From a virus: a DNA stretch of 64,000 bases. The notes below the pieces were generated by a model. That model was not told the origin of the DNA. It worked only from the letters and a program-made list of their open reading frames with translations, and ran no database searches. This document shows positions 1 through 64,000 of the stretch, piece after piece. A program made the translations under genes and the position numbers. The stretch spans positions 22,835 to 86,834 of IMG/VR virus record IMGVR_UViG_3300044999_000022; one strand, written 5' to 3'. Position 1 is the first letter of the stretch. Every line of letters begins with the position of its first letter.

Positions 1-1
1 T

Positions 2-1717
2 ATCCCTGTCGCGCTAGCTGAGACCGGCCAGGGTACGGATGCGCTAGTTGTCAACATACCAGTCGCGCTAACCGATAGCGGTACTGGGACGGATTCTCTA
101 GGCGTTGCAGTCCCGGTTGCGTTGACCATTACCGGTACTGGTACTGACACGCTAGGCGTTGCGGCAGCGGTCTCATTCACGGATACAGGTACTGGCACCG
201 ACACGTTGGGCGTGGCCGGTGGAGTAGCGCTAACCGAGAGTGGTACCGGTACTGATACGCTAGGTGTTTCAGCTACCGTCGCTCTTACAGAGACTGGTAC
301 CGGTACAGATGCGCTGGCCATTTCGATACCTGTTGCGCTCTCAGACTCGGGAACGGGCACAGACTCGCTAGTCGTATCGATCCCGGTTGCACTGACTGAG
401 ACTGGTACCGGTACGGATACGCTTGGGGTCGCGCTACTCATAGCGCTGGCCGAGAGCGGCTCAGGCGTTGATACTCTTAGCGTCACGGCAACAGTTCCTG
501 TAGCGGAGACTGGCACCGGCACTGATACGCTGGGCGTGACCGCGACCGTCTCGTTCATAGAGGCTGGTACTGGTATTGATACGCTGGTCGTATCGATACC
601 GGTTGGGCTGTCCGAGACCGGTACAGGTACGGATACGCTGGGCGTCGCACTAGCTATTCCGTTTACGGAGAGCAGCACTGGCACTGCTACGCTCGGGGTA
701 ACTAGTGCGGTTGCGCTAACAGATGGCGGCACGGGTACCGATACTCTAGGGGTTACCAGCCTTGTCGCGCTAGCCGATACCGGTACGGGTACGGACGCTC
801 TAAGTGTTTCGGCCACGGTCTCCCTATTCGAGACTGGAACCGGCGTAGACACTCTTGGCGTTTCGGCTCTGATCGCCCTAGGCGAAGCGGGCGCGGGCGT
901 TGATGCTCTAGGGACGACAGCGACTGTTGCGCTAACGGAGACCGGTACTGGCGCCGACGCGCTCAGCCTCGGCGGGACTCCTATAGGACTAACGGACAGC
1001 GGCACAGGGACAGATACACTTAGCGTTACGGCTACAGTCGTACTGGCCGATGTCGGTACGGGTACCGATGCGCTAGGCATTACGGCGCAGGTCGCGCTGA
1101 GCGATACCGGAACTGGAACTGATAGCCTCGGAGTTGCTATCCCGGTATCGTTCTCTGAGACCGGCATAGGTGTTGATACCCTGGCGGTATCGGCCGCCAC
1201 AGGCATAGCACTTGTCGAGGTGGGCGTAGGTACGGATACGCTCAGCGTTACTGCCACGATCGCGCTAGCTGAAACGGGCACAGGCACTGCCGTACTAGCT
1301 ATTACGTCGCAGGTTGCTTTCGCCGATAGCGGGGCAGCGGTTGATGCGCTGACGATCGTCATACCCGTCGCGTTGCTGGAGACTGGCACGGGTACCGATA
1401 CGTTGGCCGTTACACCAGTTACGGCGGTTGCGTTCCTCGAGACCGGTGTTGGCGCAGACACGCTTACCGTTAGTTCTAGCGTACCGGTTATCTCAATATC
1501 GAACCTGGACGCCGTGCCGGTAGTCCTAGGAAGGGTAGATGCGGTGCCTGTAACTGTCGGTGACTTGGACGTCTCGGTACGTGTGCTCAATCGCCTAGAC
1601 ACCTCAAGCGAGGTCGTGTCCCGGCTTGATAGCCGTCCAACTGTCGTTCAGCGGGTGGACGCGGAACCGGAGGTCATTAACCGTCTAGATATGGAATGGC
1701 AGGTGTTCAAGTCGTGA
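2..1717 (+). CDS. Virion fibre-like protein with ~18-aa (V/I)AL(T/A)(E/D)TGTGTD(T/A)L repeats (5'-partial)
   Basis: Frame is open from the window start (IPVALAETGQGTDAL...); regular 18-aa repeats, then short LD(A/V)xP repeats at the C-terminus; lies in the structural arm. Confidence 0.7.
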   Translation: MPVALAETGQGTDALVVNIPVALTDSGTGTDSLGVAVPVALTITGTGTDTLGVAAAVSFTDTGTGTDTLGVAGGVALTESGTGTDTLGVSATVALTETGTGTDALAISIPVALSDSGTGTDSLVVSIPVALTETGTGTDTLGVALLIALAESGSGVDTLSVTATVPVAETGTGTDTLGVTATVSFIEAGTGIDTLVVSIPVGLSETGTGTDTLGVALAIPFTESSTGTATLGVTSAVALTDGGTGTDTLGVTSLVALADTGTGTDALSVSATVSLFETGTGVDTLGVSALIALGEAGAGVDALGTTATVALTETGTGADALSLGGTPIGLTDSGTGTDTLSVTATVVLADVGTGTDALGITAQVALSDTGTGTDSLGVAIPVSFSETGIGVDTLAVSAATGIALVEVGVGTDTLSVTATIALAETGTGTAVLAITSQVAFADSGAAVDALTIVIPVALLETGTGTDTLAVTPVTAVAFLETGVGADTLTVSSSVPVISISNLDAVPVVLGRVDAVPVTVGDLDVSVRVLNRLDTSSEVVSRLDSRPTVVQRVDAEPEVINRLDMEWQVFKS

Positions 1718-2076
1718 CAACCAACTATACGATCGCACTAAATCAGAACAATGACGAGGTCGTACAGCTGACCATTACAGAGGCTGACCCGGGAGACTCG
1801 GGGACGCTATTCAACCTGACCGGATTGGAGGTCGAGTTCTTCATCAAAACGAGCAAGAATACACCAGACTCCGATCCGGCTACAGTGAAACTGACTACAG
1901 TCGGGGGCCAGGTAGTACTCACCAATCCAACGAAGGGCATCGCGACCGTTACCATAGCGGCGGCCAATATCGCGACGGCCGGAGCTCTGTGGTGGAGATG
2001 CGACGTGGTTAACATGGGAGATGCAGCCCCAAGAAAGACTGCCGGCTGTGGCAATCTTAACATCCAACCCGTATAA
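1696..2076 (+). CDS. Beta-rich virion structural protein (Ig/BppU-like)
   Basis: NLTG..F.IK...G...VTI motif pattern common in phage structural genes; overlaps previous ORF. Confidence 0.45.
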   Translation: MAGVQVVTTNYTIALNQNNDEVVQLTITEADPGDSGTLFNLTGLEVEFFIKTSKNTPDSDPATVKLTTVGGQVVLTNPTKGIATVTIAAANIATAGALWWRCDVVNMGDAAPRKTAGCGNLNIQPV

Positions 2077-2085
2077 GGAGGTGCT

Positions 2086-2328
2086 ATGATAACATGGGGC
2101 AAGTACTACTGGCCGATAGCTCTGATAGTCGTATCGGTCGCCATGTTTGGGATTCCCGAACTGATCGCGTTGTTCACCAATCAGGCGAACACGCTATCGC
2201 AGTACTCCTGGGATGAGCTGCATGTCAGCGGGATCGCAGTTCATAACGTAGCCTGGCTCGTGAGCCTTATCGTCTGGCTAGTGTTCGTAGTCGTCATAAC
2301 CCTGCATATTTGGTGGAGGAGCTGGTAG
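2086..2328 (+). CDS. Small two-TM membrane protein
   Basis: AAGGAGG RBS; two hydrophobic segments. Confidence 0.7.
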   Translation: MITWGKYYWPIALIVVSVAMFGIPELIALFTNQANTLSQYSWDELHVSGIAVHNVAWLVSLIVWLVFVVVITLHIWWRSW

Positions 2329-2859
2329 ATGTCTGAGCTACCCGTGGAGACCACGTGGGCTCCAAACGGAACGATGACCTGGGCGACGGCACAGGACGTC
2401 CTGAACATTACAGGCCAGCAGGTCAGCGACCAGCAGGTCATCTACGCAGGGTTCACGATCGACATGTTCACCGGCCGGCCGTACTCGTTCACCGGGCCAG
2501 ACGGTCAGGAGTACAACTGGTACGAGAACACGGGCGACATTGATGCGTACTACCTGAAGCTGGCGGTAGTGTTCCAGACTGTCTGGATTCAGGCTCAGCC
2601 GGACATGATGTCGCGCCTCGACTTGGCGAACGTGCCAGCCAAGGGGCGTCCGCTGACGCTGAATGTTGGCGCGCTGCTCCTAGGCCCACTAGCCAAGAAG
2701 GCCTTGTCAAGGGTCAGCTGGCTGCGTAGCCGTGCCCTGCATGTCAGGTCGCCGTTCGAGGACCTGTACACCGCGAACTCGGTCAACTTCGGCGAGTTCG
2801 TATTCCCCTGGAGCCCAATCGGAGGCTACGGAGGGTTCCCTTCCGGGGTGGACTACTGA
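2329..2859 (+). CDS. Putative head-to-tail adaptor
   Basis: WATxxDVxxxTG N-terminal pattern of actinophage adaptors; position upstream of stopper/terminator. Confidence 0.55.
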   Translation: MSELPVETTWAPNGTMTWATAQDVLNITGQQVSDQQVIYAGFTIDMFTGRPYSFTGPDGQEYNWYENTGDIDAYYLKLAVVFQTVWIQAQPDMMSRLDLANVPAKGRPLTLNVGALLLGPLAKKALSRVSWLRSRALHVRSPFEDLYTANSVNFGEFVFPWSPIGGYGGFPSGVDY

Positions 2860-3371
2860 TGGACCCTGCGCTGGTCGGCGCGATAGTCGCCGTGATCGTA
2901 GCTATCTTCGCGTCTATAACCGCGCCGATAGTACTGCAGATGCGCTTGGAGAAGCAGCATCGCGAGGATCGGGCAGATGACTGGGAGCGGCGTACAAAGG
3001 ACCGAGAGGCTGACTGGGCACATCAAGATGCGATTGCGGCAAAGGCGGCGAAGGAGCTGAAGACCTCTAACGGACGCATAGCAGAGGCCGTAGAGGTCAC
3101 TAATGGCAAGCTCGACGTCGTACATACTCTTGTAAACTCCAACATGACTACAGCTATGCAGGCCGAGTATGACGCGGTAACGCGCGAGCTGGCCATGATG
3201 CGTGAGGTCATGGAGTTGAAGCAGGCCGCCGGAGGAGCGCCGTCACCCGAGGCACTGGCGGCCATCAAGGCTACAGAACAGCAACTAAAGGAGCTAGCCG
3301 AAGCTCTAGGAGATCGGGCAAAGCCTGCCGAAAAGCTCCCAGACTCGGAAGCGGGAAATGAGGAGCCGTGA
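2859..3371 (+). CDS. Membrane-anchored coiled-coil protein
   Basis: N-terminal TM then heptad-rich region; TGATG coupling. Confidence 0.65.
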   Translation: MDPALVGAIVAVIVAIFASITAPIVLQMRLEKQHREDRADDWERRTKDREADWAHQDAIAAKAAKELKTSNGRIAEAVEVTNGKLDVVHTLVNSNMTTAMQAEYDAVTRELAMMREVMELKQAAGGAPSPEALAAIKATEQQLKELAEALGDRAKPAEKLPDSEAGNEEP

Positions 3372-3721
3372 GGACTAGGACAGTAACCGATAGGATGGTG
3401 CTAGGCTATCTGGCCTTCTCAGCCCTAGCGATAACCGCGCTGATCATTATCGTGTCAATCCTAGCCGGTCGGACTAGCAGTGTATCGGCGTCGAACACGC
3501 GCTTGATCGCCGGTCAGCAGGCTAGTAATATCGCACAGTGTCGGCAGGGCAACGTGGTCCGGCAGCAGGACATAGCTATCTGGAACCAGTTTCTAGCCGA
3601 CCTCGCGCCCCCGGGAGTACCCCTGCCTCCAAAGGAACGCGCTGAGTTGGTGCAGATCAACCGCCTGATCAGGATCAAGGATACTCCACGCAATTGTTCG
3701 GCGGCCTTTGCGGGCGTATAA
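3368..3721 (+). CDS. Membrane protein with two Cys
   Basis: N-terminal TM; GTGA overlap with previous gene. Confidence 0.6.
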   Translation: MRTRTVTDRMVLGYLAFSALAITALIIIVSILAGRTSSVSASNTRLIAGQQASNIAQCRQGNVVRQQDIAIWNQFLADLAPPGVPLPPKERAELVQINRLIRIKDTPRNCSAAFAGV

Positions 3722-3749
3722 GTGAGGAAGTAAATTCGAATGGAGTACG

Positions 3750-3780
3750 AGCGAGATTCATCGTTCACCTGGGATATACT
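3750..3780 (+). promoter_or_regulatory. Putative promoter AGCGAGATTC-N13-GATATACT
   Basis: CGAGAT-17bp-TATACT; same motif and spacing recurs at 34403-34433 on the - strand. Confidence 0.6.
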
Positions 3781-3800
3781 AAAGATATAGAACTCGAGAG

Positions 3801-4679
3801 GTGGTTAGCACGTATACACCAGCGAACACGACGGTAACGATCCTCCGGGGTACGAGCTTCGACCCCGAGGGTGACGTTGAGGACGTTACTGCGCAGATCG
3901 CGACGGGTGTGCTGTGCCAGATCAACGCCGCGAGGAATGGGACGTACGGAGTCCGGGTTTTCGAGCCGGGGACGACGGAGCCTAGTACGATCAGGACCTT
4001 TGAAGGGGTCATGCCCTCAGGGACGGGTGTTGAGAACACTGACCGCTTGGTAGACGAGAAGTCAGGCAACGTCTTTGAAGTCATTGCCGTTATCGACCCT
4101 TTGTACGAGTACCTGCAGCCCGATCTGCAGCTGGTGTTGAAGAGAGTTACTGCAACAACTCAAGTGTTATGCCGTAGAGGCAAGGACACACGGCTTATCC
4201 GTAAAGGAAGTACCGTGGCCCGCGTAGTCATATCAGCGAAAGCGATCGTTGGTATTGAGGTTGCTACGCACGAGTTCCTTGACCACGTCATAGGCCCGCT
4301 GGTTACTGCGGACGCTATCCGGTACGCGCCCGAGCGCACAGGTGTCCTAAAGTCTTCGATTCGTTACTGGGTTGTTGGGCAGACGTTGTACGTGGGAGCC
4401 TTTGCGCCATACGCGGCAGACGTCGAACTAGGACACCGTGTGTATCACCGGTTCAAGCACCAGTTGGGCCCTGAAGTTGTCCCTGAAGAGCCGTATCTGC
4501 GTCCGGCGCTGTACAAGTACCGTACGCCGGCAGATCTAGACCCGCCCGCGACCTTCCCAGTTGCGGTAGAGCATCCGGTACTGCCCTTCACGTTCGAGTC
4601 GCTTAGAGCGTACTTTGCGAACCCGAAGGGGCAGATTCACAGCATCTCGACCCGCACGCCGCTAAGGATGCCGCTGTGA
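3801..4679 (+). CDS. Head-to-tail stopper read in-frame into an HK97 gp10-like neck protein
   Basis: N-half ...TTVTILRG...TDRL.D....F.V..V...DL.LVLKRVT is stopper-like; C-half APxRTGxLxxSI...YAxxVExG is gp10-like. Confidence 0.6.
   Translation: MVSTYTPANTTVTILRGTSFDPEGDVEDVTAQIATGVLCQINAARNGTYGVRVFEPGTTEPSTIRTFEGVMPSGTGVENTDRLVDEKSGNVFEVIAVIDPLYEYLQPDLQLVLKRVTATTQVLCRRGKDTRLIRKGSTVARVVISAKAIVGIEVATHEFLDHVIGPLVTADAIRYAPERTGVLKSSIRYWVVGQTLYVGAFAPYAADVELGHRVYHRFKHQLGPEVVPEEPYLRPALYKYRTPADLDPPATFPVAVEHPVLPFTFESLRAYFANPKGQIHSISTRTPLRMPL
4215..4679 (+). CDS. HK97 gp10-like protein (internal in-frame start)
   Basis: AAGGAAG RBS before GTG at 4215; APERTGVLKSSI, YAADVELG, PYLRPAL motifs. Confidence 0.6.
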   Translation: MARVVISAKAIVGIEVATHEFLDHVIGPLVTADAIRYAPERTGVLKSSIRYWVVGQTLYVGAFAPYAADVELGHRVYHRFKHQLGPEVVPEEPYLRPALYKYRTPADLDPPATFPVAVEHPVLPFTFESLRAYFANPKGQIHSISTRTPLRMPL

Positions 4680-5191
4680 CTGGCCCGCTCCAGCACCCGA
4701 CGTCCGCACTGGTAGCTGCGTCATGGATCTCGGAAATGATCAACTTCCCGCGCAGTGGTATTAGTACACAGTTGCCTCAGGATTCGCTGACCTGGCCGGC
4801 GTTTCAAGACCTGTACGGCTCGAGCCAGGAGATCCGCCAGTTCATTACGGTTAGGGTTGTCGGCGGTACTCCTCAGCTAGACGTCCCTGTAGCCAAGCCA
4901 GTCGTTGACGTTGCGTGCTTTGCGACCAAGCCGACGTCAAATAAACCCCCATGGTTTGCCGCGGCGCAGACCATGGAGCTGATCCGTCTTGCTACTTACA
5001 ATCGCACGCTAGGCCAATTCGGCCGGGCGTTGACGATCGGGGCGGGCAACGTAAATTATAACAGCGCGCGGGTCAACCAGGCCTGCATGTACACAGAGCC
5101 CCGACAGCTTTTCGGGGACGCTCGAAACTACGCGATCTACTCGGCGGACCTTCGCTTGACCTGGGTGGAGATTGGATACGTGTTGCAATGA
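4676..5191 (+). CDS. Tail terminator
   Basis: FITVRVVGG..., VxxxC(F/W)A, terminal Y.ADL.L.W pattern; synteny before major tail. Confidence 0.6.
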   Translation: MTGPLQHPTSALVAASWISEMINFPRSGISTQLPQDSLTWPAFQDLYGSSQEIRQFITVRVVGGTPQLDVPVAKPVVDVACFATKPTSNKPPWFAAAQTMELIRLATYNRTLGQFGRALTIGAGNVNYNSARVNQACMYTEPRQLFGDARNYAIYSADLRLTWVEIGYVLQ

Positions 5192-5751
5192 AGAAGGTCA
5201 AGGTCACGCTCTTCCAGGAACCGATCTCGGTCCCGGATGATGAAGTTCCTGTTCTACAGGGCCAGGGGCTGCTCGAGCAGGTGTACGACGAGGAGGTTGT
5301 GGATGCCCCCAAGGCGGCGGGCAGCGGCCGGCGGCCGAAAGCGCAAGATTCGGGTCAATCCGAAGAACAAGGGCGCGTTCACGCGCCAGGCGAAGGCGGC
5401 GAGGATGGGCGTGCAAGCTTACGCCCGGAGGGTCCTGGCCGCGCCGAAGGGGCGTTACAGCCCGAAGACAAGGCAGCGCGCAGCGTTCGCCAAAGGCATA
5501 GGCGGCGCGTCGCGTCGTCGAGCACGAGGGAGGTGAAACATGGCACGAGTTATTCTCGCACCGCAGATCCTACAGGCCAACGGGCAGTTCACGTTGACAG
5601 GCGCTGCCGGTGTGGCTCCGGGAGGTTCGGGCGCCGGCAACGGTGTGCAGTTCACGAACTTCCCCGGACAGACGTTCCTGTTGGTTATCAACGGTGCGAC
5701 ACTGGCGTCGGGTCAGATCACGGTAGCGGTCGGCGCTACGATTCTCGGTGA
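5188..5751 (+). CDS. Hypothetical protein; only the N-terminal ~40 aa look genuine
   Basis: ATGA coupling to terminator; V.DDE...L..QGLL motif; rest overlaps two other genes out of frame. Confidence 0.35.
   Translation: MKKVKVTLFQEPISVPDDEVPVLQGQGLLEQVYDEEVVDAPKAAGSGRRPKAQDSGQSEEQGRVHAPGEGGEDGRASLRPEGPGRAEGALQPEDKAARSVRQRHRRRVASSSTREVKHGTSYSRTADPTGQRAVHVDRRCRCGSGRFGRRQRCAVHELPRTDVPVGYQRCDTGVGSDHGSGRRYDSR
5303..5536 (+). CDS. Small highly basic protein (putative DNA-binding/core protein)
   Basis: GAGGAGG RBS before ATG 5303; K/R-rich, KIRVNPKNKGAFT...AFA motif. Confidence 0.65.
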   Translation: MPPRRRAAAGGRKRKIRVNPKNKGAFTRQAKAARMGVQAYARRVLAAPKGRYSPKTRQRAAFAKGIGGASRRRARGR

Positions 5752-5929
5752 GGCGTTCGCTGCCTACAACATCGGAGTCAGTACCGGGATCCCGGTCAGC
5801 ACTCAGTGGCTGCTAGGCCCGTTCCCGTCAGCGTTCGACCAGCCGGCAACCAACCAGATCGGGGTCGACTTCGCGACGAGCGTCGCGGCCCTGACCTGTA
5901 TCGCCCTGCAGCTTGCAGGCATAACCTAG
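5540..5929 (+). CDS. Virion protein, paralog 1
   Basis: GGAGGTG RBS; shares MARV...GAGNGVQFTNFPGQT...LGPF...VDF...QLAG with next ORF. Confidence 0.7.
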   Translation: MARVILAPQILQANGQFTLTGAAGVAPGGSGAGNGVQFTNFPGQTFLLVINGATLASGQITVAVGATILGEAFAAYNIGVSTGIPVSTQWLLGPFPSAFDQPATNQIGVDFATSVAALTCIALQLAGIT

Positions 5930-5941
5930 AGGAGGTGAACT

Positions 5942-6337
5942 ATGGCTCGAGTTTCACTAGTACCGACGATCATCCAGGCGCAGAGCGCCTCAGTTCTGAC
6001 GCCGGCGAACCTGACCACGCTAGCGTCGGCTGGGACGGCTCCAGGAGTCGGAGCCGGCAACGGAGTTCAGTTCACGAACTTCCCCGGGCAGACGGTCCTA
6101 CTGGTCAGCGTGGGTGCGACACCTTCGACAGCGACGATCGTTATCGGCCCGACCTTGTACGGACAGGCAGCGACCGGGATCGCCGTTCCGCTGGTGATCA
6201 GCGTGCTCAACATGTTGGGGCCGTTCTACTCTGCAGCCGAGCTCGTTCTGATCGGGACGAGCGGGGTCACGGCGGTCGACTTCAGCTCTGCAACCGCGGT
6301 GCTCTGTGCCGCGATCCAGCTCGCAGGCGTTTCCTAA
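5942..6337 (+). CDS. Virion protein, paralog 2
   Basis: GAGGAGGTG RBS; tandem paralog of 5540-5929. Confidence 0.7.
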   Translation: MARVSLVPTIIQAQSASVLTPANLTTLASAGTAPGVGAGNGVQFTNFPGQTVLLVSVGATPSTATIVIGPTLYGQAATGIAVPLVISVLNMLGPFYSAAELVLIGTSGVTAVDFSSATAVLCAAIQLAGVS

Positions 6338-6349
6338 AGGAGGTGAATA

Positions 6350-6943
6350 ATGGCCGTTAACCCGAACAACATCTGTCAGGGCCCAGCAGTTATCTACTGG
6401 AACACGTTCGGAGCTACCGAACCTCCTGACACGAACGCAGCGATCACACAGCCGCCGAACATCACGGGGTCACCGAACTATACGGACCTTGGGGGTACGA
6501 CCGGCGGTGTGGCCTTCATGGTCAGTCACACCTACGGACAGATCAAGGTCGACCAGTTGGTTGACCCGGTCAGCGCGCGGCTGACCGGCAGGGTGATTCA
6601 GGTAACGTTTGGCCTCCTCGAGGCGACGTTGCAGAACCTGTACCTGGCGATGAACCAGGCAGCCAACCAGAACATCCTGACCGGTGTTTCAACACTGGAC
6701 CCGATCACGACAACTTCGGCCACGCAGCCGACGTTCATCAGCCTCGTTCTCGACGGGTGGGCGCCGACGCTGGCAACCGGGATCGCCGCCAGGCGGCGGA
6801 TCATCGTCAGGAAGGTACTGAGCGACGTCAAGGCGACCGCGAAGTATGACATGACGAACCAGGTGACCTGGGAGTGCACCTTTACGGCGTACTACGTCTC
6901 AGGCACCATCGCCCCGTTTCATATTCAGGACCAGACTTCATAA
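6350..6943 (+). CDS. Major tail (tube) protein
   Basis: NI.QGPA..., DLGGT.GGV, VDQ..D, L.EATL.NL motifs; precedes chaperones and TMP. Confidence 0.8.
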   Translation: MAVNPNNICQGPAVIYWNTFGATEPPDTNAAITQPPNITGSPNYTDLGGTTGGVAFMVSHTYGQIKVDQLVDPVSARLTGRVIQVTFGLLEATLQNLYLAMNQAANQNILTGVSTLDPITTTSATQPTFISLVLDGWAPTLATGIAARRRIIVRKVLSDVKATAKYDMTNQVTWECTFTAYYVSGTIAPFHIQDQTS

Positions 6944-6955
6944 GGAGGCGCTATC

Positions 6956-7357
6956 GTGGCGGACACGGATATTCACGGCGTCGCTTCAGACGAGGACAGT
7001 CTCGACGTTCTCAGGTTCTCGTCTGAGGCGAAGGCCGACAAGAAGGCAGACCAGCGCGTGCCACTGTTCTACATGGACGACGAGGTCTACACCGTACCGC
7101 GGTTCCCCCACCCGGCAGTGGGACTGCGCTATCTCAAGATCCTGCACGAAGAGGGGGATGGTGAGGCGCAGTACTACTTGCTCACCGAGATGCTGGGCGA
7201 GGACGGCTACGAGGCCCTAATGGACTTCAGTGAGAAGGGCCGGATTACGCCCGACCAGTTCGACGCGGTCATGGCAAAGGCGCTCCGGATCGTCGGACGC
7301 CAAGACGAGCCGAGCCCAAAAGCCCGCCGGAATGGGCGACCCGTTCGCAGGAGATGA
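6956..7357 (+). CDS. Tail assembly chaperone (G-like)
   Basis: Between major tail and TMP; slippery site near 3' end. Confidence 0.75.
   Translation: MADTDIHGVASDEDSLDVLRFSSEAKADKKADQRVPLFYMDDEVYTVPRFPHPAVGLRYLKILHEEGDGEAQYYLLTEMLGEDGYEALMDFSEKGRITPDQFDAVMAKALRIVGRQDEPSPKARRNGRPVRRR
7315..7321 (+). promoter_or_regulatory. Programmed -1 frameshift site C CCA AAA
   Basis: X XXY YYZ heptamer in frame; -1 shift reads ...PKSPPEWATRSQEMMWVW into the 7354 ORF without a stop. Confidence 0.8.
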
Positions 7358-7713
7358 TGTGGGTGTGGCTGCTACTGGATGACGTCTGTAGTGATATGAG
7401 TGTGTATCATCGTGTCAACGACATCCTGAAGCTGCCTGGGGTGGTCTTCTGGCGCTTGGCTGACCGCCTTCCGGCTTACAACGGCGCCGTAACTCGGGGC
7501 ATGGAACGTCTGAGCAAGGAGCTTGAGACCGTCACTCAGGCAGACGCTCGCGAGCTCTTGTACGACTACGTGGCGGAAGAGCTCGTACCGGACGAGGAGC
7601 CGGAGGTCGAGACTGAAACTGTCCTGACGGCGGAGCAGCTAGTAGCGCTAGGACCGGCTGCTCCCGCGCTGGGTCAGGATGTGCCGATATTTGAGGTTGT
7701 GAAGTGTACTTGA
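7354..7713 (+). CDS. Tail assembly chaperone extension (GT-like, via frameshift)
   Basis: -1 frame relative to 6956 ORF; DxSxYH...LA.RLPAY.GAV pattern. Confidence 0.7.
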   Translation: MMWVWLLLDDVCSDMSVYHRVNDILKLPGVVFWRLADRLPAYNGAVTRGMERLSKELETVTQADARELLYDYVAEELVPDEEPEVETETVLTAEQLVALGPAAPALGQDVPIFEVVKCT

Positions 7714-7733
7714 CAAGGAGGTGACTATCTTCG

Positions 7734-10700
7734 GTGGCTGGCGGTTTTAAGATAGCAGATGCGTACGTCGATGTCGAGGTTAACGAGGACACGCTCGATG
7801 CGGCGATTGCAGCTGCACAGGCGAAGCTGGCGGCCATTAAGGACCGCGCGGTTGCTGTCGGCCTGAGCAAGGAGTCCATGACGGCGTTGGCGGCGCAGAT
7901 CAAGGCCGTCAATGGAATGCTGGCTAATCTTAAGGGCCGCGCAGATATCAGCCTGAACGCCTCCGAGCTGATTGCGCAGATTGCGGCTATCCAGAAGCTC
8001 ATGGATAGCATACAGACGAAGTTCAACATCCAGGTTGACACAAAAGATCTATCGAGCGCGTTTAAGGACGTTGCACTAAGCGCAACCGCCGCCGGTGTAG
8101 CGGTCGTCACGATGGGCGACCGGACGGAGCAGACCCTTGGCACACTGTTCCCTGTGATGAGCCAGTGGATTCAAGGCTGGGGCGTCATGCGAGGGAACGT
8201 CCAGCTGTTCGCGGGCGTACTTACGCAGCTCGGCCTTCCAGCGTTTATCGCGTCTGCTTCAGCGCTCCATCTTATAGTTGACTCCGCATTTGAATTGGCG
8301 TCCGTCCTGATCCCTGCAACGATCGGGATCATAGCATTCGGACTTGCAGCAGCTCCGACGCTTGACGATATCGCGACAAAGATGAGGGCAGTCTGGGTAA
8401 CTTCAACCGCACTGCAGACTACCATCTACCCGCTGAGCGGCGCGTTTGCTCAGATGGAGAATGCTGTCAAGCCGGACGTCATCGAGGGGTTCGGTGAGGC
8501 GCTAGTCCTTGTTAATGACAAGACTGGCGAGTTTATCGCCCTTGCGAGGCAGGCGGGCACGGTTATACTGCAGCTAGAGACCCGCATGGTCACTGCGTTG
8601 GACTCGAGCGGTCTGAGCCAGTTTACCAAGAACGCTGCTCAGGACCTGTCCTTGCTCGGCAACATCATTGGCAACATCTTTGGCATTATCGGTAACTTGC
8701 TCCACGCGGTTCCAGGGTACGCTCAGGTCTTGTTTCAGGCGCTACAGAACTTTACAGGCGCGCTCGAGGCAATTACCTCAAACCCGATTGTGCAATGGAT
8801 CCTGCAGCTAGGACTAGCAGTTCACGGTGCGCTACTCTGGCTGGGTCTTGGAGCGACTGCCGCGGTATACTTCGGCAACGCGTTGATAGGACTGGCGGCG
8901 AAGTTCGGCTTGGCCGAAGAAGGCGCGCTAGCCTTTGACTCGATCCAGTTCGGTACCGGTCTGCTATTGATGTTCTCCTATGTTGGGGATCTTGCGGTTG
9001 CGCTAGTCACGTTTGCCGGCGCGGAAGATATTGCAACTGCTGCTACTGGATCCTTTGATGCGGCCCTAATAGTACTAGACGCTGTCAACCCGTTGGTTTG
9101 GGTTGGGGCGGTTGCGGTAGCACTAGGCGCCCTTATCTATTGGCTGACCCGGTCTACGTCCGCTACGCAGTCGTACAATACAGCCGTTAATTCGGCACTC
9201 CAGAATGCGCCGGTCAGCCAGTTTAGTATTGACCTGACGAAAGAGATGTCGGCTACCATTGGACAGCTATCAATTGCGCAGGTTCAGCTGGCCAATACCG
9301 CCAAGCCGCTAGCAGGCGGCACTCCGCAGCAGATCGAGCGGAGTACTGCAGCCTATCAGGCGCAAGTCAATGTCGTGAAAGGTTATCAGGGCGAGCTACA
9401 GACGCTCCAGACCTACCAAGGGAACTATAACACCCTGCTCAAGGCCTCCGGGAACAATCTTAGCTTTCTGAATACGGCCGGTATCACGTCGAACATGATT
9501 GTCGGCGCGAGCGCGCAGCAGCTGAAGGAATACGTCATCGAGGTCAAGGCTGCAGCTGATGCTCAGGAGGCCTTGGGGCTTGGGACCGGCCGAGCTGCAG
9601 CAGCGCAGAACGCGCAGACCAACATCTTCATGACGGAGACCGTTCCGGCACTGCAGAAGGTGACACAGGCCGAGACCGCAGTCATTACGATGATTACGGG
9701 CGGCCAGCTGGCTGTCGACAACTTCCAGCAGGGTATGGATACTCTGGCGCAGAACTTCATTGCGGCCTCTGGCAGCGGCGCTACGGTAACGTACACTCTG
9801 GACCACATTAAGAGCTCGGCGAACTCTGCAGGGGCTGCGCTAACTGGGACTAGCCAAGCCAGCTACGCGTTGAACCAGGCGTTCTATCAGCAGATTAACA
9901 ATGCACAGAGCGCTATCAACTCGCTACAGGGCATGGGGGCGAGTACCAGCGACCTCACACCTATCATTGGTACGATGGCCGCGCAGATGAAGGGGTTTGC
10001 AGGCAACAACGTCGAGGCGAATTCGACCATCGTTGCCTTGATCAATAACGCGCTTGGTCCTGGCACCGTTTCGCTTCAGACCTTGAATGGTTGGCTCAAG
10101 ACTAACAGTACCACGCTGCAGGGCATGGATGCGGATGTCGCAAAGATTACGATCGACGCAGCCGCGTTTGCCGGCGTGCTGAATCAGGACGTGAACGCGG
10201 CGCTGTCAGCGTCTATCATCCAGGCAGAGGGCGGCCAGAAGGCCTTTGACCAATTCGCGACAGGCGTCTATACCGGTAACACGGCCAGTAACACATTTAA
10301 GGCTTCGGGTGTACAGGTCATTTCGATGCTGCTCCAGCAGTCCGGTAATAGCTTGCCGAAGACGCGCAAGGCTTTCGAAGACTACACTAACAGCCTGGGG
10401 CTGAGCAAGGGCGCCTCAGACGCCCTGTGGACTTCGTTGAAGAATCAGTTGCTTGACCAAACGGCAACGAAGGCAGGGGAGACCCGATCAGCCTTTGTGC
10501 AATTCGCAACGCAGCTTGGCCTGACAAAGAAGGGCGCGGACAATCTGTGGGACTCGCTCCATAAACTAACCGGGGGCAGTCCATACAAGTTGAGCCTGAC
10601 CGAGACCGGTCAGGGTACATTCATCATTAACGGTAACGTCGCGCCTACGCCGTCCGGTGGAGTACCGCTTACCACTGCCGTAACACATCCTGCGCACGCC

Positions 10701-12314
10701 GCAGGCGGACGGATTCTGTTGGGGACAACCCCGACTGCAGATGACGTACTGATCCGGGTGTCCAAGGGCGAGACAGTACTGTCGGCTTATCACTCCGCGA
10801 TACTAGCTCCGCACCTCAAGAGGCTCGGTGTCCCTGGATACGCTGCCGGAGGCGTCCCGAACATCTCAGGGCAGATCTCCGCGCTAGCTGGCGCGACCCA
10901 GTCGGACTGGCAGGCCTTTGTTAACCAGATGACGCAGGCCATGGAAACGGCTATGACGTCCGCCATGAAGACGGCGCAGGCCGCAGCCCAGGCTGCCGCT
11001 AGCGCGGGTGGAGGCGTTGGCAGTGGTGCGGTTGCTAACAGTGCGCAAATCGCCGCGATTGCAGCAGCTCACGGCATTACTGGGGCGCAACTAACCGCGT
11101 TGCTGCAGGTCATCGCACGTGAGTCGGGCGGATCAACGACCGCGAAGAACCCGACCTCGGGTGCGTACGGTATTGCGCAGTTTATCAATGGACCTAGCGA
11201 GTACGCACAGTACGGCGGCAACGTTGGCACCGTTGCAGGCCAGGTTACCGCGATGATCAACTACATCCTACAGCGATACGGGTCGCCGGAGGCGGCTGAG
11301 GCGCATGAGGTTGCTTACGGCTGGTACGACAAGGGTGGGATGATTCCTCCCGGGTTGACGCTAGTGTCGAACATGACCAAGCAAAATGAAATGGTGCTGC
11401 CGGGCGCCGTGATCTCGCAGTTCCAAGACAGCCTAATCGCGATTCCGCATCCTATAACGATGCTGACGTCGGCTATCAAGGCGCTGACGACCGCGACTGC
11501 AAAGGCGTCGAGTACAGCGGCGGCTACGACTACGGCGACGACTGTAGCGAAGGCCGTGGCAACCGCGGTAACTAAGAAGCCGTCAGCTCCCGCTGAGACG
11601 ACGTTGTCTGCGGACGAGAAGAAGGCGAACGAGCTTCGTACCCAAATGGCATCACTGTGGAAGCTCATTCTCGCGGAGGCCAAGCAGGGAAATACAAAGA
11701 CTGCAGCCGCGAACGAAGCCTCCTATCGCAAGATGCAGGCTTCACTGAACAGTACAGAAGCCGCTATTAAGGCGGACAAGCAAGTCATCACAGAGCTGAA
11801 GGCACAGGTTGCTGCGGCCTCTACCGCTGCAAAGGCGGTCCGGGAGAAGATTGCAGAGACCGAGAAGCAGCTCCTAGCAGCTACTAAAGACGGTAACACG
11901 GCGGCGGCCGCTAAGGATGCCAGGAACTTGGCGGCCGAGGAGAAGCAGCTAACAGCGGCAAATCACCACTTGGCCGTACTAGAGGCCGAAGCTAAGGCGG
12001 CAGGCGCTACATCGACGAGCACGTCTTCGACTGCTAAGAAGGGCGTGACTCCTGTAGCCGTAACGTCGGTCGCAGCCTCTGCGATTCAGTACGTTCAGGA
12101 CAAGGCGGCAGAGGCCAGCCTACACAATATCAAGAGCGACCTGTCACAGCAGGTCCAGCAGCAGCTGGTGATCATAGCGGGGCTTAAGAAGTTGGACACC
12201 GATCTAGGCCAGGTGCTCGCGGCGATCAAGGCGAACACTGCCGCAGTTGCTGCGGCAGCGAAGTCCAGCGCTAGTACGGCTCAGAAGGCCCGGTATCCTC
12301 GAGGAGGTACGTAA
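7734..12314 (+). CDS. Tape measure protein with lytic transglycosylase domain
   Basis: 1526 aa, Ala-rich helical; GFKIADAYV start; RESGG...AYGIAQF...YI..RYGSP..A..H....GWY SLT motifs. Confidence 0.9.
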   Translation: MAGGFKIADAYVDVEVNEDTLDAAIAAAQAKLAAIKDRAVAVGLSKESMTALAAQIKAVNGMLANLKGRADISLNASELIAQIAAIQKLMDSIQTKFNIQVDTKDLSSAFKDVALSATAAGVAVVTMGDRTEQTLGTLFPVMSQWIQGWGVMRGNVQLFAGVLTQLGLPAFIASASALHLIVDSAFELASVLIPATIGIIAFGLAAAPTLDDIATKMRAVWVTSTALQTTIYPLSGAFAQMENAVKPDVIEGFGEALVLVNDKTGEFIALARQAGTVILQLETRMVTALDSSGLSQFTKNAAQDLSLLGNIIGNIFGIIGNLLHAVPGYAQVLFQALQNFTGALEAITSNPIVQWILQLGLAVHGALLWLGLGATAAVYFGNALIGLAAKFGLAEEGALAFDSIQFGTGLLLMFSYVGDLAVALVTFAGAEDIATAATGSFDAALIVLDAVNPLVWVGAVAVALGALIYWLTRSTSATQSYNTAVNSALQNAPVSQFSIDLTKEMSATIGQLSIAQVQLANTAKPLAGGTPQQIERSTAAYQAQVNVVKGYQGELQTLQTYQGNYNTLLKASGNNLSFLNTAGITSNMIVGASAQQLKEYVIEVKAAADAQEALGLGTGRAAAAQNAQTNIFMTETVPALQKVTQAETAVITMITGGQLAVDNFQQGMDTLAQNFIAASGSGATVTYTLDHIKSSANSAGAALTGTSQASYALNQAFYQQINNAQSAINSLQGMGASTSDLTPIIGTMAAQMKGFAGNNVEANSTIVALINNALGPGTVSLQTLNGWLKTNSTTLQGMDADVAKITIDAAAFAGVLNQDVNAALSASIIQAEGGQKAFDQFATGVYTGNTASNTFKASGVQVISMLLQQSGNSLPKTRKAFEDYTNSLGLSKGASDALWTSLKNQLLDQTATKAGETRSAFVQFATQLGLTKKGADNLWDSLHKLTGGSPYKLSLTETGQGTFIINGNVAPTPSGGVPLTTAVTHPAHAAGGRILLGTTPTADDVLIRVSKGETVLSAYHSAILAPHLKRLGVPGYAAGGVPNISGQISALAGATQSDWQAFVNQMTQAMETAMTSAMKTAQAAAQAAASAGGGVGSGAVANSAQIAAIAAAHGITGAQLTALLQVIARESGGSTTAKNPTSGAYGIAQFINGPSEYAQYGGNVGTVAGQVTAMINYILQRYGSPEAAEAHEVAYGWYDKGGMIPPGLTLVSNMTKQNEMVLPGAVISQFQDSLIAIPHPITMLTSAIKALTTATAKASSTAAATTTATTVAKAVATAVTKKPSAPAETTLSADEKKANELRTQMASLWKLILAEAKQGNTKTAAANEASYRKMQASLNSTEAAIKADKQVITELKAQVAAASTAAKAVREKIAETEKQLLAATKDGNTAAAAKDARNLAAEEKQLTAANHHLAVLEAEAKAAGATSTSTSSTAKKGVTPVAVTSVAASAIQYVQDKAAEASLHNIKSDLSQQVQQQLVIIAGLKKLDTDLGQVLAAIKANTAAVAAAAKSSASTAQKARYPRGGT

Positions 12315-12315
12315 A

Positions 12316-15300
12316 ATGACCGACTCGCTCATCATTGGGAACGCGATAGAACTCATCGGGGAAGTACCGTCAGTAAACCCGTTGTGCCTGGGAGCGATCT
12401 ACGGCATTAGCTCGGAGGCGCATAGCGGCGGCGGTGAGTTGGGCGCGGACATGGGTAACCTTAGTCTCGGCGCTCCACAGCCTACTACGGACTTCGTCGC
12501 GTCCTTGATCCTAGATGGAGAGCGCCCGTTTGGGCGGCGAGCTAGTAACCGAACAATAACGCTGCCGATAAGTATCAGGGCTACGAGCAGGAACACCCTG
12601 GTAGCTGCGCGAGAAGTGCTGCTACACACTGTCGATCAGGATATCTGGACGCTGACCTGGACACATGATCCCGGACCAGGCGGCACGCCGCTCCCATTGG
12701 TCATTGACTGCTTCCGGGCCCAGCCGACGGTCGCTGCATACAGCCTCATCGACGAGGGTCAGTACTTCATGCAGTTGGGGTTGACGATCCCGGCCAAGCC
12801 GTACGCCCGGTCAGATAAGCAGTCCCAGATCAGCTTTGCATCACCAGCTCCCATACCGTCACTAGCTCCGCCGCCTCCTCCCGCGCCCGTTACGATTGAC
12901 ACGTTCTCGACAATATCAAGCGGTCTGTGCAGGCAATCGACGCAGTGTGTCGTCGGACCGAACACGCTGGTATGGGACCCTGATACTTTTGGCGATCCGG
13001 GCGGCCAAGTAACGCCGTTTACCTATACGGCGACGCTACCGTCTCCGGTGGACATAACCGGGATGACTGCGCTGCAGTTCTGGCTGGGGCTGGGTAGCCG
13101 GTACTATACTAATCTGGAGTATCAAGGCAGGACTAACGGAGCGGACATCTACGTTACCCTGACCGACATAAACGGGGTCACGCTCCCGGTATCGCGCAGT
13201 CATGTACGCGCTCCTATAAGTCCGACATCGCAAGTTCCGGTCTTCTCAAGGATCAGCATTCCGCTTCCGAACGGGTTCCCGCTCTTTGACTACAGACACG
13301 TTGCTTCCTACAACATCTTTATGTGCAACCGCCAGGACAGAGGACAGCGCCGCTTCTCCTGGTGCACCGTATATATAGATAACGTTGTTACGCTCCCCTC
13401 GAGCCAGACAGTCTCACCGGCAGTGCGCGGATTCGTCTATACTCTATACGGACTACAGGGCACGGCTAGAGCGTTGATCTCAGGAGCGTTTCAGCAGCCC
13501 CCGACTCCCGGGACACCGACTACGATAACCTCTACAGGAGTTGGGGCATACACGGTTCCTGCGAACACTGCGTTCCTAAAGGTGGAGGGAATCGGGGGTG
13601 CCGGCGCCGGGGCGAGCATGACCGTCTCTGGATTCGGTGGTGGTGGCGGAAGTGCTGAGTACTCCCGCGAGAATGTCTTTCCTTGCCAGCCTGGTGATGT
13701 TATCCCGTATAACGTAGGCGCAGGAGGCACTCCTGGAGCAGTTCCTGTTAATGGCGGTCCGACAGTCTTTGGTCCGAACGGTGCTAACCCGCTTGTCCTG
13801 ATTGCCAACGGCGGATTCTCGGCCGCCCAGAACTCGACCATTGGAGGCCTTCCCGGTACCGGGTCGACGAACAGCGTTCATTTCTCTGGGGCGCAAGGAC
13901 GGACTGCTAGTGGTTCGGTAGGCGGCGGCGGAGCGAGCTCCGGCGGGAACAGCTCAGCTGGCCAGTCGCCGCAGGGGACCATGAACACGACATTCACTAC
14001 TCCAGGCGTGAATGTCTGGGTATGCCCCGCTGGAGTGTTCCAGGTATATGCGCAGCCTACCGCCGGAGGCGGTTCTGGTGCGACTGGTGGGAGCGGGCTG
14101 CGGGGTAGTGCTGGTGGCGGTGGAGAGTCTGCTGGCGGCTTTGCTAACACTACGCCCGGCAATAGCTACAACGTAGTCGTTGGCGCTGGGGGCGCTAGCG
14201 TATCTGGAACAGACGTTAACGGCAATCCCGGACTGGCGTCGTCGTTCCCCGGCGATAACGTTACGATCGCAGCGAACCCGGGTCAGGGCGGGACTCCAGG
14301 GTCGTACTTCAGCGGTAACAATGGAGGGCTAGGCGGTTTTGGAAGTACGGCCCCCACACACTTTCCTGGGGGCCAAGGCGGGCGGTCGTCCCCCTATGAA
14401 GGCGGCGGAGGGTCGTCTGCAGGCACCAGCTCCGCAGGCAATCCTGGTGATGGATACGGTGACGGCGGACCGGCGCCATCTGGTGGAGGCTCAGGCGGCC
14501 AAGGCCCAGGAGGACCCGGTTCGACTCCGGGCGGCGGCGGCGCTGGATCGCCGAACTCGTCCGCTTCAGGCGCAGGAGCTACCGGACAAGTCGTACTGAT
14601 CTATCCAGGCGGGGCACCTACAAATAACGGCGCAGCTGCGGTGGCCGGCGGAGGTGCTGGCGGAGCTGGTGGCGGATCGGCGAACACTCCTGGAGCAGCG
14701 GGGAGCCAACCGGGAGGTGCAGGCGGCGGCGCGGACTCTTCAGGAACACCTGAGGCTGGTGGGGTTGGCGGAGCCGGCCAGTTGATCATTACGCCGTACC
14801 AGAGCGCCCCGTTCAAGAACCTGATCGTCCACCGCCCGCCGCTCGGTACTCCTACCACTTTCCAGCCTATGGTGTCGGTCGGTGCGGGAAGCGATGCCCC
14901 CGATGGGACGCACGAGTATCGGATGCCGCAGTTGTCATCCGGAGTCAATGCAGACTTCGGAGGCACCTATACCATTTACTTGATCAACGCGACATGGTCC
15001 GGGAGCACGAGCCGCCAGATTACGGTTACTGTTAACCAGTATGAGTATCCGGGGGGTCCGAAGTACAGCGTTTCCACACTGCCGATCACGATCACGCCCT
15101 CCCAGGTCATTAACGGTGTAGTCACTGCTGGAGTGCTTACGCTGCCAATAAAGGCTGTCCCTCCGGACAATACGGGTAGCTACTTTACGGTAACCCCGTT
15201 TGACTCGAACAGCTCGGACCGTTTCTATGACTGCCTCTTCCTGGATACGATGGGTGAGTCGGTTATTGTCAACGAACCGACACAGGGATATGTTACCTAC

Positions 15301-15528
15301 TACGCAGATGCACCGCTACCGAACTATGACCTCGGATTGATCTTGGGCAGCCAGAACGGACGCGCGAACGCAATTAGCGTCCTCGACGCAACGATCCTGT
15401 CAGGAGGCGCCTTGACTATCGAGCCTGCCGACGGCGACAACCAGTTGTTCGCCTACTCTGCCGACGGGCTGGCTCCGGCCATCGCGTTCAACTACTATCC
15501 GTACTGGTTCTTCGACAGGTACCAGTGA
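12316..15528 (+). CDS. Minor tail protein (distal-tail-like) with large Gly-rich insertion
   Basis: GAGGAGG RBS before ATG 12316; directly follows TMP; NRTITLPI motif; GGGG(G/A)-rich central domains. Confidence 0.7.
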   Translation: MTDSLIIGNAIELIGEVPSVNPLCLGAIYGISSEAHSGGGELGADMGNLSLGAPQPTTDFVASLILDGERPFGRRASNRTITLPISIRATSRNTLVAAREVLLHTVDQDIWTLTWTHDPGPGGTPLPLVIDCFRAQPTVAAYSLIDEGQYFMQLGLTIPAKPYARSDKQSQISFASPAPIPSLAPPPPPAPVTIDTFSTISSGLCRQSTQCVVGPNTLVWDPDTFGDPGGQVTPFTYTATLPSPVDITGMTALQFWLGLGSRYYTNLEYQGRTNGADIYVTLTDINGVTLPVSRSHVRAPISPTSQVPVFSRISIPLPNGFPLFDYRHVASYNIFMCNRQDRGQRRFSWCTVYIDNVVTLPSSQTVSPAVRGFVYTLYGLQGTARALISGAFQQPPTPGTPTTITSTGVGAYTVPANTAFLKVEGIGGAGAGASMTVSGFGGGGGSAEYSRENVFPCQPGDVIPYNVGAGGTPGAVPVNGGPTVFGPNGANPLVLIANGGFSAAQNSTIGGLPGTGSTNSVHFSGAQGRTASGSVGGGGASSGGNSSAGQSPQGTMNTTFTTPGVNVWVCPAGVFQVYAQPTAGGGSGATGGSGLRGSAGGGGESAGGFANTTPGNSYNVVVGAGGASVSGTDVNGNPGLASSFPGDNVTIAANPGQGGTPGSYFSGNNGGLGGFGSTAPTHFPGGQGGRSSPYEGGGGSSAGTSSAGNPGDGYGDGGPAPSGGGSGGQGPGGPGSTPGGGGAGSPNSSASGAGATGQVVLIYPGGAPTNNGAAAVAGGGAGGAGGGSANTPGAAGSQPGGAGGGADSSGTPEAGGVGGAGQLIITPYQSAPFKNLIVHRPPLGTPTTFQPMVSVGAGSDAPDGTHEYRMPQLSSGVNADFGGTYTIYLINATWSGSTSRQITVTVNQYEYPGGPKYSVSTLPITITPSQVINGVVTAGVLTLPIKAVPPDNTGSYFTVTPFDSNSSDRFYDCLFLDTMGESVIVNEPTQGYVTYYADAPLPNYDLGLILGSQNGRANAISVLDATILSGGALTIEPADGDNQLFAYSADGLAPAIAFNYYPYWFFDRYQ

Positions 15529-15529
15529 T

Positions 15530-17689
15530 ATGACAGCTCCTGTTCAGACCGTCGCAGGCAATAGTACTAGTAGCGGTACCCTGACGCTAACACTAGCGAG
15601 CAATATTACTCCCGGCAATACTCTTGTTTTCTGTGTAGCCGGTATCGATGCCAACCAGACCCCAGACCCGCCGGCTCCCTCCTCCGGCAGCGATACTTTT
15701 TTGCTAGCAACGGGGACTACCTCTGGAGCGGCCGCCTCAATTTGGTATGTACTGTCTTCTGGAGGCGGCTACAAGTCCGTTTCCATTACGAATACGGCTG
15801 GCGGTTCTGAGGGCATAGCAGGCTGGCTCTACGAGATGCCTACCGCAAGCGCGCTCGATCGAACAGCGTTCAACGGCGGGACCGGCGGCAGCTCGTTCAA
15901 CTCGAGCGCGACTAGTACTACAGCACAGGCGTCCGAGTTCGCTATCGGGGTCGGAACAGGTGATAATGGGACCGGCGCGTCGACTGCTACCGGTCCCAGC
16001 TCGCCGTGGACGAACCTCGCGCATGAAGATCCTGAATGGACCCCGGGTCCGTCGTGGACCCCGTCAGTATCTGGCTGGCTATCCCTGTCCTCTACGCAGA
16101 CAGTTACTTACTCAGGTACACTGTCTACTACCCAGTTCGTCTGGGGCGCGTGTGTCGCTACCTTTAAGGTCGGCGGGACGCACAGCGGAACCTCAACCTT
16201 GAGCGGGTCTGGGTCGCTGACAGGAATGGGAGACTTCGCCGGATCGGGAAGTCTTTCGGGCACCGGGACGCTCGGCGTCTCAGGGATCTTGCTAGGAACG
16301 GGAGCACAGCTAAGCGGTTCGGGTACTCTGCAGGCCACGATCATCGGGACGCAGCAAGAGACGGCCACCTTTGTAGGCTCGGGTACGCTAACGGCCGCCT
16401 CAGTTGGAGTCGTCCCTGGAGCCGGAGCGCTCAGCGGCCAAGGTACTCTAGGGGGCAAGCTGACCCTAGGGTTCAAGGAAGGCTTGTCTGGTGTTGGGAC
16501 TCTAGGACTTATCGGAGCCGGCGGCGTCGCTGCGTCCGCCGGCTTCGATACCACGTATGCGTTCCCGGGGACCAGCCAGGTTGCGGTAGCCGCACCAGGG
16601 TCCAGTTTCTGGTACTATCTGGGGTCGCTTGGTGTAGTAACGGCACTAACATACAGCTTTGTCTGCCCTGGCGGCTGCGACCAGATGACGGCGACTATAA
16701 TGGTGCCCGCCGAGTATCGTACACAGCTGTTCGACGTTGGATGGCGGGTCCGGATTTACCGCGGAGGCCATACTGTATGGACGGGAAAGCTAGATGAGCC
16801 CCAACCTAGTGCGGATGGCTGGACGCTTACCGCGGTCGGTGACGGCAATCGTGGAACGGACTTCGTAGCATACTATACCGATACCTGGCCTATAGGGCAG
16901 CCCGACGAGGCGGTCAATCTAGCGATCGCACGCGGATTGCCTTGGAACAATCCGGGTATCGGGACTCCGTCCGGGATGTGGCTCGGACAGGAAGTCGACT
17001 CCGGAGCACAGACGGTCACTGACCTGCTCAACCTGGTGTGTACTCGAGGCGGCTTGACCTGGTATGTAAACAGCCAGCCGGGCGGCCCTCCCGGCCCTGA
17101 CCTATCAGTGTTCCCCCTGCCGATGACAGTCAATCGCGTGATCGTTTCTACCAATCCAGCACCACGGTCGCTCGGCGGGGACATCAACACGATCTTTATA
17201 CGGTATGAGGTCTCGGCCGCCTCGTCAACTGTTAGTGGCAGTACAGCTATCTACGGGACTACTATGGTCCAGAATGCGGCCTCGGTGGCTGCTCACGGCG
17301 AGCTAGAAGCGTACCTTGACCTGTCCAGCGCCAACGTTATGACGCAGGCAGCTGCACAAGCGGTCGGCAACTATGTTCTAGGCATCTATCAGCGGGCCAG
17401 CTTCACGGGACCGTTTACCGGTCGTCATGGACAGTTGCTCAACGTCGGAGGCCAGCCTATCGATCCGGGTACTGATCAGGCCGGCACTGTTGCGCGTCTT
17501 GTCCTCACGGACTTTGCCTATGGAGGCGAGGTCACTCCCCAGTTCCCGGTTACGTTTATCGTCGGTAACTACGGTTGGGACGACTTCGCGCAGCAATTTA
17601 CGGCTACGCCGTATCAGGCCCTAGACGAGTCGATATCCGGACTGCTGTCTATGGAGTCGACAGTGCTTACACCAATAACGACGAACTAG
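15530..17689 (+). CDS. Minor tail / baseplate hub protein
   Basis: LSGxGTL repeats then PGGC...VRIYRG...VWTGKL hub-like region. Confidence 0.65.
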   Translation: MTAPVQTVAGNSTSSGTLTLTLASNITPGNTLVFCVAGIDANQTPDPPAPSSGSDTFLLATGTTSGAAASIWYVLSSGGGYKSVSITNTAGGSEGIAGWLYEMPTASALDRTAFNGGTGGSSFNSSATSTTAQASEFAIGVGTGDNGTGASTATGPSSPWTNLAHEDPEWTPGPSWTPSVSGWLSLSSTQTVTYSGTLSTTQFVWGACVATFKVGGTHSGTSTLSGSGSLTGMGDFAGSGSLSGTGTLGVSGILLGTGAQLSGSGTLQATIIGTQQETATFVGSGTLTAASVGVVPGAGALSGQGTLGGKLTLGFKEGLSGVGTLGLIGAGGVAASAGFDTTYAFPGTSQVAVAAPGSSFWYYLGSLGVVTALTYSFVCPGGCDQMTATIMVPAEYRTQLFDVGWRVRIYRGGHTVWTGKLDEPQPSADGWTLTAVGDGNRGTDFVAYYTDTWPIGQPDEAVNLAIARGLPWNNPGIGTPSGMWLGQEVDSGAQTVTDLLNLVCTRGGLTWYVNSQPGGPPGPDLSVFPLPMTVNRVIVSTNPAPRSLGGDINTIFIRYEVSAASSTVSGSTAIYGTTMVQNAASVAAHGELEAYLDLSSANVMTQAAAQAVGNYVLGIYQRASFTGPFTGRHGQLLNVGGQPIDPGTDQAGTVARLVLTDFAYGGEVTPQFPVTFIVGNYGWDDFAQQFTATPYQALDESISGLLSMESTVLTPITTN

Positions 17690-17699
17690 GGAGGTTCGC

Positions 17700-18170
17700 A
17701 TGCGAAGGGTTCTTTTGGTCCTGATCGTCTTGCTAGCAGTCCGGCTGATACCGAAAGTGCTCCGGAAAGAAGCTCTCGTACTAGAGCTGCTCATGCTGCT
17801 GGTACAAGTGAGTGCGCTGGCCGCCAAGAACACTTCCAAAGCAACCTCAACAGAGCAGCGCACTACGGCCCTAGAAGCGCGAACTAGCGCTACGGCGGTC
17901 AAGGTGTCTAATGTAGTGGCCGGTAAGACTGGCTTCGCAAACGCCCTCGGTTACGGGCCTACTAGTACTGCTAACATCGGTACGACTAGTGGTCCCGATA
18001 GTGGAGGTACCGGTTTCTATAGCTTCTCTACCGGGCCGCAAATCGGCGGCGCAGCGGCCCACGTACACAACGGCACCCTTCCCAATCTGCCGAGTGCGAC
18101 CCACATTCACGACTTCGGCGGGCATACCCACGACTTTGGCGGTCACAAGCACCCGAGCACAGGCGGGTAA
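17700..18170 (+). CDS. Tail fibre/needle-like protein with HxH motifs
   Basis: Hydrophobic N-terminus, short coiled coil, C-terminal HVH, HIH, HTH, HKH. Confidence 0.5.
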   Translation: MRRVLLVLIVLLAVRLIPKVLRKEALVLELLMLLVQVSALAAKNTSKATSTEQRTTALEARTSATAVKVSNVVAGKTGFANALGYGPTSTANIGTTSGPDSGGTGFYSFSTGPQIGGAAAHVHNGTLPNLPSATHIHDFGGHTHDFGGHKHPSTGG

Positions 18171-18206
18171 ACCCATTCGGTCACGTAACCAGATAGGAGA
18201 ACTGTA

Positions 18207-18476
18207 ATGCTAGTCAGGTGTAAGATCGGCGGCGAGATGATCGACGCCCCCGAAGGGCAGGACGCGCACAGGGTGCTGGATCTCTCCGGCTGCTCGCACT
18301 GCGTAGACAACCACCCCCTGGAGGTGAGCTGTCGGGAGACTGCGGCAGCTTGTCCTCGCACTCATATGGGACCGTGTTGGAATCCTCCGAACGTCCCCGA
18401 ACGGCCGGCTGGCTGTACTGTCTGCCGCCCGATCCTGTTCCTGCCGAACGTCAACCTGATCTTCGACGGGGTTTAG
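18207..18476 (+). CDS. Small Cys/His-rich protein
   Basis: AGGAG RBS; CxHC and CxxC motifs. Confidence 0.55.
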   Translation: MLVRCKIGGEMIDAPEGQDAHRVLDLSGCSHCVDNHPLEVSCRETAAACPRTHMGPCWNPPNVPERPAGCTVCRPILFLPNVNLIFDGV

Positions 18477-18485
18477 GAGCCATCC

Positions 18486-18944
18486 ATGGCTAACATGTCT
18501 GATCAGACCTGGGTCAACTGGATACTTCAGGCCTGGTTTAGCGGTACCACGGTCGTTACGTTCACTCCAGGGACGAGCGGCGGAGCTGCTATGGTCATCA
18601 GCCCTCCGTACCACCTGAGGCTGATGACCACACAGGGTTCCAACACGTCCAACGGTACCGAGGCAACCTCGGGTAACTGCCCAGGATACACCGCTGGTGG
18701 CTCCACTCTCGGTGCGCAGTTCTGCGTCACCCCGTCTGGAGGACAGCAGACCAACACGAACTCGGTGTCGTGGAGCGCGACCGGTGGGTGGACGGCAATT
18801 CCGTCCATCGAGGTCTGGGACACTGCAGCGACGCCGCTTCGTAAGCTGCAAGGAGCGTTGTCGAGCAGTATCACCGGCGTGACCAACGGCGATACTGTGC
18901 AGTTCGCGGTGGCCGCAATTACCGTGAATGCTTCGGCCTGGTAG
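18486..18944 (+). CDS. Putative tail-associated protein
   Basis: L.L.T..G.....GTE...GY...TN...W.....EVWD...GAL....V..GD..QF pattern of small phage tail proteins. Confidence 0.55.
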   Translation: MANMSDQTWVNWILQAWFSGTTVVTFTPGTSGGAAMVISPPYHLRLMTTQGSNTSNGTEATSGNCPGYTAGGSTLGAQFCVTPSGGQQTNTNSVSWSATGGWTAIPSIEVWDTAATPLRKLQGALSSSITGVTNGDTVQFAVAAITVNASAW

Positions 18945-18950
18945 GCGTAG

Positions 18951-19190
18951 ATGCACTGGCTATATCACTGGGTATGGTTGGACTTCTACGTACCGATATG
19001 GCCGAACATCGCTGCGTCGATTCTCTGTGCAAGCTGGGTCGTGGTCCGCCTACGCAAGCTCAGACAACTGCATATACAGCATCATCAAGAACTTCTCGAT
19101 GCGCAACAGACTCACCACGAGGCCTTGAAGAAGCACATCGAGACGCTGGTCGGCGGACAAGGCGGACGAAAGGAAGGAGGCGGACAATGA
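18951..19190 (+). CDS. Membrane protein (lysis cassette)
   Basis: WPNIAAS TM segment followed by His-rich helix; upstream of endolysin. Confidence 0.55.
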   Translation: MHWLYHWVWLDFYVPIWPNIAASILCASWVVVRLRKLRQLHIQHHQELLDAQQTHHEALKKHIETLVGGQGGRKEGGGQ

Positions 19191-19348
19191 ATGCAGCAAC
19201 GATCGCAGCGGTGTCAACAGCAGCTGTTGCGATCCTCGGCGCCGTCGCGGGCGTCATCAAGGCTTGGCAGGCAGGCAAGTCGGCGACGAAGACGCAGGCC
19301 GCGCTACAGGATCACCTAGCGAGCGAACACGTGGAGGTGAAGCCGTGA
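19187..19348 (+). CDS. Holin-like single-TM protein
   Basis: AAGGAGG RBS, ATGA overlap; TM; coupled to endolysin. Confidence 0.5.
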   Translation: MNAATIAAVSTAAVAILGAVAGVIKAWQAGKSATKTQAALQDHLASEHVEVKP

Positions 19349-20217
19349 TCATCGACTACTCAACAGCCAGACCGTCTATGGCAGCGCTGCGAGCGGCCGG
19401 TGTTACGGCTGTCGGCAGGTACATCGGATGGGATAGTGTGTCCGGCTTCCCGTCGATCGGGAAGAACATCTCCACAAGCGAGATCGCCGAGCTACACGGT
19501 GCCGGCATCACTCCATTCGTGTCGTTTGAGTATGCGTCTGACGCACCCTCTCGCGGCTCGGGGCAGGGCAGCGCGGATGGGAACCTGGCCACGAAGCAAA
19601 TGGCCGCCCTAGGCGCTCCGCCACTGCTCGGCGTGTACTTCGCGTGCGACTGGGACATGCCGGACTACGACCCGGGACTGCCGGACACGGCAGCGAATGC
19701 GCGGAAGAAGCTGGGCCCCGTTGGGGACTACTTCGCCACGATCAACGAGCAGGCGCCGACCTATCGCGTAGGTGGGTACGGTAGTTACTACGCCGTCAAG
19801 AGGCTGTTCGACGCCGGGCTCATTACGCTGGGCTGGCAGACGGTGGCCTGGTCCGGCGGCCAGCGGGACACCCGCGCACAGCTGTACCAAACAACGGGGC
19901 ACGTCTCCATCGGAGGCGCTGACCTCGACATCCATGAAGGGAACGCTGCTGACTTCGGCCAGTGGATCACTACCCAGCCCGTGACAAACTGGACGGAGAC
20001 ACTAGTGGAACTGCTACCCGTACTTCAGCAGGGGGCGACCGGCGCGGACGCCAAGTCAGCTCAGGGACTCCTGGGAGCGCGTGGGCACGTCGTCGCAGTC
20101 GACGGCAACTTCGGCCCGGCTACCAAGGCCGCGGTCCAGGCCTTCCAGACCGCCAGCGGTCTGGCCAACGACGGGATCGTCGGTCAGCAGACCTGGACGA
20201 AGCTACTGAACAGGTAG
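19345..20217 (+). CDS. Endolysin: DUF1906/GH25-like glycoside hydrolase plus peptidoglycan-binding domain
   Basis: IDYS..RP......AG...VGRY, YFACD.D, G.YG, WQT.AWS; C-terminal L..G..G......Q..L....DG.FG..T..AV..FQ...GL..DGIVG..TW. Confidence 0.9.
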   Translation: MIIDYSTARPSMAALRAAGVTAVGRYIGWDSVSGFPSIGKNISTSEIAELHGAGITPFVSFEYASDAPSRGSGQGSADGNLATKQMAALGAPPLLGVYFACDWDMPDYDPGLPDTAANARKKLGPVGDYFATINEQAPTYRVGGYGSYYAVKRLFDAGLITLGWQTVAWSGGQRDTRAQLYQTTGHVSIGGADLDIHEGNAADFGQWITTQPVTNWTETLVELLPVLQQGATGADAKSAQGLLGARGHVVAVDGNFGPATKAAVQAFQTASGLANDGIVGQQTWTKLLNR

Positions 20218-20227
20218 CACCCTAAAC

Positions 20228-20272
20228 GTCGGCGCTGGTCTCCGGAAGTCCGCCCCGGAGGCCAGCGCTGAC
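20228..20272. terminator. Hairpin between convergent genome arms
   Basis: GTCGGCGCTGGTCTCCGG / CCGGAGGCCAGCGCTGAC inverted repeat. Confidence 0.75.
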
Positions 20273-20488
20273 TTATAGGTCCCTCGTTCCGGTTATGCGC
20301 GGACGGGCTGAGCTGCCTTCACGGTGGATGTGAAGGTCGGTTACGAGCACCTCACTAACTGGAGGCTCGCGGTCCCTAACCCTGTTCAGACGCAGCGACA
20401 CTTCATCGGCCGCTCCTCCCATTGTTAGCGAACCGGCTATGGTAAACACGATCGTCGCGGTAACGGTGTACTGCTCGATTTTAGGCAT
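20273..20488 (-). CDS. Hypothetical protein
   Basis: Last ORF of leftward arm, ends at hairpin. Confidence 0.45.
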   Translation of the reverse strand: MPKIEQYTVTATIVFTIAGSLTMGGAADEVSLRLNRVRDREPPVSEVLVTDLHIHREGSSARPRITGTRDL

Positions 20489-20766
20489 AAGTTAACCGCT
20501 CCCGGATTCTCCCCGAGGAACTTTGCTTGTATTGCTGCCAGCTCAAGCGCATGCAATACGCGATGGACAGCCTCCTCCGCGTCCTCCTTTGTCTGTATTA
20601 GCATCACGAGGTTGACGACCAATGCGCCGATCTCGACAGCTGTCCATACCTCGAATGTCTCGATGAACTTGTGTAGGAACTCTTCGACTACAGGCTGAGC
20701 TGTCTCTTTGTTAGTCGCCGCTACGCCGCGGTGAATGAGGTCGTACAGCTCGTCAATTGTGGCCAC
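20437..20766 (-). CDS. Hypothetical protein
   Basis: Coupled small-ORF chain. Confidence 0.5.
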   Translation of the reverse strand: MATIDELYDLIHRGVAATNKETAQPVVEEFLHKFIETFEVWTAVEIGALVVNLVMLIQTKEDAEEAVHRVLHALELAAIQAKFLGENPGAVNLCLKSSSTPLPRRSCLP

Positions 20767-21046
20767 GGCGAATGAACCTCCTGATCTCTTCCAGGCCTTC
20801 CATAAAGGTTTCCAGCCTGTTCAGCTCGCCGAGCGCTTCAACGGCGCGCCGAAACGGGCCCTGAGCGTGTGGGTCGCGCTTGCGCAGAAAGTAGCCAGCG
20901 TATGTAAATAGCGACCCCAGCTCCTCATCGGTCCAGTCTTTGAAGGCTTCCCCGATCCTCTGTACCTGTTCATGCGCTGCTTCTTCTGACTCCAAGCCGT
21001 TCTTGTCTGTCAGCGCGAGCCGCAGGTCATCCAGACTTTCGATCAT
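20753..21046 (-). CDS. Hypothetical protein
   Basis: AAGGAG RBS; coupled chain. Confidence 0.55.
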   Translation of the reverse strand: MIESLDDLRLALTDKNGLESEEAAHEQVQRIGEAFKDWTDEELGSLFTYAGYFLRKRDPHAQGPFRRAVEALGELNRLETFMEGLEEIRRFIRRGHN

Positions 21047-21290
21047 TCCGCTCCTTGTGGGCAGCTCGGATGTCTTCTAGTGCGACTACGGGGCGGTCCT
21101 TGACGTCATAGTGTACGTGGCCGCCGGTCTCTAGATACCGCGCGTACCCCTTAGCCGGTCCGTGAATCAGCTGTAGAGCTGTACATGTGGCATGCTCTTC
21201 GAGCAGCATAGCTATGGCAGTGATCTTCTCTTCCGTGGTCAGGCCGGCCTCGCCGAGCTCGTCGACACGTATCCAGGTCAGGTCAGTCAC
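21027..21290 (-). CDS. Hypothetical protein
   Basis: Coupled chain. Confidence 0.5.
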   Translation of the reverse strand: MTDLTWIRVDELGEAGLTTEEKITAIAMLLEEHATCTALQLIHGPAKGYARYLETGGHVHYDVKDRPVVALEDIRAAHKERNDRKSG

Positions 21291-21894
21291 TGCGGTCCTG
21301 AAAACGGCGAAGTTGACGAGCGATCTCGTCCCGTGATGGGAGGCGAAGTTCCTCGACGGGTCCCCCTACTGAGGGCGACCATGACGGCCCCATGTCGACG
21401 TAGCCCTTCGCGACCTCGACGGGCGGAGGCGAATCCGCCCCAAGCATGTCCATCGGAGGGCTGACATACCCTCCATACTGATACTGGAGGCCTGCAGGTG
21501 AGTCGTCCTGGTAGAGCCCGCTTGGACTGGCCCCCAGGTACGGGTCGCCGTATATTGAGCGACGGTCGAACTCCCTAGCCATCCGGTCGTGGTATTGGTG
21601 ACGCGTCAGCTGACGCTCTATGCCTAGAACGGGATGTTGCCTATAGTCGCGATTGGGAGCGCGTACCAGCTCGGGTCCTCTGCACCAGGTACAGAGCTGA
21701 TCTTCTTCAGTAGCGCGCCTCTGGCAGGGGTGGCCGAAGTCGCACTGGCACCTGAAGTGTTCATCCTCGGCTATAACGAACTCTACCCCGTCTATCTTAT
21801 CGAACTGGTCGCGTTGCATATGCGTCCAGCAGGACATCTGTGCCTCCCTAGTCGGGATAGTCGCCGTAGTCTTCACGTCGCACGACTTCCCCAC
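21283..21894 (-). CDS. Hypothetical Cys-containing protein (start probably MSCWTH after GGAGG)
   Basis: CxC...C, CxxC motifs. Confidence 0.5.
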   Translation of the reverse strand: MGKSCDVKTTATIPTREAQMSCWTHMQRDQFDKIDGVEFVIAEDEHFRCQCDFGHPCQRRATEEDQLCTWCRGPELVRAPNRDYRQHPVLGIERQLTRHQYHDRMAREFDRRSIYGDPYLGASPSGLYQDDSPAGLQYQYGGYVSPPMDMLGADSPPPVEVAKGYVDMGPSWSPSVGGPVEELRLPSRDEIARQLRRFQDRSD

Positions 21895-22047
21895 TGGCGC
21901 GCAGCGTAGGAACTGGCCGCTTAGCTAGCTGCTGCAGGTGCTGTTGTGCAAGATACGTTAGACAGATAGCTACCGTGATGAGGATAGCGCCCCCCATGAC
22001 GATTGCGGTCACAATAACATCGTTAATGTCCATATAGATCTCCTGAG

Positions 22048-22152
22048 TGACAGGCGCCCCCGGGGGAGCGGGAACGGGGGGCGCCTGCCACGTCCTCAGG
22101 CAGAGGGACCCGACCCATTCTGCACCCACGCTTCCTGCTCGGGTCCCTCCAC
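22048..22152 (-). terminator. Tandem hairpins downstream of the vWA gene
   Basis: GAGGGACCCGA/TCGGGTCCCTC and CAGGCGCCCCC/GGGGGCGCCTG stems. Confidence 0.55.
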
Positions 22153-22160
22153 GTCATGGG

Positions 22161-22937
22161 CTAGCTGGCCAGGCCGGCCATGAACTGTACGTCGTACGCG
22201 ACCTCGCGCGGGTCGCTGACGCCGGTCAGCGCGTCGACACCGACGTACTTGTTGCTGGCGGCGATCTGCTGCCAGTGCTGCACCGCGGAGTCGTGGCCGT
22301 GGCTGCTCTTCGACTCGTCGAACCCGATGACGGCGACGACGATCACGCAGCGCGGGCCGGCGTTCTGCTGGACCCACTGCTCGAGCTCGTCCTCATCGCT
22401 GACCTTGCCGTCATTGATGATGATGAGCTCGAGCGCGCGGTCGGGGTCGTTCGGGAACTCGGTGTCGAACGCGTGCTTGAGCCCCCTGATCGCCGGCATC
22501 AGGAACGTGCGGCCCCGCTGCTCGACCAACGAGCGGATCTGGGCCATCTTCTCGAGAGCGTTCGCCGAGTTGATGTCCCCGAGGTCACGCGGGTCTTCGC
22601 TCTCGTCCTCGCCGGGCGCGAACTCGATGGGGCTCGGCTCGTTGGCGGCGATGGTCCGGAGGCCGCCACGCTTCGAGCTCCCGCCGGACTGCTCCCTCGC
22701 CGCTTCGGCGTCATCACCCTCCACGACGGCGGCGATCAACGGGATGGCCAGCGTGAGCAGCTCGACCTTGGTCATGGTGCCCTCGGGGTCGGCCATCTCC
22801 AGGTTCGATCCGCTCACGTCCACGACGAGCGCCGGCTCCTTCTTGAGCCGGGTCATCGGCCGCTCGAGCTGCTCCCGCGGGGTACGCTTGCCGGGGGTGC
22901 CGGTAACCGCGGTCTCCTCAATGGCTGTCATAGCCAT
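22161..22937 (-). CDS. von Willebrand factor A (vWA) domain protein
   Basis: MIDAS-like VVDVSGS, T (GRTFL), IIINDG and VIG motifs; AAAGGA RBS. Confidence 0.75.
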   Translation of the reverse strand: MAMTAIEETAVTGTPGKRTPREQLERPMTRLKKEPALVVDVSGSNLEMADPEGTMTKVELLTLAIPLIAAVVEGDDAEAAREQSGGSSKRGGLRTIAANEPSPIEFAPGEDESEDPRDLGDINSANALEKMAQIRSLVEQRGRTFLMPAIRGLKHAFDTEFPNDPDRALELIIINDGKVSDEDELEQWVQQNAGPRCVIVVAVIGFDESKSSHGHDSAVQHWQQIAASNKYVGVDALTGVSDPREVAYDVQFMAGLAS

Positions 22938-22980
22938 CCTTTCGTACGAGGCAAAACCCTATGTTTTGCCCTCTAGAATT

Positions 22981-23010
22981 ATTATATAGCCATATCCAAG
23001 AGAAATCTAG
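22981..23010 (-). promoter_or_regulatory. Putative promoter for the vWA gene
   Basis: CTAGAT-18bp-TATAAT in an AT-rich island. Confidence 0.55.
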
Positions 23011-23030
23011 CCCGCCTTCTCGTGCTTTTT

Positions 23031-23630
23031 TCAGTAGTGGAGGTGCTTCGGAGCGCAGCCTCTGCGGACAACGCGGACGGGGATCTTGGCCTCCCTAGCT
23101 TCCTGCCACGTGTACTCGTCTACGTGCGGGAATACCCAAGTGGCCATGTCGCTCCGGATACAGGCCTCGATGAGACGCCGTGGCAGGTACGTAAAGTTGA
23201 ACGTGAACATCGTAGGGTCGTCGATGTCGCTCTGCCATATCTTACGCGCTTCCTCATTGGACAGCGGCGGGTCCCGATCGGTAAGGACCTCTCGATGCCC
23301 CCAAACCCAGTAGTGATAAGCCGTGCTCGCCGGCCACAGGCGAACTGGCGCCGTCCAGACCACGTCTGGCTCTGTAGTCGCACTGATGATCATGGCGGAG
23401 TAGTCGAGCGGGTCGATAGCGCAGTCCGCATCGAGGATAAGCATCCCACTGCTCTGGACCCGGGCTGATACTTGCCAGATACGGGTCAGTAGCAATCCCT
23501 TCTGGCCGAAGGGGTGCTCTGCCGTAGGCATCACGTCAAAGGCGCGGAAGTTAGACGGTGTTGGCCCGCACTCCTTTCCCTGCCACCTGATACGCGCGTG
23601 TACTACGGACTCCAGTGCTGGCCCGTCCAT
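23031..23630 (-). CDS. GT-A fold glycosyltransferase-like protein
   Basis: MLILDADC DxD motif, FTFNFTYLPRRL, C-terminal HLH; TAATG overlap with polymerase stop. Confidence 0.6.
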   Translation of the reverse strand: MDGPALESVVHARIRWQGKECGPTPSNFRAFDVMPTAEHPFGQKGLLLTRIWQVSARVQSSGMLILDADCAIDPLDYSAMIISATTEPDVVWTAPVRLWPASTAYHYWVWGHREVLTDRDPPLSNEEARKIWQSDIDDPTMFTFNFTYLPRRLIEACIRSDMATWVFPHVDEYTWQEAREAKIPVRVVRRGCAPKHLHY

Positions 23631-26600
23631 TACGGCCTCCATAGCTCTACAGTTGTCGGATAGGGACGCTTGCCGCCTTTCCAATCTTCGTAACTAACTA
23701 GGTCGCCCCAGTTCATACCGACGTCGGCGCCTACCTTGATCGGGACGTAGTCGCCCATTACGGAGTAGGCGGATTCCTGCATGGTTTCGACTACGGTTTT
23801 GACCACATAGTCCAGGTTATCACGGTGGAACTCCCAATAGAGAGCATCGTGAATAGTGTTACGGCACCAGGCGGTCCCTTTGAGCTTGGGTCGTAGCCAG
23901 TTGAAGGCTTGGACACAAATGTCGCTGGCAATTGACTGTGGGTAGAAGGCGCAAGCCTCATTCTGGATGTCCTTCCGGTTCTGGTCCGTGATCAGGTAGA
24001 ACCGACGTCGTCGCCCGAACGGAGTGACGAGGTCTCTTCCAGATAGCGCCTGTATCTTTGCCTCCTCGCGAAATCGGACAATCCTTGGAATGACCTTGAA
24101 GAACGCCTGCAGGCCTCGCTGAGCCTCTGCAACAGGTAGGCCAAATTCATCAGCGATTGACTGAGCCTCTCGGCCGTAAGCGAGACCGTAGACATAACAC
24201 TTGACGATATTTCGTCGGTCCTTCTTGGACATGATTCCGCGGTGGGATCGTTCGGGCTGGATGACTGGTTCGAGTTCATCAAATAGGTCCCTACTCGGGT
24301 CGGAGAAGATCTCTTGGAAGTATGGTTCTTGCGCGAGCCAGGTTAGTACCCGGAGCTCGATTTGTCCATAGTCGAACTCTCCCAAGAGGTGGTCAGGGTT
24401 AGCGACCTTATACTGGCGTCGTAGTTTATCGCCACGCGGAATGACCTGAAGCGACGGCCGTTTCTGAGAAGTTCGACCTGTAGTAGTGCTGTGGAGTTGG
24501 ATGGTCGTATACACACGGCCATGGTCGAGGAATTTGTGCAGGCCAGATACGTACGTACCATCTAGCTTTGCTACCTTCCGGTGCAGGAGCATCGTCTCGA
24601 GGAACGTAACCGAGGGCCGCGCGGAGTGCGGGTCTACCTCGACCACTTCGGCACCTAGTTGGTTAGTACCGCCCTCATTGGACACGTAGCCTGCGAGACG
24701 TCTAGGGTCGATGGGCCGCCTCTTCTCGCGCTCGAGCATGATCTGCAAGGCTTCGGCGTCGGTAGTCTCGGCCATCTCACCCTTAGTGTTCCGCTTGCGT
24801 GGGATCTGGACGCCTAGCTGTCGGAGTGCGTCCTTGACCTGCATAGGCGATCGCGGATTGATTGCGCCAACCGTCCGATCCATGATGGCCTCGAGGCGGT
24901 CGAGCTCTGCTCGATACTCGCGCTGGAGTTCACGGTTGTACTTGAGGTCGACCGCGAACCCATTGTATTCCGTGAACATGAAGTTTTCCGCTGCAGCGCA
25001 TAGGAAGTCATGGAGCTGCTCCAGCCCCCACTTCTGACCGTCAGCGCGAGGCAGTACGGGTTCGATATAATTATCGTTCCGGATAAGCTGCATGTTGTAC
25101 TCGTCCAAGGCAAACGTGGCTGCGACATCCCATGCGTTGTACTTGTACAGGATCGGCTTTGGGATCGTTCCGTACCGACGTTGCTTGCCTCGTCCGAGGT
25201 ATTGCTCAATCTCCTCATCCCATCTCGGACAGCCTAGCTTCTCGACGCCCTGGTGCTTCAGTCCGTGTATCCCCGGACGTTCGTCTTGTACGTAGGACTG
25301 GTACATTGTATCATGCCAGACATGTAGGCCGCGGATGCCTTTAGCATAGAGTCCTGCGGTATCGAACTTGCCGTTTTGAAATATGAGCTCCATTCCGTCT
25401 CCGGATAGATACTCTGCCAGAGCCCCACGGACAGACTTATAGCGGCAGGCTTTCTGCCCAAACACGATAGCATGGCGGCGTGACCAAGCCATTCCAATAC
25501 ATAGAATCTTATACTTATTGGGGTGATCAAACGTCGAGTTGTGTGTGAGGAGTCCATTAGCGATCAGCGTTCCTGTCGAGGTCTTGAGGGAAACGACTTC
25601 TCGTTCTCCTACTGGAGTGATCGATAGTATACGTGCTTTGTCATAGTTGAGGCGCTTATGCCAAACCCGTTCGGCCTGACGCAATAGCCTCTCGGGGCGG
25701 AAAGTGCCTAGAGTGCGAAGGATGTCCCACCGCGCCCCGATTGACCAGGACTCATGAGGATTGCCGCTAAGTCTGTTAAGACCTCGATAATGGTTGCCTA
25801 GATCATGCGCCTTCAATATCTGGGCGACCTTATCCGCGACCGGACCGACGTTCTGTGAGAACTCCAGCATCGGATGATTGCTGGCAGGGTTCGATAGGCA
25901 GCCCTCGCTGTCTAGAAAGCCCGCCATATAGCCGCCGTCGCGAGTTTCGTTAACCTCCCAAGGCTCCGACGTAAAAGGTATGAAGTATTCAGGTCGAGGT
26001 AGTGCTTGCTGGCCCCAGCAGCGACTGTTCGGATTTGCAAAGCGGGCTGCGAGGTCTTCTGTAGTGCCCCAGCGCCACTTTGTATCAACGCCCCGCGGAC
26101 CGCGCGTCTTATAAGGCCAACGATGCAGCCCGCTGCAGACAACGCTCCCACGGTCGGTCTGCACGCGGTAGCATTGACGCGTAATGCGTCCGACGGACTC
26201 GACGATCGCGGGGCTCATCGTAGTGATCGGATCCGCACTAAACCCGACTAGCTCATCCCCTACCTCGAGGCCGCCGGCATCGGTCCAGGTTAGGTCCCGC
26301 CTGAGCACTTTCGTCTCTGGAACGAGGCATTCCTTGTCCAGGTCGGTCTCGATGTCGACCGTTAGTCTCTTGAAGTGCTTCTTCATGTAGGCTATCGCGG
26401 TCAGGGCAGCCTTCTCGGTATTCCAGACCGTATAGTACGGCGCTTCCCACTTGGGAGGCTTAGTAACGAGTTTGCCGATGTCGGTCGCCATAGACGGGAA
26501 CGACGACGCCGAGCGCAGGCAAGCGGCAGGATGGAACGTCGGGATGATCCGTACCCCAGGCAGCTCGAACTCGTTCTCACGATACGGACCGACGCGGAGG

Positions 26601-27031
26601 TTGGAAATTACGACCTTCGTCCGCAGGATGCTCTGAGCCGGCACGTTGCCCAAGGCTACGATATCCCTAACGCCTCGGTCCTTGAGTTCGGCCATTAGTC
26701 GCGGCCTGCACGCTGCGACTGCGGCAGCTGGTGGCTTGATATTCTCCCTCTTGTGGACGCATAGGCAGGCGTTTGTGATAAACGCCTTACTACGATCGAT
26801 GTGGTAGTACTGCAGTACCTTGTCCAGCAACCTACCAGATGCGCCGATAAACGGCTTGCCCAGCCGGATCTCGTTCTGACCCGGGTTCTGGCCCACAAAG
26901 GCAATGTCAGCCTTTACCGGACCGTATGAAGGGACGAAACCGTAATCGGGTCCATTAAGCGGGCAGCGCTCACAGACCGCTAGGGGATGCCGGCGCTGAA
27001 TCCCGGCATCCCCTTCGATAACTTCAGTCAT
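23630..27031 (-). CDS. polA: Family A DNA polymerase with N-terminal family-4 UDG-like domain, 3'-5' exonuclease and intein
   Basis: UDG: CxxCPL, VGQNPG, PFIGASG, TFHPA; Exo DIET / QNGKFD / YNAWD; motif A DYGQIELR, motif B K...YGLAYG, motif C HDAL. Confidence 0.92.
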   Translation of the reverse strand: MTEVIEGDAGIQRRHPLAVCERCPLNGPDYGFVPSYGPVKADIAFVGQNPGQNEIRLGKPFIGASGRLLDKVLQYYHIDRSKAFITNACLCVHKRENIKPPAAAVAACRPRLMAELKDRGVRDIVALGNVPAQSILRTKVVISNLRVGPYRENEFELPGVRIIPTFHPAACLRSASSFPSMATDIGKLVTKPPKWEAPYYTVWNTEKAALTAIAYMKKHFKRLTVDIETDLDKECLVPETKVLRRDLTWTDAGGLEVGDELVGFSADPITTMSPAIVESVGRITRQCYRVQTDRGSVVCSGLHRWPYKTRGPRGVDTKWRWGTTEDLAARFANPNSRCWGQQALPRPEYFIPFTSEPWEVNETRDGGYMAGFLDSEGCLSNPASNHPMLEFSQNVGPVADKVAQILKAHDLGNHYRGLNRLSGNPHESWSIGARWDILRTLGTFRPERLLRQAERVWHKRLNYDKARILSITPVGEREVVSLKTSTGTLIANGLLTHNSTFDHPNKYKILCIGMAWSRRHAIVFGQKACRYKSVRGALAEYLSGDGMELIFQNGKFDTAGLYAKGIRGLHVWHDTMYQSYVQDERPGIHGLKHQGVEKLGCPRWDEEIEQYLGRGKQRRYGTIPKPILYKYNAWDVAATFALDEYNMQLIRNDNYIEPVLPRADGQKWGLEQLHDFLCAAAENFMFTEYNGFAVDLKYNRELQREYRAELDRLEAIMDRTVGAINPRSPMQVKDALRQLGVQIPRKRNTKGEMAETTDAEALQIMLEREKRRPIDPRRLAGYVSNEGGTNQLGAEVVEVDPHSARPSVTFLETMLLHRKVAKLDGTYVSGLHKFLDHGRVYTTIQLHSTTTGRTSQKRPSLQVIPRGDKLRRQYKVANPDHLLGEFDYGQIELRVLTWLAQEPYFQEIFSDPSRDLFDELEPVIQPERSHRGIMSKKDRRNIVKCYVYGLAYGREAQSIADEFGLPVAEAQRGLQAFFKVIPRIVRFREEAKIQALSGRDLVTPFGRRRRFYLITDQNRKDIQNEACAFYPQSIASDICVQAFNWLRPKLKGTAWCRNTIHDALYWEFHRDNLDYVVKTVVETMQESAYSVMGDYVPIKVGADVGMNWGDLVSYEDWKGGKRPYPTTVELWRP
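25538..26329 (-). mobile_element. Intein (264 aa) with LAGLIDADG-type endonuclease
   Basis: Starts CLVPETKV, block B CSGLHRW, YMAGFLDSEG, ends IANGLLTHN followed by Ser. Confidence 0.9.
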
Positions 27032-27083
27032 TCAGGCTCCTCGTGCGCGGCGTGGGAGCTCTTGGCCACACCCTCAGCGGCGG

Positions 27084-27284
27084 TCATGCGAGGTCCACCG
27101 GAGCCGCATCGGTCGCGACGCGCTCTGTGGGCGCGTGAAAGAACCACTCCCAGCCGACGCTCGCGGTCTTGTTGGGACTGATGTCGCCGCGGATAATGAC
27201 GACGAAGCTACCAGGTAGCTGCTGCTGACCAACGATCTTTGCGGCCTCGCGCGCAATGGGCTCTAGTTCCTCGGCGATGTTCAT
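27084..27284 (-). CDS. Hypothetical protein
   Basis: AAGGAG RBS; upstream of polymerase. Confidence 0.4.
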   Translation of the reverse strand: MNIAEELEPIAREAAKIVGQQQLPGSFVVIIRGDISPNKTASVGWEWFFHAPTERVATDAAPVDLA

Positions 27285-27420
27285 TCCGTCAGCTCCTTGA
27301 TTGTGAAAAACTGGGCGGCGATCGGGATGGCCCAGTGCTGCTGGGCGTTTGGATTGAGGTCGATCGTGTACCCGTCGATCGGTTCGCTACGTTCGTCGCA
27401 GAACGTAATCAGTATCCGAG

Positions 27421-27906
27421 TCAATCCGTCCACTTCCTTGTGTCCGGGATGGGGCCTGAGACGGGCCTGGAGTGCTGCTCGTCGGCGGAGGGGCGCCCCG
27501 GCATTGACTTGTTCGCTCCTCCGATGACGGCGGCCTCCCAACCGATGGCTCCGTAACCGGCAGTGTCGAGCCAGTTGTCGCGAACTTGTGGAGCGCCCAC
27601 GTTGCGCGCCTGCTTGAGGGCGATCTCGATGATCGCGTTGTCGAACGGCTCCAGCATCCTGCCGTCCGGGCCGCGATAGCCGAGTGCGTTGAGCTGATCG
27701 GTATGCCGCTTCATGACCTCGTATGGCTCACCATACTGGCCGTTGCGATCAGTACACGTAGCTGCGATCGCTCCATTGAGTAGTTCTTCTCGAGGAAGGC
27801 CTACAGGCTTTTCGACCCGTTCGACCCGTTCAGCAGCGCCCCCGCCGCCGGCGCCGACGGTCGGGTAACCGGGTCCGCCTTGATATACTACTCGTTCGTT
27901 CGCCAT
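27421..27906 (-). CDS. DUF6378-like protein (nucleotide-modification associated)
   Basis: DR..QYG.P..., K.AR......DNWLD.AGY motif. Confidence 0.65.
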   Translation of the reverse strand: MANERVVYQGGPGYPTVGAGGGGAAERVERVEKPVGLPREELLNGAIAATCTDRNGQYGEPYEVMKRHTDQLNALGYRGPDGRMLEPFDNAIIEIALKQARNVGAPQVRDNWLDTAGYGAIGWEAAVIGGANKSMPGRPSADEQHSRPVSGPIPDTRKWTD

Positions 27907-28733
27907 GGTCCACCTGCTAGCTCGTCTAGGAATTCGATGTTGTGTTCGATGAGTTGGCGCGTCTCGGTGCTGTACTCGTAGGGCGTGGTCTGGAAGAAGT
28001 TCGCCGGCCGAGGTACGCCTTGGGAACCTAGCAGGTCATGGCCTGCTAGCGCTGCAGTAAAGGGAGCTGCCGTATCCATACTGCGCACTAGGCCTTGACA
28101 GGCCGCCAGCTCTCCCGGCCAGTCATCATTATACCCGAGCAGGTGGATGTCGAACGCCGGACCGAACTCGTTCTTGGTCCAGCTTGCGAGGTCGTACCTA
28201 GCCATCGTGTCACCGACCGTCCTGGAGAATGCCCGGCCGATCGCGATGGTGCTAACTCGAGTGTCCGGACGCACGACAGCCATGGCCGCGATGTTTGTAA
28301 CGAAGGCACGAGCTTCCTCAACTGTCTTGCCGTGGGCGACTGCGGCGATCCTGATAACTGGCGGCGGTACCGCTCGGCGTCCCTGATAGAACGCCAACCG
28401 CTTCGTCTGGTACAGCGACAGGAAGAGATCGACCATTTCGAGCGTGATGACCGGGTTGTCGAGGACGTCCGGCGCGATGACCTCTGTAGCGTGGTACCGC
28501 TCGGCTAGGTCGACCAGGGAGTTCCCAGAGACCGATTCGGCCTCCCACGCGCCGTTGTCGAGAAGGCGGATCTCGGGAGTGAGATTCACCGTACGTGACT
28601 GGCTGTAGTACTTCCGGTAGTCCGCCTGCTGGCCGTCGCGTAGGCAGCCTGCAAGCATCATCTGGTATGGACGGCCACTGCAGTACCTACTCGCGAGGCA
28701 GCCGGGAGCTATGAGCGCAACCTGAATAGGCAT
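27888..28733 (-). CDS. TGT/DpdA-like TIM-barrel protein (putative 7-deazaguanine DNA transglycosylase)
   Basis: LLDNGA, APDV, VAHG, IAIG, IHLLG, RSMDT motifs in TGT-like order; operon with folE/queD. Confidence 0.6.
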   Translation of the reverse strand: MPIQVALIAPGCLASRYCSGRPYQMMLAGCLRDGQQADYRKYYSQSRTVNLTPEIRLLDNGAWEAESVSGNSLVDLAERYHATEVIAPDVLDNPVITLEMVDLFLSLYQTKRLAFYQGRRAVPPPVIRIAAVAHGKTVEEARAFVTNIAAMAVVRPDTRVSTIAIGRAFSRTVGDTMARYDLASWTKNEFGPAFDIHLLGYNDDWPGELAACQGLVRSMDTAAPFTAALAGHDLLGSQGVPRPANFFQTTPYEYSTETRQLIEHNIEFLDELAGGPWRTNE

Positions 28734-29128
28734 AACAGAGTCGACGCCCACGTGACTGCGACGTTTGCGAGCTGCAGCAGCTCGTGCCGAAGGTTTACGC
28801 GGTCCTTGTCGTAGGTTAGACACTCGCCGACCTCACCGAACTCCTCCACGGCTGCTGCGAGACGACCGAAGTCGTCTATCTCGTTACCGTCGATTGACTT
28901 CTCGCCGTGCTTCCTCCGCATGAACTCGTGCTCGGCTCGCAGGTCGGCGTATGCGCTCTCGAGCGCGAGGTTAACGTGCTTCCTTCGGGGCAGCTCTTTA
29001 AGCGCTACTCGCTTGAGCTCTTCCCACTCGTCATTGGTAAGCACTAGTGTCGGGCCGCCGAGAACGGCTGTCAGAATGGACACGTGTCCACGCTCGTCGT
29101 GCCGTATGGACACTTCAGGCGTACTCAC
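28709..29128 (-). CDS. MazG-like nucleotide pyrophosphohydrolase
   Basis: EEFGEV...ELLQLANVA motif. Confidence 0.75.
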   Translation of the reverse strand: MSTPEVSIRHDERGHVSILTAVLGGPTLVLTNDEWEELKRVALKELPRRKHVNLALESAYADLRAEHEFMRRKHGEKSIDGNEIDDFGRLAAAVEEFGEVGECLTYDKDRVNLRHELLQLANVAVTWASTLLCLFRLRS

Positions 29129-29733
29129 ACGCCACCTCCTAGCAAGTTAAACAATTCGGTCTTGCAACCGTTGACATCGGCCTGGAAGATGCCGCGCATG
29201 GCGGACGTGATTGTTTCCGTACCATACGCTAGCGCTCCGCGTATCGTCATGCAGCTATGCTGTGCCTTCATGACGACTGCGACTCCCTTGGGATCTAGAA
29301 TGTCGTTCAGGGTATCGGCGATTGCGGACGTCAGTTCCTCCTGGTTTGTCAGCATTTTCGCTGAGGACTGGACTTGCCGAGCGAGTTTCGACAGGCCGGC
29401 GATGCGCCCGTCAGGGATGTACCCTATATGACACACCCCGCTAAACGGCGCGATGTGGTGGGCACACAGACTCGTGAACAGGATGTTCTTCTCAACAACC
29501 AACTCCTTGGAGTCTGACGTAAATGTTGTGAAGGTCCACTTCTCTTGTCCATTGGTCAGTTCCCTGACCATATCAACGAATCGCCGCGGTGTGTCTACCA
29601 TGTGAGGACTGGTCGGGTCGTATGCCTCGCCGCAGACCTTCTGCAGGAACATGTCGATAAGCACCTCAGGAGATGCTTCCCGGACTCCGAGACGCCATGG
29701 CTGCGCATTCGGGTGCTGAAAAGTATCAGTCAC
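29125..29733 (-). CDS. folE: GTP cyclohydrolase I
   Basis: TPRR, SLCAHHIAPF, GLSKLAR, QEELT, HSCMTIRG. Confidence 0.95.
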   Translation of the reverse strand: MTDTFQHPNAQPWRLGVREASPEVLIDMFLQKVCGEAYDPTSPHMVDTPRRFVDMVRELTNGQEKWTFTTFTSDSKELVVEKNILFTSLCAHHIAPFSGVCHIGYIPDGRIAGLSKLARQVQSSAKMLTNQEELTSAIADTLNDILDPKGVAVVMKAQHSCMTIRGALAYGTETITSAMRGIFQADVNGCKTELFNLLGGGV

Positions 29734-30074
29734 CTCATCGCCTCCATAACGTCTCCGACGTCGTGAGGGCCCTCGTTTACTACGCCGTACGGCGGGATGC
29801 CTGGAGTAGCCCACGCCTTCTTCCAGTTGTGCGCATCGGCATCTTGCCACCTCAAACGCGCCTGCTGGGCCTGCGACGACTGAACGACCTCGCGACTGAG
29901 GGCATACAGTCCCGCTGCCCGAATCGCCTTCGCGCGGCTTCGTGACCTGCGCCGACCGAGTGCCTCCTTCAGGTACGCTCGGTCGATCTCGGTCGGGCGC
30001 GCTGCGACAGCGCCTGCTCGCAGCTGGCGCTGGCGTCGTACGTTCTCTGCGCTCGATAGTCCGGCTTTTTTCAC
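29730..30074 (-). CDS. Basic hypothetical protein between queD and folE
   Basis: GTGA overlaps at both ends. Confidence 0.5.
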   Translation of the reverse strand: MKKAGLSSAENVRRQRQLRAGAVAARPTEIDRAYLKEALGRRRSRSRAKAIRAAGLYALSREVVQSSQAQQARLRWQDADAHNWKKAWATPGIPPYGVVNEGPHDVGDVMEAMR

Positions 30075-30580
30075 GGTATCACAGGGTCCTTCTTGATGAC
30101 GATTATGTCCTTGAGAATGGAATGGATCGCGATGTACATCCGCCGGCGGGCTTCGCTTGTGGGGGGCTCTTCTGCCAGGTCCTCCAAGGTAGCCATAACG
30201 CGATCGGAAACCGGAAGGTTTCCAGGCATCCACCATGCCCAGGTCTTCGGCGTCTCGCTAACTCCGACCGCAGTGACCTCTGGGTACATGTTGACGGCGA
30301 CCTCATAGATCGCGTGCGCCATGTTCTCTGCTGTCGGATTGCCAACGAACTGCTCTAGCTCGTTGATCAGCTCGTGGTCGAAGTTGAGATCTAGCCACTT
30401 CTTGAACTTGTCCAGCTCGCGGTAGTCCCGAACGAAGCCGACCTTGTTGAGGCCTTGTGATTCCAGGACGAGGCGTACGGTATAATTATGGCCGTGCATA
30501 CGGCTACATGGGTGGTCGTCCGGCAGTCCGTTTAGCTGATGGGCCGCGCTGAAGGTGAACTCTTTCTCTATACGATACAC
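30071..30580 (-). CDS. queD: 6-carboxy-5,6,7,8-tetrahydropterin synthase with C-terminal extension
   Basis: FSAAH, C..MHGHNY, FDH..IN, NPTAEN.A, V.ETP; AGGAG RBS before GTG 30580. Confidence 0.93.
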   Translation of the reverse strand: MYRIEKEFTFSAAHQLNGLPDDHPCSRMHGHNYTVRLVLESQGLNKVGFVRDYRELDKFKKWLDLNFDHELINELEQFVGNPTAENMAHAIYEVAVNMYPEVTAVGVSETPKTWAWWMPGNLPVSDRVMATLEDLAEEPPTSEARRRMYIAIHSILKDIIVIKKDPVIP

Positions 30581-30595
30581 GTAATGACTCCTAAA

Positions 30596-30781
30596 GTGAA
30601 GGCGGCAAGCGGGACCAGTCGCTCTCTGCTGGCAAACCCCTACCCTGCGCGCGGCCGCTCTCCAGTTACAACAGGACGTAAACTCCCGCTGACCGTGGGG
30701 GCGGCATCTGACAGGTACCGGTTTCGCCCGCTTCTTGCAGCGGTACGGTACTCTTGCTCTTACCTGCGACTTGGCCTTCAC
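30596..30781 (-). ncRNA. Structured RNA, raiA-motif-like (186 nt)
   Basis: Terminal GTGAAGGC/GCCTTCAC, AGTCGC/GCGACT, GTACCG/CGGTAC, CCGCT/AGCGG, CTGTTG/CAGCAG pairings; fills the intergenic gap. Confidence 0.6.
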
Positions 30782-30793
30782 GACTAGATAGGG

Positions 30794-31342
30794 CTAGCCC
30801 GGAAGGAGGCTAGACTCCTTCGGGGTGGACCTGGTATGGCTGCCAGCTCCGGGGCCGGTCTTGTGCGCGGTGGCCTCGTCGTACGGGCTGAAGCCGCGGA
30901 GCTGGACCCACCGCTCTTCCAGGTCCGGCCACTTGTCCTTCTGCTTCTTGTCGACGGCGCGCCGGCCCATGAGCTGCTCGCCGAGGTAGAACTCCGGCTC
31001 GGTCGGGATGTCGAGCTCCTTGCCGTCCAGGCACTCCTCGTACTTGCCGATCGCCTTCAGGATCATGATGATCGTGTACAGCGCGCCCTTCGTGCCGGCC
31101 TCCTCGTCGGCGCCCCAGAGGCACGCGTTCGTGAAGTCCTTACGGTTCGCGAACTCCTGCCACGGTCCCGGCGTGTCCTGAACCGTGAACTCGAAGGCGA
31201 GCATCGGCTTGCCGAAGTTGTTGTCCGAACCGGACTCGGTGAGCTCGACGCCCGTGATGGCGAAGTGGTACTTGCCGATCGGAAGGGGTTCCCGATCGCC
31301 GGCCTGCTTCTCCTGCTCGGAGACGTTTACGCGGATACCCAT
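30794..31342 (-). CDS. DUF669-like ssDNA-binding protein
   Basis: PLP.GKY...I..VE.......GKPML.FEF.V; in the same operon as the AAA and nuclease genes. Confidence 0.7.
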   Translation of the reverse strand: MGIRVNVSEQEKQAGDREPLPIGKYHFAITGVELTESGSDNNFGKPMLAFEFTVQDTPGPWQEFANRKDFTNACLWGADEEAGTKGALYTIIMILKAIGKYEECLDGKELDIPTEPEFYLGEQLMGRRAVDKKQKDKWPDLEERWVQLRGFSPYDEATAHKTGPGAGSHTRSTPKESSLLPG

Positions 31343-31346
31343 GCTG

Positions 31347-31646
31347 TTACTCCTTGCTTGCCTTTGCCGTTGTCTTGGGAACATAGTGCGGAGTGACTTG
31401 GATGTTGAGTGTGGTACCGTAGTGCCCGCCGGCGTGCCCGCTGGCGGTGATGTAGTACCGGTTCTCGTAGTCGGCCTGTACAGGAGTCAGATCATCTGCT
31501 CCGATGGCCGCGATCAGAAGGTCGGCAGCCTTCTTGCGAAGAGCGTCCGCGCGCGCATCGCTGGTGTCACTGTCGTGGTCCCGGCGATGCTCCAACTGGG
31601 CTACGACTTCATCGCGCGTCCCAGAGGCCGTGATGCTGAAACTCAC
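31347..31646 (-). CDS. Hypothetical protein
   Basis: GTGA coupling; SFS....G, I.ASGH pattern. Confidence 0.5.
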   Translation of the reverse strand: MSFSITASGTRDEVVAQLEHRRDHDSDTSDARADALRKKAADLLIAAIGADDLTPVQADYENRYYITASGHAGGHYGTTLNIQVTPHYVPKTTAKASKE

Positions 31647-31858
31647 GGTGCTACTCCCTTGTCTGCCGTCGTTGATGTGTTGGTCTCCATCGGGATGCCG
31701 ATATGTGTCGTACTCCCGCCGGTGATCGTTGCCGAATGCACGTCGTGCCCCGCCTTGCAGAGCTTGCCCACGAACTCGCACAACAGGTTGTCCGCATCCT
31801 CGGGGAGCCCGTTGTGATGAACGCCGTGTCCGAGAATGTGGATGTCCCAGTGTCCCAT
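31643..31858 (-). CDS. Hypothetical protein
   Basis: AAGGAGGTG RBS; G.W.I.I.G.G.HHN. Confidence 0.6.
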   Translation of the reverse strand: MGHWDIHILGHGVHHNGLPEDADNLLCEFVGKLCKAGHDVHSATITGGSTTHIGIPMETNTSTTADKGVAP

Positions 31859-31878
31859 TTTACTTCACCTCCTTCCGT

Positions 31879-32736
31879 TCATGAGATAACTATGCCCTCG
31901 TACAACTCGTCCATTGACGAGTTAACAAGGACACGCTCGAAAGCGCCTGTCCTGCTCTTGGCCACGTACCCCTCGGTCAGGCCGGTAAGCAAGCAGCGCC
32001 TCTGGTCTGTGACGATCTTGGTCTTGCCTTCCGCCTGCTTGTCCTCTAGTACGTACAGATACAGTACGTTCGAGAACATTCCGGCTGCCTGGTTCTTCAG
32101 CTTACCGGGCAGGTCAGGATACGTCCACGTGATGCCGGCGTTGTTGCGCTCCGACGCCTCGTGACACACAAAGATGAAGTTGACGGGCAGGTCGCGAAAG
32201 GCTCGAATCATGCGACGCATCTGACTGATGGACTGGCCCCACTCGCGGACACTCGGCACGTCGATGTCGACTGGACCGCCTCCCGGCCGGCCAGTCTTCT
32301 CTAGATCGACCATGATGTCACGCATGGACAGCTTCTGCGCTTCAGTGCCGGTGTCGACTACTATCGTCTTAAATGGCAGTTCGCCGCCGGAGCCTATGAC
32401 GCGCTGGCATTCCGTCCAGACGTCCACGTACTGCTGGAACTCCCGTATGTGCATTGTTACTGCCTCGGGAGCCCACCGGCGCAGGGTGTCTAGCTCTGCG
32501 GCGTCGGGAACGGTATACAGTACCGGTGACATCGCAGGAACGCGGGCCGCAGTCGCGGCTAGCGCCGTCTTGCCCGCGCCCGGCTTGCCGTAGATCATGA
32601 TCTTGGCGTGGTGCGGACGCTCGGTTACTCGTGATACTGGAAAGCCGGCAAACTCTGGAGGGTTCCAGGTTCTCGCCAAGGCTTCTATGACGGCCTCGGC
32701 CTCGGCAGCCTTCTCTAGGTCATCCGCTGTTGTCAT
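31879..32736 (-). CDS. AAA_24 / Sak4-like ATPase
   Basis: IYGKPGAGKT Walker A, TIVVDT Walker B, FVCH, AKSR. Confidence 0.85.
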   Translation of the reverse strand: MTTADDLEKAAEAEAVIEALARTWNPPEFAGFPVSRVTERPHHAKIMIYGKPGAGKTALAATAARVPAMSPVLYTVPDAAELDTLRRWAPEAVTMHIREFQQYVDVWTECQRVIGSGGELPFKTIVVDTGTEAQKLSMRDIMVDLEKTGRPGGGPVDIDVPSVREWGQSISQMRRMIRAFRDLPVNFIFVCHEASERNNAGITWTYPDLPGKLKNQAAGMFSNVLYLYVLEDKQAEGKTKIVTDQRRCLLTGLTEGYVAKSRTGAFERVLVNSSMDELYEGIVIS

Positions 32737-33926
32737 TGTCGTTGTCGTTTCCTTTCTACCTCATACCATGGAGGTGTTTGCACAAAACCTGCGCCCAGTT
32801 CACCCTGGAAGTCATGACCGGCGCGCTTGGCTAGGCACGGGCTGAGAAAGGCACATCGCCCGCAGCGCATGAGATTCGGGTGTGGACGAACGTTATCTGG
32901 GTCCATGTACAGGATCTCGTGCGTTGCCTGCATCAATTCCCGCCCGATGACGTCTATCTGAGCTGGTGTCTTGAAGATCTTGAACTGCCTGAAGTACTCT
33001 TTGCCTTCCTGCTGCAGCCAGTATAGGTAGGCGTCGTAGCGACCTTGCCTGAACCCGACCTTGTCCTTCTTGAAAGTGCGAAGGGCAGTATAGTAGTCCG
33101 TCAGCTGCAACTTGTTAACGCTGTATCCCCCGCCCTGCAGTAGCTTAGGCGGCTTCGGATAGGTCTTCCGGAACTGGTTGTAGATGGCCCCGCAGACCTG
33201 GATGTCCAATTGCCAGGCAGCCCACAGGTACATACCTAGCTGGGTATCTTGCTGCAAGTAGTCGATGTCTTCATAGGACAGTAGCTGGGCGGCGCTCTTG
33301 TGGTCAACTAGCCACAGACTACCTACCGGGTCCTCGAAGATAGCGTCGATACGGCAGCCGAAGACTACAGGCAGTCCTCTCCACTCATGGGGCGGAGCAA
33401 CTGAGACCCTGCCAGACTGGACGGCCTTTGACGCGACGATCTTCTCCAGCAGTGGCTCGTAGCGGTCCATGTACTTCTGCCAGCAGCGCATGCACCGGCA
33501 GCGCAGGTTCAGCTCTACTTGATACTCCTGCTCGACGACGATCGGTGTGAACAGCTCGAAGTCCAGACTACGAACGACGTTCACAAGCATGTTACGCCCT
33601 AGGCGGCGCCGCTCGGCATAGTCCTCAGCGTCTTGGGCGTCGAGGACGATCTTTCCTAGGCGGCCTAGGTACTCATCGATCTGAACGTTACACTCTTGCT
33701 GGAATACCTCCCAAGCGTCGTCCAACAATTGCTGCTTCGTGCGCTGGCGCCATACATGAGGATCGTAAACCTCTTTGAGCGCTAGATGCCATGCCCTACC
33801 GAACTCCAGCGGCTTTGGCGTCCTGATCGGCTCCCAGCCGTCCCGGTATTCCCAGGCCCACTCTTGCGGGCACTCATCAAGTCCACGTATCTCGGACGAG
33901 TGGATCTCGTGTACCAGCTCGTCCAC
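32733..33926 (-). CDS. PD-(D/E)XK (RecB/Cas4-like) exonuclease
   Basis: CP..W, FG.AWH, RIDA, LVDHKS, QL..Y, C..C.F...C. Confidence 0.85.
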   Translation of the reverse strand: MDELVHEIHSSEIRGLDECPQEWAWEYRDGWEPIRTPKPLEFGRAWHLALKEVYDPHVWRQRTKQQLLDDAWEVFQQECNVQIDEYLGRLGKIVLDAQDAEDYAERRRLGRNMLVNVVRSLDFELFTPIVVEQEYQVELNLRCRCMRCWQKYMDRYEPLLEKIVASKAVQSGRVSVAPPHEWRGLPVVFGCRIDAIFEDPVGSLWLVDHKSAAQLLSYEDIDYLQQDTQLGMYLWAAWQLDIQVCGAIYNQFRKTYPKPPKLLQGGGYSVNKLQLTDYYTALRTFKKDKVGFRQGRYDAYLYWLQQEGKEYFRQFKIFKTPAQIDVIGRELMQATHEILYMDPDNVRPHPNLMRCGRCAFLSPCLAKRAGHDFQGELGAGFVQTPPWYEVERKRQRQ

Positions 33927-34396
33927 TAGTGCTCCTCCGCCCAAACATTGGCGGCCTTTGTATAGCACCCTCCAGGATGACCTTGAGCGGCGTACAAGCA
34001 GTCCTTATCGTGTACCTGTACCGGCAATAGATTACGTGGACGCTTCGTCATCCCAGTTGGCGGCGGTGCTTGAATCCTGCTGCCGGTCTTGTTCGCCACC
34101 TCTCGGAGATCGGCCAGGCTGGACATTGCGTAGACGCCTTGGACGTCGTAACCGAGATGGCGCGCGAGATACCGGGCCTCTTCAATACCTTCGACCGTAT
34201 TGGTGAACACTCCGGAGGACTGGTCGTTCCTGCCGATCAGCACGCAGTAGTTCAATCCCTGGCCAGGGAGCGGCGCTAGTTCGTCCTTGTCTCCATGGGC
34301 AGGACACGCCCGCATGCTCGAGATTGCAACGCCCGGAATATTGTCAATGACGCATGTACAAGTTGGTTCGCTTGGATCGCTATCACTATCTTTCAT
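33926..34396 (-). CDS. Hypothetical protein (likely leaderless)
   Basis: ATG 6 nt downstream of TATACT. Confidence 0.55.
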   Translation of the reverse strand: MKDSDSDPSEPTCTCVIDNIPGVAISSMRACPAHGDKDELAPLPGQGLNYCVLIGRNDQSSGVFTNTVEGIEEARYLARHLGYDVQGVYAMSSLADLREVANKTGSRIQAPPPTGMTKRPRNLLPVQVHDKDCLYAAQGHPGGCYTKAANVWAEEH

Positions 34397-34402
34397 ACTA
34401 AT

Positions 34403-34433
34403 AGTATATCATTGGAAGAAGACGAATCTCGCT
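34403..34433 (-). promoter_or_regulatory. Promoter AGCGAGATTC-N13-GATATACT
   Basis: Extended -10 TGATATACT; same motif as 3750-3780. Confidence 0.65.
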
Positions 34434-34502
34434 GATATTCCACCGAAATTTCGAGGAATTTATTTGGCGGACAATCCGACGTATGCAGTGCCTAATTTTA
34501 GG

Positions 34503-34543
34503 CAAAAAGAAAGGGCCGACGCTCCTGGCTGGAGCGCCGGCCC
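34503..34543 (-). terminator. Intrinsic terminator
   Basis: GGGCCGGCGCTCC...GGAGCGTCGGCCC stem followed by TTTCTTTTT. Confidence 0.8.
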
Positions 34544-34659
34544 GTGGGTCTACTTGAACATCTGTTGGCGAAGCCGCCGCATAGGCTTGCGGTTCCGCAG
34601 CGCCTTAAGCGTGAGCCATAGCGAGCGGCGACGACGGCGATGCCACATTGATACCTCCT

Positions 34660-35253
34660 CTACTGCTCCGTGAGCGGGATCCAGAACGAGCCGGTCGGCG
34701 GGCCGCTGAAGACCCACCCAGCGTTCCAGGTCTTGCGGACCGTCAGTCCGTGCCACCAGATCTGGTAACCCCGCTGGGGGGTGCTGATGAACTCGTGGTG
34801 CTGGTTGTACATCCGGCCGACCGAGTTATGCTTGATCCCTCCGAACATGAACAGCGTCTGGGGCAGCGGCACATCGCGATTCTTCGGCACGTCCAGCAGC
34901 TCGACCGCATTGTTCGTGCCGGGAATGCCTCCGATGACGTATTGCGGGTGGGCTGCCAGCGCGATCAGGACGGTGCCCTTGAGGACAATCCCGGTCCAGA
35001 TCTGGAGCGCGTCACCAGCCGTGCAGCCGAACACGTACAGCTCGGCATGGTTGGCAGCGTTTCCGGCCGTGAGGCACTGGCCGCGTTCGCCGTTCGGATG
35101 GATCGTGCCCTCAAAGTGGTACCCCGTAACTGCATGGCGCTGTACGATAGCCGCCGGTCTTGTGAGGGCGGCGCTGGCTGGTCCCGCTGTCATGGAAATA
35201 CCTCCGATCCCGATTGCGGCTGCTACCGCGACGGCTAGCCACTTTTGTTTCAT
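34660..35253 (-). CDS. Secreted ricin-B-like (QxW) protein
   Basis: Signal peptide ending ASA; GQCL.A......L....C.....QIW. Confidence 0.6.
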   Translation of the reverse strand: MKQKWLAVAVAAAIGIGGISMTAGPASAALTRPAAIVQRHAVTGYHFEGTIHPNGERGQCLTAGNAANHAELYVFGCTAGDALQIWTGIVLKGTVLIALAAHPQYVIGGIPGTNNAVELLDVPKNRDVPLPQTLFMFGGIKHNSVGRMYNQHHEFISTPQRGYQIWWHGLTVRKTWNAGWVFSGPPTGSFWIPLTEQ

Positions 35254-35305
35254 TGATCACCCTCTCGGGCCTGAATTGCTGCAGAATTTCTACAGCGCCT
35301 ACGTG

Positions 35306-35992
35306 TTAGGGCTTCTGGTAGACCGCCATTGCCGTGTCCGTGGCGATGATCGGCCAGTCCAGCTTCGAGGGGGAGTTACCGAGGATCAGGTAGGCCCCCG
35401 AAGACATGTGCTCCGTGACCTGGGCTTCCAGCGCCATGGCGACGTCGTAAACCCAGATGGGTCGGTTGTGGAAGACGATGTCGTACGAACCGTAGCCATT
35501 GAAGAGCAGGGCATCGTTTACGACTGCCGACGCTGCAGAATCGTATTGACGTATCAGGGCCCTAGCGCTTGCGACATACTCTGGATTGATGTCGAAGCCG
35601 TCAGAGTCGAGGCCGAAGACCTTATCGACCATAACTAGCTTCGTGCCGACGCCGCAGCCGACTTCAAGAAGGGAAGTCGGCTGGCCCATGTAGTTCGTCT
35701 GTGTGTGTAGTAGCACAGCATTGACCAGGTAGCCGAAACGGCTCAGCGGGTGTGGCTTGAAGTTCCAGTGATCACCGGTTTTGCTGTTGTCGATCGACAC
35801 GGCCTCCAGGCCGACCAGTTCGTTGATCAGGTTGCGAACGCTCTGGTCCGCCCACGAGAAGTCGAACCCTGCGACGTCGTGGTCGAGGTCCGCTTCTCCT
35901 ACCAGCTTCGGCGCCTCGTCGGTCATCGTTCCTCCGTATGTGTTTTGTATGTAACGAACTACGTCCGTATAGCTGAACAGTGAGTCGCTCAC
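35306..35992 (-). CDS. Class I SAM-dependent methyltransferase (alternative start 35926)
   Basis: LLEVGCGVG, GFDIN, DA, YDIVF.NRP. Confidence 0.8.
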   Translation of the reverse strand: MSDSLFSYTDVVRYIQNTYGGTMTDEAPKLVGEADLDHDVAGFDFSWADQSVRNLINELVGLEAVSIDNSKTGDHWNFKPHPLSRFGYLVNAVLLHTQTNYMGQPTSLLEVGCGVGTKLVMVDKVFGLDSDGFDINPEYVASARALIRQYDSAASAVVNDALLFNGYGSYDIVFHNRPIWVYDVAMALEAQVTEHMSSGAYLILGNSPSKLDWPIIATDTAMAVYQKP

Positions 35993-37050
35993 GACTGCTG
36001 TGCCCGTGCTTGCTGGACTTGCTTGGCGACCTTCTCGATTGCCAAGATTGCGTTAAATGCCAACTTGAGATCGGTTATGAGACCGGCGCGCTTGTCTGCG
36101 TCCTTTGCGTACGGGAGTACTCCGCGCCGAACTAGGTAGTCGAAGTACCCATCAGGATCGTCCAGGATGAATGCGAGCGCGTGAACGGCAGGCGCCAGTG
36201 CTGTATGCCCGATGTCGGCCGGCCCCGGATCGACAGGAGCCTTTCCCAGGAGGACCTGCTCTACGGGTTCGAAGTCGACGCTCACGACTGTCCATTCACG
36301 CGTATCTGCAGCGCAGCCGACTCGAGCGTCTCCGCTGTCGTGCTGGCGTCGGTTGACGTACTCAGCAGGCGAAGACGGCCGTGAGGGCATACGGCGATAA
36401 GGATCACGCCAACAACCTCATCCTCTGAGACGTGGACGATCTCCGCTACCTTGGCAATAATTTCTCCGACGGTCTGGCTCATGGTCCCTCAATCAGCGTC
36501 AATCCGAGTGGGAGCTTCCTTCTGTGGCGGACGATTTCGTATCTGGCCGTGCCTAGTCCATAGTGCCACTGCAGGGCAATGCCGCCGTTGACCTTATCTC
36601 CATTGTAGTATACGTGCCAGTAGTAACCGAACTCGCACTCAGTGATCTCGATCCGGTACCGGTGGACGCTCTGGGACGAGGTCTCGATTGAGGTACTGCT
36701 GGTCGGTGAAGTGTTGGCAGTCACAGTGAGTGCCCCCGGGACATTGTGCGTGCTGGCGGTTCGCCTCTTCGACGTCTCCCGCCGCGAATGCCTTGCCCGC
36801 AGCCTTACAGGGATCGCACGTCACGGATGGGCCCTCACCTCGTCCAGGAGTGCCTGGTACTCGCGATGCGCCGCCCGCTTGGTAGCGGCTCGTTCGTTGT
36901 TGTCGTCTCCATGCAGTTCTGACTCGTCGACCACATAGCCATTCACGATTTCATACGCCTTGAGCGTGTGCGGCTTCTCGTCCCAGTACCACTTGCGATA
37001 CCTCGTGCGAAGGACGATCTCACCAAGAGGCTTTTCAGTTTTGGACATTA

Positions 37051-46366: not shown

Positions 46367-46804
46367 CTATCCCCTCATCATCTGGCGGGCTACGGTTACG
46401 ACCGCACGTCTGTCCAGTACGTTACTCAGTTGAGGCCACTCCTGCTCGGGCGCGATATCAGCCATGAGGTTCCGGCACCCTCCGAGCATGTTTGCGATAA
46501 AGTTGCGTACGATCGTCGCGGTCGGCCTGCGACACTTTGCGTGGACCCACCAGCCAAACCTTGGCGACTGGGTGAACCCGAACGAGTCGCCCTTCTTCAT
46601 CTTGTTGCCGGTACTCCCGCACGGGCAAGCTAGCGCCGGGCGCGCGATCATGGCATCGATCGTCGCGCCCGCAGGCACGTTCGGCATTTCGCTGGTATGC
46701 ATTGGGACCTCGCTGCGCATTGCGTTGAGCATGTCGCGCGCGAACTCCTCGGCCGCCTCCGCATTCGGTATTGTGATCAGTATGGTCCTTGCAGGGGAAG
46801 GCAT
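46367..46804 (-). CDS. Hypothetical Zn-binding protein
   Basis: CxC and HxxC motifs; AGGAG RBS. Confidence 0.5.
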   Translation of the reverse strand: MPSPARTILITIPNAEAAEEFARDMLNAMRSEVPMHTSEMPNVPAGATIDAMIARPALACPCGSTGNKMKKGDSFGFTQSPRFGWWVHAKCRRPTATIVRNFIANMLGGCRNLMADIAPEQEWPQLSNVLDRRAVVTVARQMMRG

Positions 46805-47071
46805 ATTGGTTCTCCTATTCCATGCTGGCTAGCAGCGGCATATGCTAGCTAGCTGCTACTGACACCTGGCAGGTATTGCCAGGTGGCCGAAGACAGCGGT
46901 CGGTAGGCTCCATATACAGAAATATGTAACGTGCGAGCTGTGCCGTTAGCACGCAGCCTTCACATACACAAAAGTCGTCGTGGGTCGGCGCGGGTTCGCG
47001 CAATTTCACTGCGTCTCCTCACCGTCAGGCATGTATTGGGCGTACAGCTCCTTGGACGGGTACAGCCCTGT

Positions 47072-48250
47072 TCATTCCGCCTCTACCTGACGCTCGAACT
47101 CGTCCGACTCAGGCTGGTCGACGTGGGGGTCTTCTTCCTTGGCCCACATGTGGAAGTCTGCAGCGGCGTAACCTCTGCGGTTCTCCTTATTGAGCCAGAA
47201 CTGCTGGGTCTCGATACCGTACGGTCTTAGCAGAGCTGCTATCTTCCTAGGTGCTACGGTCGGTTCCTCGAGCCAGTCTGCCCAAGCACACCGGCCGTGG
47301 AGCTTCCGCTGAGTAGCCATCATCTTGATGAGCTCACCGGTCGGCATCTTCGCGTCCGGCTGCGTCGCAGCCGCGACGGTCTGGATGAACTCCATGCCCG
47401 TCGAGATATGAGGCTTGCCTGTAATGTTGCAGAACAGCTCGAGCACAGCTTCCCGCGCCCGCTTGCCCCATTCCTCGCTCGCCAGGTCGCCTAGAGCTAC
47501 TAGGACGCGCGCGATCTGCTTCTGGCGGTTGAACATCTGGTGCGGCATCTCGGGGCGCAGGTTCAGTTCCGGCCCGCGATCCGTTAGCCATTCACGGAGC
47601 CCTTCACGGATCCGCTTGGCCTCCGCCCTATACAGGTCGGGCTCGTAATCATCAATCTCGGCTGTCATCGGTGCCTGTAGGAGGTGAACCTCGACGCACC
47701 TGGACATCATCGTCTTCGGCAACTTGCCGATTCCGGCAAATGCTGCCGGCCCGAAGCAGGGGAACCTGACTACGTCGTTTCCTACAACTCGTAGCACGAA
47801 TCCGTCCTGGTAGGCGCCTTCGTTCAAGATGCCTCGTAGCACCCTGCCGCGCTCTCCCGTACCGGACTTGCCCCAGATGCCGTCGGCCTCGTCGAAGCAC
47901 AACGTTGGGTGCTCCTGCTCGATGATCTTGTAGATCGACGGGGCGCTCGCGTTCGGCGTCATGACTGCATTGCAGGCCAGCGCCAGCAGCATTCGCAGTA
48001 CGGTTGTCTTGCCGGAATCTTCTCCGGGCGCGAATACGCCTAGGCGCGGGGTCGCGAAGTATAGCTTGTAGACGTACGTATGCGCAATCCAAAGCGTGAT
48101 CGCGACTAGTTCGGCTTCCGACGCGTAGATGAAACGCGATACGAACGCGTATATCTCATCCAGAGGTGTTACGACCGGCTTAGTGAAGCCCGGTGGGATC
48201 ACCTGTTCCATCAGGTGGTCCAGCAGCGGCTGGTCCGCTATTGATGTCAT
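47072..48250 (-). CDS. DUF3631-like P-loop replication protein
   Basis: LWIAHT, TPRL....P...SGKT, PTL..DE.D, P.AFAGIG.LP.T..SR, LA.LLRPYGI. Confidence 0.8.
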   Translation of the reverse strand: MTSIADQPLLDHLMEQVIPPGFTKPVVTPLDEIYAFVSRFIYASEAELVAITLWIAHTYVYKLYFATPRLGVFAPGEDSGKTTVLRMLLALACNAVMTPNASAPSIYKIIEQEHPTLCFDEADGIWGKSGTGERGRVLRGILNEGAYQDGFVLRVVGNDVVRFPCFGPAAFAGIGKLPKTMMSRCVEVHLLQAPMTAEIDDYEPDLYRAEAKRIREGLREWLTDRGPELNLRPEMPHQMFNRQKQIARVLVALGDLASEEWGKRAREAVLELFCNITGKPHISTGMEFIQTVAAATQPDAKMPTGELIKMMATQRKLHGRCAWADWLEEPTVAPRKIAALLRPYGIETQQFWLNKENRRGYAAADFHMWAKEEDPHVDQPESDEFERQVEAE

Positions 48251-48581
48251 TCTCTTCGTCCACCTCCTCGAGTTCCTTAACTGTCGGGATCGACACTTCG
48301 CGACGGCACCGCCGGCACTGCGCCGCGACCCCGTCCCATTCCTCCGTAGGGTCGATCCAGGCTAGCAGGTCTTCCACACCCTCACAGGCGCAGGGCTTCT
48401 TGGAGTCCTCCAAGCCTCCACTATACCCGACTAGGTACATGTAGGCCCCGAAGGCCGCCTTGGTCTTGAATAGGTAACTGCGGGCCTTCACCGTCATGTC
48501 TGCTATCTCGGCATGCATTGAGTGCCGCTCGCGCAGCTTGGCGTAGTATCGCAGGGCGAGTTCAGCTTCCGTCATCGGCAC
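48180..48581 (-). CDS. Hypothetical Zn-ribbon protein
   Basis: CxC...CxxC; coupled to DUF3631. Confidence 0.5.
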   Translation of the reverse strand: MPMTEAELALRYYAKLRERHSMHAEIADMTVKARSYLFKTKAAFGAYMYLVGYSGGLEDSKKPCACEGVEDLLAWIDPTEEWDGVAAQCRRCRREVSIPTVKELEEVDEENDINSGPAAAGPPDGTGDPTGLH

Positions 48582-48969
48582 CGTTAATCATCTCCTGCGC
48601 CTTCTCCCACATATTGAGTGCTTCCTCCTTGCCTATATTCTCGAACATCCATATTCTGGCGCTCAAGAACCCCGCGACGTAGAGCTCCATGGCGTAGCCT
48701 TCTACGTCATGCGCGCCGATTACTCGAACCGGTGGGTTGTCCATTGCCTGCTGGTATGCGTTCCATGCGGCCCGCAGCTCGGGAACATCCGTCTCGAGCG
48801 CCTTGTAACCGGCCTCGTGTAGGTGTATGGCACACATCAGCGCTGTGCCGGTGTAGCTGCCATCCGGCCCGATGCCTACAAGGTTCCCGTAAACCTCGTC
48901 GGTTACGAAAGCCAGGCCCTTGATGCCGTGCGTGTTCTCTCCGTCATAGTACCAGGTCTTCTCTTCCAT
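48562..48969 (-). CDS. Hypothetical protein
   Basis: GGAGGAGG RBS behind a CTAGAT-18-TAAAAT promoter. Confidence 0.6.
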   Translation of the reverse strand: MEEKTWYYDGENTHGIKGLAFVTDEVYGNLVGIGPDGSYTGTALMCAIHLHEAGYKALETDVPELRAAWNAYQQAMDNPPVRVIGAHDVEGYAMELYVAGFLSARIWMFENIGKEEALNMWEKAQEMINGADDGS

Positions 48970-50633
48970 GTCCGTCCACCTCCTCCCTTTATTTTTTACC
49001 TATAATTTAATTTTACCATACCACCCGAGTAAAATCTAGTCCTCTCTTTCGTCGTCTTCTTTGAACTTGTCCCGGAGCCGCTTCTTCGTGAGCGCCCTTC
49101 CGAGTTGCCACTCCACGTCCGCGATAATCAGTGCGAGCCAGAAAATCAGCACACTGTACCAGTTTCCAGGCCCGAAAAAGGCTGCTAGAGCCATCAGTAC
49201 GTTGATCGCAGCAAACGTGTCGTAGATGTTCCATCCTGCGTCGTCGAAACGCTTTCGCCACTTCATCTTGCCTCCTCCCACCGCCGCGCAGGGGCCGCAT
49301 TGCACCTGGGCTTCCCTGCGCGACGGTGGCCTGACGCATCGATGCCTGGCCACATGCTACGGTAAGCGGCCGATATTGTAGGGCCTTTGCCACGGCAACC
49401 AACCGCGGAGGTATGACAACCCCATGACGGGCCTCCTTTCTCTCGGTGAAGGGCCTTGGCGCCGCCTCTGGGCGCCGCTCTCCCTTCAGGAGACTGCTCG
49501 AGCCATGCTGGTAGGCGCTTCCAGGCACCTAACTCGAGCAGTCCGCTCAAGGGAGCTACCTGTCAGGGCTGAGATCCTCCCCTTCGGCAGTTTCTCCCGG
49601 GCGTCTGTGCTTTGAGCAGCTCGCACAGCCAAACATGGCGCGTAGCCGAACAGTGGGGCCTGAACGGCCAGGCCGCGTAGAGCCTGATCATGAGTTCCAT
49701 TGCTTCTCCTAGCGTGGCCACCAGTACCACTTACCGCCCGTGAACTTCACACGGGCGCCACACTTCTTGACGTCGCGGCACTCCAGGACCTTGCCCTCTT
49801 CGTTAGGTCCCGGGTCCGCCTGAATAGTGGCTACACAGCACTTAAACATGCCGCTAACTTGGATCGTGCTCCCGATAGTGTCGCTCTGCATCAGAGCTTG
49901 CACCCCCTGCTTAGTTGCTCGCCTCTATCGTCGAATGTCCCTGAGGCTGCCCGGCGCCCGACACCGTCGCGCGAATTCTGAGTGCCCGGGCGATATCTCC
50001 GCTCGAACCGTGTCCCACATGGGTGCCTCCAGTGTCGCGGCGTCTGCCGTGCCAGGTGCGCTTCCACCGCTGAAGCTGGCCGCTACCCCGGTTGAGATAC
50101 CGTACCGGTACGGTGTTACTCACGCTTGACCCACCTTCCGTCTATCAGGATGTGACCATCCTCGATCATCGCCTTTGCGGTCGCCTGTATCTCGAGCTGG
50201 CCGCCCGGCCCTATACCCATGACCGCATAACCGTGCCGGACCATCTTGACCAGCATCAGGTCGATCACGGCGTTCTGACCGCCCGGCCTGAACGCGTCCG
50301 TATGGCCGCCGGTCATGATGACCTGCACGGCCTTGTCGGTATCTAGCTGAACTGTATCTTCGGGCCACGGCATCGCCGGCTCGTTCATTTCGGAGCCCTC
50401 CGGGCGACATAGCAGGCAACGTCGCCGTCTACCAGCTCGATGCTCTTGATCCACCTTGGGTCCAGGGACTGTGTTCCGGCCGCCGGGCGGGCGCTCCATT
50501 CGAGCTCACCAGTCCCGGTCGACGCCGGCCAGAGGTAAACCAGGACGCTTTCGCGGTCATAGAATTGGACGCCGGGAATGCGGTACCGGACTCGGTACCG
50601 CTTCCCCCGCTCCAGTTGGCGTATGTCCATCGT

Positions 50634-50972
50634 TTAGTGCGCCTGGTACCACTCGCGATAGTCCAGCGACAGCCGGCCCTTCGGGTCGAGCTGCATCGAG
50701 ATGCGAATCTGGTCCTCGCGAACCTGGATGCCGGTCCACTTCGCGTCGCCGAACTTCGGACTCGAGACCGAGCCTTCATGCTCGCCTTCGCGGTCACCCC
50801 ACGGCAGGGCTGCGAAGACCTCCTGCGCGGAATCGCCGGCGTCCCACGCCTCCTCGAGCTCGGCCGTGACCGCCTTGAGCCAGTTGATGTACCGGCTGGT
50901 CAGCGGCGTGCGGTAACCCTTTCCAGGGCGCAGCTCCTCGCTGTCGACGTCAGTCGTTGCTGCTTCTTGCAT
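50634..50972 (-). CDS. PC4-like protein, paralog 1
   Basis: IRIS.....G...LDYREWY; paralog of 62607-62927. Confidence 0.55.
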   Translation of the reverse strand: MQEAATTDVDSEELRPGKGYRTPLTSRYINWLKAVTAELEEAWDAGDSAQEVFAALPWGDREGEHEGSVSSPKFGDAKWTGIQVREDQIRISMQLDPKGRLSLDYREWYQAH

Positions 50973-51375
50973 GACTGCTCCTTCGTTACCGGATGTCTAT
51001 CCGGCGTCACCGGCGAATGCTCGTCGGGGTACCGATCCCGGCCTCCGCGTTCGGGATCGGCACCTCGTCGGACATGCCCCGAGTTTCTTTCCTTGTTACT
51101 TTATTATATCCCAGGCCCCTATTGGAAATCAAGTCCTCGATTAAGGACAATTGCCGCACCTACAGCCTTCCCGGTGAAGCACTACTGTATGCGCTGCCTG
51201 ATAGGCTATCCGATCGTTAATCTCTTCTAGGCGTGCGACGCGCTCTATGGTCTCCTCGAGTTGCTGCCTTAGCTCGTCTATTTCCCTTACGGCTTCCTCG
51301 TCCACTCCGTACCTCCTGCATGCTGAACCGGAGCTGGCGAGGTCTGGGCCAGCTCCGGTTCGGATTCAGTTGTAA

Positions 51376-51708
51376 TTACCCGGTTGAATGCAGCGGGCGG
51401 CCCTTCCTTTCACGGGTGAGCAGCCCGGCGACCTCTTCCCGGGTCTCTGCGAGTTGCTCCGCAAGGTGTCCGATCTCGTCTCGGCACTCCTGGATCGCAG
51501 CCTCCATATCGGCGCGATCCTGCTCGGCCCAGCGGTCTTCGATTTCGACCCTGAACATGCCGCGGTCTAGCAGGTCGTCTAGAAGACGGCCTGCGCCAGA
51601 CTCGGACGCAAGCGAACGTCGGAACGTCCGGTACTGCTCCCCAGGATCGCTCCACAGAACGCGCCACCTGCGCGTAGGCCTCATTGTCTCTTGTTGCGCT
51701 GTTGCCAT
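51376..51708 (-). CDS. Hypothetical coiled-coil protein
   Basis: AAGGAGGTG RBS. Confidence 0.55.
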   Translation of the reverse strand: MATAQQETMRPTRRWRVLWSDPGEQYRTFRRSLASESGAGRLLDDLLDRGMFRVEIEDRWAEQDRADMEAAIQECRDEIGHLAEQLAETREEVAGLLTRERKGRPLHSTG

Positions 51709-51787
51709 ATTTCACCTCCTTGGTCGGACAAGGCCTAAGGCCGCCTCCTTCAAGGCGGCCTCGACCTTGACCGGCCAGCTCAGGACC

Positions 51788-52660
51788 CTACTCGGCCTCG
51801 GCGCTGGCCAGCTCCTGCTCCTTCCCGGCCTCGGCAACGGTACCGGCGGCCGCCTCGGCGGTCTGAGCGGCCCGCTCGGCCTGCTGCGCGGCCTTCCTGG
51901 CCCGACGCGCGGCCGCCTTCGCGGACTCGATCTGGCGGGCCAGCGCGCGGGCGACATACTCGGTTGCCCACTCGTAAGCGCTGTTCGGCTCCACCACCAT
52001 CCGGTCGGTACCGTCGTCCGACTGCGTGGTGTCGAACTTGCCCTTATCCGCCATGATGTACATGAAGGGGGAGCCGATTTCCTTCGGCCCGGTACCGGCG
52101 TCGTTCAAAACCCCGGCCTCCTTCAGCATCTCATTGACGACCTCGGTGAAGGCGTACGGCGTCAGGAGCTTCGCGCGCCGGCCCTTCTTGGTGTCCTTCT
52201 CGTCGGCGTCCTCGTCGGCCTCGTTGTTGAGCTCGTCATCGTCGAGCTCGTCCTCCGGGGCCTCCTTGGGCGTACGGAGCGGCGTCTGGTCGACGACTTC
52301 ATCGTCGTCCTCGTCGTCATCGTCGTCCTCGTCGTCCTCGTCGTCCTCTTCCGGCGCTGCCGGCTCGTCGACGATCTCGGCGTCCACGACGCCCTCGGTC
52401 AGCTCGCCGACCGGCTCGAGCAGCTGCTCGATCTCTGCGACGGTCTCGTTCGGATCGGTCGAGCCGCCACTCTCGCCCGGCTCGAACGACTGGCCCTCCT
52501 CGGGGTCGTCGTCCTTGACGGCGTCCTCATCGGCCTGGCGCAGCTCCTCCGCTGCGGGCTGCTCAACCTCGCCACCCGCTTCGGTGATGCTCTCCTGGAG
52601 CGTGTGCTCCAGGTCCTCGGGCGGAGTCGCCCTGTTACTACGTGGTCCCCTGTTACTCAT
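51788..52660 (-). CDS. Very acidic protein with C-terminal HTH-like domain
   Basis: Poly-D/E tract; LTPY....SPFMYI...KGKF shared with 61497-62159. Confidence 0.7.
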   Translation of the reverse strand: MSNRGPRSNRATPPEDLEHTLQESITEAGGEVEQPAAEELRQADEDAVKDDDPEEGQSFEPGESGGSTDPNETVAEIEQLLEPVGELTEGVVDAEIVDEPAAPEEDDEDDEDDDDDEDDDEVVDQTPLRTPKEAPEDELDDDELNNEADEDADEKDTKKGRRAKLLTPYAFTEVVNEMLKEAGVLNDAGTGPKEIGSPFMYIMADKGKFDTTQSDDGTDRMVVEPNSAYEWATEYVARALARQIESAKAAARRARKAAQQAERAAQTAEAAAGTVAEAGKEQELASAEAE

Positions 52661-53042
52661 GCCGTACCTCCTGTTTGGCCGCCTTTCTAGCGGCCCTGTG
52701 CCGCCGAAACCTCTTGTTCCGACAGTCTTTGCAGAGACTCTTTCGAGACCCAACCGGGGAACGATTATCGTCGTTCAACTCGACCCCACAGTCCCGACAA
52801 TGAGTCGCAAGTCCTAGAGGCAATCCGGGCCAGCGAGCTGCCCTCTGTAGCGGCGCGTCATACTCTACATGACAACCACGACATAGAGGTACATAGTTCC
52901 GCGGATCGCCTCGGTCGGTATCATGTACCCAGGCCCATTCCTGAGCCCGCCGGCCGCAACACCCGTCGCAAAGAAAGGCCGAAGCGGTGCCGCGCGCAGC
53001 ATGCACACGCTGATGCTGCCCGGCATACGACAACTCACACAT
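52653..53042 (-). CDS. HNH-like Zn endonuclease
   Basis: H.RV...RG.A....C..CG..A..WAW.H......Y.PLC..CH..YD plus C-terminal CxxC...CxxC. Confidence 0.65.
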   Translation of the reverse strand: MCELSYAGQHQRVHAARGTASAFLCDGCCGRRAQEWAWVHDTDRGDPRNYVPLCRGCHVEYDAPLQRAARWPGLPLGLATHCRDCGVELNDDNRSPVGSRKSLCKDCRNKRFRRHRAARKAAKQEVRHE

Positions 53043-53225
53043 CCTTGGTCTCCTTTGCTATCGGGGTTTTTTTGCTTCTATTTTAATAATATCACAGACC
53101 TCCCGTCCATTTCAAGATGCCACTCGGATAAATTTCTAGGCCTCGCCAAGATCTTTTCCGACGAACGTCCATCTGGAACGCTCGCACCCGAAGGCGAGCT
53201 ACCGCCCGCCTTCGGATGCCAGCCT

Positions 53226-53735
53226 TCAGAAGCTGGTTTGGCCTTGCCACTCGATGAGAAACTCCGCCTGGTTGATGAAGGCCCAGACGATCGAGAGGCC
53301 GTAGTACGTGAAGGCGAGGTCCTCCGACGCGTGGTACGGGCCGTCGGGGGACTCGGAGACCAGCTCCTCGCCAGTCATCTCGACATGGACGCCCTTATAG
53401 GTCAGGCCGCGAGCCTCCCAACTCTGGACCCTATCCACGGCTCCCCTGAGCGAGACGTCTGAAAGCCTGGCCTGTGCTACCAGTCCAGCGAGCCCCTCCT
53501 CACGCAGGATGACGGGCCCGAGGCTTTCCTGCAGGAGGTCCTCCTCCGGCTTGTTCGTGATCAACATCCAGCCGGTCAGGTCCATCTTGACCTGATACAC
53601 ATCCGGACGCGCAAGATACGGCCTCGTAACGAAGTCCGCCTGCGGGCCCGGCTTCTTGACTGGCACGCCATCCCCTTCCCGAGACACCCAACTTGAGTGC
53701 TCGCCACTGGCGATTGCCTTCGTGCCAATCGCCAA
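53226..53735 (-). CDS. Hypothetical protein
   Basis: ORF with arm-consistent strand; start uncertain. Confidence 0.45.
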   Translation of the reverse strand: MAIGTKAIASGEHSSWVSREGDGVPVKKPGPQADFVTRPYLARPDVYQVKMDLTGWMLITNKPEEDLLQESLGPVILREEGLAGLVAQARLSDVSLRGAVDRVQSWEARGLTYKGVHVEMTGEELVSESPDGPYHASEDLAFTYYGLSIVWAFINQAEFLIEWQGQTSF

Positions 53736-54714
53736 TGGCCAACAGTCAGTTAGTGCTCAGAGCGACTTCCAGCGCCCCTAGCCACTCGCCGCCATCCGGG
53801 CTCCAGAAGATGGCACCGAACTCGACGGTGTAGTTACCGTGAGTCGGGCACGGCTCTCCGGTAATCTTAGGGGCCGGGATCTGTATCTCGGCCATCCTGT
53901 CCCACATCAGAGCGCTCCCGGCTCAGGGCCCGCTACGGCGTTGATCACGAGCGCGTCGCCTTCTCGCATCTTGAGGAGTAGCGCGACTACCCGGCTGCTC
54001 ATGAGGTAGTTCTCTTGCTGCTCGTCTTCACCGGGCTTGACGATCTCGACGTTGTACCGAACGCTCATTCCGTTTCTCCTTTGACGATCAGGCCGCCCCT
54101 GCCGTCCTCACCCAGAACGCCTAGGCGTTCCAGCTCGAAGACGTGCCATAGTATGTGAAGCGTGAACTGTTCGTCAGTGAGTTCATCGAACATGGGATCG
54201 TCAAAGTTCGGGCACTCTTCCGACGGCTTGCCGCTGAACGGGCACTTTTCCAGTGCGGGTGTATACTCTAGCCCGGCCATCCGTGCTCCCGTAGTGCTTC
54301 GAAGATCGCGTCCGAGCACCTCATAGTCGACCATGTATTGGCGCCGCAGGGCGCCTCGGCGTCCTCCTTCTGGGCGTCCTCACGATCTTCATCGTACTCG
54401 TCCGAGTCCTCATCAGGACAGCTCGCGATGAAGGCGACTTCAGCCGGACCCATGCTGCTGGCATCTGCGTCCGCGGTGAGACACTCCGCGATGTACTTCC
54501 AGTCATCGACTCGGAGTGTTACGCTCATGAGGTCCTGATCGGACAGGCCCTCAGGGTCGGTGCGGATGTAGTGAGAAGTGCTCATGAGTTGTCCTCCATT
54601 TGAGCCTTGAGGTGTCTGTGCGCCTCTCGCGCATATAGGGGCATCCCCACCTTGTCTAGCGCCCGTAGGAGTGCTTCCCACTCGCTACGCGGGAGCGTTA
54701 GCGCCACGAACTCT

Positions 54715-55245
54715 TCAGGATTCATTTGCCGGCCTCCATTCCGGATACTTGTCGCCGGGGCTTCTCGACTTGGTCGTCTTGGAGGGATAGTTACCGTTCG
54801 GGTGCTCGCAGTTGCCGCCGACGTTCAACGTCAACCCTTCCGGCGAACGCCTGATCGGTGTCGGTCGAGCATCAGGCGTGTAGATTGCCTTGATTCCGTT
54901 TGGTGTCTGCGAGTTCACAGCCCGCATGCGCGGGGATGCCATTCGGGTAACTCGTGGCTGCCGCCGGTGTGTCGGGTTCGGCGCTCGGGACTGCTGCTTG
55001 CTGACCCGTATGAGCGTCTGCATGAACTGTTCTTTGGTCATGACCGGCCTGAACTCTGCCGGCTCTGCAGGCTTCCGAACGTAGTTGACGAACGGTGCGG
55101 ATTCTTCCGCGGTGCCTGTAGGCCTAACTGACTTCGGCCTCGAGCTCGTCGTCTTCGGTTTCGGCTGTTGCGTCGTGATCCGATCGGGTACCTTCGTCCC
55201 GTCGGACATCGCTGCGCACAGCTTCAAGAAGGTCGACTTGTCCAT
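54715..55245 (-). CDS. Basic low-complexity hypothetical protein
   Basis: GGAGGGGAG RBS. Confidence 0.45.
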   Translation of the reverse strand: MDKSTFLKLCAAMSDGTKVPDRITTQQPKPKTTSSRPKSVRPTGTAEESAPFVNYVRKPAEPAEFRPVMTKEQFMQTLIRVSKQQSRAPNPTHRRQPRVTRMASPRMRAVNSQTPNGIKAIYTPDARPTPIRRSPEGLTLNVGGNCEHPNGNYPSKTTKSRSPGDKYPEWRPANES

Positions 55246-55525
55246 TCTCCCCTCCTATGAACCGTCCGAAAACCATTACGGTTCCATCAACGGTTCGTGT
55301 CTTGGACTCGAAGTGTCCTACGGGCCTGAAGGCCCTGATGACTCCGGTCCGGATCTGCTGCTGCAATGCAGTTGCAGACTGAACCCTCGCCTTCGGGAAC
55401 TCCTTGACAACTCCCCACTTGCCGGGGTTGTCCCTGAGCTCGTCGGCCTCTTCACTGTAGGTCGACTTCGACGCCCTCACGGCGTCGGGATTGCTCCATT
55501 TCACGTGCTGCCTCCTCTCTTTCAT
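55124..55525 (-). CDS. Actinophage-type small DNA-binding-like protein
   Basis: LR.NPG.W..V...IR.G...AF.P.G.FE...R.......V..RF.G. Confidence 0.55.
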   Translation of the reverse strand: MKERRQHVKWSNPDAVRASKSTYSEEADELRDNPGKWGVVKEFPKARVQSATALQQQIRTGVIRAFRPVGHFESKTRTVDGTVMVFGRFIGGENGQVDLLEAVRSDVRRDEGTRSDHDATAETEDDELEAEVS

Positions 55526-55805
55526 CGTTCAGTTGCTTGATCGCCTCCAGTAGCCGTCTGGCCCTGGCGGGATCCTTAGGCACGTACGGTAGCACTGACA
55601 AACCGTTCTTGATGGGCCTATACTTCTTAGCCCTCCCGGCATGGTCATACGAGTAGCTACCCTGCGGAGGAAGGACAATGCGCCCAGTACCCGTTGTGCT
55701 CCTATGAGTCGGACGCCTTGCTGACGCCTGACCCTCTGGTGGATCCTCATCCACTGGCTCACCTCCCTTCCAATCCGACCTCGTCCTGTCGAGGCCGAAC
55801 TGCAC
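55452..55805 (-). CDS. Hypothetical protein (start probably GTG ~55755)
   Basis: YVPKDP.RA..LLEA motif shared with 58118-58459. Confidence 0.5.
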   Translation of the reverse strand: MQFGLDRTRSDWKGGEPVDEDPPEGQASARRPTHRSTTGTGRIVLPPQGSYSYDHAGRAKKYRPIKNGLSVLPYVPKDPARARRLLEAIKQLNDEREEAAREMEQSRRREGVEVDLQ

Positions 55806-55815
55806 CGGAGATGTT

Positions 55816-55893
55816 TACTTGTTTCTTTTTATTATATCATAAGGCCTTGAGGACCTGACAATAGGCCACCCCCAATCTTTATCTATTATTCAT
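55816..55893 (-). promoter_or_regulatory. Early promoter repeat A
   Basis: ATGAATAA box; CCTA-TTGTCA-19bp-TATAAT; A-rich leader. Confidence 0.8.
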
Positions 55894-56100
55894 GTTCGGG
55901 GACTGACTTCACTGAAACCGAGCTCGACTTGCATGATCAGGCGCTTTCCCGCTGGAAGGCCGCTAACTCCTACGATCGAAGGGTGATCAGCGTATTCCAG
56001 CGCTGCACCTAGCACGTTACGTAGGTCGCCGTCAGACAGTGCGAGTAGACGCTCGAGGAGCGCATTGGCTTCCGTGCGCCCTGTACGGTCGAGTGGGTTG

Positions 56101-56382
56101 TTAGTCATTACGGGCGGCCCGCTCAAGGGCGTCCCAGAACGCATCGGCCGCCTTGATCTCGTCGTCGCCGGTGTACAGCTGTATGTATGGCCGCATGGGC
56201 TCGCCGATCCCGACCTCGAAAGTTCCATCCGCCATCGTGAGGTGCCCGACGACCTCCTCACCGAGACCGAACGACGCGAACGTACCCTCCTTGATGCCGT
56301 GGAAGTTAACCTGTGCCTTCCACTCCATACCGACGTCATCGTGGCCGACGTCGGTGGTGATCTCGAAGTCACGCAGTTGCAT
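56101..56382 (-). CDS. Hypothetical protein
   Basis: AAGGAGG RBS. Confidence 0.6.
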   Translation of the reverse strand: MQLRDFEITTDVGHDDVGMEWKAQVNFHGIKEGTFASFGLGEEVVGHLTMADGTFEVGIGEPMRPYIQLYTGDDEIKAADAFWDALERAARND

Positions 56383-56447
56383 GACAGCCCTCCTTGGATA
56401 TATAGGATTCGATATCGCTAGCTAGCAGCAACCGCCGCTAGCCCGAT

Positions 56448-56798
56448 CTATGAATGGCGGTCCTGCCACCACTTCCTCCAAAGGGCCGCAGCGCATTCCT
56501 TGCATGAATGCTTACGGCCCTTCGAGCGATTCTCGTCCGTAAGTTCTACGTCACAGTGCTTGCAGGTAGCCCAAACGGTGCGGCCTGGCCGATCATAATG
56601 GCGGTGACATGCTACACACAATGGGACATAGCTGCCCATGTCTCGTGGGTCGCGATCGTGTACCCATGCCCATTCCTTAGCCCGCCCGCCACAGCCGCCT
56701 TCGCACAAGAAACGGCCTGCAAAGCCGCGCTTGTCCCTCAAGCTGGAATGAAACCGCGCATGCTCTTTAGTTCCTGCCTTCAGCGGCTCGTACTGCAT
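56448..56798 (-). CDS. HNH-like Zn endonuclease, paralog of 52653-53042
   Basis: FLC.G.CG.RA.EWAWVHD.D..D...YVPLC..CH..YD; C..C.VEL...NRS. Confidence 0.65.
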   Translation of the reverse strand: MQYEPLKAGTKEHARFHSSLRDKRGFAGRFLCEGGCGGRAKEWAWVHDRDPRDMGSYVPLCVACHRHYDRPGRTVWATCKHCDVELTDENRSKGRKHSCKECAAALWRKWWQDRHS

Positions 56799-57202
56799 AA
56801 AACTCCCTACTTTTGACAGGGCGGCTCTACGTGAGAAGCCCGGTCAGAATTACCAGCACTGCTGCCGCGATGAGGACGCCTATGGCTTCACGGGCTGTCA
56901 GCATCATCGCACCTCCCTTCCGATCCAGCCTCTCGCGAGAGGCTGAACCGCACTGGAAGTGCTACGCGTCGGGGTCGACGCCGTGATGTCTGGCCATCAT
57001 CTTGATGAACTCGACGTTCCAGTTCTGCCGCTGCCCGCGCTCGGTGCAGGATGCGAGCATCTGCGCGAGGAACAGGTACCGCAGCTGGATGTCGTCCGGC
57101 GTGAACTGGCCGGTGAACTTGTCGAGTACCTCTGCCGAGGCCTGATTGGCGAGGAGTGTGATGAACTCCTCGTTGTCCTTCAGTACACCTGACGGGCTGT
57201 TG

Positions 57203-57529
57203 TCAGTCATTGGTCTTCTCGTCCTCGTCATAGTAATCGAACCTGCCGGACGCCAGCAGGCGCTTGCACGCGTGTTGGAGCCTGAGCTCGGCGCGGTCGC
57301 GCGAGTCGTAGTCCTCCTCGTTGGAGGGCATCATGTTCGCGAAGGCCTGGTCGCCGATCATGAGCGCCCTTGCGAGGAACTCCTGGAACGGCTTGAACAT
57401 GTCCCGGAGTGCCTCGCTGTCGTTGAACTCGTCCTGAACGCGGTACCTCAGGGCCTCGAGGATCTCCTCGACGTCCCTGCGGTCCTCGCCGGTGAAGTCC
57501 TTACTGGTGTCGACCGGCTGAGCGGTCAT
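57203..57529 (-). CDS. Hypothetical acidic protein
   Basis: AAGGAG RBS. Confidence 0.6.
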   Translation of the reverse strand: MTAQPVDTSKDFTGEDRRDVEEILEALRYRVQDEFNDSEALRDMFKPFQEFLARALMIGDQAFANMMPSNEEDYDSRDRAELRLQHACKRLLASGRFDYYDEDEKTND

Positions 57530-57794
57530 GGAGGTGCTCCTTCAGTGTGGGGGTGAAGTCGGACTGCTTCTGCGTACTCGCGCGCCCGTCTTCGCCGACG
57601 TTGTGAACCTTGTCGGGCTCGTACCGCGTAACCATACCGCCGAACTCGTCGGTCATAGTCATCGCGACAACTCGCATGCCCGAGCCTCGCTCGGCACCCT
57701 CGTCGACCATCTCCTCCACGGCCATACCAAAGTGCCCGAGCTGATCGAAATCAGCACTGACTTGCTCGATTTCGATTACGAGCTTCGTAGCCAC
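57501..57794 (-). CDS. Hypothetical protein
   Basis: AAAGGAG RBS after a two-hairpin element. Confidence 0.55.
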   Translation of the reverse strand: MATKLVIEIEQVSADFDQLGHFGMAVEEMVDEGAERGSGMRVVAMTMTDEFGGMVTRYEPDKVHNVGEDGRASTQKQSDFTPTLKEHLHDRSAGRHQ

Positions 57795-58034
57795 TGTGGC
57801 TCCTTTCTGAAACGCTCCTACGAGCGCTCCGAGCTACGCATGTTGTGCGTAGCTCGCAACGTTCGTATGATTGTCTCCCGCCTGATGCAGTCCATCGTGC
57901 AAGGTGTCCAAGTACTCATCGCTATGCTCGTCCAGCCCGCCATCGAAGGTCGGATGCAAGTTGTGAATGCCTGTTAGGTGTGCAACCTTTTCTGCGTGCG
58001 CGCTCATGCTCGTCTCCGTTCGTTGTGCCTATGC

Positions 58035-58125
58035 ACGTTATTTTTATTCTTCTTTTATTTTTATTATATCACAAGTCCCCTAGGGACTAACAATAGGCCG
58101 CTTCGATTATTCATATATTATTCAT
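58035..58125 (-). promoter_or_regulatory. Early promoter repeat B
   Basis: ATGAATAA-N3-ATGAATAA; CCTA-TTGTTA-19bp-TATAAT; ~39 nt identical to repeat C. Confidence 0.8.
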
Positions 58126-58459
58126 GGCCTTCCCAATCAGCGTCGAACTCCTGCGGGTTGACTTCTTTTATGACAGGCCAGCAGTCGCGCAGGACAGGCT
58201 GTCCGGCCTCTTCCCTATAACCCCGATCAACGTTTACAAGCCAGAGGGCTTCCAATAGGTGCTCAGCTCTCTCAGGGTCCTTCGGTATGTATACCCCTTC
58301 AGGCATGCCCACACGCACCACACGTGGACGCTTGCCGTGATAGTCGTCAAACTGCACTTGCTGCGGCGCTTCAATACCCTGTTCCGACCTACGAGGCATC
58401 GCACGCCCTTTTTTGAGATGCTTAGCCTGCGTCTGCCCCTTGCCGTACTTCTTAGTCAT
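58118..58459 (-). CDS. Hypothetical protein
   Basis: GGAGG RBS; YIPKDPERA motif. Confidence 0.6.
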   Translation of the reverse strand: MTKKYGKGQTQAKHLKKGRAMPRRSEQGIEAPQQVQFDDYHGKRPRVVRVGMPEGVYIPKDPERAEHLLEALWLVNVDRGYREEAGQPVLRDCWPVIKEVNPQEFDADWEGHE

Positions 58460-58502
58460 TGCGACCTCCGTGTGGGGGCTGCTTTCGCAGCCCCCACGAT
58501 CG

Positions 58503-58790
58503 TCACTTACCGGTCGGCGCTAGCTCGTTGGTGTAATGCTGTGGGTCGTAGACGGTCTCGTCTACGAGGGCTGCCTCCGCGAGCTTCCGCTCATCGGCGT
58601 GTGGGAATTGCTCGTTACCCATGTCCGCCTGATACGTCAGCAAGATGGCAACGACCTCCAGGTTGACTTCCTTCGGGAACTCCTCAAGGAAGTCCGCGTC
58701 GCGAAGACACGCTACGAGTTTGTGCCATTCAGGCGAGCCTGGTATGGGTACGTCGACTTCATACTCCCTAAGGACGCGTAGCTTAGGCAT
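58503..58790 (-). CDS. Hypothetical protein
   Basis: AAGGA RBS; coupled chain. Confidence 0.55.
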   Translation of the reverse strand: MPKLRVLREYEVDVPIPGSPEWHKLVACLRDADFLEEFPKEVNLEVVAILLTYQADMGNEQFPHADERKLAEAALVDETVYDPQHYTNELAPTGK

Positions 58791-59070
58791 TATCGTCCTT
58801 GTCAGTTCCTAGGAGATGGTGAATGAAGGCAGCGGCCTCGATGCCTTCCTCGTCGATAGTGCCGTCATCGTATAGCGGGTACCGAACGCTAGTCCAGTAC
58901 CCTCGCGTGTCGTCGTATATCGTGTTCTTGGTCTCGGCCGTCTTGATCCCGTCGCTGAAGACGAGGTCTACAACGAGCGGACGGTCCGGAGGGTACTCCA
59001 GCCTGACGACGACTCGTTCGTCGAAGTACTTCCACGGCAGTGGGATCTGCTCGACAGGTAGTTCCATCAC
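58783..59070 (-). CDS. Hypothetical protein
   Basis: Coupled chain. Confidence 0.55.
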   Translation of the reverse strand: MMELPVEQIPLPWKYFDERVVVRLEYPPDRPLVVDLVFSDGIKTAETKNTIYDDTRGYWTSVRYPLYDDGTIDEEGIEAAAFIHHLLGTDKDDNA

Positions 59071-59318
59071 TTGTTCCGTAGCTGGAAGTCCGCGATGTCG
59101 CGGACCTCCTGATCGGTGAGCGGCATGTCATAGATGGTCCGCAGTAGGATGCAGGCCTTCTCGGCGACCGCAGGGAGGACGTTATACGCGAAGAAGTTCA
59201 TCACGATATGCCAGTCCTCCCTACTGGAGGGCTTGCGCCCGCCCAGCTCGAGTTCCACCGCGGCGGCCAGCAGTTCGTTCGGCGACCGCAGGGTCGGTTC
59301 GTTACTCACGGTTACCAC
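59067..59318 (-). CDS. Hypothetical protein (weak PriCT-like PL...EV..IA)
   Basis: Coupled chain. Confidence 0.5.
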   Translation of the reverse strand: MVTVSNEPTLRSPNELLAAAVELELGGRKPSSREDWHIVMNFFAYNVLPAVAEKACILLRTIYDMPLTDQEVRDIADFQLRNK

Positions 59319-59731
59319 TCATCTCCGTCATCGGTGTCCATCATGATGACCGACCATCCGCGCTGCTCGAACAGCTCCTTGACGGCCTCTGCGCGCTCGT
59401 CTACGAGCTTGCCCCACCTCTCGTACCAGGCATCGACCTCCGCTTGGTTCAGCATGGCGCCGACGCCTGCCTGATACGGAACGAGGGTCTCGATGAATGT
59501 CTTGTCATGCTCGCCCGTACCCTGCGTCCATTCGGACCGCATCATAGTCTCGTACTCCGCATAGACCTCCTCGGGGTACGGCGCCATTGTAAAGCCGAAC
59601 AGTACCCTGAGCAGGGCACGCTGCTGAACTTCTCCAGCGGCCTCGCAGTCCTCGGCGTGCGTACCGTCGGTACGACCACACTCGGTGCATGAGTACTTCT
59701 GACCGTCTGCGGTCCAACTGTAGTGCGCCAT
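59312..59731 (-). CDS. Hypothetical Zn-binding protein
   Basis: CxxC...H...C; GAAGGGAG RBS. Confidence 0.6.
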   Translation of the reverse strand: MAHYSWTADGQKYSCTECGRTDGTHAEDCEAAGEVQQRALLRVLFGFTMAPYPEEVYAEYETMMRSEWTQGTGEHDKTFIETLVPYQAGVGAMLNQAEVDAWYERWGKLVDERAEAVKELFEQRGWSVIMMDTDDGDEW

Positions 59732-59744
59732 CACTCTCCCTTCC

Positions 59745-59808
59745 CGAACGCCTACCGTTAGGCGAACGTGGCGCGGTGCGGTCGCATTCCGCACCTCACC
59801 ATGATCGT
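59745..59808 (-). repeat. Intergenic two-hairpin cassette element
   Basis: CATGGTGAGGTGCGG-AATGCGA-CCGCACCGCGCCACG then CGCCTA/TAGGCG, then RBS. Confidence 0.7.
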
Positions 59809-60069
59809 CTAGCAGCCTGAGACCGAGCCACCCTGCGACTGACAGTACGCAGGCGTGCTACTACTTGTAGAGGTGCCTAGCGTGCTGGCCACCTTGGAGA
59901 CCTGCACCCCAATGATGATCCCGCAGATGACGCTGAACAAGACACCGATGCCGATCACGATCGCGATGAACTTGGTCGCTGCGGCGGTCGTCCGCGCGTT
60001 GTTAAGCATTGCTATCTGCCACTCGGCCTCCGTCATCGGAGGGCGCGCGTAAGGCTGGTTCATAGTCAT
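59809..60069 (-). CDS. Single-TM membrane protein
   Basis: Hydrophobic segment; C-terminal C.SQGG....C. Confidence 0.6.
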   Translation of the reverse strand: MTMNQPYARPPMTEAEWQIAMLNNARTTAAATKFIAIVIGIGVLFSVICGIIIGVQVSKVASTLGTSTSSSTPAYCQSQGGSVSGC

Positions 60070-60147
60070 TATTGCCTTCCCGGATGTCGCTCCTTGCAAA
60101 CATCCTGGAATGCGCCCCCTTCGCGAAGGCGCAAACCAGGCGGTTCG

Positions 60148-60594
60148 TCAGCGCGCGCGGTGCGCGTTCACGATGGCGGTTATGTCTCCGCCCTCGGGGT
60201 GCTCCACTAGAAACGCGCTGATCGCATACATAGCCTCATGGGCTGACTCGTGACGCTCGCCTGTGAAGCCGGCACCGACCCAGACGGTCCCGCCTCCCGT
60301 TGAGGTAACGATGCGGTTGGACAAGGTATTGTAGACATAAACCATACCGCCGCCTTGGAGCATGTGATCGGAGTGGCCTGCTGTCTTGGCCTCCTCGCGA
60401 TTCGCTACCGCGGACTCGATGATATAGAACCTGCACGCAGGATCGTATAGCTCCTGATGTGCCTTGGCAGGCTTCGTTGGAACGATCGTGAACCTGCGGT
60501 CGACCGGCGTGGCCTTCCTACGTGTCTCGCGTTCGTCTGCCTCACGCAGTTCCGCTTCGACCAGTTCGGCCCGCAGTTGTGCTGCGGTCTTCAT
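60148..60594 (-). CDS. Hypothetical protein
   Basis: AAGGAGG RBS. Confidence 0.6.
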   Translation of the reverse strand: MKTAAQLRAELVEAELREADERETRRKATPVDRRFTIVPTKPAKAHQELYDPACRFYIIESAVANREEAKTAGHSDHMLQGGGMVYVYNTLSNRIVTSTGGGTVWVGAGFTGERHESAHEAMYAISAFLVEHPEGGDITAIVNAHRAR

Positions 60595-60682
60595 GATGCC
60601 TCCTTGCCTAGTGGCCACGGAATGCTGTTGAACCGCAGGTCGTTTATCACGACCCATACCTCTTTGGGCATGCTGCCTCCTA

Positions 60683-60973
60683 CTAGAAGTCGATACCGAA
60701 CAGGCCCGCGAGGTACCGCGATCCTGTTATTGCTTCAGCGTGGTCGCCGCCGTCATGGACGTCGTCAGCCATGTTCGAGATGAATGCGCGGAACGAAGAC
60801 TCGAAGGTCATGTGAGTGAAGTCCTCGTCATAGCGGTACTCATCAACGTAAGCGACCATGAACGCGGCGTACTCGTCCATCGTAATACGAAGGACGATCT
60901 GCATCGCTGTGGCCTTTTGTTCCTGAAGGTCCGCCATAGCGGCCTCTAGGAGCTTACGTGCTTCTAGTGACAC
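60683..60973 (-). CDS. Hypothetical protein
   Basis: AAAGGAGGAG RBS after cassette element. Confidence 0.6.
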   Translation of the reverse strand: MSLEARKLLEAAMADLQEQKATAMQIVLRITMDEYAAFMVAYVDEYRYDEDFTHMTFESSFRAFISNMADDVHDGGDHAEAITGSRYLAGLFGIDF

Positions 60974-60981
60974 TGCTCCTC

Positions 60982-61061
60982 CTTTCCTGCACGCTACAAG
61001 CTGTAGTCGTACATGGCGTCGGGGTAGACACCTTCGCATGCCTACCCCGCACCATGAGCGG
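60982..61061 (-). repeat. Intergenic two-hairpin cassette element
   Basis: Near-duplicate of 61418-61496 with compensatory stem changes; GCGAAGG loop. Confidence 0.8.
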
Positions 61062-61409
61062 CTAGGCGGACTTGTTGGTCACGGTGATCGAGTACGTCCC
61101 CTTCTTGGTCCAGTGCTGCAGGACCTCATGGGACCACCAGTGCGGGTAGGCCAGCTCGTTTTTGTACAGCACCTCATCGCTGTACGCGCCGGTCGAGTAC
61201 GCCGTAGTGCGGTGCTCCCACTCCCGGTAGGCGTGGCCGCAGGCGTGCTTGGTCAGCCACTCCTGCGAGACCGTCCCGGTCGAGGCGGTGCTGTGCTCAT
61301 ACTTGTGCGTCGTGGTGCACGTTGCCGCACTCGCCGGCCCCGCTCCCGCAAGAGCAACGCCCCCCGCGAGGATCGCGGTTGCCGTCAGGCCCGCTAGGGT
61401 CTTACGCAT
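61062..61409 (-). CDS. Secreted His/Thr-rich protein
   Basis: MRKTLAGL...PASAA signal peptide. Confidence 0.65.
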   Translation of the reverse strand: MRKTLAGLTATAILAGGVALAGAGPASAATCTTTHKYEHSTASTGTVSQEWLTKHACGHAYREWEHRTTAYSTGAYSDEVLYKNELAYPHWWSHEVLQHWTKKGTYSITVTNKSA

Positions 61410-61417
61410 GCTGTTCC

Positions 61418-61496
61418 TTTCTTGCACGCTACAAGGTGTAGTCGTACATGGCGTGGGGACGATCACCTTCGCCTGACCGTCCCCCACCATGAGCGG
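61418..61496 (-). repeat. Intergenic two-hairpin cassette element
   Basis: CATGGTGGGGGACGGTCA-GGCGAAGG-TGATCGTCCCCACGCCATG then CTACA/TGTAG, then RBS. Confidence 0.8.
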
Positions 61497-62159
61497 TTAC
61501 TTCTTGTTGGCGTCCGCGGTCGCCTTGGCGGCCTTGATGCGGAGCTGCCTGAGGTTGTGCTCGTTCATCCAGTTGACGAACGCCTCGATGTCCGTGATCT
61601 CCATACGGCCATCGGCGGCGTGTCCGACGGGGAACTTGCCCTTGCCCGCCTGGATGTACATGAACGGGCTGTTGACCGTCCCCAGACCCGCGTCCACGCG
61701 TGCCTGGTTGAAGATCTTCGTCGCCTGGTACGGCGTGAGGACGAACGGCTTGCGGTGCTTGCCGCCCTTGACCTTGCCCTGCGGGGTCTCTTCGGGCTGT
61801 CCGGCCGTAAGGGCCTTCAGGGCCTCGTCGAAGAGGCCACCCTCGCCGGTCTCGTCCTCGAGGGCCTCTTCGGCCTCGTCCGTCGTGGACTCCTCCGGCA
61901 GGGTCTCGTCGACGATTTCGCCCTCGAGCACCTCAGCGGTGTCCGCGAGTACCTCGTCGATGACCTCGGCCGCCGTCGGCGTCCACAGCTCCATGCCGGT
62001 TCCCACTACGGTGGTGGTCTTCGGCGCCTGCGGGCGGGTCCTGCGGTTACGTGCTGGCATTGTCTTGCCTTTCTGTTGTGACGCCCCTTGCGGACGCCCT
62101 GCAACGTACATCGCTAGTGTACGCTCTAGGTCGTCCGCAATGGTTGTCTGCCCTGACAT
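61497..62159 (-). CDS. Acidic protein with HTH-like domain, paralog of 51788-52660
   Basis: AAGGAGGTG RBS; LTPY...SPFMYI...KGKF. Confidence 0.7.
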   Translation of the reverse strand: MSGQTTIADDLERTLAMYVAGRPQGASQQKGKTMPARNRRTRPQAPKTTTVVGTGMELWTPTAAEVIDEVLADTAEVLEGEIVDETLPEESTTDEAEEALEDETGEGGLFDEALKALTAGQPEETPQGKVKGGKHRKPFVLTPYQATKIFNQARVDAGLGTVNSPFMYIQAGKGKFPVGHAADGRMEITDIEAFVNWMNEHNLRQLRIKAAKATADANKK

Positions 62160-62192
62160 CGTTTCTCACCTCCTTTCGTTACGCCCCTGGGG

Positions 62193-62283
62193 ACGTTATT
62201 TTTATTCTTCTTTTATTTTTATTATATCACATGTACCGCGGGGCCTATCAATAGGGCACCCTGATTATTCATATTTTATTCAT
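62193..62283 (-). promoter_or_regulatory. Early promoter repeat C
   Basis: ATGAATAA-N3-ATGAATAA; CCTA-TTGATA-19bp-TATAAT. Confidence 0.8.
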
Positions 62284-62289
62284 CTACAC

Positions 62290-62362
62290 CCTTCTCGGTA
62301 CGTTTCTTACAAACGTCCGCGGCGAGGTACGGCCTTCGCGCACCGTACCTCACCGTGCACGC
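62290..62362 (-). repeat. Intergenic two-hairpin cassette element
   Basis: CGGTGAGGTACGG-TGCGCGAAGG-CCGTACCTCGCCG then ACGTTT/AAACGT, then RBS. Confidence 0.75.
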
Positions 62363-62606
62363 TAGTCGGTCGCGTCTATCGACCACCCATCAGGAGTGGC
62401 CGGAAGGCCGATTGCCTGCTCTTCACTGACGACCTCGAACGTCAGCACCTCGCGTCCGTGCTCGTCCTTCATCGTGACGATCTGAGGGTACGCCATACCA
62501 GTCCTCCTAGAGCATTGCTTCGATTGACGGCCACTGCAGGATGGTCAGGAGCATGTCCCAACCGAAGTGAACTACGGGGATGATGAACGGGATGATTGGC
62601 CACATG

Positions 62607-62927
62607 TCAGTGCCTCGTGTAGAACTCGCGATAGTCGACCGTGAGGTCGCCCTTGGAGGTCAGGTGTACCGAGATGCGGAGCTCGTCCTCACCGAACTCG
62701 TACGCGATCCACTTGCGGTTACCGTACTTGTCGTTCGCGCGGTTCGTCCACGACAACTTACGGAACAGCTCCTCAGGAGTGTCACACACCTCCCAAAGTG
62801 CCTCGAGTTCGGTCATCGCGTTCTTCACGAACCGGAGGTATGCCGCATCCATCTGGATGCGGAACCCCTTCGGACTCGCGTATAGGACCTTGTTTGAAGA
62901 GGTCCCAGAAGGGTTTGTACCTTGCAT
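62607..62927 (-). CDS. PC4-like protein, paralog 2
   Basis: ELRIS.....G...VDYREFY. Confidence 0.55.
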   Translation of the reverse strand: MQGTNPSGTSSNKVLYASPKGFRIQMDAAYLRFVKNAMTELEALWEVCDTPEELFRKLSWTNRANDKYGNRKWIAYEFGEDELRISVHLTSKGDLTVDYREFYTRH

Positions 62928-62939
62928 GGTACGTTCCTT

Positions 62940-63011
62940 TCTTTTCGAACGTTACTCTTGTAGTAACGGTCGCGGCGAAGGTACGGTCGCATCCGCACCT
63001 CACCGTAATCG
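62940..63011 (-). repeat. Intergenic two-hairpin cassette element
   Basis: CGGTGAGGTGCGG-ATGCGA-CCGTACCTTCGCCG then CGTTACT/AGTAACG, then RBS. Confidence 0.75.
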
Positions 63012-63341
63012 TTACTTCCAGACGTACGCGTGCATCTCCCGGAAGTCCTTGATGAATGTCCCTGCGCACCACTTGTCGGCGACCCTCATGGTCAGGATGT
63101 GATGTTCGCCTCCGCCGCCCACTTCAGGTTCTCCTTCCGATCGTTCCATGTTCGCGAACGACTTCCTGATTTCGTCCTCCGAGTGTTCATGGAGGTCTGT
63201 GAACGCGTTGTCCGCGTATCCCGTGATGACTTCATGGACGTTCTGTTCCAATATGTCATCAGGCTCGTCCGCAACCCCGAGTTCGTTCTCGATTGCGTCC
63301 TTCGTGACCTCAATGAGGTCATTCAAGGTCAGATCCTTCAT
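63012..63341 (-). CDS. Acidic hypothetical protein
   Basis: AAAGGAA RBS. Confidence 0.6.
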   Translation of the reverse strand: MKDLTLNDLIEVTKDAIENELGVADEPDDILEQNVHEVITGYADNAFTDLHEHSEDEIRKSFANMERSEGEPEVGGGGEHHILTMRVADKWCAGTFIKDFREMHAYVWK

Positions 63342-63354
63342 ATCCGTTCCTTTC

Positions 63355-63612
63355 TTATAGGTCACACCCACACGATCCGTTCACACTGCGGTACTCTCTG
63401 CAGGTCGTACATAGGTTCGACTTCGCGGTACTGAACCCGCCGGGCAGTTTCAACATAGTGGCCTTCTCGATCATGTCGTCACTCGGCATGAACCCTCCCG
63501 CGTCACACCCGCATCTTTCGTACGCGAGGTACTGTGCCGGTGTGTACATCCTCTTACGTGCCGCGTCACTCTTTTGTTGTATCGAACTCTTTCCCCTAGG
63601 CACTATAGTCAC
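63355..63612 (-). CDS. Cys-rich hypothetical protein
   Basis: GAGGAGG RBS; CxxC...CxC. Confidence 0.55.
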   Translation of the reverse strand: MTIVPRGKSSIQQKSDAARKRMYTPAQYLAYERCGCDAGGFMPSDDMIEKATMLKLPGGFSTAKSNLCTTCREYRSVNGSCGCDL

Positions 63613-63649
63613 CTCCTCTCGTCGCCGTACATCGTCCCGATGTACTATA

Positions 63650-63734
63650 TTTTTATTTTTCTTTTATTTTTATTATATCATACGTCCCTAGTGTCCTATC
63701 AATAGGGCACCTCGAATATTTATATATTATTCAT
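63650..63734 (-). promoter_or_regulatory. Early promoter repeat D
   Basis: ATGAATAA box; CCTA-TTGATA-19bp-TATAAT; A-rich leader. Confidence 0.8.
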
Positions 63735-64000
63735 GCAGGGCATTTAGTGAACGGCCGCCCCGATCCCCGCGATGCACAGCGCGAGTACGAGCAGCGATAG
63801 GAGTACGACCAGGCACCCCGCACACCCTCCGGTGCATCCCTTAGAGGTTCCGGTTGTCTGCCCTGAGGTATTCTTGTACGTCCTCATGTTCGTTTTCCTT
63901 TCTATCGTGACTCATTGATGGACCGGATGGCCGCTAGGAGACGTTCCCGTCGTCCCGCGTCCCTAGGGAGGTAGGACACTAGCGGTAGTCCATTCCTCTT

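Follow-up and report, generated by a model that had tools for sequence, protein, structure and literature searches.

Genomic setting of the element

The window considered here, meaning the whole stretch of 64,000 nt that was analysed, comes from an 86.8-kb IMG/VR virus record. Along its minus strand runs a series of genes for a PD-(D/E)XK exonuclease, a Sak4-like annealing protein, a small ORF and an SSB-like protein, followed after a gap by those for QueD and GTP cyclohydrolase I and by further genes. The gap holds a structured RNA element of 186 nt, located on the minus strand between the SSB-like gene and queD (30781..30596) and composed of a core shared with a wider family plus one insertion. 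The coordinates, the strand, and the position before queD were given correctly in the original prediction for this DNA.

The upstream SSB-like gene (30794..31342, minus strand) shows weak matches to phrog_378 and phrog_2300. Its product has 69 homologues, none of them named, and tblastn returned no match in cultured phages and none in genome contigs. Downstream, queD (30071..30580, minus strand) encodes a 6-carboxy-tetrahydropterin synthase with a GTG start at 30580, preceded by the ribosome-binding sequence AGGAG (30592-30588, minus strand), and its product matches Pfam PTPS over residues 4-116 (9.7e-30). A longer ORF in the same frame opens at 30781 and would turn the element into an N-terminal extension of QueD. 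This candidate was ruled out, since the PTPS domain already begins at residue 4 of the protein started at GTG 30580; QueD orthologues of other phages begin at the same M-(Y/F)-R-I, and the 186 nt at 30781..30596 are non-coding.

A scan of this region of the window called neither a sigma-70 promoter nor a T-run terminator. A hairpin, CCCGAAGGAG/CUCCUUCCGGG, can be read from the sequence over the end of the SSB-like ORF (30798..30824, minus strand), where the scan likewise called no T-run terminator. The window having no promoter or terminator of its own for the element, the phage RNA must be part of a longer message.

Fold of the family core and of the window copy

Minimal members of the family are ~80 nt long and contain no ordinary hairpin. 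Their core combines P1, which closes the fold, with a second helix, P2 (AGUCGC/GCGACU), and a pair of helices that cross, PK1 and PK2. Read from 5' to 3', it opens with the P1 5' arm, C-R-A, AGYCGC (P2), RGGUAAGA, 5-7 nt belonging to PK1, CAUCAC, and CCGUUU (PK2), and continues with GNCAGCAGAGA, GCGRCU (P2'), GGACGG (PK2'), R, PK1', N, and the P1 3' arm. Its 3' half is one continuous strand, GCGRCU-GGACGG-R-NNNNN-N-P1, whose successive partners are four distinct 5' segments, those of P2, PK2, PK1, and P1. Three single-stranded stretches, C-R-A, RGGUAAGA, and CAGCAGAGA, are strongly conserved, and conserved unpaired bases amount to about 25 in the core as a whole. Optional hairpins are inserted at three different sites and differ between members.

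The window sequence allows all four helices, P1, P2, PK1, and PK2, and contains the joiners RGGUAAGA and CAGCAGAGA, all features lying on the minus strand. The P1 5' arm, GUGAAGGC (30774..30781), pairs with the 3' arm, GCCUUCAC (30596..30603), in a helix that ends 3 nt before AGGAG. This closing helix had been predicted (30781-30774/30603-30596) and is real; across the family, P1 has changes in both partners at 10 of 11 pairs. Equally real is the predicted AGUCGC/GCGACU, which corresponds to the conserved, covarying helix P2 and joins 30766..30771 to 30617..30622 (read as 30622-30617). It is followed by the single-stranded joiner AGGUAAGA (30758..30765), kept in three alignments (A7, A9, and A10), and by the PK1 5' arm, GCAAG (30753..30757), whose partner is CUUGC (30605..30609, read as 30609-30605). 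The PK2 5' arm, GGGUUU (30634..30639), is homologous to CCGUUU, CGGUUU, and GGGUUU of other members and pairs, with one U-U mismatch, with GGUCCC (30611..30616, read as 30616-30611). This 3' arm is a variant of the GGACGG, GGACCG, and GGACCC found elsewhere and is common to loci L061, L072, L216, L219, and L221, which share the mismatch and are referred to below as the GGUCCC subgroup. Between PK2 and P2' lies the conserved single-stranded GCCAGCAGAGA (30623..30633), within which AGCAGAGAG is invariant in 35/35 minimal cores, a set partly selected by a pattern that itself contained AGCAGAGAG.

The remaining length of the window copy is an insertion of 113 nt between PK1 and PK2 (30640..30752), the largest in the family, private to this phage and absent from all other members. 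It is predicted, from energy calculations alone, to form a hairpin UACCG..CGGUA and a second, branched hairpin. Two further helices of the original prediction, GUACCG/CGGUAC and CCGCU/AGCGG, fall inside this insertion; they are plausible and do appear in the minimum free energy fold, and comparison with other members lends them no support. Its CUGUUG/CAGCAG helix proved unsupported, the conserved CAGCAGAGA having no partner in the 80-nt minimal forms, and in place of the pseudoknot AGCGGGA/UCCCGCU homology gives GGUCCC/GGGUUU for PK2 and CUUGC/GCAAG for PK1. The minimum free energy of the window element, -76.1 kcal/mol (z = -1.58), is unremarkable, with 11/200 shuffled sequences folding as well. 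It is covariation and not folding energy that supports the RNA structure.

Covariation of the four helices

All four helices, P1, P2, PK1, and PK2, covary across the family. In alignment A7, made of 30 phage sequences and fitted to the covariance model R1 (P1, P2, P3) and not to the pseudoknots, 92.0% of the cells are paired, compared with 72.7% in shuffled alignments, none of 500 of which reached the observed value, and with 28-42% when the pairing partners are slid. Changes on both sides are displayed by 10/11 pairs of P1, 4/5 of PK1, 2/6 of PK2, and 1/6 of P2. Alignment A10, a plain MAFFT alignment of 35 minimal cores, behaves similarly, with 88.1% of cells paired versus 76.0% in shuffles (again 0/500 reaching the observed value) and 31-41% with slid partners; here PK1 changes on both sides in 6/7 pairs. 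In P2, a swap from UA to CG, giving AGCCGC/GCGGCU, is found in 6/30 sequences of A7 and 11/35 of A10. Two positions of PK2 are U-G pairs in 26/30 and 21/30 sequences of A7, which fixes the minus strand as the functional one, since these pairs would be A-C on the opposite strand.

P2, PK2, and CAGCAGAGA appear more invariant than they really are, as two of the search patterns included them, and the near-invariance of P2 in particular is partly due to the presence of its 3' arm in both patterns. In the GGUCCC subgroup, on a by-eye reading, the sequence of P2 is entirely different. Against AGUCGC / GCGACU in the window, the two arms read AUACGUC / GACGCAU in L061, AUGUGCU / AGUACAU in L072, ACGUGCC / GGUACGU in L216, GUCUCA / UGAGAU in L221, and UAGCUC / GGGCUA in L219. 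The prediction of a structured, non-coding, phage-borne RNA proved right, and both findings that would have spoken against it, translation as a QueD extension and homologues without covariation, turned out otherwise.

Search route and spread of the family

Direct similarity searches were of little help in finding relatives. The element and the 8 kb around it showed no DNA similarity in the phage collection, and a 90-nt core gave no match in phage or plasmid collections, all of these being short queries of low sensitivity. Neither nhmmer nor blastn detected similarity to the element in queD-anchored loci (10 viral and 40 from metagenomes). Relatives were found only through the neighbouring SSB-like gene. 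A similar element lies 3' of its orthologues in L069, L070, L071, L073, L074/75, and L081, and a diverged form does so in L061 and L072.

Sequence patterns extended the family further. An exact 27-mer had no match, and a first degenerate pattern yielded six coding false positives and one true locus. A 19-nt degenerate pattern of the conserved 3' part retrieved 46 IMG/VR loci, 45 of them new, in which R1 matched 30 times at E<=1, and a 21-nt pattern run on one genome per prokaryotic species retrieved 55 bacterial loci, 50 of which are matched by R1. A third pattern added three more phage members of the GGUCCC subgroup to which the window belongs. L061 and L072 are misaligned by MAFFT and pass undetected by R1 and R2, so that their membership, like that of L216, L219, and L221, is a by-eye reading of the helices. 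Altogether, the core is carried by about 37 other IMG/VR phage contigs, all uncultivated, in varied intergenic positions. Bacterial carriers are nearly all Actinomycetota and comprise Solirubrobacteraceae and metagenome-assembled Solirubrobacterales, Actinoallomurus, Kribbella, Nocardioides, Intrasporangium, Actinomadura, and Catelliglobosispora, with Nocardioides agariphilus KCTC 19276, Kribbella sandramycini, Catelliglobosispora koreensis, and Actinoallomurus species among the culturable ones.

Two covariance models, both made without the window, recover its element. R1, derived from five phage loci, matches 30786..30591 with 27.2 bits (E 0.0012 in 387 kb), and R2, derived from the 35 minimal cores only, matches the 3' core at 30666..30594 with 28.3 bits (E 0.0008). 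The 113-nt insertion keeps both scores modest. A profile search of the whole virus record with R1 gave no match, although cmsearch on the window does match the element. R2 finds a single match in each of five Actinomycetota genomes searched whole, and matches 3/151 sampled Actinomycetota genomes and 2/41 in the family of one carrier (G007), both counts being lower bounds as only part of the candidates was scored. The linkage to queD that the original prediction proposed to check is confined to 3/33 phage loci.

Known families do not account for the motif. Rfam 15 returned nothing for the whole window at gathering thresholds and only two chance eukaryotic matches for 30450-30950 at E<=10, and in the member loci tested (a set of seven and the bacterial L184:5150-5420 among them) no Rfam family was found at the motif. 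ARAGORN detected no tRNA or tmRNA in the element, nor in the T-arm-like neighbours of L004 and L006, and no description of the motif was found in the running text of the literature searched. It is well supported that the RNA of the window is a real member of a previously uncatalogued family that stands outside Rfam 15, is not raiA, and is not specific to queD.

Relation to raiA and to 7-deazaguanine riboswitches

Two identities had been proposed for the element, that of a divergent member of the raiA class and that of a riboswitch which senses preQ0, preQ1, CDG or GTP and acts on a queD-folE-TGT operon. Likeness to raiA is not lacking: it too is an orphan, highly structured RNA of Actinomycetota (and also of Bacillota) in which P1 closes the fold, two pseudoknots form, and many unpaired bases are conserved, as described in the text of PMC12968392 and, for part of these features, of PMC10861870. 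The raiA RNA of Actinoallomurus includes the words GCCGCAGG, GGUAAG, GAGAGCG, and CAGCAGG, the second of them in a conserved single-stranded stretch, and this explains the earlier sense of a resemblance in the succession of short words. The words are indeed there, but their order and pairing differ from those of the motif. According to the same descriptions, raiA is a ~200-nt RNA with 51 conserved positions, a P1 in three parts (P1a-c, bearing GU and GGU bulges in PMC12968392), helices P3-P6, two pseudoknots, and a linker UUAGA(C/A)GUAA, whereas the core of the motif has about 80 nt and consists of P1, P2, and two pseudoknots. When compared by eye with the linker as worded in PMC12968392, the motif offers AGGUAAGA as its nearest word and lacks the linker itself.

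Covariance models show no similarity in either direction. The Rfam raiA model RF03072 (209 positions, cut-off 101.3 bits) had no match at E<=10 in 30450-30950, in the whole 86.8-kb record, in seven member loci, or in L184:5150-5420. Two motif-bearing genomes, G006 and G010, carry in addition a bona fide raiA at other loci (151.4 and 129.7 bits), on which R2 with its filters off produced only noise, never above 11.1 bits, and 4.9 bits over raiA itself. Identity with raiA is excluded on these grounds: the motif and raiA are separate genes in the same genomes. The RNA raiA is bound by KhpA/KhpB.

As regards a 7-deazaguanine or GTP riboswitch, the phage of the window does present a pseudoknotted RNA before queuosine/7-deazaguanine genes, as preQ1 riboswitches of classes I-III are, and queD directly follows the motif in two other phages (L069 and L072). 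Nonetheless, these make up 3/33 phage loci together with the window, not one of 21 proteins scanned downstream of bacterial copies belongs to the queuosine pathway, and no preQ1 model matches. The placement is thus not consistent, the candidate was rejected, and the association with queD is incidental. Either form of the proposal, raiA or 7-deazaguanine sensing, now appears so improbable that it can practically be set aside.

Gene context in phages and bacteria

In phages, the SSB-like family precedes the motif in 14/33 loci. The motif then lies 6-9 nt past the SSB-like stop, or 33-36 nt past it when an extra hairpin is present, and in the 10 cases measured the ribosome site or start of the next gene falls within 13-31 nt of P1. 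Other genes found upstream encode a single-strand annealing protein, a large terminase, a head protease, and a tail/lysin protein. Downstream, apart from queD, a RepB-primase/DUF3987 gene is found in L081, L141, and L098, and other loci show a large terminase, an endolysin, and proteins without family.

Bacterial surroundings are no less diverse. Six related Solirubrobacteraceae loci have a TetR gene upstream and a DUF308 (HdeD-like) gene downstream, the latter set apart from the motif by a conserved palindrome and a promoter-like stretch. In Actinoallomurus, the motif is preceded by a gene for a MerR-type regulator, and an HtpG-like ATPase is encoded further downstream. Neighbours elsewhere include two aldo/keto reductases, DUF7144, PLDc_N-SHOCT, MpsC, and a class II aminoacyl-tRNA synthetase, and in one bacterial genome the RNase P RNA gene ends ~90 nt before the motif. 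On rough ORF calls, a gene running in the direction of the motif lies within 250 nt downstream in only about half of the bacterial loci, several loci are flanked on both sides by genes of the opposite strand, and the neighbours occur in all four combinations of orientation.

Flanks of the motif in bacteria

A -10-like box, GGG[TA]A[TCG], is found in 19/48 bacterial loci, compared with 2.4% expected from background, although many of the bacterial loci are congeners (nine from Actinoallomurus and several from Solirubrobacteraceae), so that these 19 are not independent. The start of the box lies 24-35 nt before the joiner next to the P1 5' arm, and, by eye, a word such as GCATCG often stands 13-14 nt ahead of it. 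The consensus given for SigB homologues in the text of PMC8346170 is GTTTAA-N12-14-GGG(A/T)A(A/T), its three G and the A at the fifth position being almost invariant, and the box matches the -10 part of such promoters. At the equivalent place the window reads GGGCUA, where the fifth base is wrong, and so has no SigB-type box.

At the other end, the 55 nt 3' of the motif in 42 bacterial loci show no excess of structure over random windows (mean z -0.26, with 11 below -1 and 9 above +1). A discrete small RNA ended by a terminator receives no support from these data, since the 3' flanks are no more structured than random windows.

Interpretation

Considered as a whole, the observations have about an even chance of being explained by an uncatalogued RNA family whose members are autonomous RNA modules. 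The functional half of this statement, that the motif is such a module and not a regulator of the adjoining gene, is a shade less secure than that. An autonomous small RNA is favoured because the neighbours vary and are often not co-directional, the motif occurs in single copy, it apparently has a stress-type promoter of its own, and it exposes a large conserved unpaired surface. In bacteria, this SigB-type (general stress) promoter would drive an RNA starting at or just before P1, and the exposed conserved loops would act on a conserved host factor. The phage copy, placed behind what would be a strongly expressed SSB-like gene of the replication module, would be transcribed with that operon, and during infection the phage would make a look-alike of the host stress RNA. 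Against this reading stand the window, lacking a SigB-type box, a sigma-70 promoter, and a terminator, and the ribosome site placed 13-31 nt after P1 in phages, which also fits a role in cis. The argument from orientation is itself weakened by the crude ORF calls underneath it.

The main rival, though rather unlikely, is that the motif acts in cis on the mRNA. A compact knot that borders the next ribosome site on its 5' side would shield or insulate the message lying downstream (queD-folE onward), for example against the 5'-end-dependent decay caused by RNase J or E, or would be a leaky 3' end or stabiliser of an abundant SSB message, setting the ratio of both. The tight spacing in phages, where 6-9 (or 33-36) nt separate the motif from the SSB-like stop and 13-31 nt from the next start, agrees with it, the diversity of the downstream genes is as expected of a generic stabiliser, and the bacterial -10-like box would put the 5' end of the RNA at P1, buried in a helix. 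However, many bacterial copies face a convergent or distant downstream gene (on rough calls), about 25 conserved unpaired bases exceed the needs of a mechanical block, and neither an xrRNA nor any other Rfam model matches. A sensor for a general stress ligand or condition, other than 7-deazaguanine, that controls stress genes in bacteria and lets phages read the state of the host, would make use of those conserved unpaired bases in a compact, pseudoknotted, aptamer-like core. Such a riboswitch would also suit the promoter-like box directly upstream and the co-directional genes found downstream, encoding DUF308/HdeD-like proteins (the six related loci), aldo/keto reductases (two), DUF7144, PLDc_N-SHOCT, MpsC, and the HtpG-like ATPase. 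It is nevertheless improbable, as no conserved expression platform was found, the fold never includes the ribosome site, no co-directional gene is near about half of the bacterial copies, the palindrome and promoter-like stretch of Solirubrobacteraceae separate the motif from the DUF308 gene, and no pathway is common to the phage neighbours.

[quoted passage not shown] In our own comparison with the HDV-like ribozymes, including the minimal 'theta' form, as described in the text of PMC10879173, both RNAs are nested double pseudoknots in which a first helix, of 6-7 bp, is followed at once by a second pairing of its 3' flank, so that P2 would correspond to P1 of HDV, PK1 to P2, and PK2 to P1.1. 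Both are frequent in phage intergenic regions, and frequency in phages, varied neighbours, and a highly conserved unpaired core are the usual hallmarks of small ribozymes, to which the patchy distribution can be added (3/151 sampled Actinomycetota genomes and 2/41 in one family, only some candidates having been scored). On the contrary, the motif has neither P3/L3, which forms P1.1 in the HDV-like fold, nor P4, and an additional helix, P1, closes off its entire fold. The place of J4/2 is taken by one purine, A or G (a G in the window), instead of the catalytic C required at its first position according to PMC10879173. No Rfam ribozyme family, HDV-type models included, matches the motif loci, and a dedicated promoter at the 5' end of the RNA in bacteria would be unusual for a ribozyme. 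Self-cleavage of this kind is accordingly given the same low standing as the stress riboswitch. Slightly better placed, while still distinctly unlikely, is a broader combination of these ideas: a catalytic or ligand-responsive RNA class with an HDV-like nested double-knot topology and a different active core, switched on by SigB-type factors in Actinobacteria, whose phage copies in replication, packaging, and lysis operons would cut or insulate messages or sense host stress.

Significance

Regardless of its mode of action, placing the motif in its family corrects two tempting wrong annotations of this locus, as a raiA-like RNA and as a 7-deazaguanine riboswitch. If the autonomous-module reading is true, a small knotted RNA class would be common to soil Actinomycetota (Solirubrobacterales, Actinoallomurus, Kribbella, Nocardioides, and others) and to uncultivated phages. 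Its ~80-nt core, with no hairpin loop and about 25 conserved unpaired bases, makes it attractive for structure determination and for screens of ribozyme activity, ligands, and protein partners, and the apparent SigB-type promoter provides a concrete handle, namely induction by stress in culturable carriers. The phage copies, finally, pose a question of their own, namely what reason a virus would have to carry a stress RNA of its host.

RNA and Protein Features of the Window and Control Loci

The raiA RNAs that served as controls, a family separate from the double-pseudoknot motif, were bona fide members on the minus strands of an Actinoallomurus genome (L204, 1501-1741, 151.4 bits) and of Nocardioides agariphilus (L205, 1501-1786, 129.7 bits). 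Within the window, ARAGORN returned a sole tRNA, at 41577-41657 on the minus strand, whose UUA anticodon would read the stop codon UAA. On the same strand, the domain layout of a 1133-aa ORF (23630-27031), as judged by eye, looks like that of a family A polymerase fused to an N-terminal uracil-DNA-glycosylase-like part, with an intein-like insert interrupting the polymerase.

Surroundings of the Motif in Bacteria

In Catelliglobosispora koreensis (L183), the motif (4479-4568) and the RNase P RNA gene (4656-5044) both lie on the minus strand, the latter being about 90 nt upstream. In four Solirubrobacteraceae loci (L196, L175, L171 and L144), the interval that separates the motif from the DUF308 gene contains, 60-130 nt downstream of the motif, a conserved near-palindrome, GUGCAACAAUUGACAC, and a second conserved stretch of ~50 nt. 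The two may constitute an operator for the TetR encoded upstream, together with a leader.

RNA Elements on the 3' Side of the SSB-like Gene

Hairpins were located between the stop codon of the SSB-like gene and the motif in two phage contigs (L081, 2995-3025; L098, 1468-1500) and in the window (30798-30824, minus strand). The loops of the former two display ACCUCCUU, the anti-Shine-Dalgarno end of 16S rRNA. In the window hairpin, GAAGGAG pairs with CUCCUUC.

In other phages, the site occupied by the motif, 3' of the SSB-like gene and 5' of queD, holds a different conserved element of ~190 nt (3005-3200 in L076, alias L004; 3008-3200 in L077 and L078, aliases L006 and L005, respectively). At its 3' end, an acceptor-like arm comes after a T-arm-like GGGUUCGACUCCC, and neither ARAGORN nor Rfam gave a call for the element in these phages. 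One group of near-identical contigs (L063-L068 and L080) has yet another, different conserved element in the gap separating the SSB-like gene from queD. It is GC-rich, measures ~110 nt and is located about 10-120 nt past the SSB-like stop codon, and a hairpin comes next. In another relative (L079), what by eye looks like an ordinary tRNA (about 3110-3185) is found directly 3' of the SSB-like gene. RNA genes seem to have a hot spot on the 3' side of this gene.

What the first reader, a model, noticed from the sequence alone, without database searches (positions are those of the whole stretch)
59745..63011. Early genes separated by a covarying family of two-hairpin RNA cassettes
Seen: after many stop codons comes a long bulged hairpin (often (C/U)A(C/U)GGUGAGGU.CGG...CCG.ACC.CGCC) with a GCGA(AGG) loop, then a short hairpin, then the next RBS. 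Copies lie at 59745, ~60090, 60982, 61418, 62290 and 62940, with looser ones at ~50990, 53165, 56920, 57810 and 58470. The 60982 and 61418 copies have near-identical flanks but different inner stems that still pair (GGGGACGGUCA/UGAUCGUCCCC vs CGGGGUAGGCA/UGUCUACCCCG), so structure is under selection. Established: T7 and SPO1/SP82 early mRNAs are cut at intergenic RNase III stems. Inference: processing/stability cassettes, boxB-like antitermination sites, or recombination handles for shuffling single-gene modules.
Basis: partly seen in the sequence, partly recalled or inferred. Interest (0 to 1): 0.75.

Follow-up and report, generated by a model that had tools for sequence, protein, structure and literature searches.

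The report
Two-hairpin RNA spacers between phage genes
Between some early genes of this soil phage lies a conserved pair of RNA hairpins, in the spots where related phages carry self-cutting hammerhead RNAs, so it probably marks where the long early message is cut and stabilised gene by gene.

Summary
On the minus (coding) strand, six gaps between genes (w59732-63011) each carry a long bulged hairpin, a short hairpin and then the ribosome-binding site. Five form a strict family. A covariance model scores them 49.7-57.4 bits, against 19.1 for the next sense-strand hit. 7 of 18 pairs show changes on both sides, and 95.1% of cells pair (0 of 500 shuffles reach this). Copy E and the "looser" copies are real hairpins but not members.

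No Rfam family matches. The same outer stem (AYGRUG...YRYCRYG) occurs in 17 copies from four related uncultured phages, always on the sense strand, with a U-G wobble in all 17.

A fifth relative has type II hammerhead ribozymes in these gaps, and so does the cultured Streptomyces phage Yara.

There is no U-tract, the stem base is weak, and a ribosome at the upstream stop does not unmask the ribosome-binding site.

Best reading (0.5): RNA-level punctuation that sets and protects mRNA ends. The cutting agent is unknown. Leaky termination, protein binding and self-cleavage remain open. Gene-content breakpoints in relatives fall at these gaps.

Earlier notes of this scan describe the same hairpin-for-hammerhead pattern on other phage DNA.

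The parts
62971..63007 (-). Cassette A, hairpin 1. The outer stem is GGUG/CGCC with a U-G wobble and an A opposite UU. The inner stem has 7 bp and the loop is AUGCGA. It starts 7 nt after the stop codon of gene w63012-63341.
   Evidence: R1 scores it 49.7 bits.
62944..62972 (-). Cassette A, hairpin 2 (GUUACU/AGUAAC). It is followed by the RBS GAAAGGAAC and the ATG of gene w62607-62927.
   Evidence: -10.6 kcal/mol, z -3.45.
62318..62357 (-). Cassette B, hairpin 1. It lies after gene w62362-62496 and directly upstream of promoter module P2.
   Evidence: R1 scores it 57.4 bits. Model R2, built only from relatives, scores this copy (hit w62300-62362) 25.6 bits, E 2.8e-6. The ortholog in G003 scores 34.1 bits with R1.
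62296..62319 (-). Cassette B, hairpin 2 (ACGUUU/AAACGU). An RBS-like GAGAAGGG follows, although no gene follows before P2.
   Evidence: -8.7 kcal/mol, z -3.26. Sequence.
61447..61491 (-). Cassette C, hairpin 1. The outer stem is CAUGGUG/CGCCAUG, with a bulged A on the 3' side. The inner stem has 11 bp and the loop is GGCGAAGG. It lies after the 220-aa gene w61497-62159.
   Evidence: R1 scores it 55.0 bits.
61424..61446 (-). Cassette C, hairpin 2 (ACG-CUACA/UGUAG-CGU). It abuts hairpin 1. The RBS and the ATG of the secreted 115-aa gene w61062-61409 follow.
   Evidence: -7.0 kcal/mol, z -2.60.
61012..61056 (-). Cassette D, hairpin 1. It has the same flanks as C but a different inner stem that still pairs.
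   Evidence: R1 scores it 55.0 bits.
60989..61011 (-). Cassette D, hairpin 2. The RBS GGAAAGGAGGAG and the GTG of gene w60683-60973 follow.
   Evidence: -7.0 kcal/mol, z -1.77.
60082..60147 (-). Element E. It has the same layout: a long hairpin with internal loops, a second hairpin and then the RBS. Its loop contains GCGAAGG. It is not a statistically supported family member.
   Evidence: R1 scores it 10.6 bits, E 4.6.
59767..59803 (-). Cassette F, hairpin 1. It has an A/G mismatch, a 7-bp inner stem and the loop AAUGCGA. It lies after gene w59809-60069.
   Evidence: R1 scores it 51.7 bits. This is the only one of the six cassettes whose antisense strand folds as well as the sense strand (-29.4 against -30.2).
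59744..59768 (-). Cassette F, hairpin 2 (CGCCUA/UAGGCG). The RBS GGGAAGGGAG and the ATG of gene w59312-59731 follow.
   Evidence: -11.4 kcal/mol, z -3.17.
62200..62290 (-). Context: promoter module P2. It has the palindrome CCCTATTGATAGG, the extended -10 TGATATAAT, an A-rich leader, then a small hairpin and the RBS. Near-identical modules lie at w63640-63740 (P1), w58008-58117 (P3) and w55800-55889 (P4).
   Evidence: Sequence and motif scan. The reading as a promoter is by eye.

Best explanation
The cassettes are RNA-level punctuation of the long early transcripts made by host RNA polymerase from the repeated strong promoters.

Hairpin 1 sits 3-8 nt after a stop codon and acts as the protective 3' end of the upstream message. 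Hairpin 2 abuts it (0-5 nt) and lies a few bases before the ribosome-binding site. It acts as the protective 5' end of the downstream message. The ends are produced at or between the two hairpins, most likely by a host endoribonuclease. RNase III acting at the irregular lower stem is the leading candidate.

Each gene or short gene block thereby gets its own stability and dosage.

Shown here: the structures, their strand specificity, covariation, conservation of position and outer stem across four phages, and hammerhead ribozymes in the same gaps in relatives.

Inferred: that RNA ends form here, which enzyme makes them, and the effect on stability.
For: (1) The structure is real and selected. 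7 of 18 pairs change on both sides, and 0 of 500 shuffles reach the observed pairing. The outer stem on 17 copies from four phages has two covarying pairs, CG 13 / UA 4 and GC 9 / AU 8.

(2) It works as RNA, not DNA. In the early regions the descriptor finds 16 sense and 0 antisense copies, and copy F adds one more sense copy. The U-G wobble is invariant in 17 of 17 copies. The sense strand folds better in 5 of 6 cassettes and in 12 of 14 intergenic hairpins.

(3) The slot is equivalent to that of self-cleaving RNAs. Relative G004 has 7 type II hammerheads with full cores, 7 on the sense strand and 0 on the antisense. Six of them begin 2-11 nt after a stop codon, and all end 11-42 nt before the next start. 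Rfam scores are 26.9-35.9 bits, E 3.8e-7 to 9.1e-5 per genome, all below the gathering score of 37. A hammerhead cut there leaves a 3' hairpin on the upstream RNA and a 5' hairpin before the RBS. That is the same layout as hairpin 1 plus hairpin 2. The homolog of the 220-aa gene is followed by cassette C here and by a hammerhead in G004. Cultured Streptomyces phage Yara has hammerhead cores in 7 of 9 gaps examined. Perreault et al. 2011 (PMC3088659, passages read) proposed that such arrays cut phage transcripts into single-gene mRNAs.

(4) Position is conserved while genes diverge. The secreted 115-aa gene (33-37% identity) is preceded by a cassette in three phages. The 106-aa gene is preceded by one in two phages.

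(5) The same short hairpin followed by the RBS also follows the promoter leaders. This fits a 5'-end role for hairpin 2.
Against: No RNA end data exist for this phage. No sequencing run was listed, so cleavage is wholly inferred.

Hairpin 1 of A, B and F has only 12-14 bp. That is short of the roughly 20-22 bp of idealised RNase III substrates (Nicholson review, PMC3867540). Only C and D reach 18-19 bp.

A shared slot with hammerheads does not prove a shared function.

Four copies sit just before a promoter-like module. That fits a terminator equally well.

Hairpins without a U-tract do mark in vivo 3' ends in Streptomyces (PMC8269248). That is compatible with termination or with trimming.
Confidence: 0.5

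Rival explanations
1. These are leaky intrinsic terminators or attenuators without a U-tract. On this reading hairpin 1 stops a fraction of polymerases after each gene block, giving a stepwise fall in expression away from each promoter. Hairpin 2 would be incidental or part of the next leader.
For: The hairpins lie directly after stop codons. Four copies lie just upstream of a promoter-like module. Tail-less terminators were reported for the phiC31 early region (Ingham 1995; only the title was seen in a reference list, and the paper is not held). Structured 3' ends lacking U-tracts are a class in Streptomyces Term-seq data (PMC8269248). Phage operons often hold many internal terminators (PMC11512511, abstract only).
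Against: None of the cassettes has a U-tract, and the consensus terminator scan flags none of them (17 sites found against 13.0 +/- 3.5 in shuffles). The base of the stem, which should be strong in a terminator, is the weakest part. It has an A-C mismatch in 13 of 17 copies, an invariant U-G wobble, and a G-U pair in 9 of 17. Purified mycobacterial RNA polymerase did not terminate at hairpins lacking U-tracts, with or without NusA or NusG (PMC3993855, passages). Hammerheads in the same gaps of relatives cannot terminate transcription.
Confidence: 0.2
2. The cassettes are binding sites for a sequence-specific protein, either phage or host. That protein could be a dedicated endoribonuclease, a translational repressor or an antiterminator, recognising the conserved outer stem (A-C mismatch plus U-G wobble) or the loop.
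For: The outer-stem sequence AYGRUG/YRYCRYG and the 5' flank (CGAUC) are kept across four phages whose early proteins are mostly unrelated. GCGA is present in all six loops here. A conserved wobble pair is a common recognition feature (own knowledge).
Against: The loop motif is not kept in the relatives' copies. No RNase III or dsRBD gene was found in five genomes; the one weak hit scored 12.9 bits. The ten early proteins match no Pfam or PHROG family. Six proteins are shared with the three cassette-bearing relatives and missing from the hammerhead-bearing one. One of them, the 106-aa early protein, gave nothing in the Atlas or the PDB. Many copies per operon, including copies at unit ends, argue against nut- or put-like antitermination.
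Confidence: 0.12
3. The cassette is itself a small self-cleaving RNA of an uncatalogued class, standing in for the hammerheads of sister phages.
For: It occupies the same gaps as hammerheads. Conserved nucleotides flank a variable hairpin, and the wobble is invariant. Proximity to known ribozymes is how twister-sister, pistol and hatchet were found (Weinberg 2015, recalled, not read).
Against: All the conserved positions lie in an ordinary helix. The linker between the hairpins is short (0-5 nt) and shows no conserved nucleotides. No pseudoknot or multi-helix junction emerged. No ribozyme family matches, even at E up to 5. The hammerhead model scores 12.9 bits at best in this genome.
Confidence: 0.07
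4. These are DNA-level recombination linkers. On this reading, conserved short sequences at gene borders exist to promote exchange of single-gene modules between co-infecting phages.
For: 11 of 16 G003/G002 block boundaries lie at the structured gaps (P = 0.0013). One cassette is 88.9% identical over 63 nt between G003 and G001, where the flanking genes show no DNA similarity. Cassettes appear to travel with the downstream gene.
Against: The strict strand bias, G-U wobbles and compensatory changes point to selection on RNA, not on duplex DNA. Mosaic joints at gene borders are expected without any special element. Exchange is better seen as a by-product.
Confidence: 0.05

Closest known systems
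Intercistronic RNase III processing signals of T7 early mRNA (R0.3-R1.3) and of SP82/SPO1 early mRNA. This rests on my own knowledge; the RNase III substrate rules come from PMC3867540, passages read.
   Same: Both are a family of related, irregular hairpins between early cistrons of host-transcribed polycistronic RNA. In both, internal loops or mismatches in the stem direct cutting of one strand, which leaves a stabilising 3' hairpin.
   Different: Cleavage has not been shown here. The stems of A, B and F are only 12-14 bp. There is a constant second hairpin before the RBS, an invariant U-G wobble, and exchange with hammerheads in relatives.
Clustered hammerhead ribozymes flanking single genes in prophages and phages (Perreault et al. 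2011, PMC3088659, passages read).
   Same: They occupy the same slot (after a stop codon, before the RBS) with the same spacing, and they occur in the same phage lineage (G004, Streptomyces phage Yara). The hairpin-cut-hairpin product layout is the same.
   Different: The window's cassettes lack the CUGANGA/GAAA core. The best hammerhead score in this genome is 12.9 bits, E 0.47.
ESAS/SAS elements of Cluster K mycobacteriophages (Pope et al. 2011, PMC3203893, passages read).
   Same: Both are actinophage elements. Both have an inverted repeat with a variable spacer immediately upstream of a conserved start-proximal sequence, before a subset of genes, in one orientation. Both are kept with the downstream gene family across genomes. 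The function of ESAS/SAS is unknown.
   Different: ESAS arms have a conserved 17-bp sequence. Here the inner arms vary and covary, which points to RNA structure. No sequence similarity was tested.
Tail-less (I-shaped) terminators of actinobacteria and the phiC31 early region (Ingham 1995, title only; PMC8269248 and PMC3993855, passages read).
   Same: Both are GC-rich hairpins without a U-tract after early genes of an actinophage.
   Different: Here the stem base is weak. Recombinant mycobacterial polymerase needs a U-tract. These elements also have a second hairpin and share their slot with ribozymes.

Membership tests
T7/SP82-type RNase III processing signal | Lies between cistrons of a polycistronic early transcript | tested here: met
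   All six lie in gaps between same-strand genes downstream of the repeated promoters. The gene model comes from my own script.
T7/SP82-type RNase III processing signal | Double helix of about two turns (about 20-22 bp), often interrupted by an internal loop at the cut site | tested here: inconclusive
   C and D have 18-19 bp with a bulge 7 bp from the base. A, B and F have 12-14 bp. Hairpin 2 abuts hairpin 1 and could stack on it (inference). The rule comes from PMC3867540.
T7/SP82-type RNase III processing signal | Cut by host RNase III | not testable with these tools
   No RNA run was listed. The phage carries no RNase III or dsRBD gene of its own.
Canonical intrinsic terminator | U-tract directly 3' of the hairpin | tested here: not met
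   The sequences after hairpin 1 are GCGACC, GCGGAC, UACGAC and ACGUUC. The terminator scan flags none of the cassettes.
Canonical intrinsic terminator | Strong G+C-rich base of the stem | tested here: not met
   Near the base there is an A-C mismatch in 13 of 17 copies, a U-G wobble in 17 of 17 and a G-U pair in 9 of 17.
Hammerhead ribozyme, type II (RF02276) | Core CUGANGA ... GAAA ... UH with three helices | tested here: not met
   The best match in G000 is 12.9 bits, E 0.47, and it is not at a cassette. G004 scores 26.9-35.9 bits with full cores.
Any Rfam family | Match at the gathering score or a convincing E-value | tested here: not met
   There are 0 matches at gathering score in 64 kb. 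In w49000-64000 only four chance-level miRNA or sRNA matches appeared at E up to 5.
Lambda nut (boxB) / HK022 put antitermination RNA | One promoter-proximal copy per operon with a conserved loop or bulge that is recognised | tested here: not met
   There are five or six copies in 3.3 kb, none directly after a promoter, and copy B lies at a unit end. The loop motif is not kept in relatives.
Translational-coupling anti-SD hairpin | A ribosome at the upstream stop codon frees the downstream SD | tested here: not met
   The probability that the SD is unpaired changes by 0.09 or less upward in A, D, E and F, and falls from 0.90 to 0.72 in C. The separate family at w56908 rises from 0.26 to 0.69.
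Cluster K ESAS/SAS | Conserved 17-bp inverted-repeat arms plus a 13-bp start-associated sequence | not tested
   I read only the description. No Cluster K sequence was compared.

The most novel reading that the evidence does not exclude
The two-hairpin cassette, with its conserved AYGRUG/YRYCRYG stem, invariant U-G wobble and abutting second hairpin, is either a new class of self-cleaving RNA or the substrate of a dedicated, still unidentified endonuclease. On this reading phages of one lineage swap it freely with hammerhead ribozymes as equivalent gene-by-gene mRNA cutting modules.
Probability: 0.1. Interest if true: 0.9.

Novelty: new variant of a known kind. Interest (0 to 1): 0.58.

Why it matters
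Why phages place hammerhead ribozymes between their genes has been an open question since 2011.

Here one lineage fills the same gaps either with hammerheads (G004, and the cultured Streptomyces phage Yara) or with a plain, conserved two-hairpin RNA (this phage and three relatives). If the two are interchangeable, the job of the ribozymes is simply to make hairpin-capped single-gene messages, and host enzymes can do the same job at the hairpin cassettes.

That can be tested with two-gene reporters in Streptomyces or Mycobacterium.

The cassettes would also be compact insulator and stability parts for operon design in high-G+C bacteria. They also mark where these phages exchange genes.

Tried and rejected
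**Expression data.** The look-up of sequencing runs listed no RNA holder and no run at all for w59000-64000.

**Close relatives by DNA.** There was no match in 'phages' in near or distant mode.

**Relatives through early genes.**
- The 220-aa early protein found none in viral contigs.
- The alignment of the secreted protein (A6) found only G002 and G003 again.

**DNA patterns.**
- The promoter pattern gave 0 hits in viral contigs.
Only one locus, the G003 contig, held real cassettes and the rest were chance.
- The A/B/F-type pattern gave 6 loci, all unrelated (coding DNA or a tRNA arm).
- How far the family spreads therefore remains unknown.

**Other checks.**
- Translational coupling by SD unmasking is rejected for this family.
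- No phage-encoded RNase III or dsRBD was found.
- The search for a candidate partner protein by phyletic pattern led to the 106-aa early protein, which gave nothing in the Atlas or the PDB.
- Streptomyces phage KimJongPhill has no hammerhead. Its best R2 hit (17.8 bits) lies inside CDS 84.
- Ingham 1995 could not be read.
- I did not ask for supplementary files. Perreault 2011's hammerhead alignments (Dataset S1) may already list Streptomyces-phage examples.
- My searches listed no paper on hairpin cassettes standing in for hammerheads. That covers only those two searches.

Full report
**Setting.** The window is bases 22835-86834 of an 86,834-bp phage record with about 59% G+C. Virion genes run on the plus strand up to about w20400. 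Everything from w20437 to the right end is on the minus strand, according to my own codon-usage gene caller, which predicts 153 genes.

The phage has no DNA match among 50,697 phage records. Its terminase is 40-43% identical to those of cultured Streptomyces phages. It is 56-77% identical to 16 IMG/VR contigs, four of which are 78-80 kb (handles G001-G004).

The ten early proteins around the finding match no Pfam or PHROG family.

The region is driven by near-identical promoter modules. Each has a palindrome, TGATATAAT and an A-rich leader. They lie at w63640-63740, w62200-62290, w58008-58117 and w55800-55889. I read these as promoters by eye.

All six fold far better than shuffles (z -2.3 to -5.24). 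The short hairpin folds on its own in 6 of 6 copies, each time with a different stem sequence.

A simple descriptor finds five of them within 3.3 kb. The whole genome on both strands gives 7 hits, against a mean of 0.81 and a maximum of 6 in 100 simulated genomes.

On the five-copy alignment, 95.1% of cells pair and 7 of 18 pairs change on both sides. No shuffle of 500 reaches the observed values, and sliding the partner drops pairing to 28.6-53.6%.

The flanks agree at 14/15 and 42/48 positions and the loop at 7/8. The inner arms agree at only 6/11 and 5/11, yet both pair.

A covariance model of the five (R1) scores them 49.7-57.4 bits. The next sense-strand hit scores 19.1 bits and copy E scores 10.6. 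The strict family therefore has five members.

Copy E shares the layout and the GCGAAGG loop but is not a supported member. The "looser" copies at about 50990, 53165, 56920, 57810 and 58470 are other hairpins.

No Rfam family matches.

**It is an RNA feature.** The sense strand folds better than the antisense in 5 of 6 cassettes and in 12 of 14 intergenic hairpins tested. Copy F and w51306 are the exceptions. The reason is G-U pairs, which become A-C on the other strand.

**Relatives.** I fetched the early-gene ends of four relatives. They share only scattered proteins with the window, at 24-50% identity. Their gaps are nevertheless filled with the same kind of element.

A descriptor for the outer stem (AYGRUG, a paired inner stem, YRYCRYG) finds 5, 2, 5, 0 and 4 sense copies in G003, G001, G002, G004 and the window. 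Copy F was missed by the lazy pattern. No antisense copy was found in any of them.

Over these 17 copies the outer stem has the following features:
- an invariant G-C pair;
- an invariant U-G wobble, 17 of 17;
- two covarying pairs, CG 13 / UA 4 and GC 9 / AU 8;
- an A-C mismatch in 13 copies, which is A-U in the other 4.

The ten copies of the G001-G003 subfamily pair at 98.6%, with 5 pairs changed on both sides.

The two subfamilies detect each other. R1 hits G003 at 34.1 bits. R2 was built only from relatives, and it hits copy B of the window at 25.6 bits, E 2.8e-6.

Position is conserved too:
- The secreted 115-aa gene is preceded by a cassette in the window (C), in G003 and in G002.
- The 106-aa gene is preceded by cassette A here and by a cassette in G001.
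- Copy B and three copies in relatives sit just before a promoter-like module (by eye).

**Hammerheads in the same gaps.** G004 has no AYGRUG cassette. Its gaps hold type II hammerhead ribozymes instead.

Rfam's model gives four matches at 26.9-35.9 bits, below the gathering score of 37. Their E-values are 3.8e-7 to 9.1e-5 per genome.

A core descriptor finds 7 on the sense strand and 0 on the antisense. Six of them start 2-11 nt after a stop codon, and the seventh starts 145 nt after one. All end 11-42 nt before the next start.

Two more copies carry a CCGAUGAG core (by eye).

The homolog of the window's 220-aa gene is followed by a hammerhead in G004 and by cassette C here.

G000-G003 have no hammerhead. 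The best match is E 0.47.

The cultured Streptomyces phage Yara has hammerhead-II matches at 21.2-29.2 bits in four annotated gaps. The core words occur in the right order in 7 of 9 gaps examined.

A hammerhead cut in this arrangement leaves the upstream RNA ending in the stem III hairpin. The downstream RNA then begins with the stem I hairpin just before the RBS. That is the layout of hairpin 1 plus hairpin 2.

Perreault et al. 2011 noted such arrays in prophages. They suggested that the arrays cut long transcripts into single-gene mRNAs.

**Mechanisms tested.**

*Terminator.* No cassette has a U-tract and the scan flags none of them. The stem base is the weakest part. Recombinant mycobacterial polymerase needs a U-tract (PMC3993855). 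Against this, structured 3' ends without a U-tract exist in Streptomyces (PMC8269248), and four copies precede promoters. A leaky-terminator role therefore stays open at about 0.2.

*Translational coupling.* A ribosome modelled at the upstream stop codon changes SD accessibility by 0.09 or less upward in A, D, E and F, and lowers it in C. In a separate anti-SD family (w56908) it raises accessibility from 0.26 to 0.69.

*Antitermination.* The copy number, the positions and the non-conserved loops argue against it.

*RNase III.* The irregular lower stem fits the rule that mismatches direct a single-strand cut that leaves a stabilising 3' hairpin (PMC3867540). The stems of A, B and F are short, however, and the phages carry no RNase III of their own.

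*Self-cleavage.* Nothing beyond a helix is conserved, and no ribozyme model matches.

*Recombination.* Between G003 and G002, 11 of 16 homology-block boundaries fall in or within 10 nt of the structured gaps, which cover 29% of the sequence (P = 0.0013). Between G003 and G001 only three short stretches of DNA similarity survive, and the best is one cassette at 88.9% over 63 nt. I read this as a consequence of conserved islands at gene borders, not as their purpose.

**Verdict.** The cassettes are best read as RNA-level punctuation that defines and protects the ends of single-gene or few-gene messages (0.5). The cutting agent is unknown.

The kind is known from T7 and SP82 RNase III sites, from phage hammerhead arrays and perhaps from Cluster K ESAS. 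What is new:
- the RNA family itself;
- its invariant wobble;
- its constant second hairpin;
- its exchange with hammerheads within one lineage.

Earlier notes of this scan describe the same hairpin-for-hammerhead pattern on other phage DNA. I found the link independently and did not test those notes.

**Limits.**
- The gene calls and the promoter readings are my own.
- All function is inferred.

Noticed in passing
window 56908-56961 and 55757-55820 (minus strand); also L019 sense 8629-8683, L020 2182-2242, L021 6348-6417, 6721-6803 and 6972-7026, L022 8566-8626: There is a second conserved gap element. Right after a stop codon (or in a promoter leader), CUYCC/CACUUCC pairs with the downstream SD GGAAGGGAGG across a covarying hairpin. 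A ribosome modelled at the upstream stop raises SD accessibility from 0.26 to 0.69. It looks like a translational-coupling device and is kept in all five phages.
   Followed up: partly
window 63640-63740, 62200-62290, 58008-58117, 55800-55889 (minus strand): Near-identical promoter modules. Each has the palindrome CCCTATTGATAGG over the -35 region, the extended -10 TGATATAAT, a conserved A-rich leader of about 30 nt, and then a small hairpin and the RBS. The palindrome looks like an operator. Another note of this scan (e1-6131746) covers the same modules.
   Followed up: partly
Streptomyces phage Yara MH019215.1, gaps at 52132-52213, 52499-52583, 53361-53489, 53976-54489, 54838-55084, 57208-57294, 57672-57762: The record annotates no type II hammerhead ribozymes. 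Seven of nine gaps between small hypothetical genes contain GGACGAAAC...CUGANGAGUCC cores. This is a cultured system for testing what phage hammerhead arrays do.
   Followed up: partly
Hairpin loops in L019, L020 and L021 (for example L019 sense 4700-4779 and 9931-10002), window 51306-51375, and Yara hammerhead stem III loops: A recurring loop word, CCCAG or GCCAG(C), appears on otherwise unrelated stems. It is also in the stem III loops of 3 of 7 Yara hammerheads. It has no known role in hammerhead catalysis. It may be a shared protein or tertiary contact.
   Followed up: no
G000 genome 5351-5488 (outside the window); L020 10088-10223 and 10550-10664: Another conserved structured gap motif: CCCCUGAACGUCC, a long hairpin, then GGRCCUUGAKGG before an RBS. 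It occurs in two phages.
   Followed up: no
window 49267-49708 (minus strand): A 442-nt gap with no credible ORF and a very stable predicted fold of -213 kcal/mol. An Rfam miRNA-type chance hit lies at 49274-49329. It is unexplained.
   Followed up: no
L022 about 1195-1250 and 1945-2005: Two hammerhead-like copies in G004 carry CCGAUGAG in place of CUGAUGAG, a change at core position U4. They may be slow or dead ribozymes kept in the same slot (by eye).
   Followed up: no
window 62607-62927 and 50634-50972 (minus strand): The 106-aa early protein after cassette A has a paralog in the window. It has homologs in the three cassette-bearing relatives but none detectable in hammerhead-bearing G004. 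No fold or family was found for it.
   Followed up: partly
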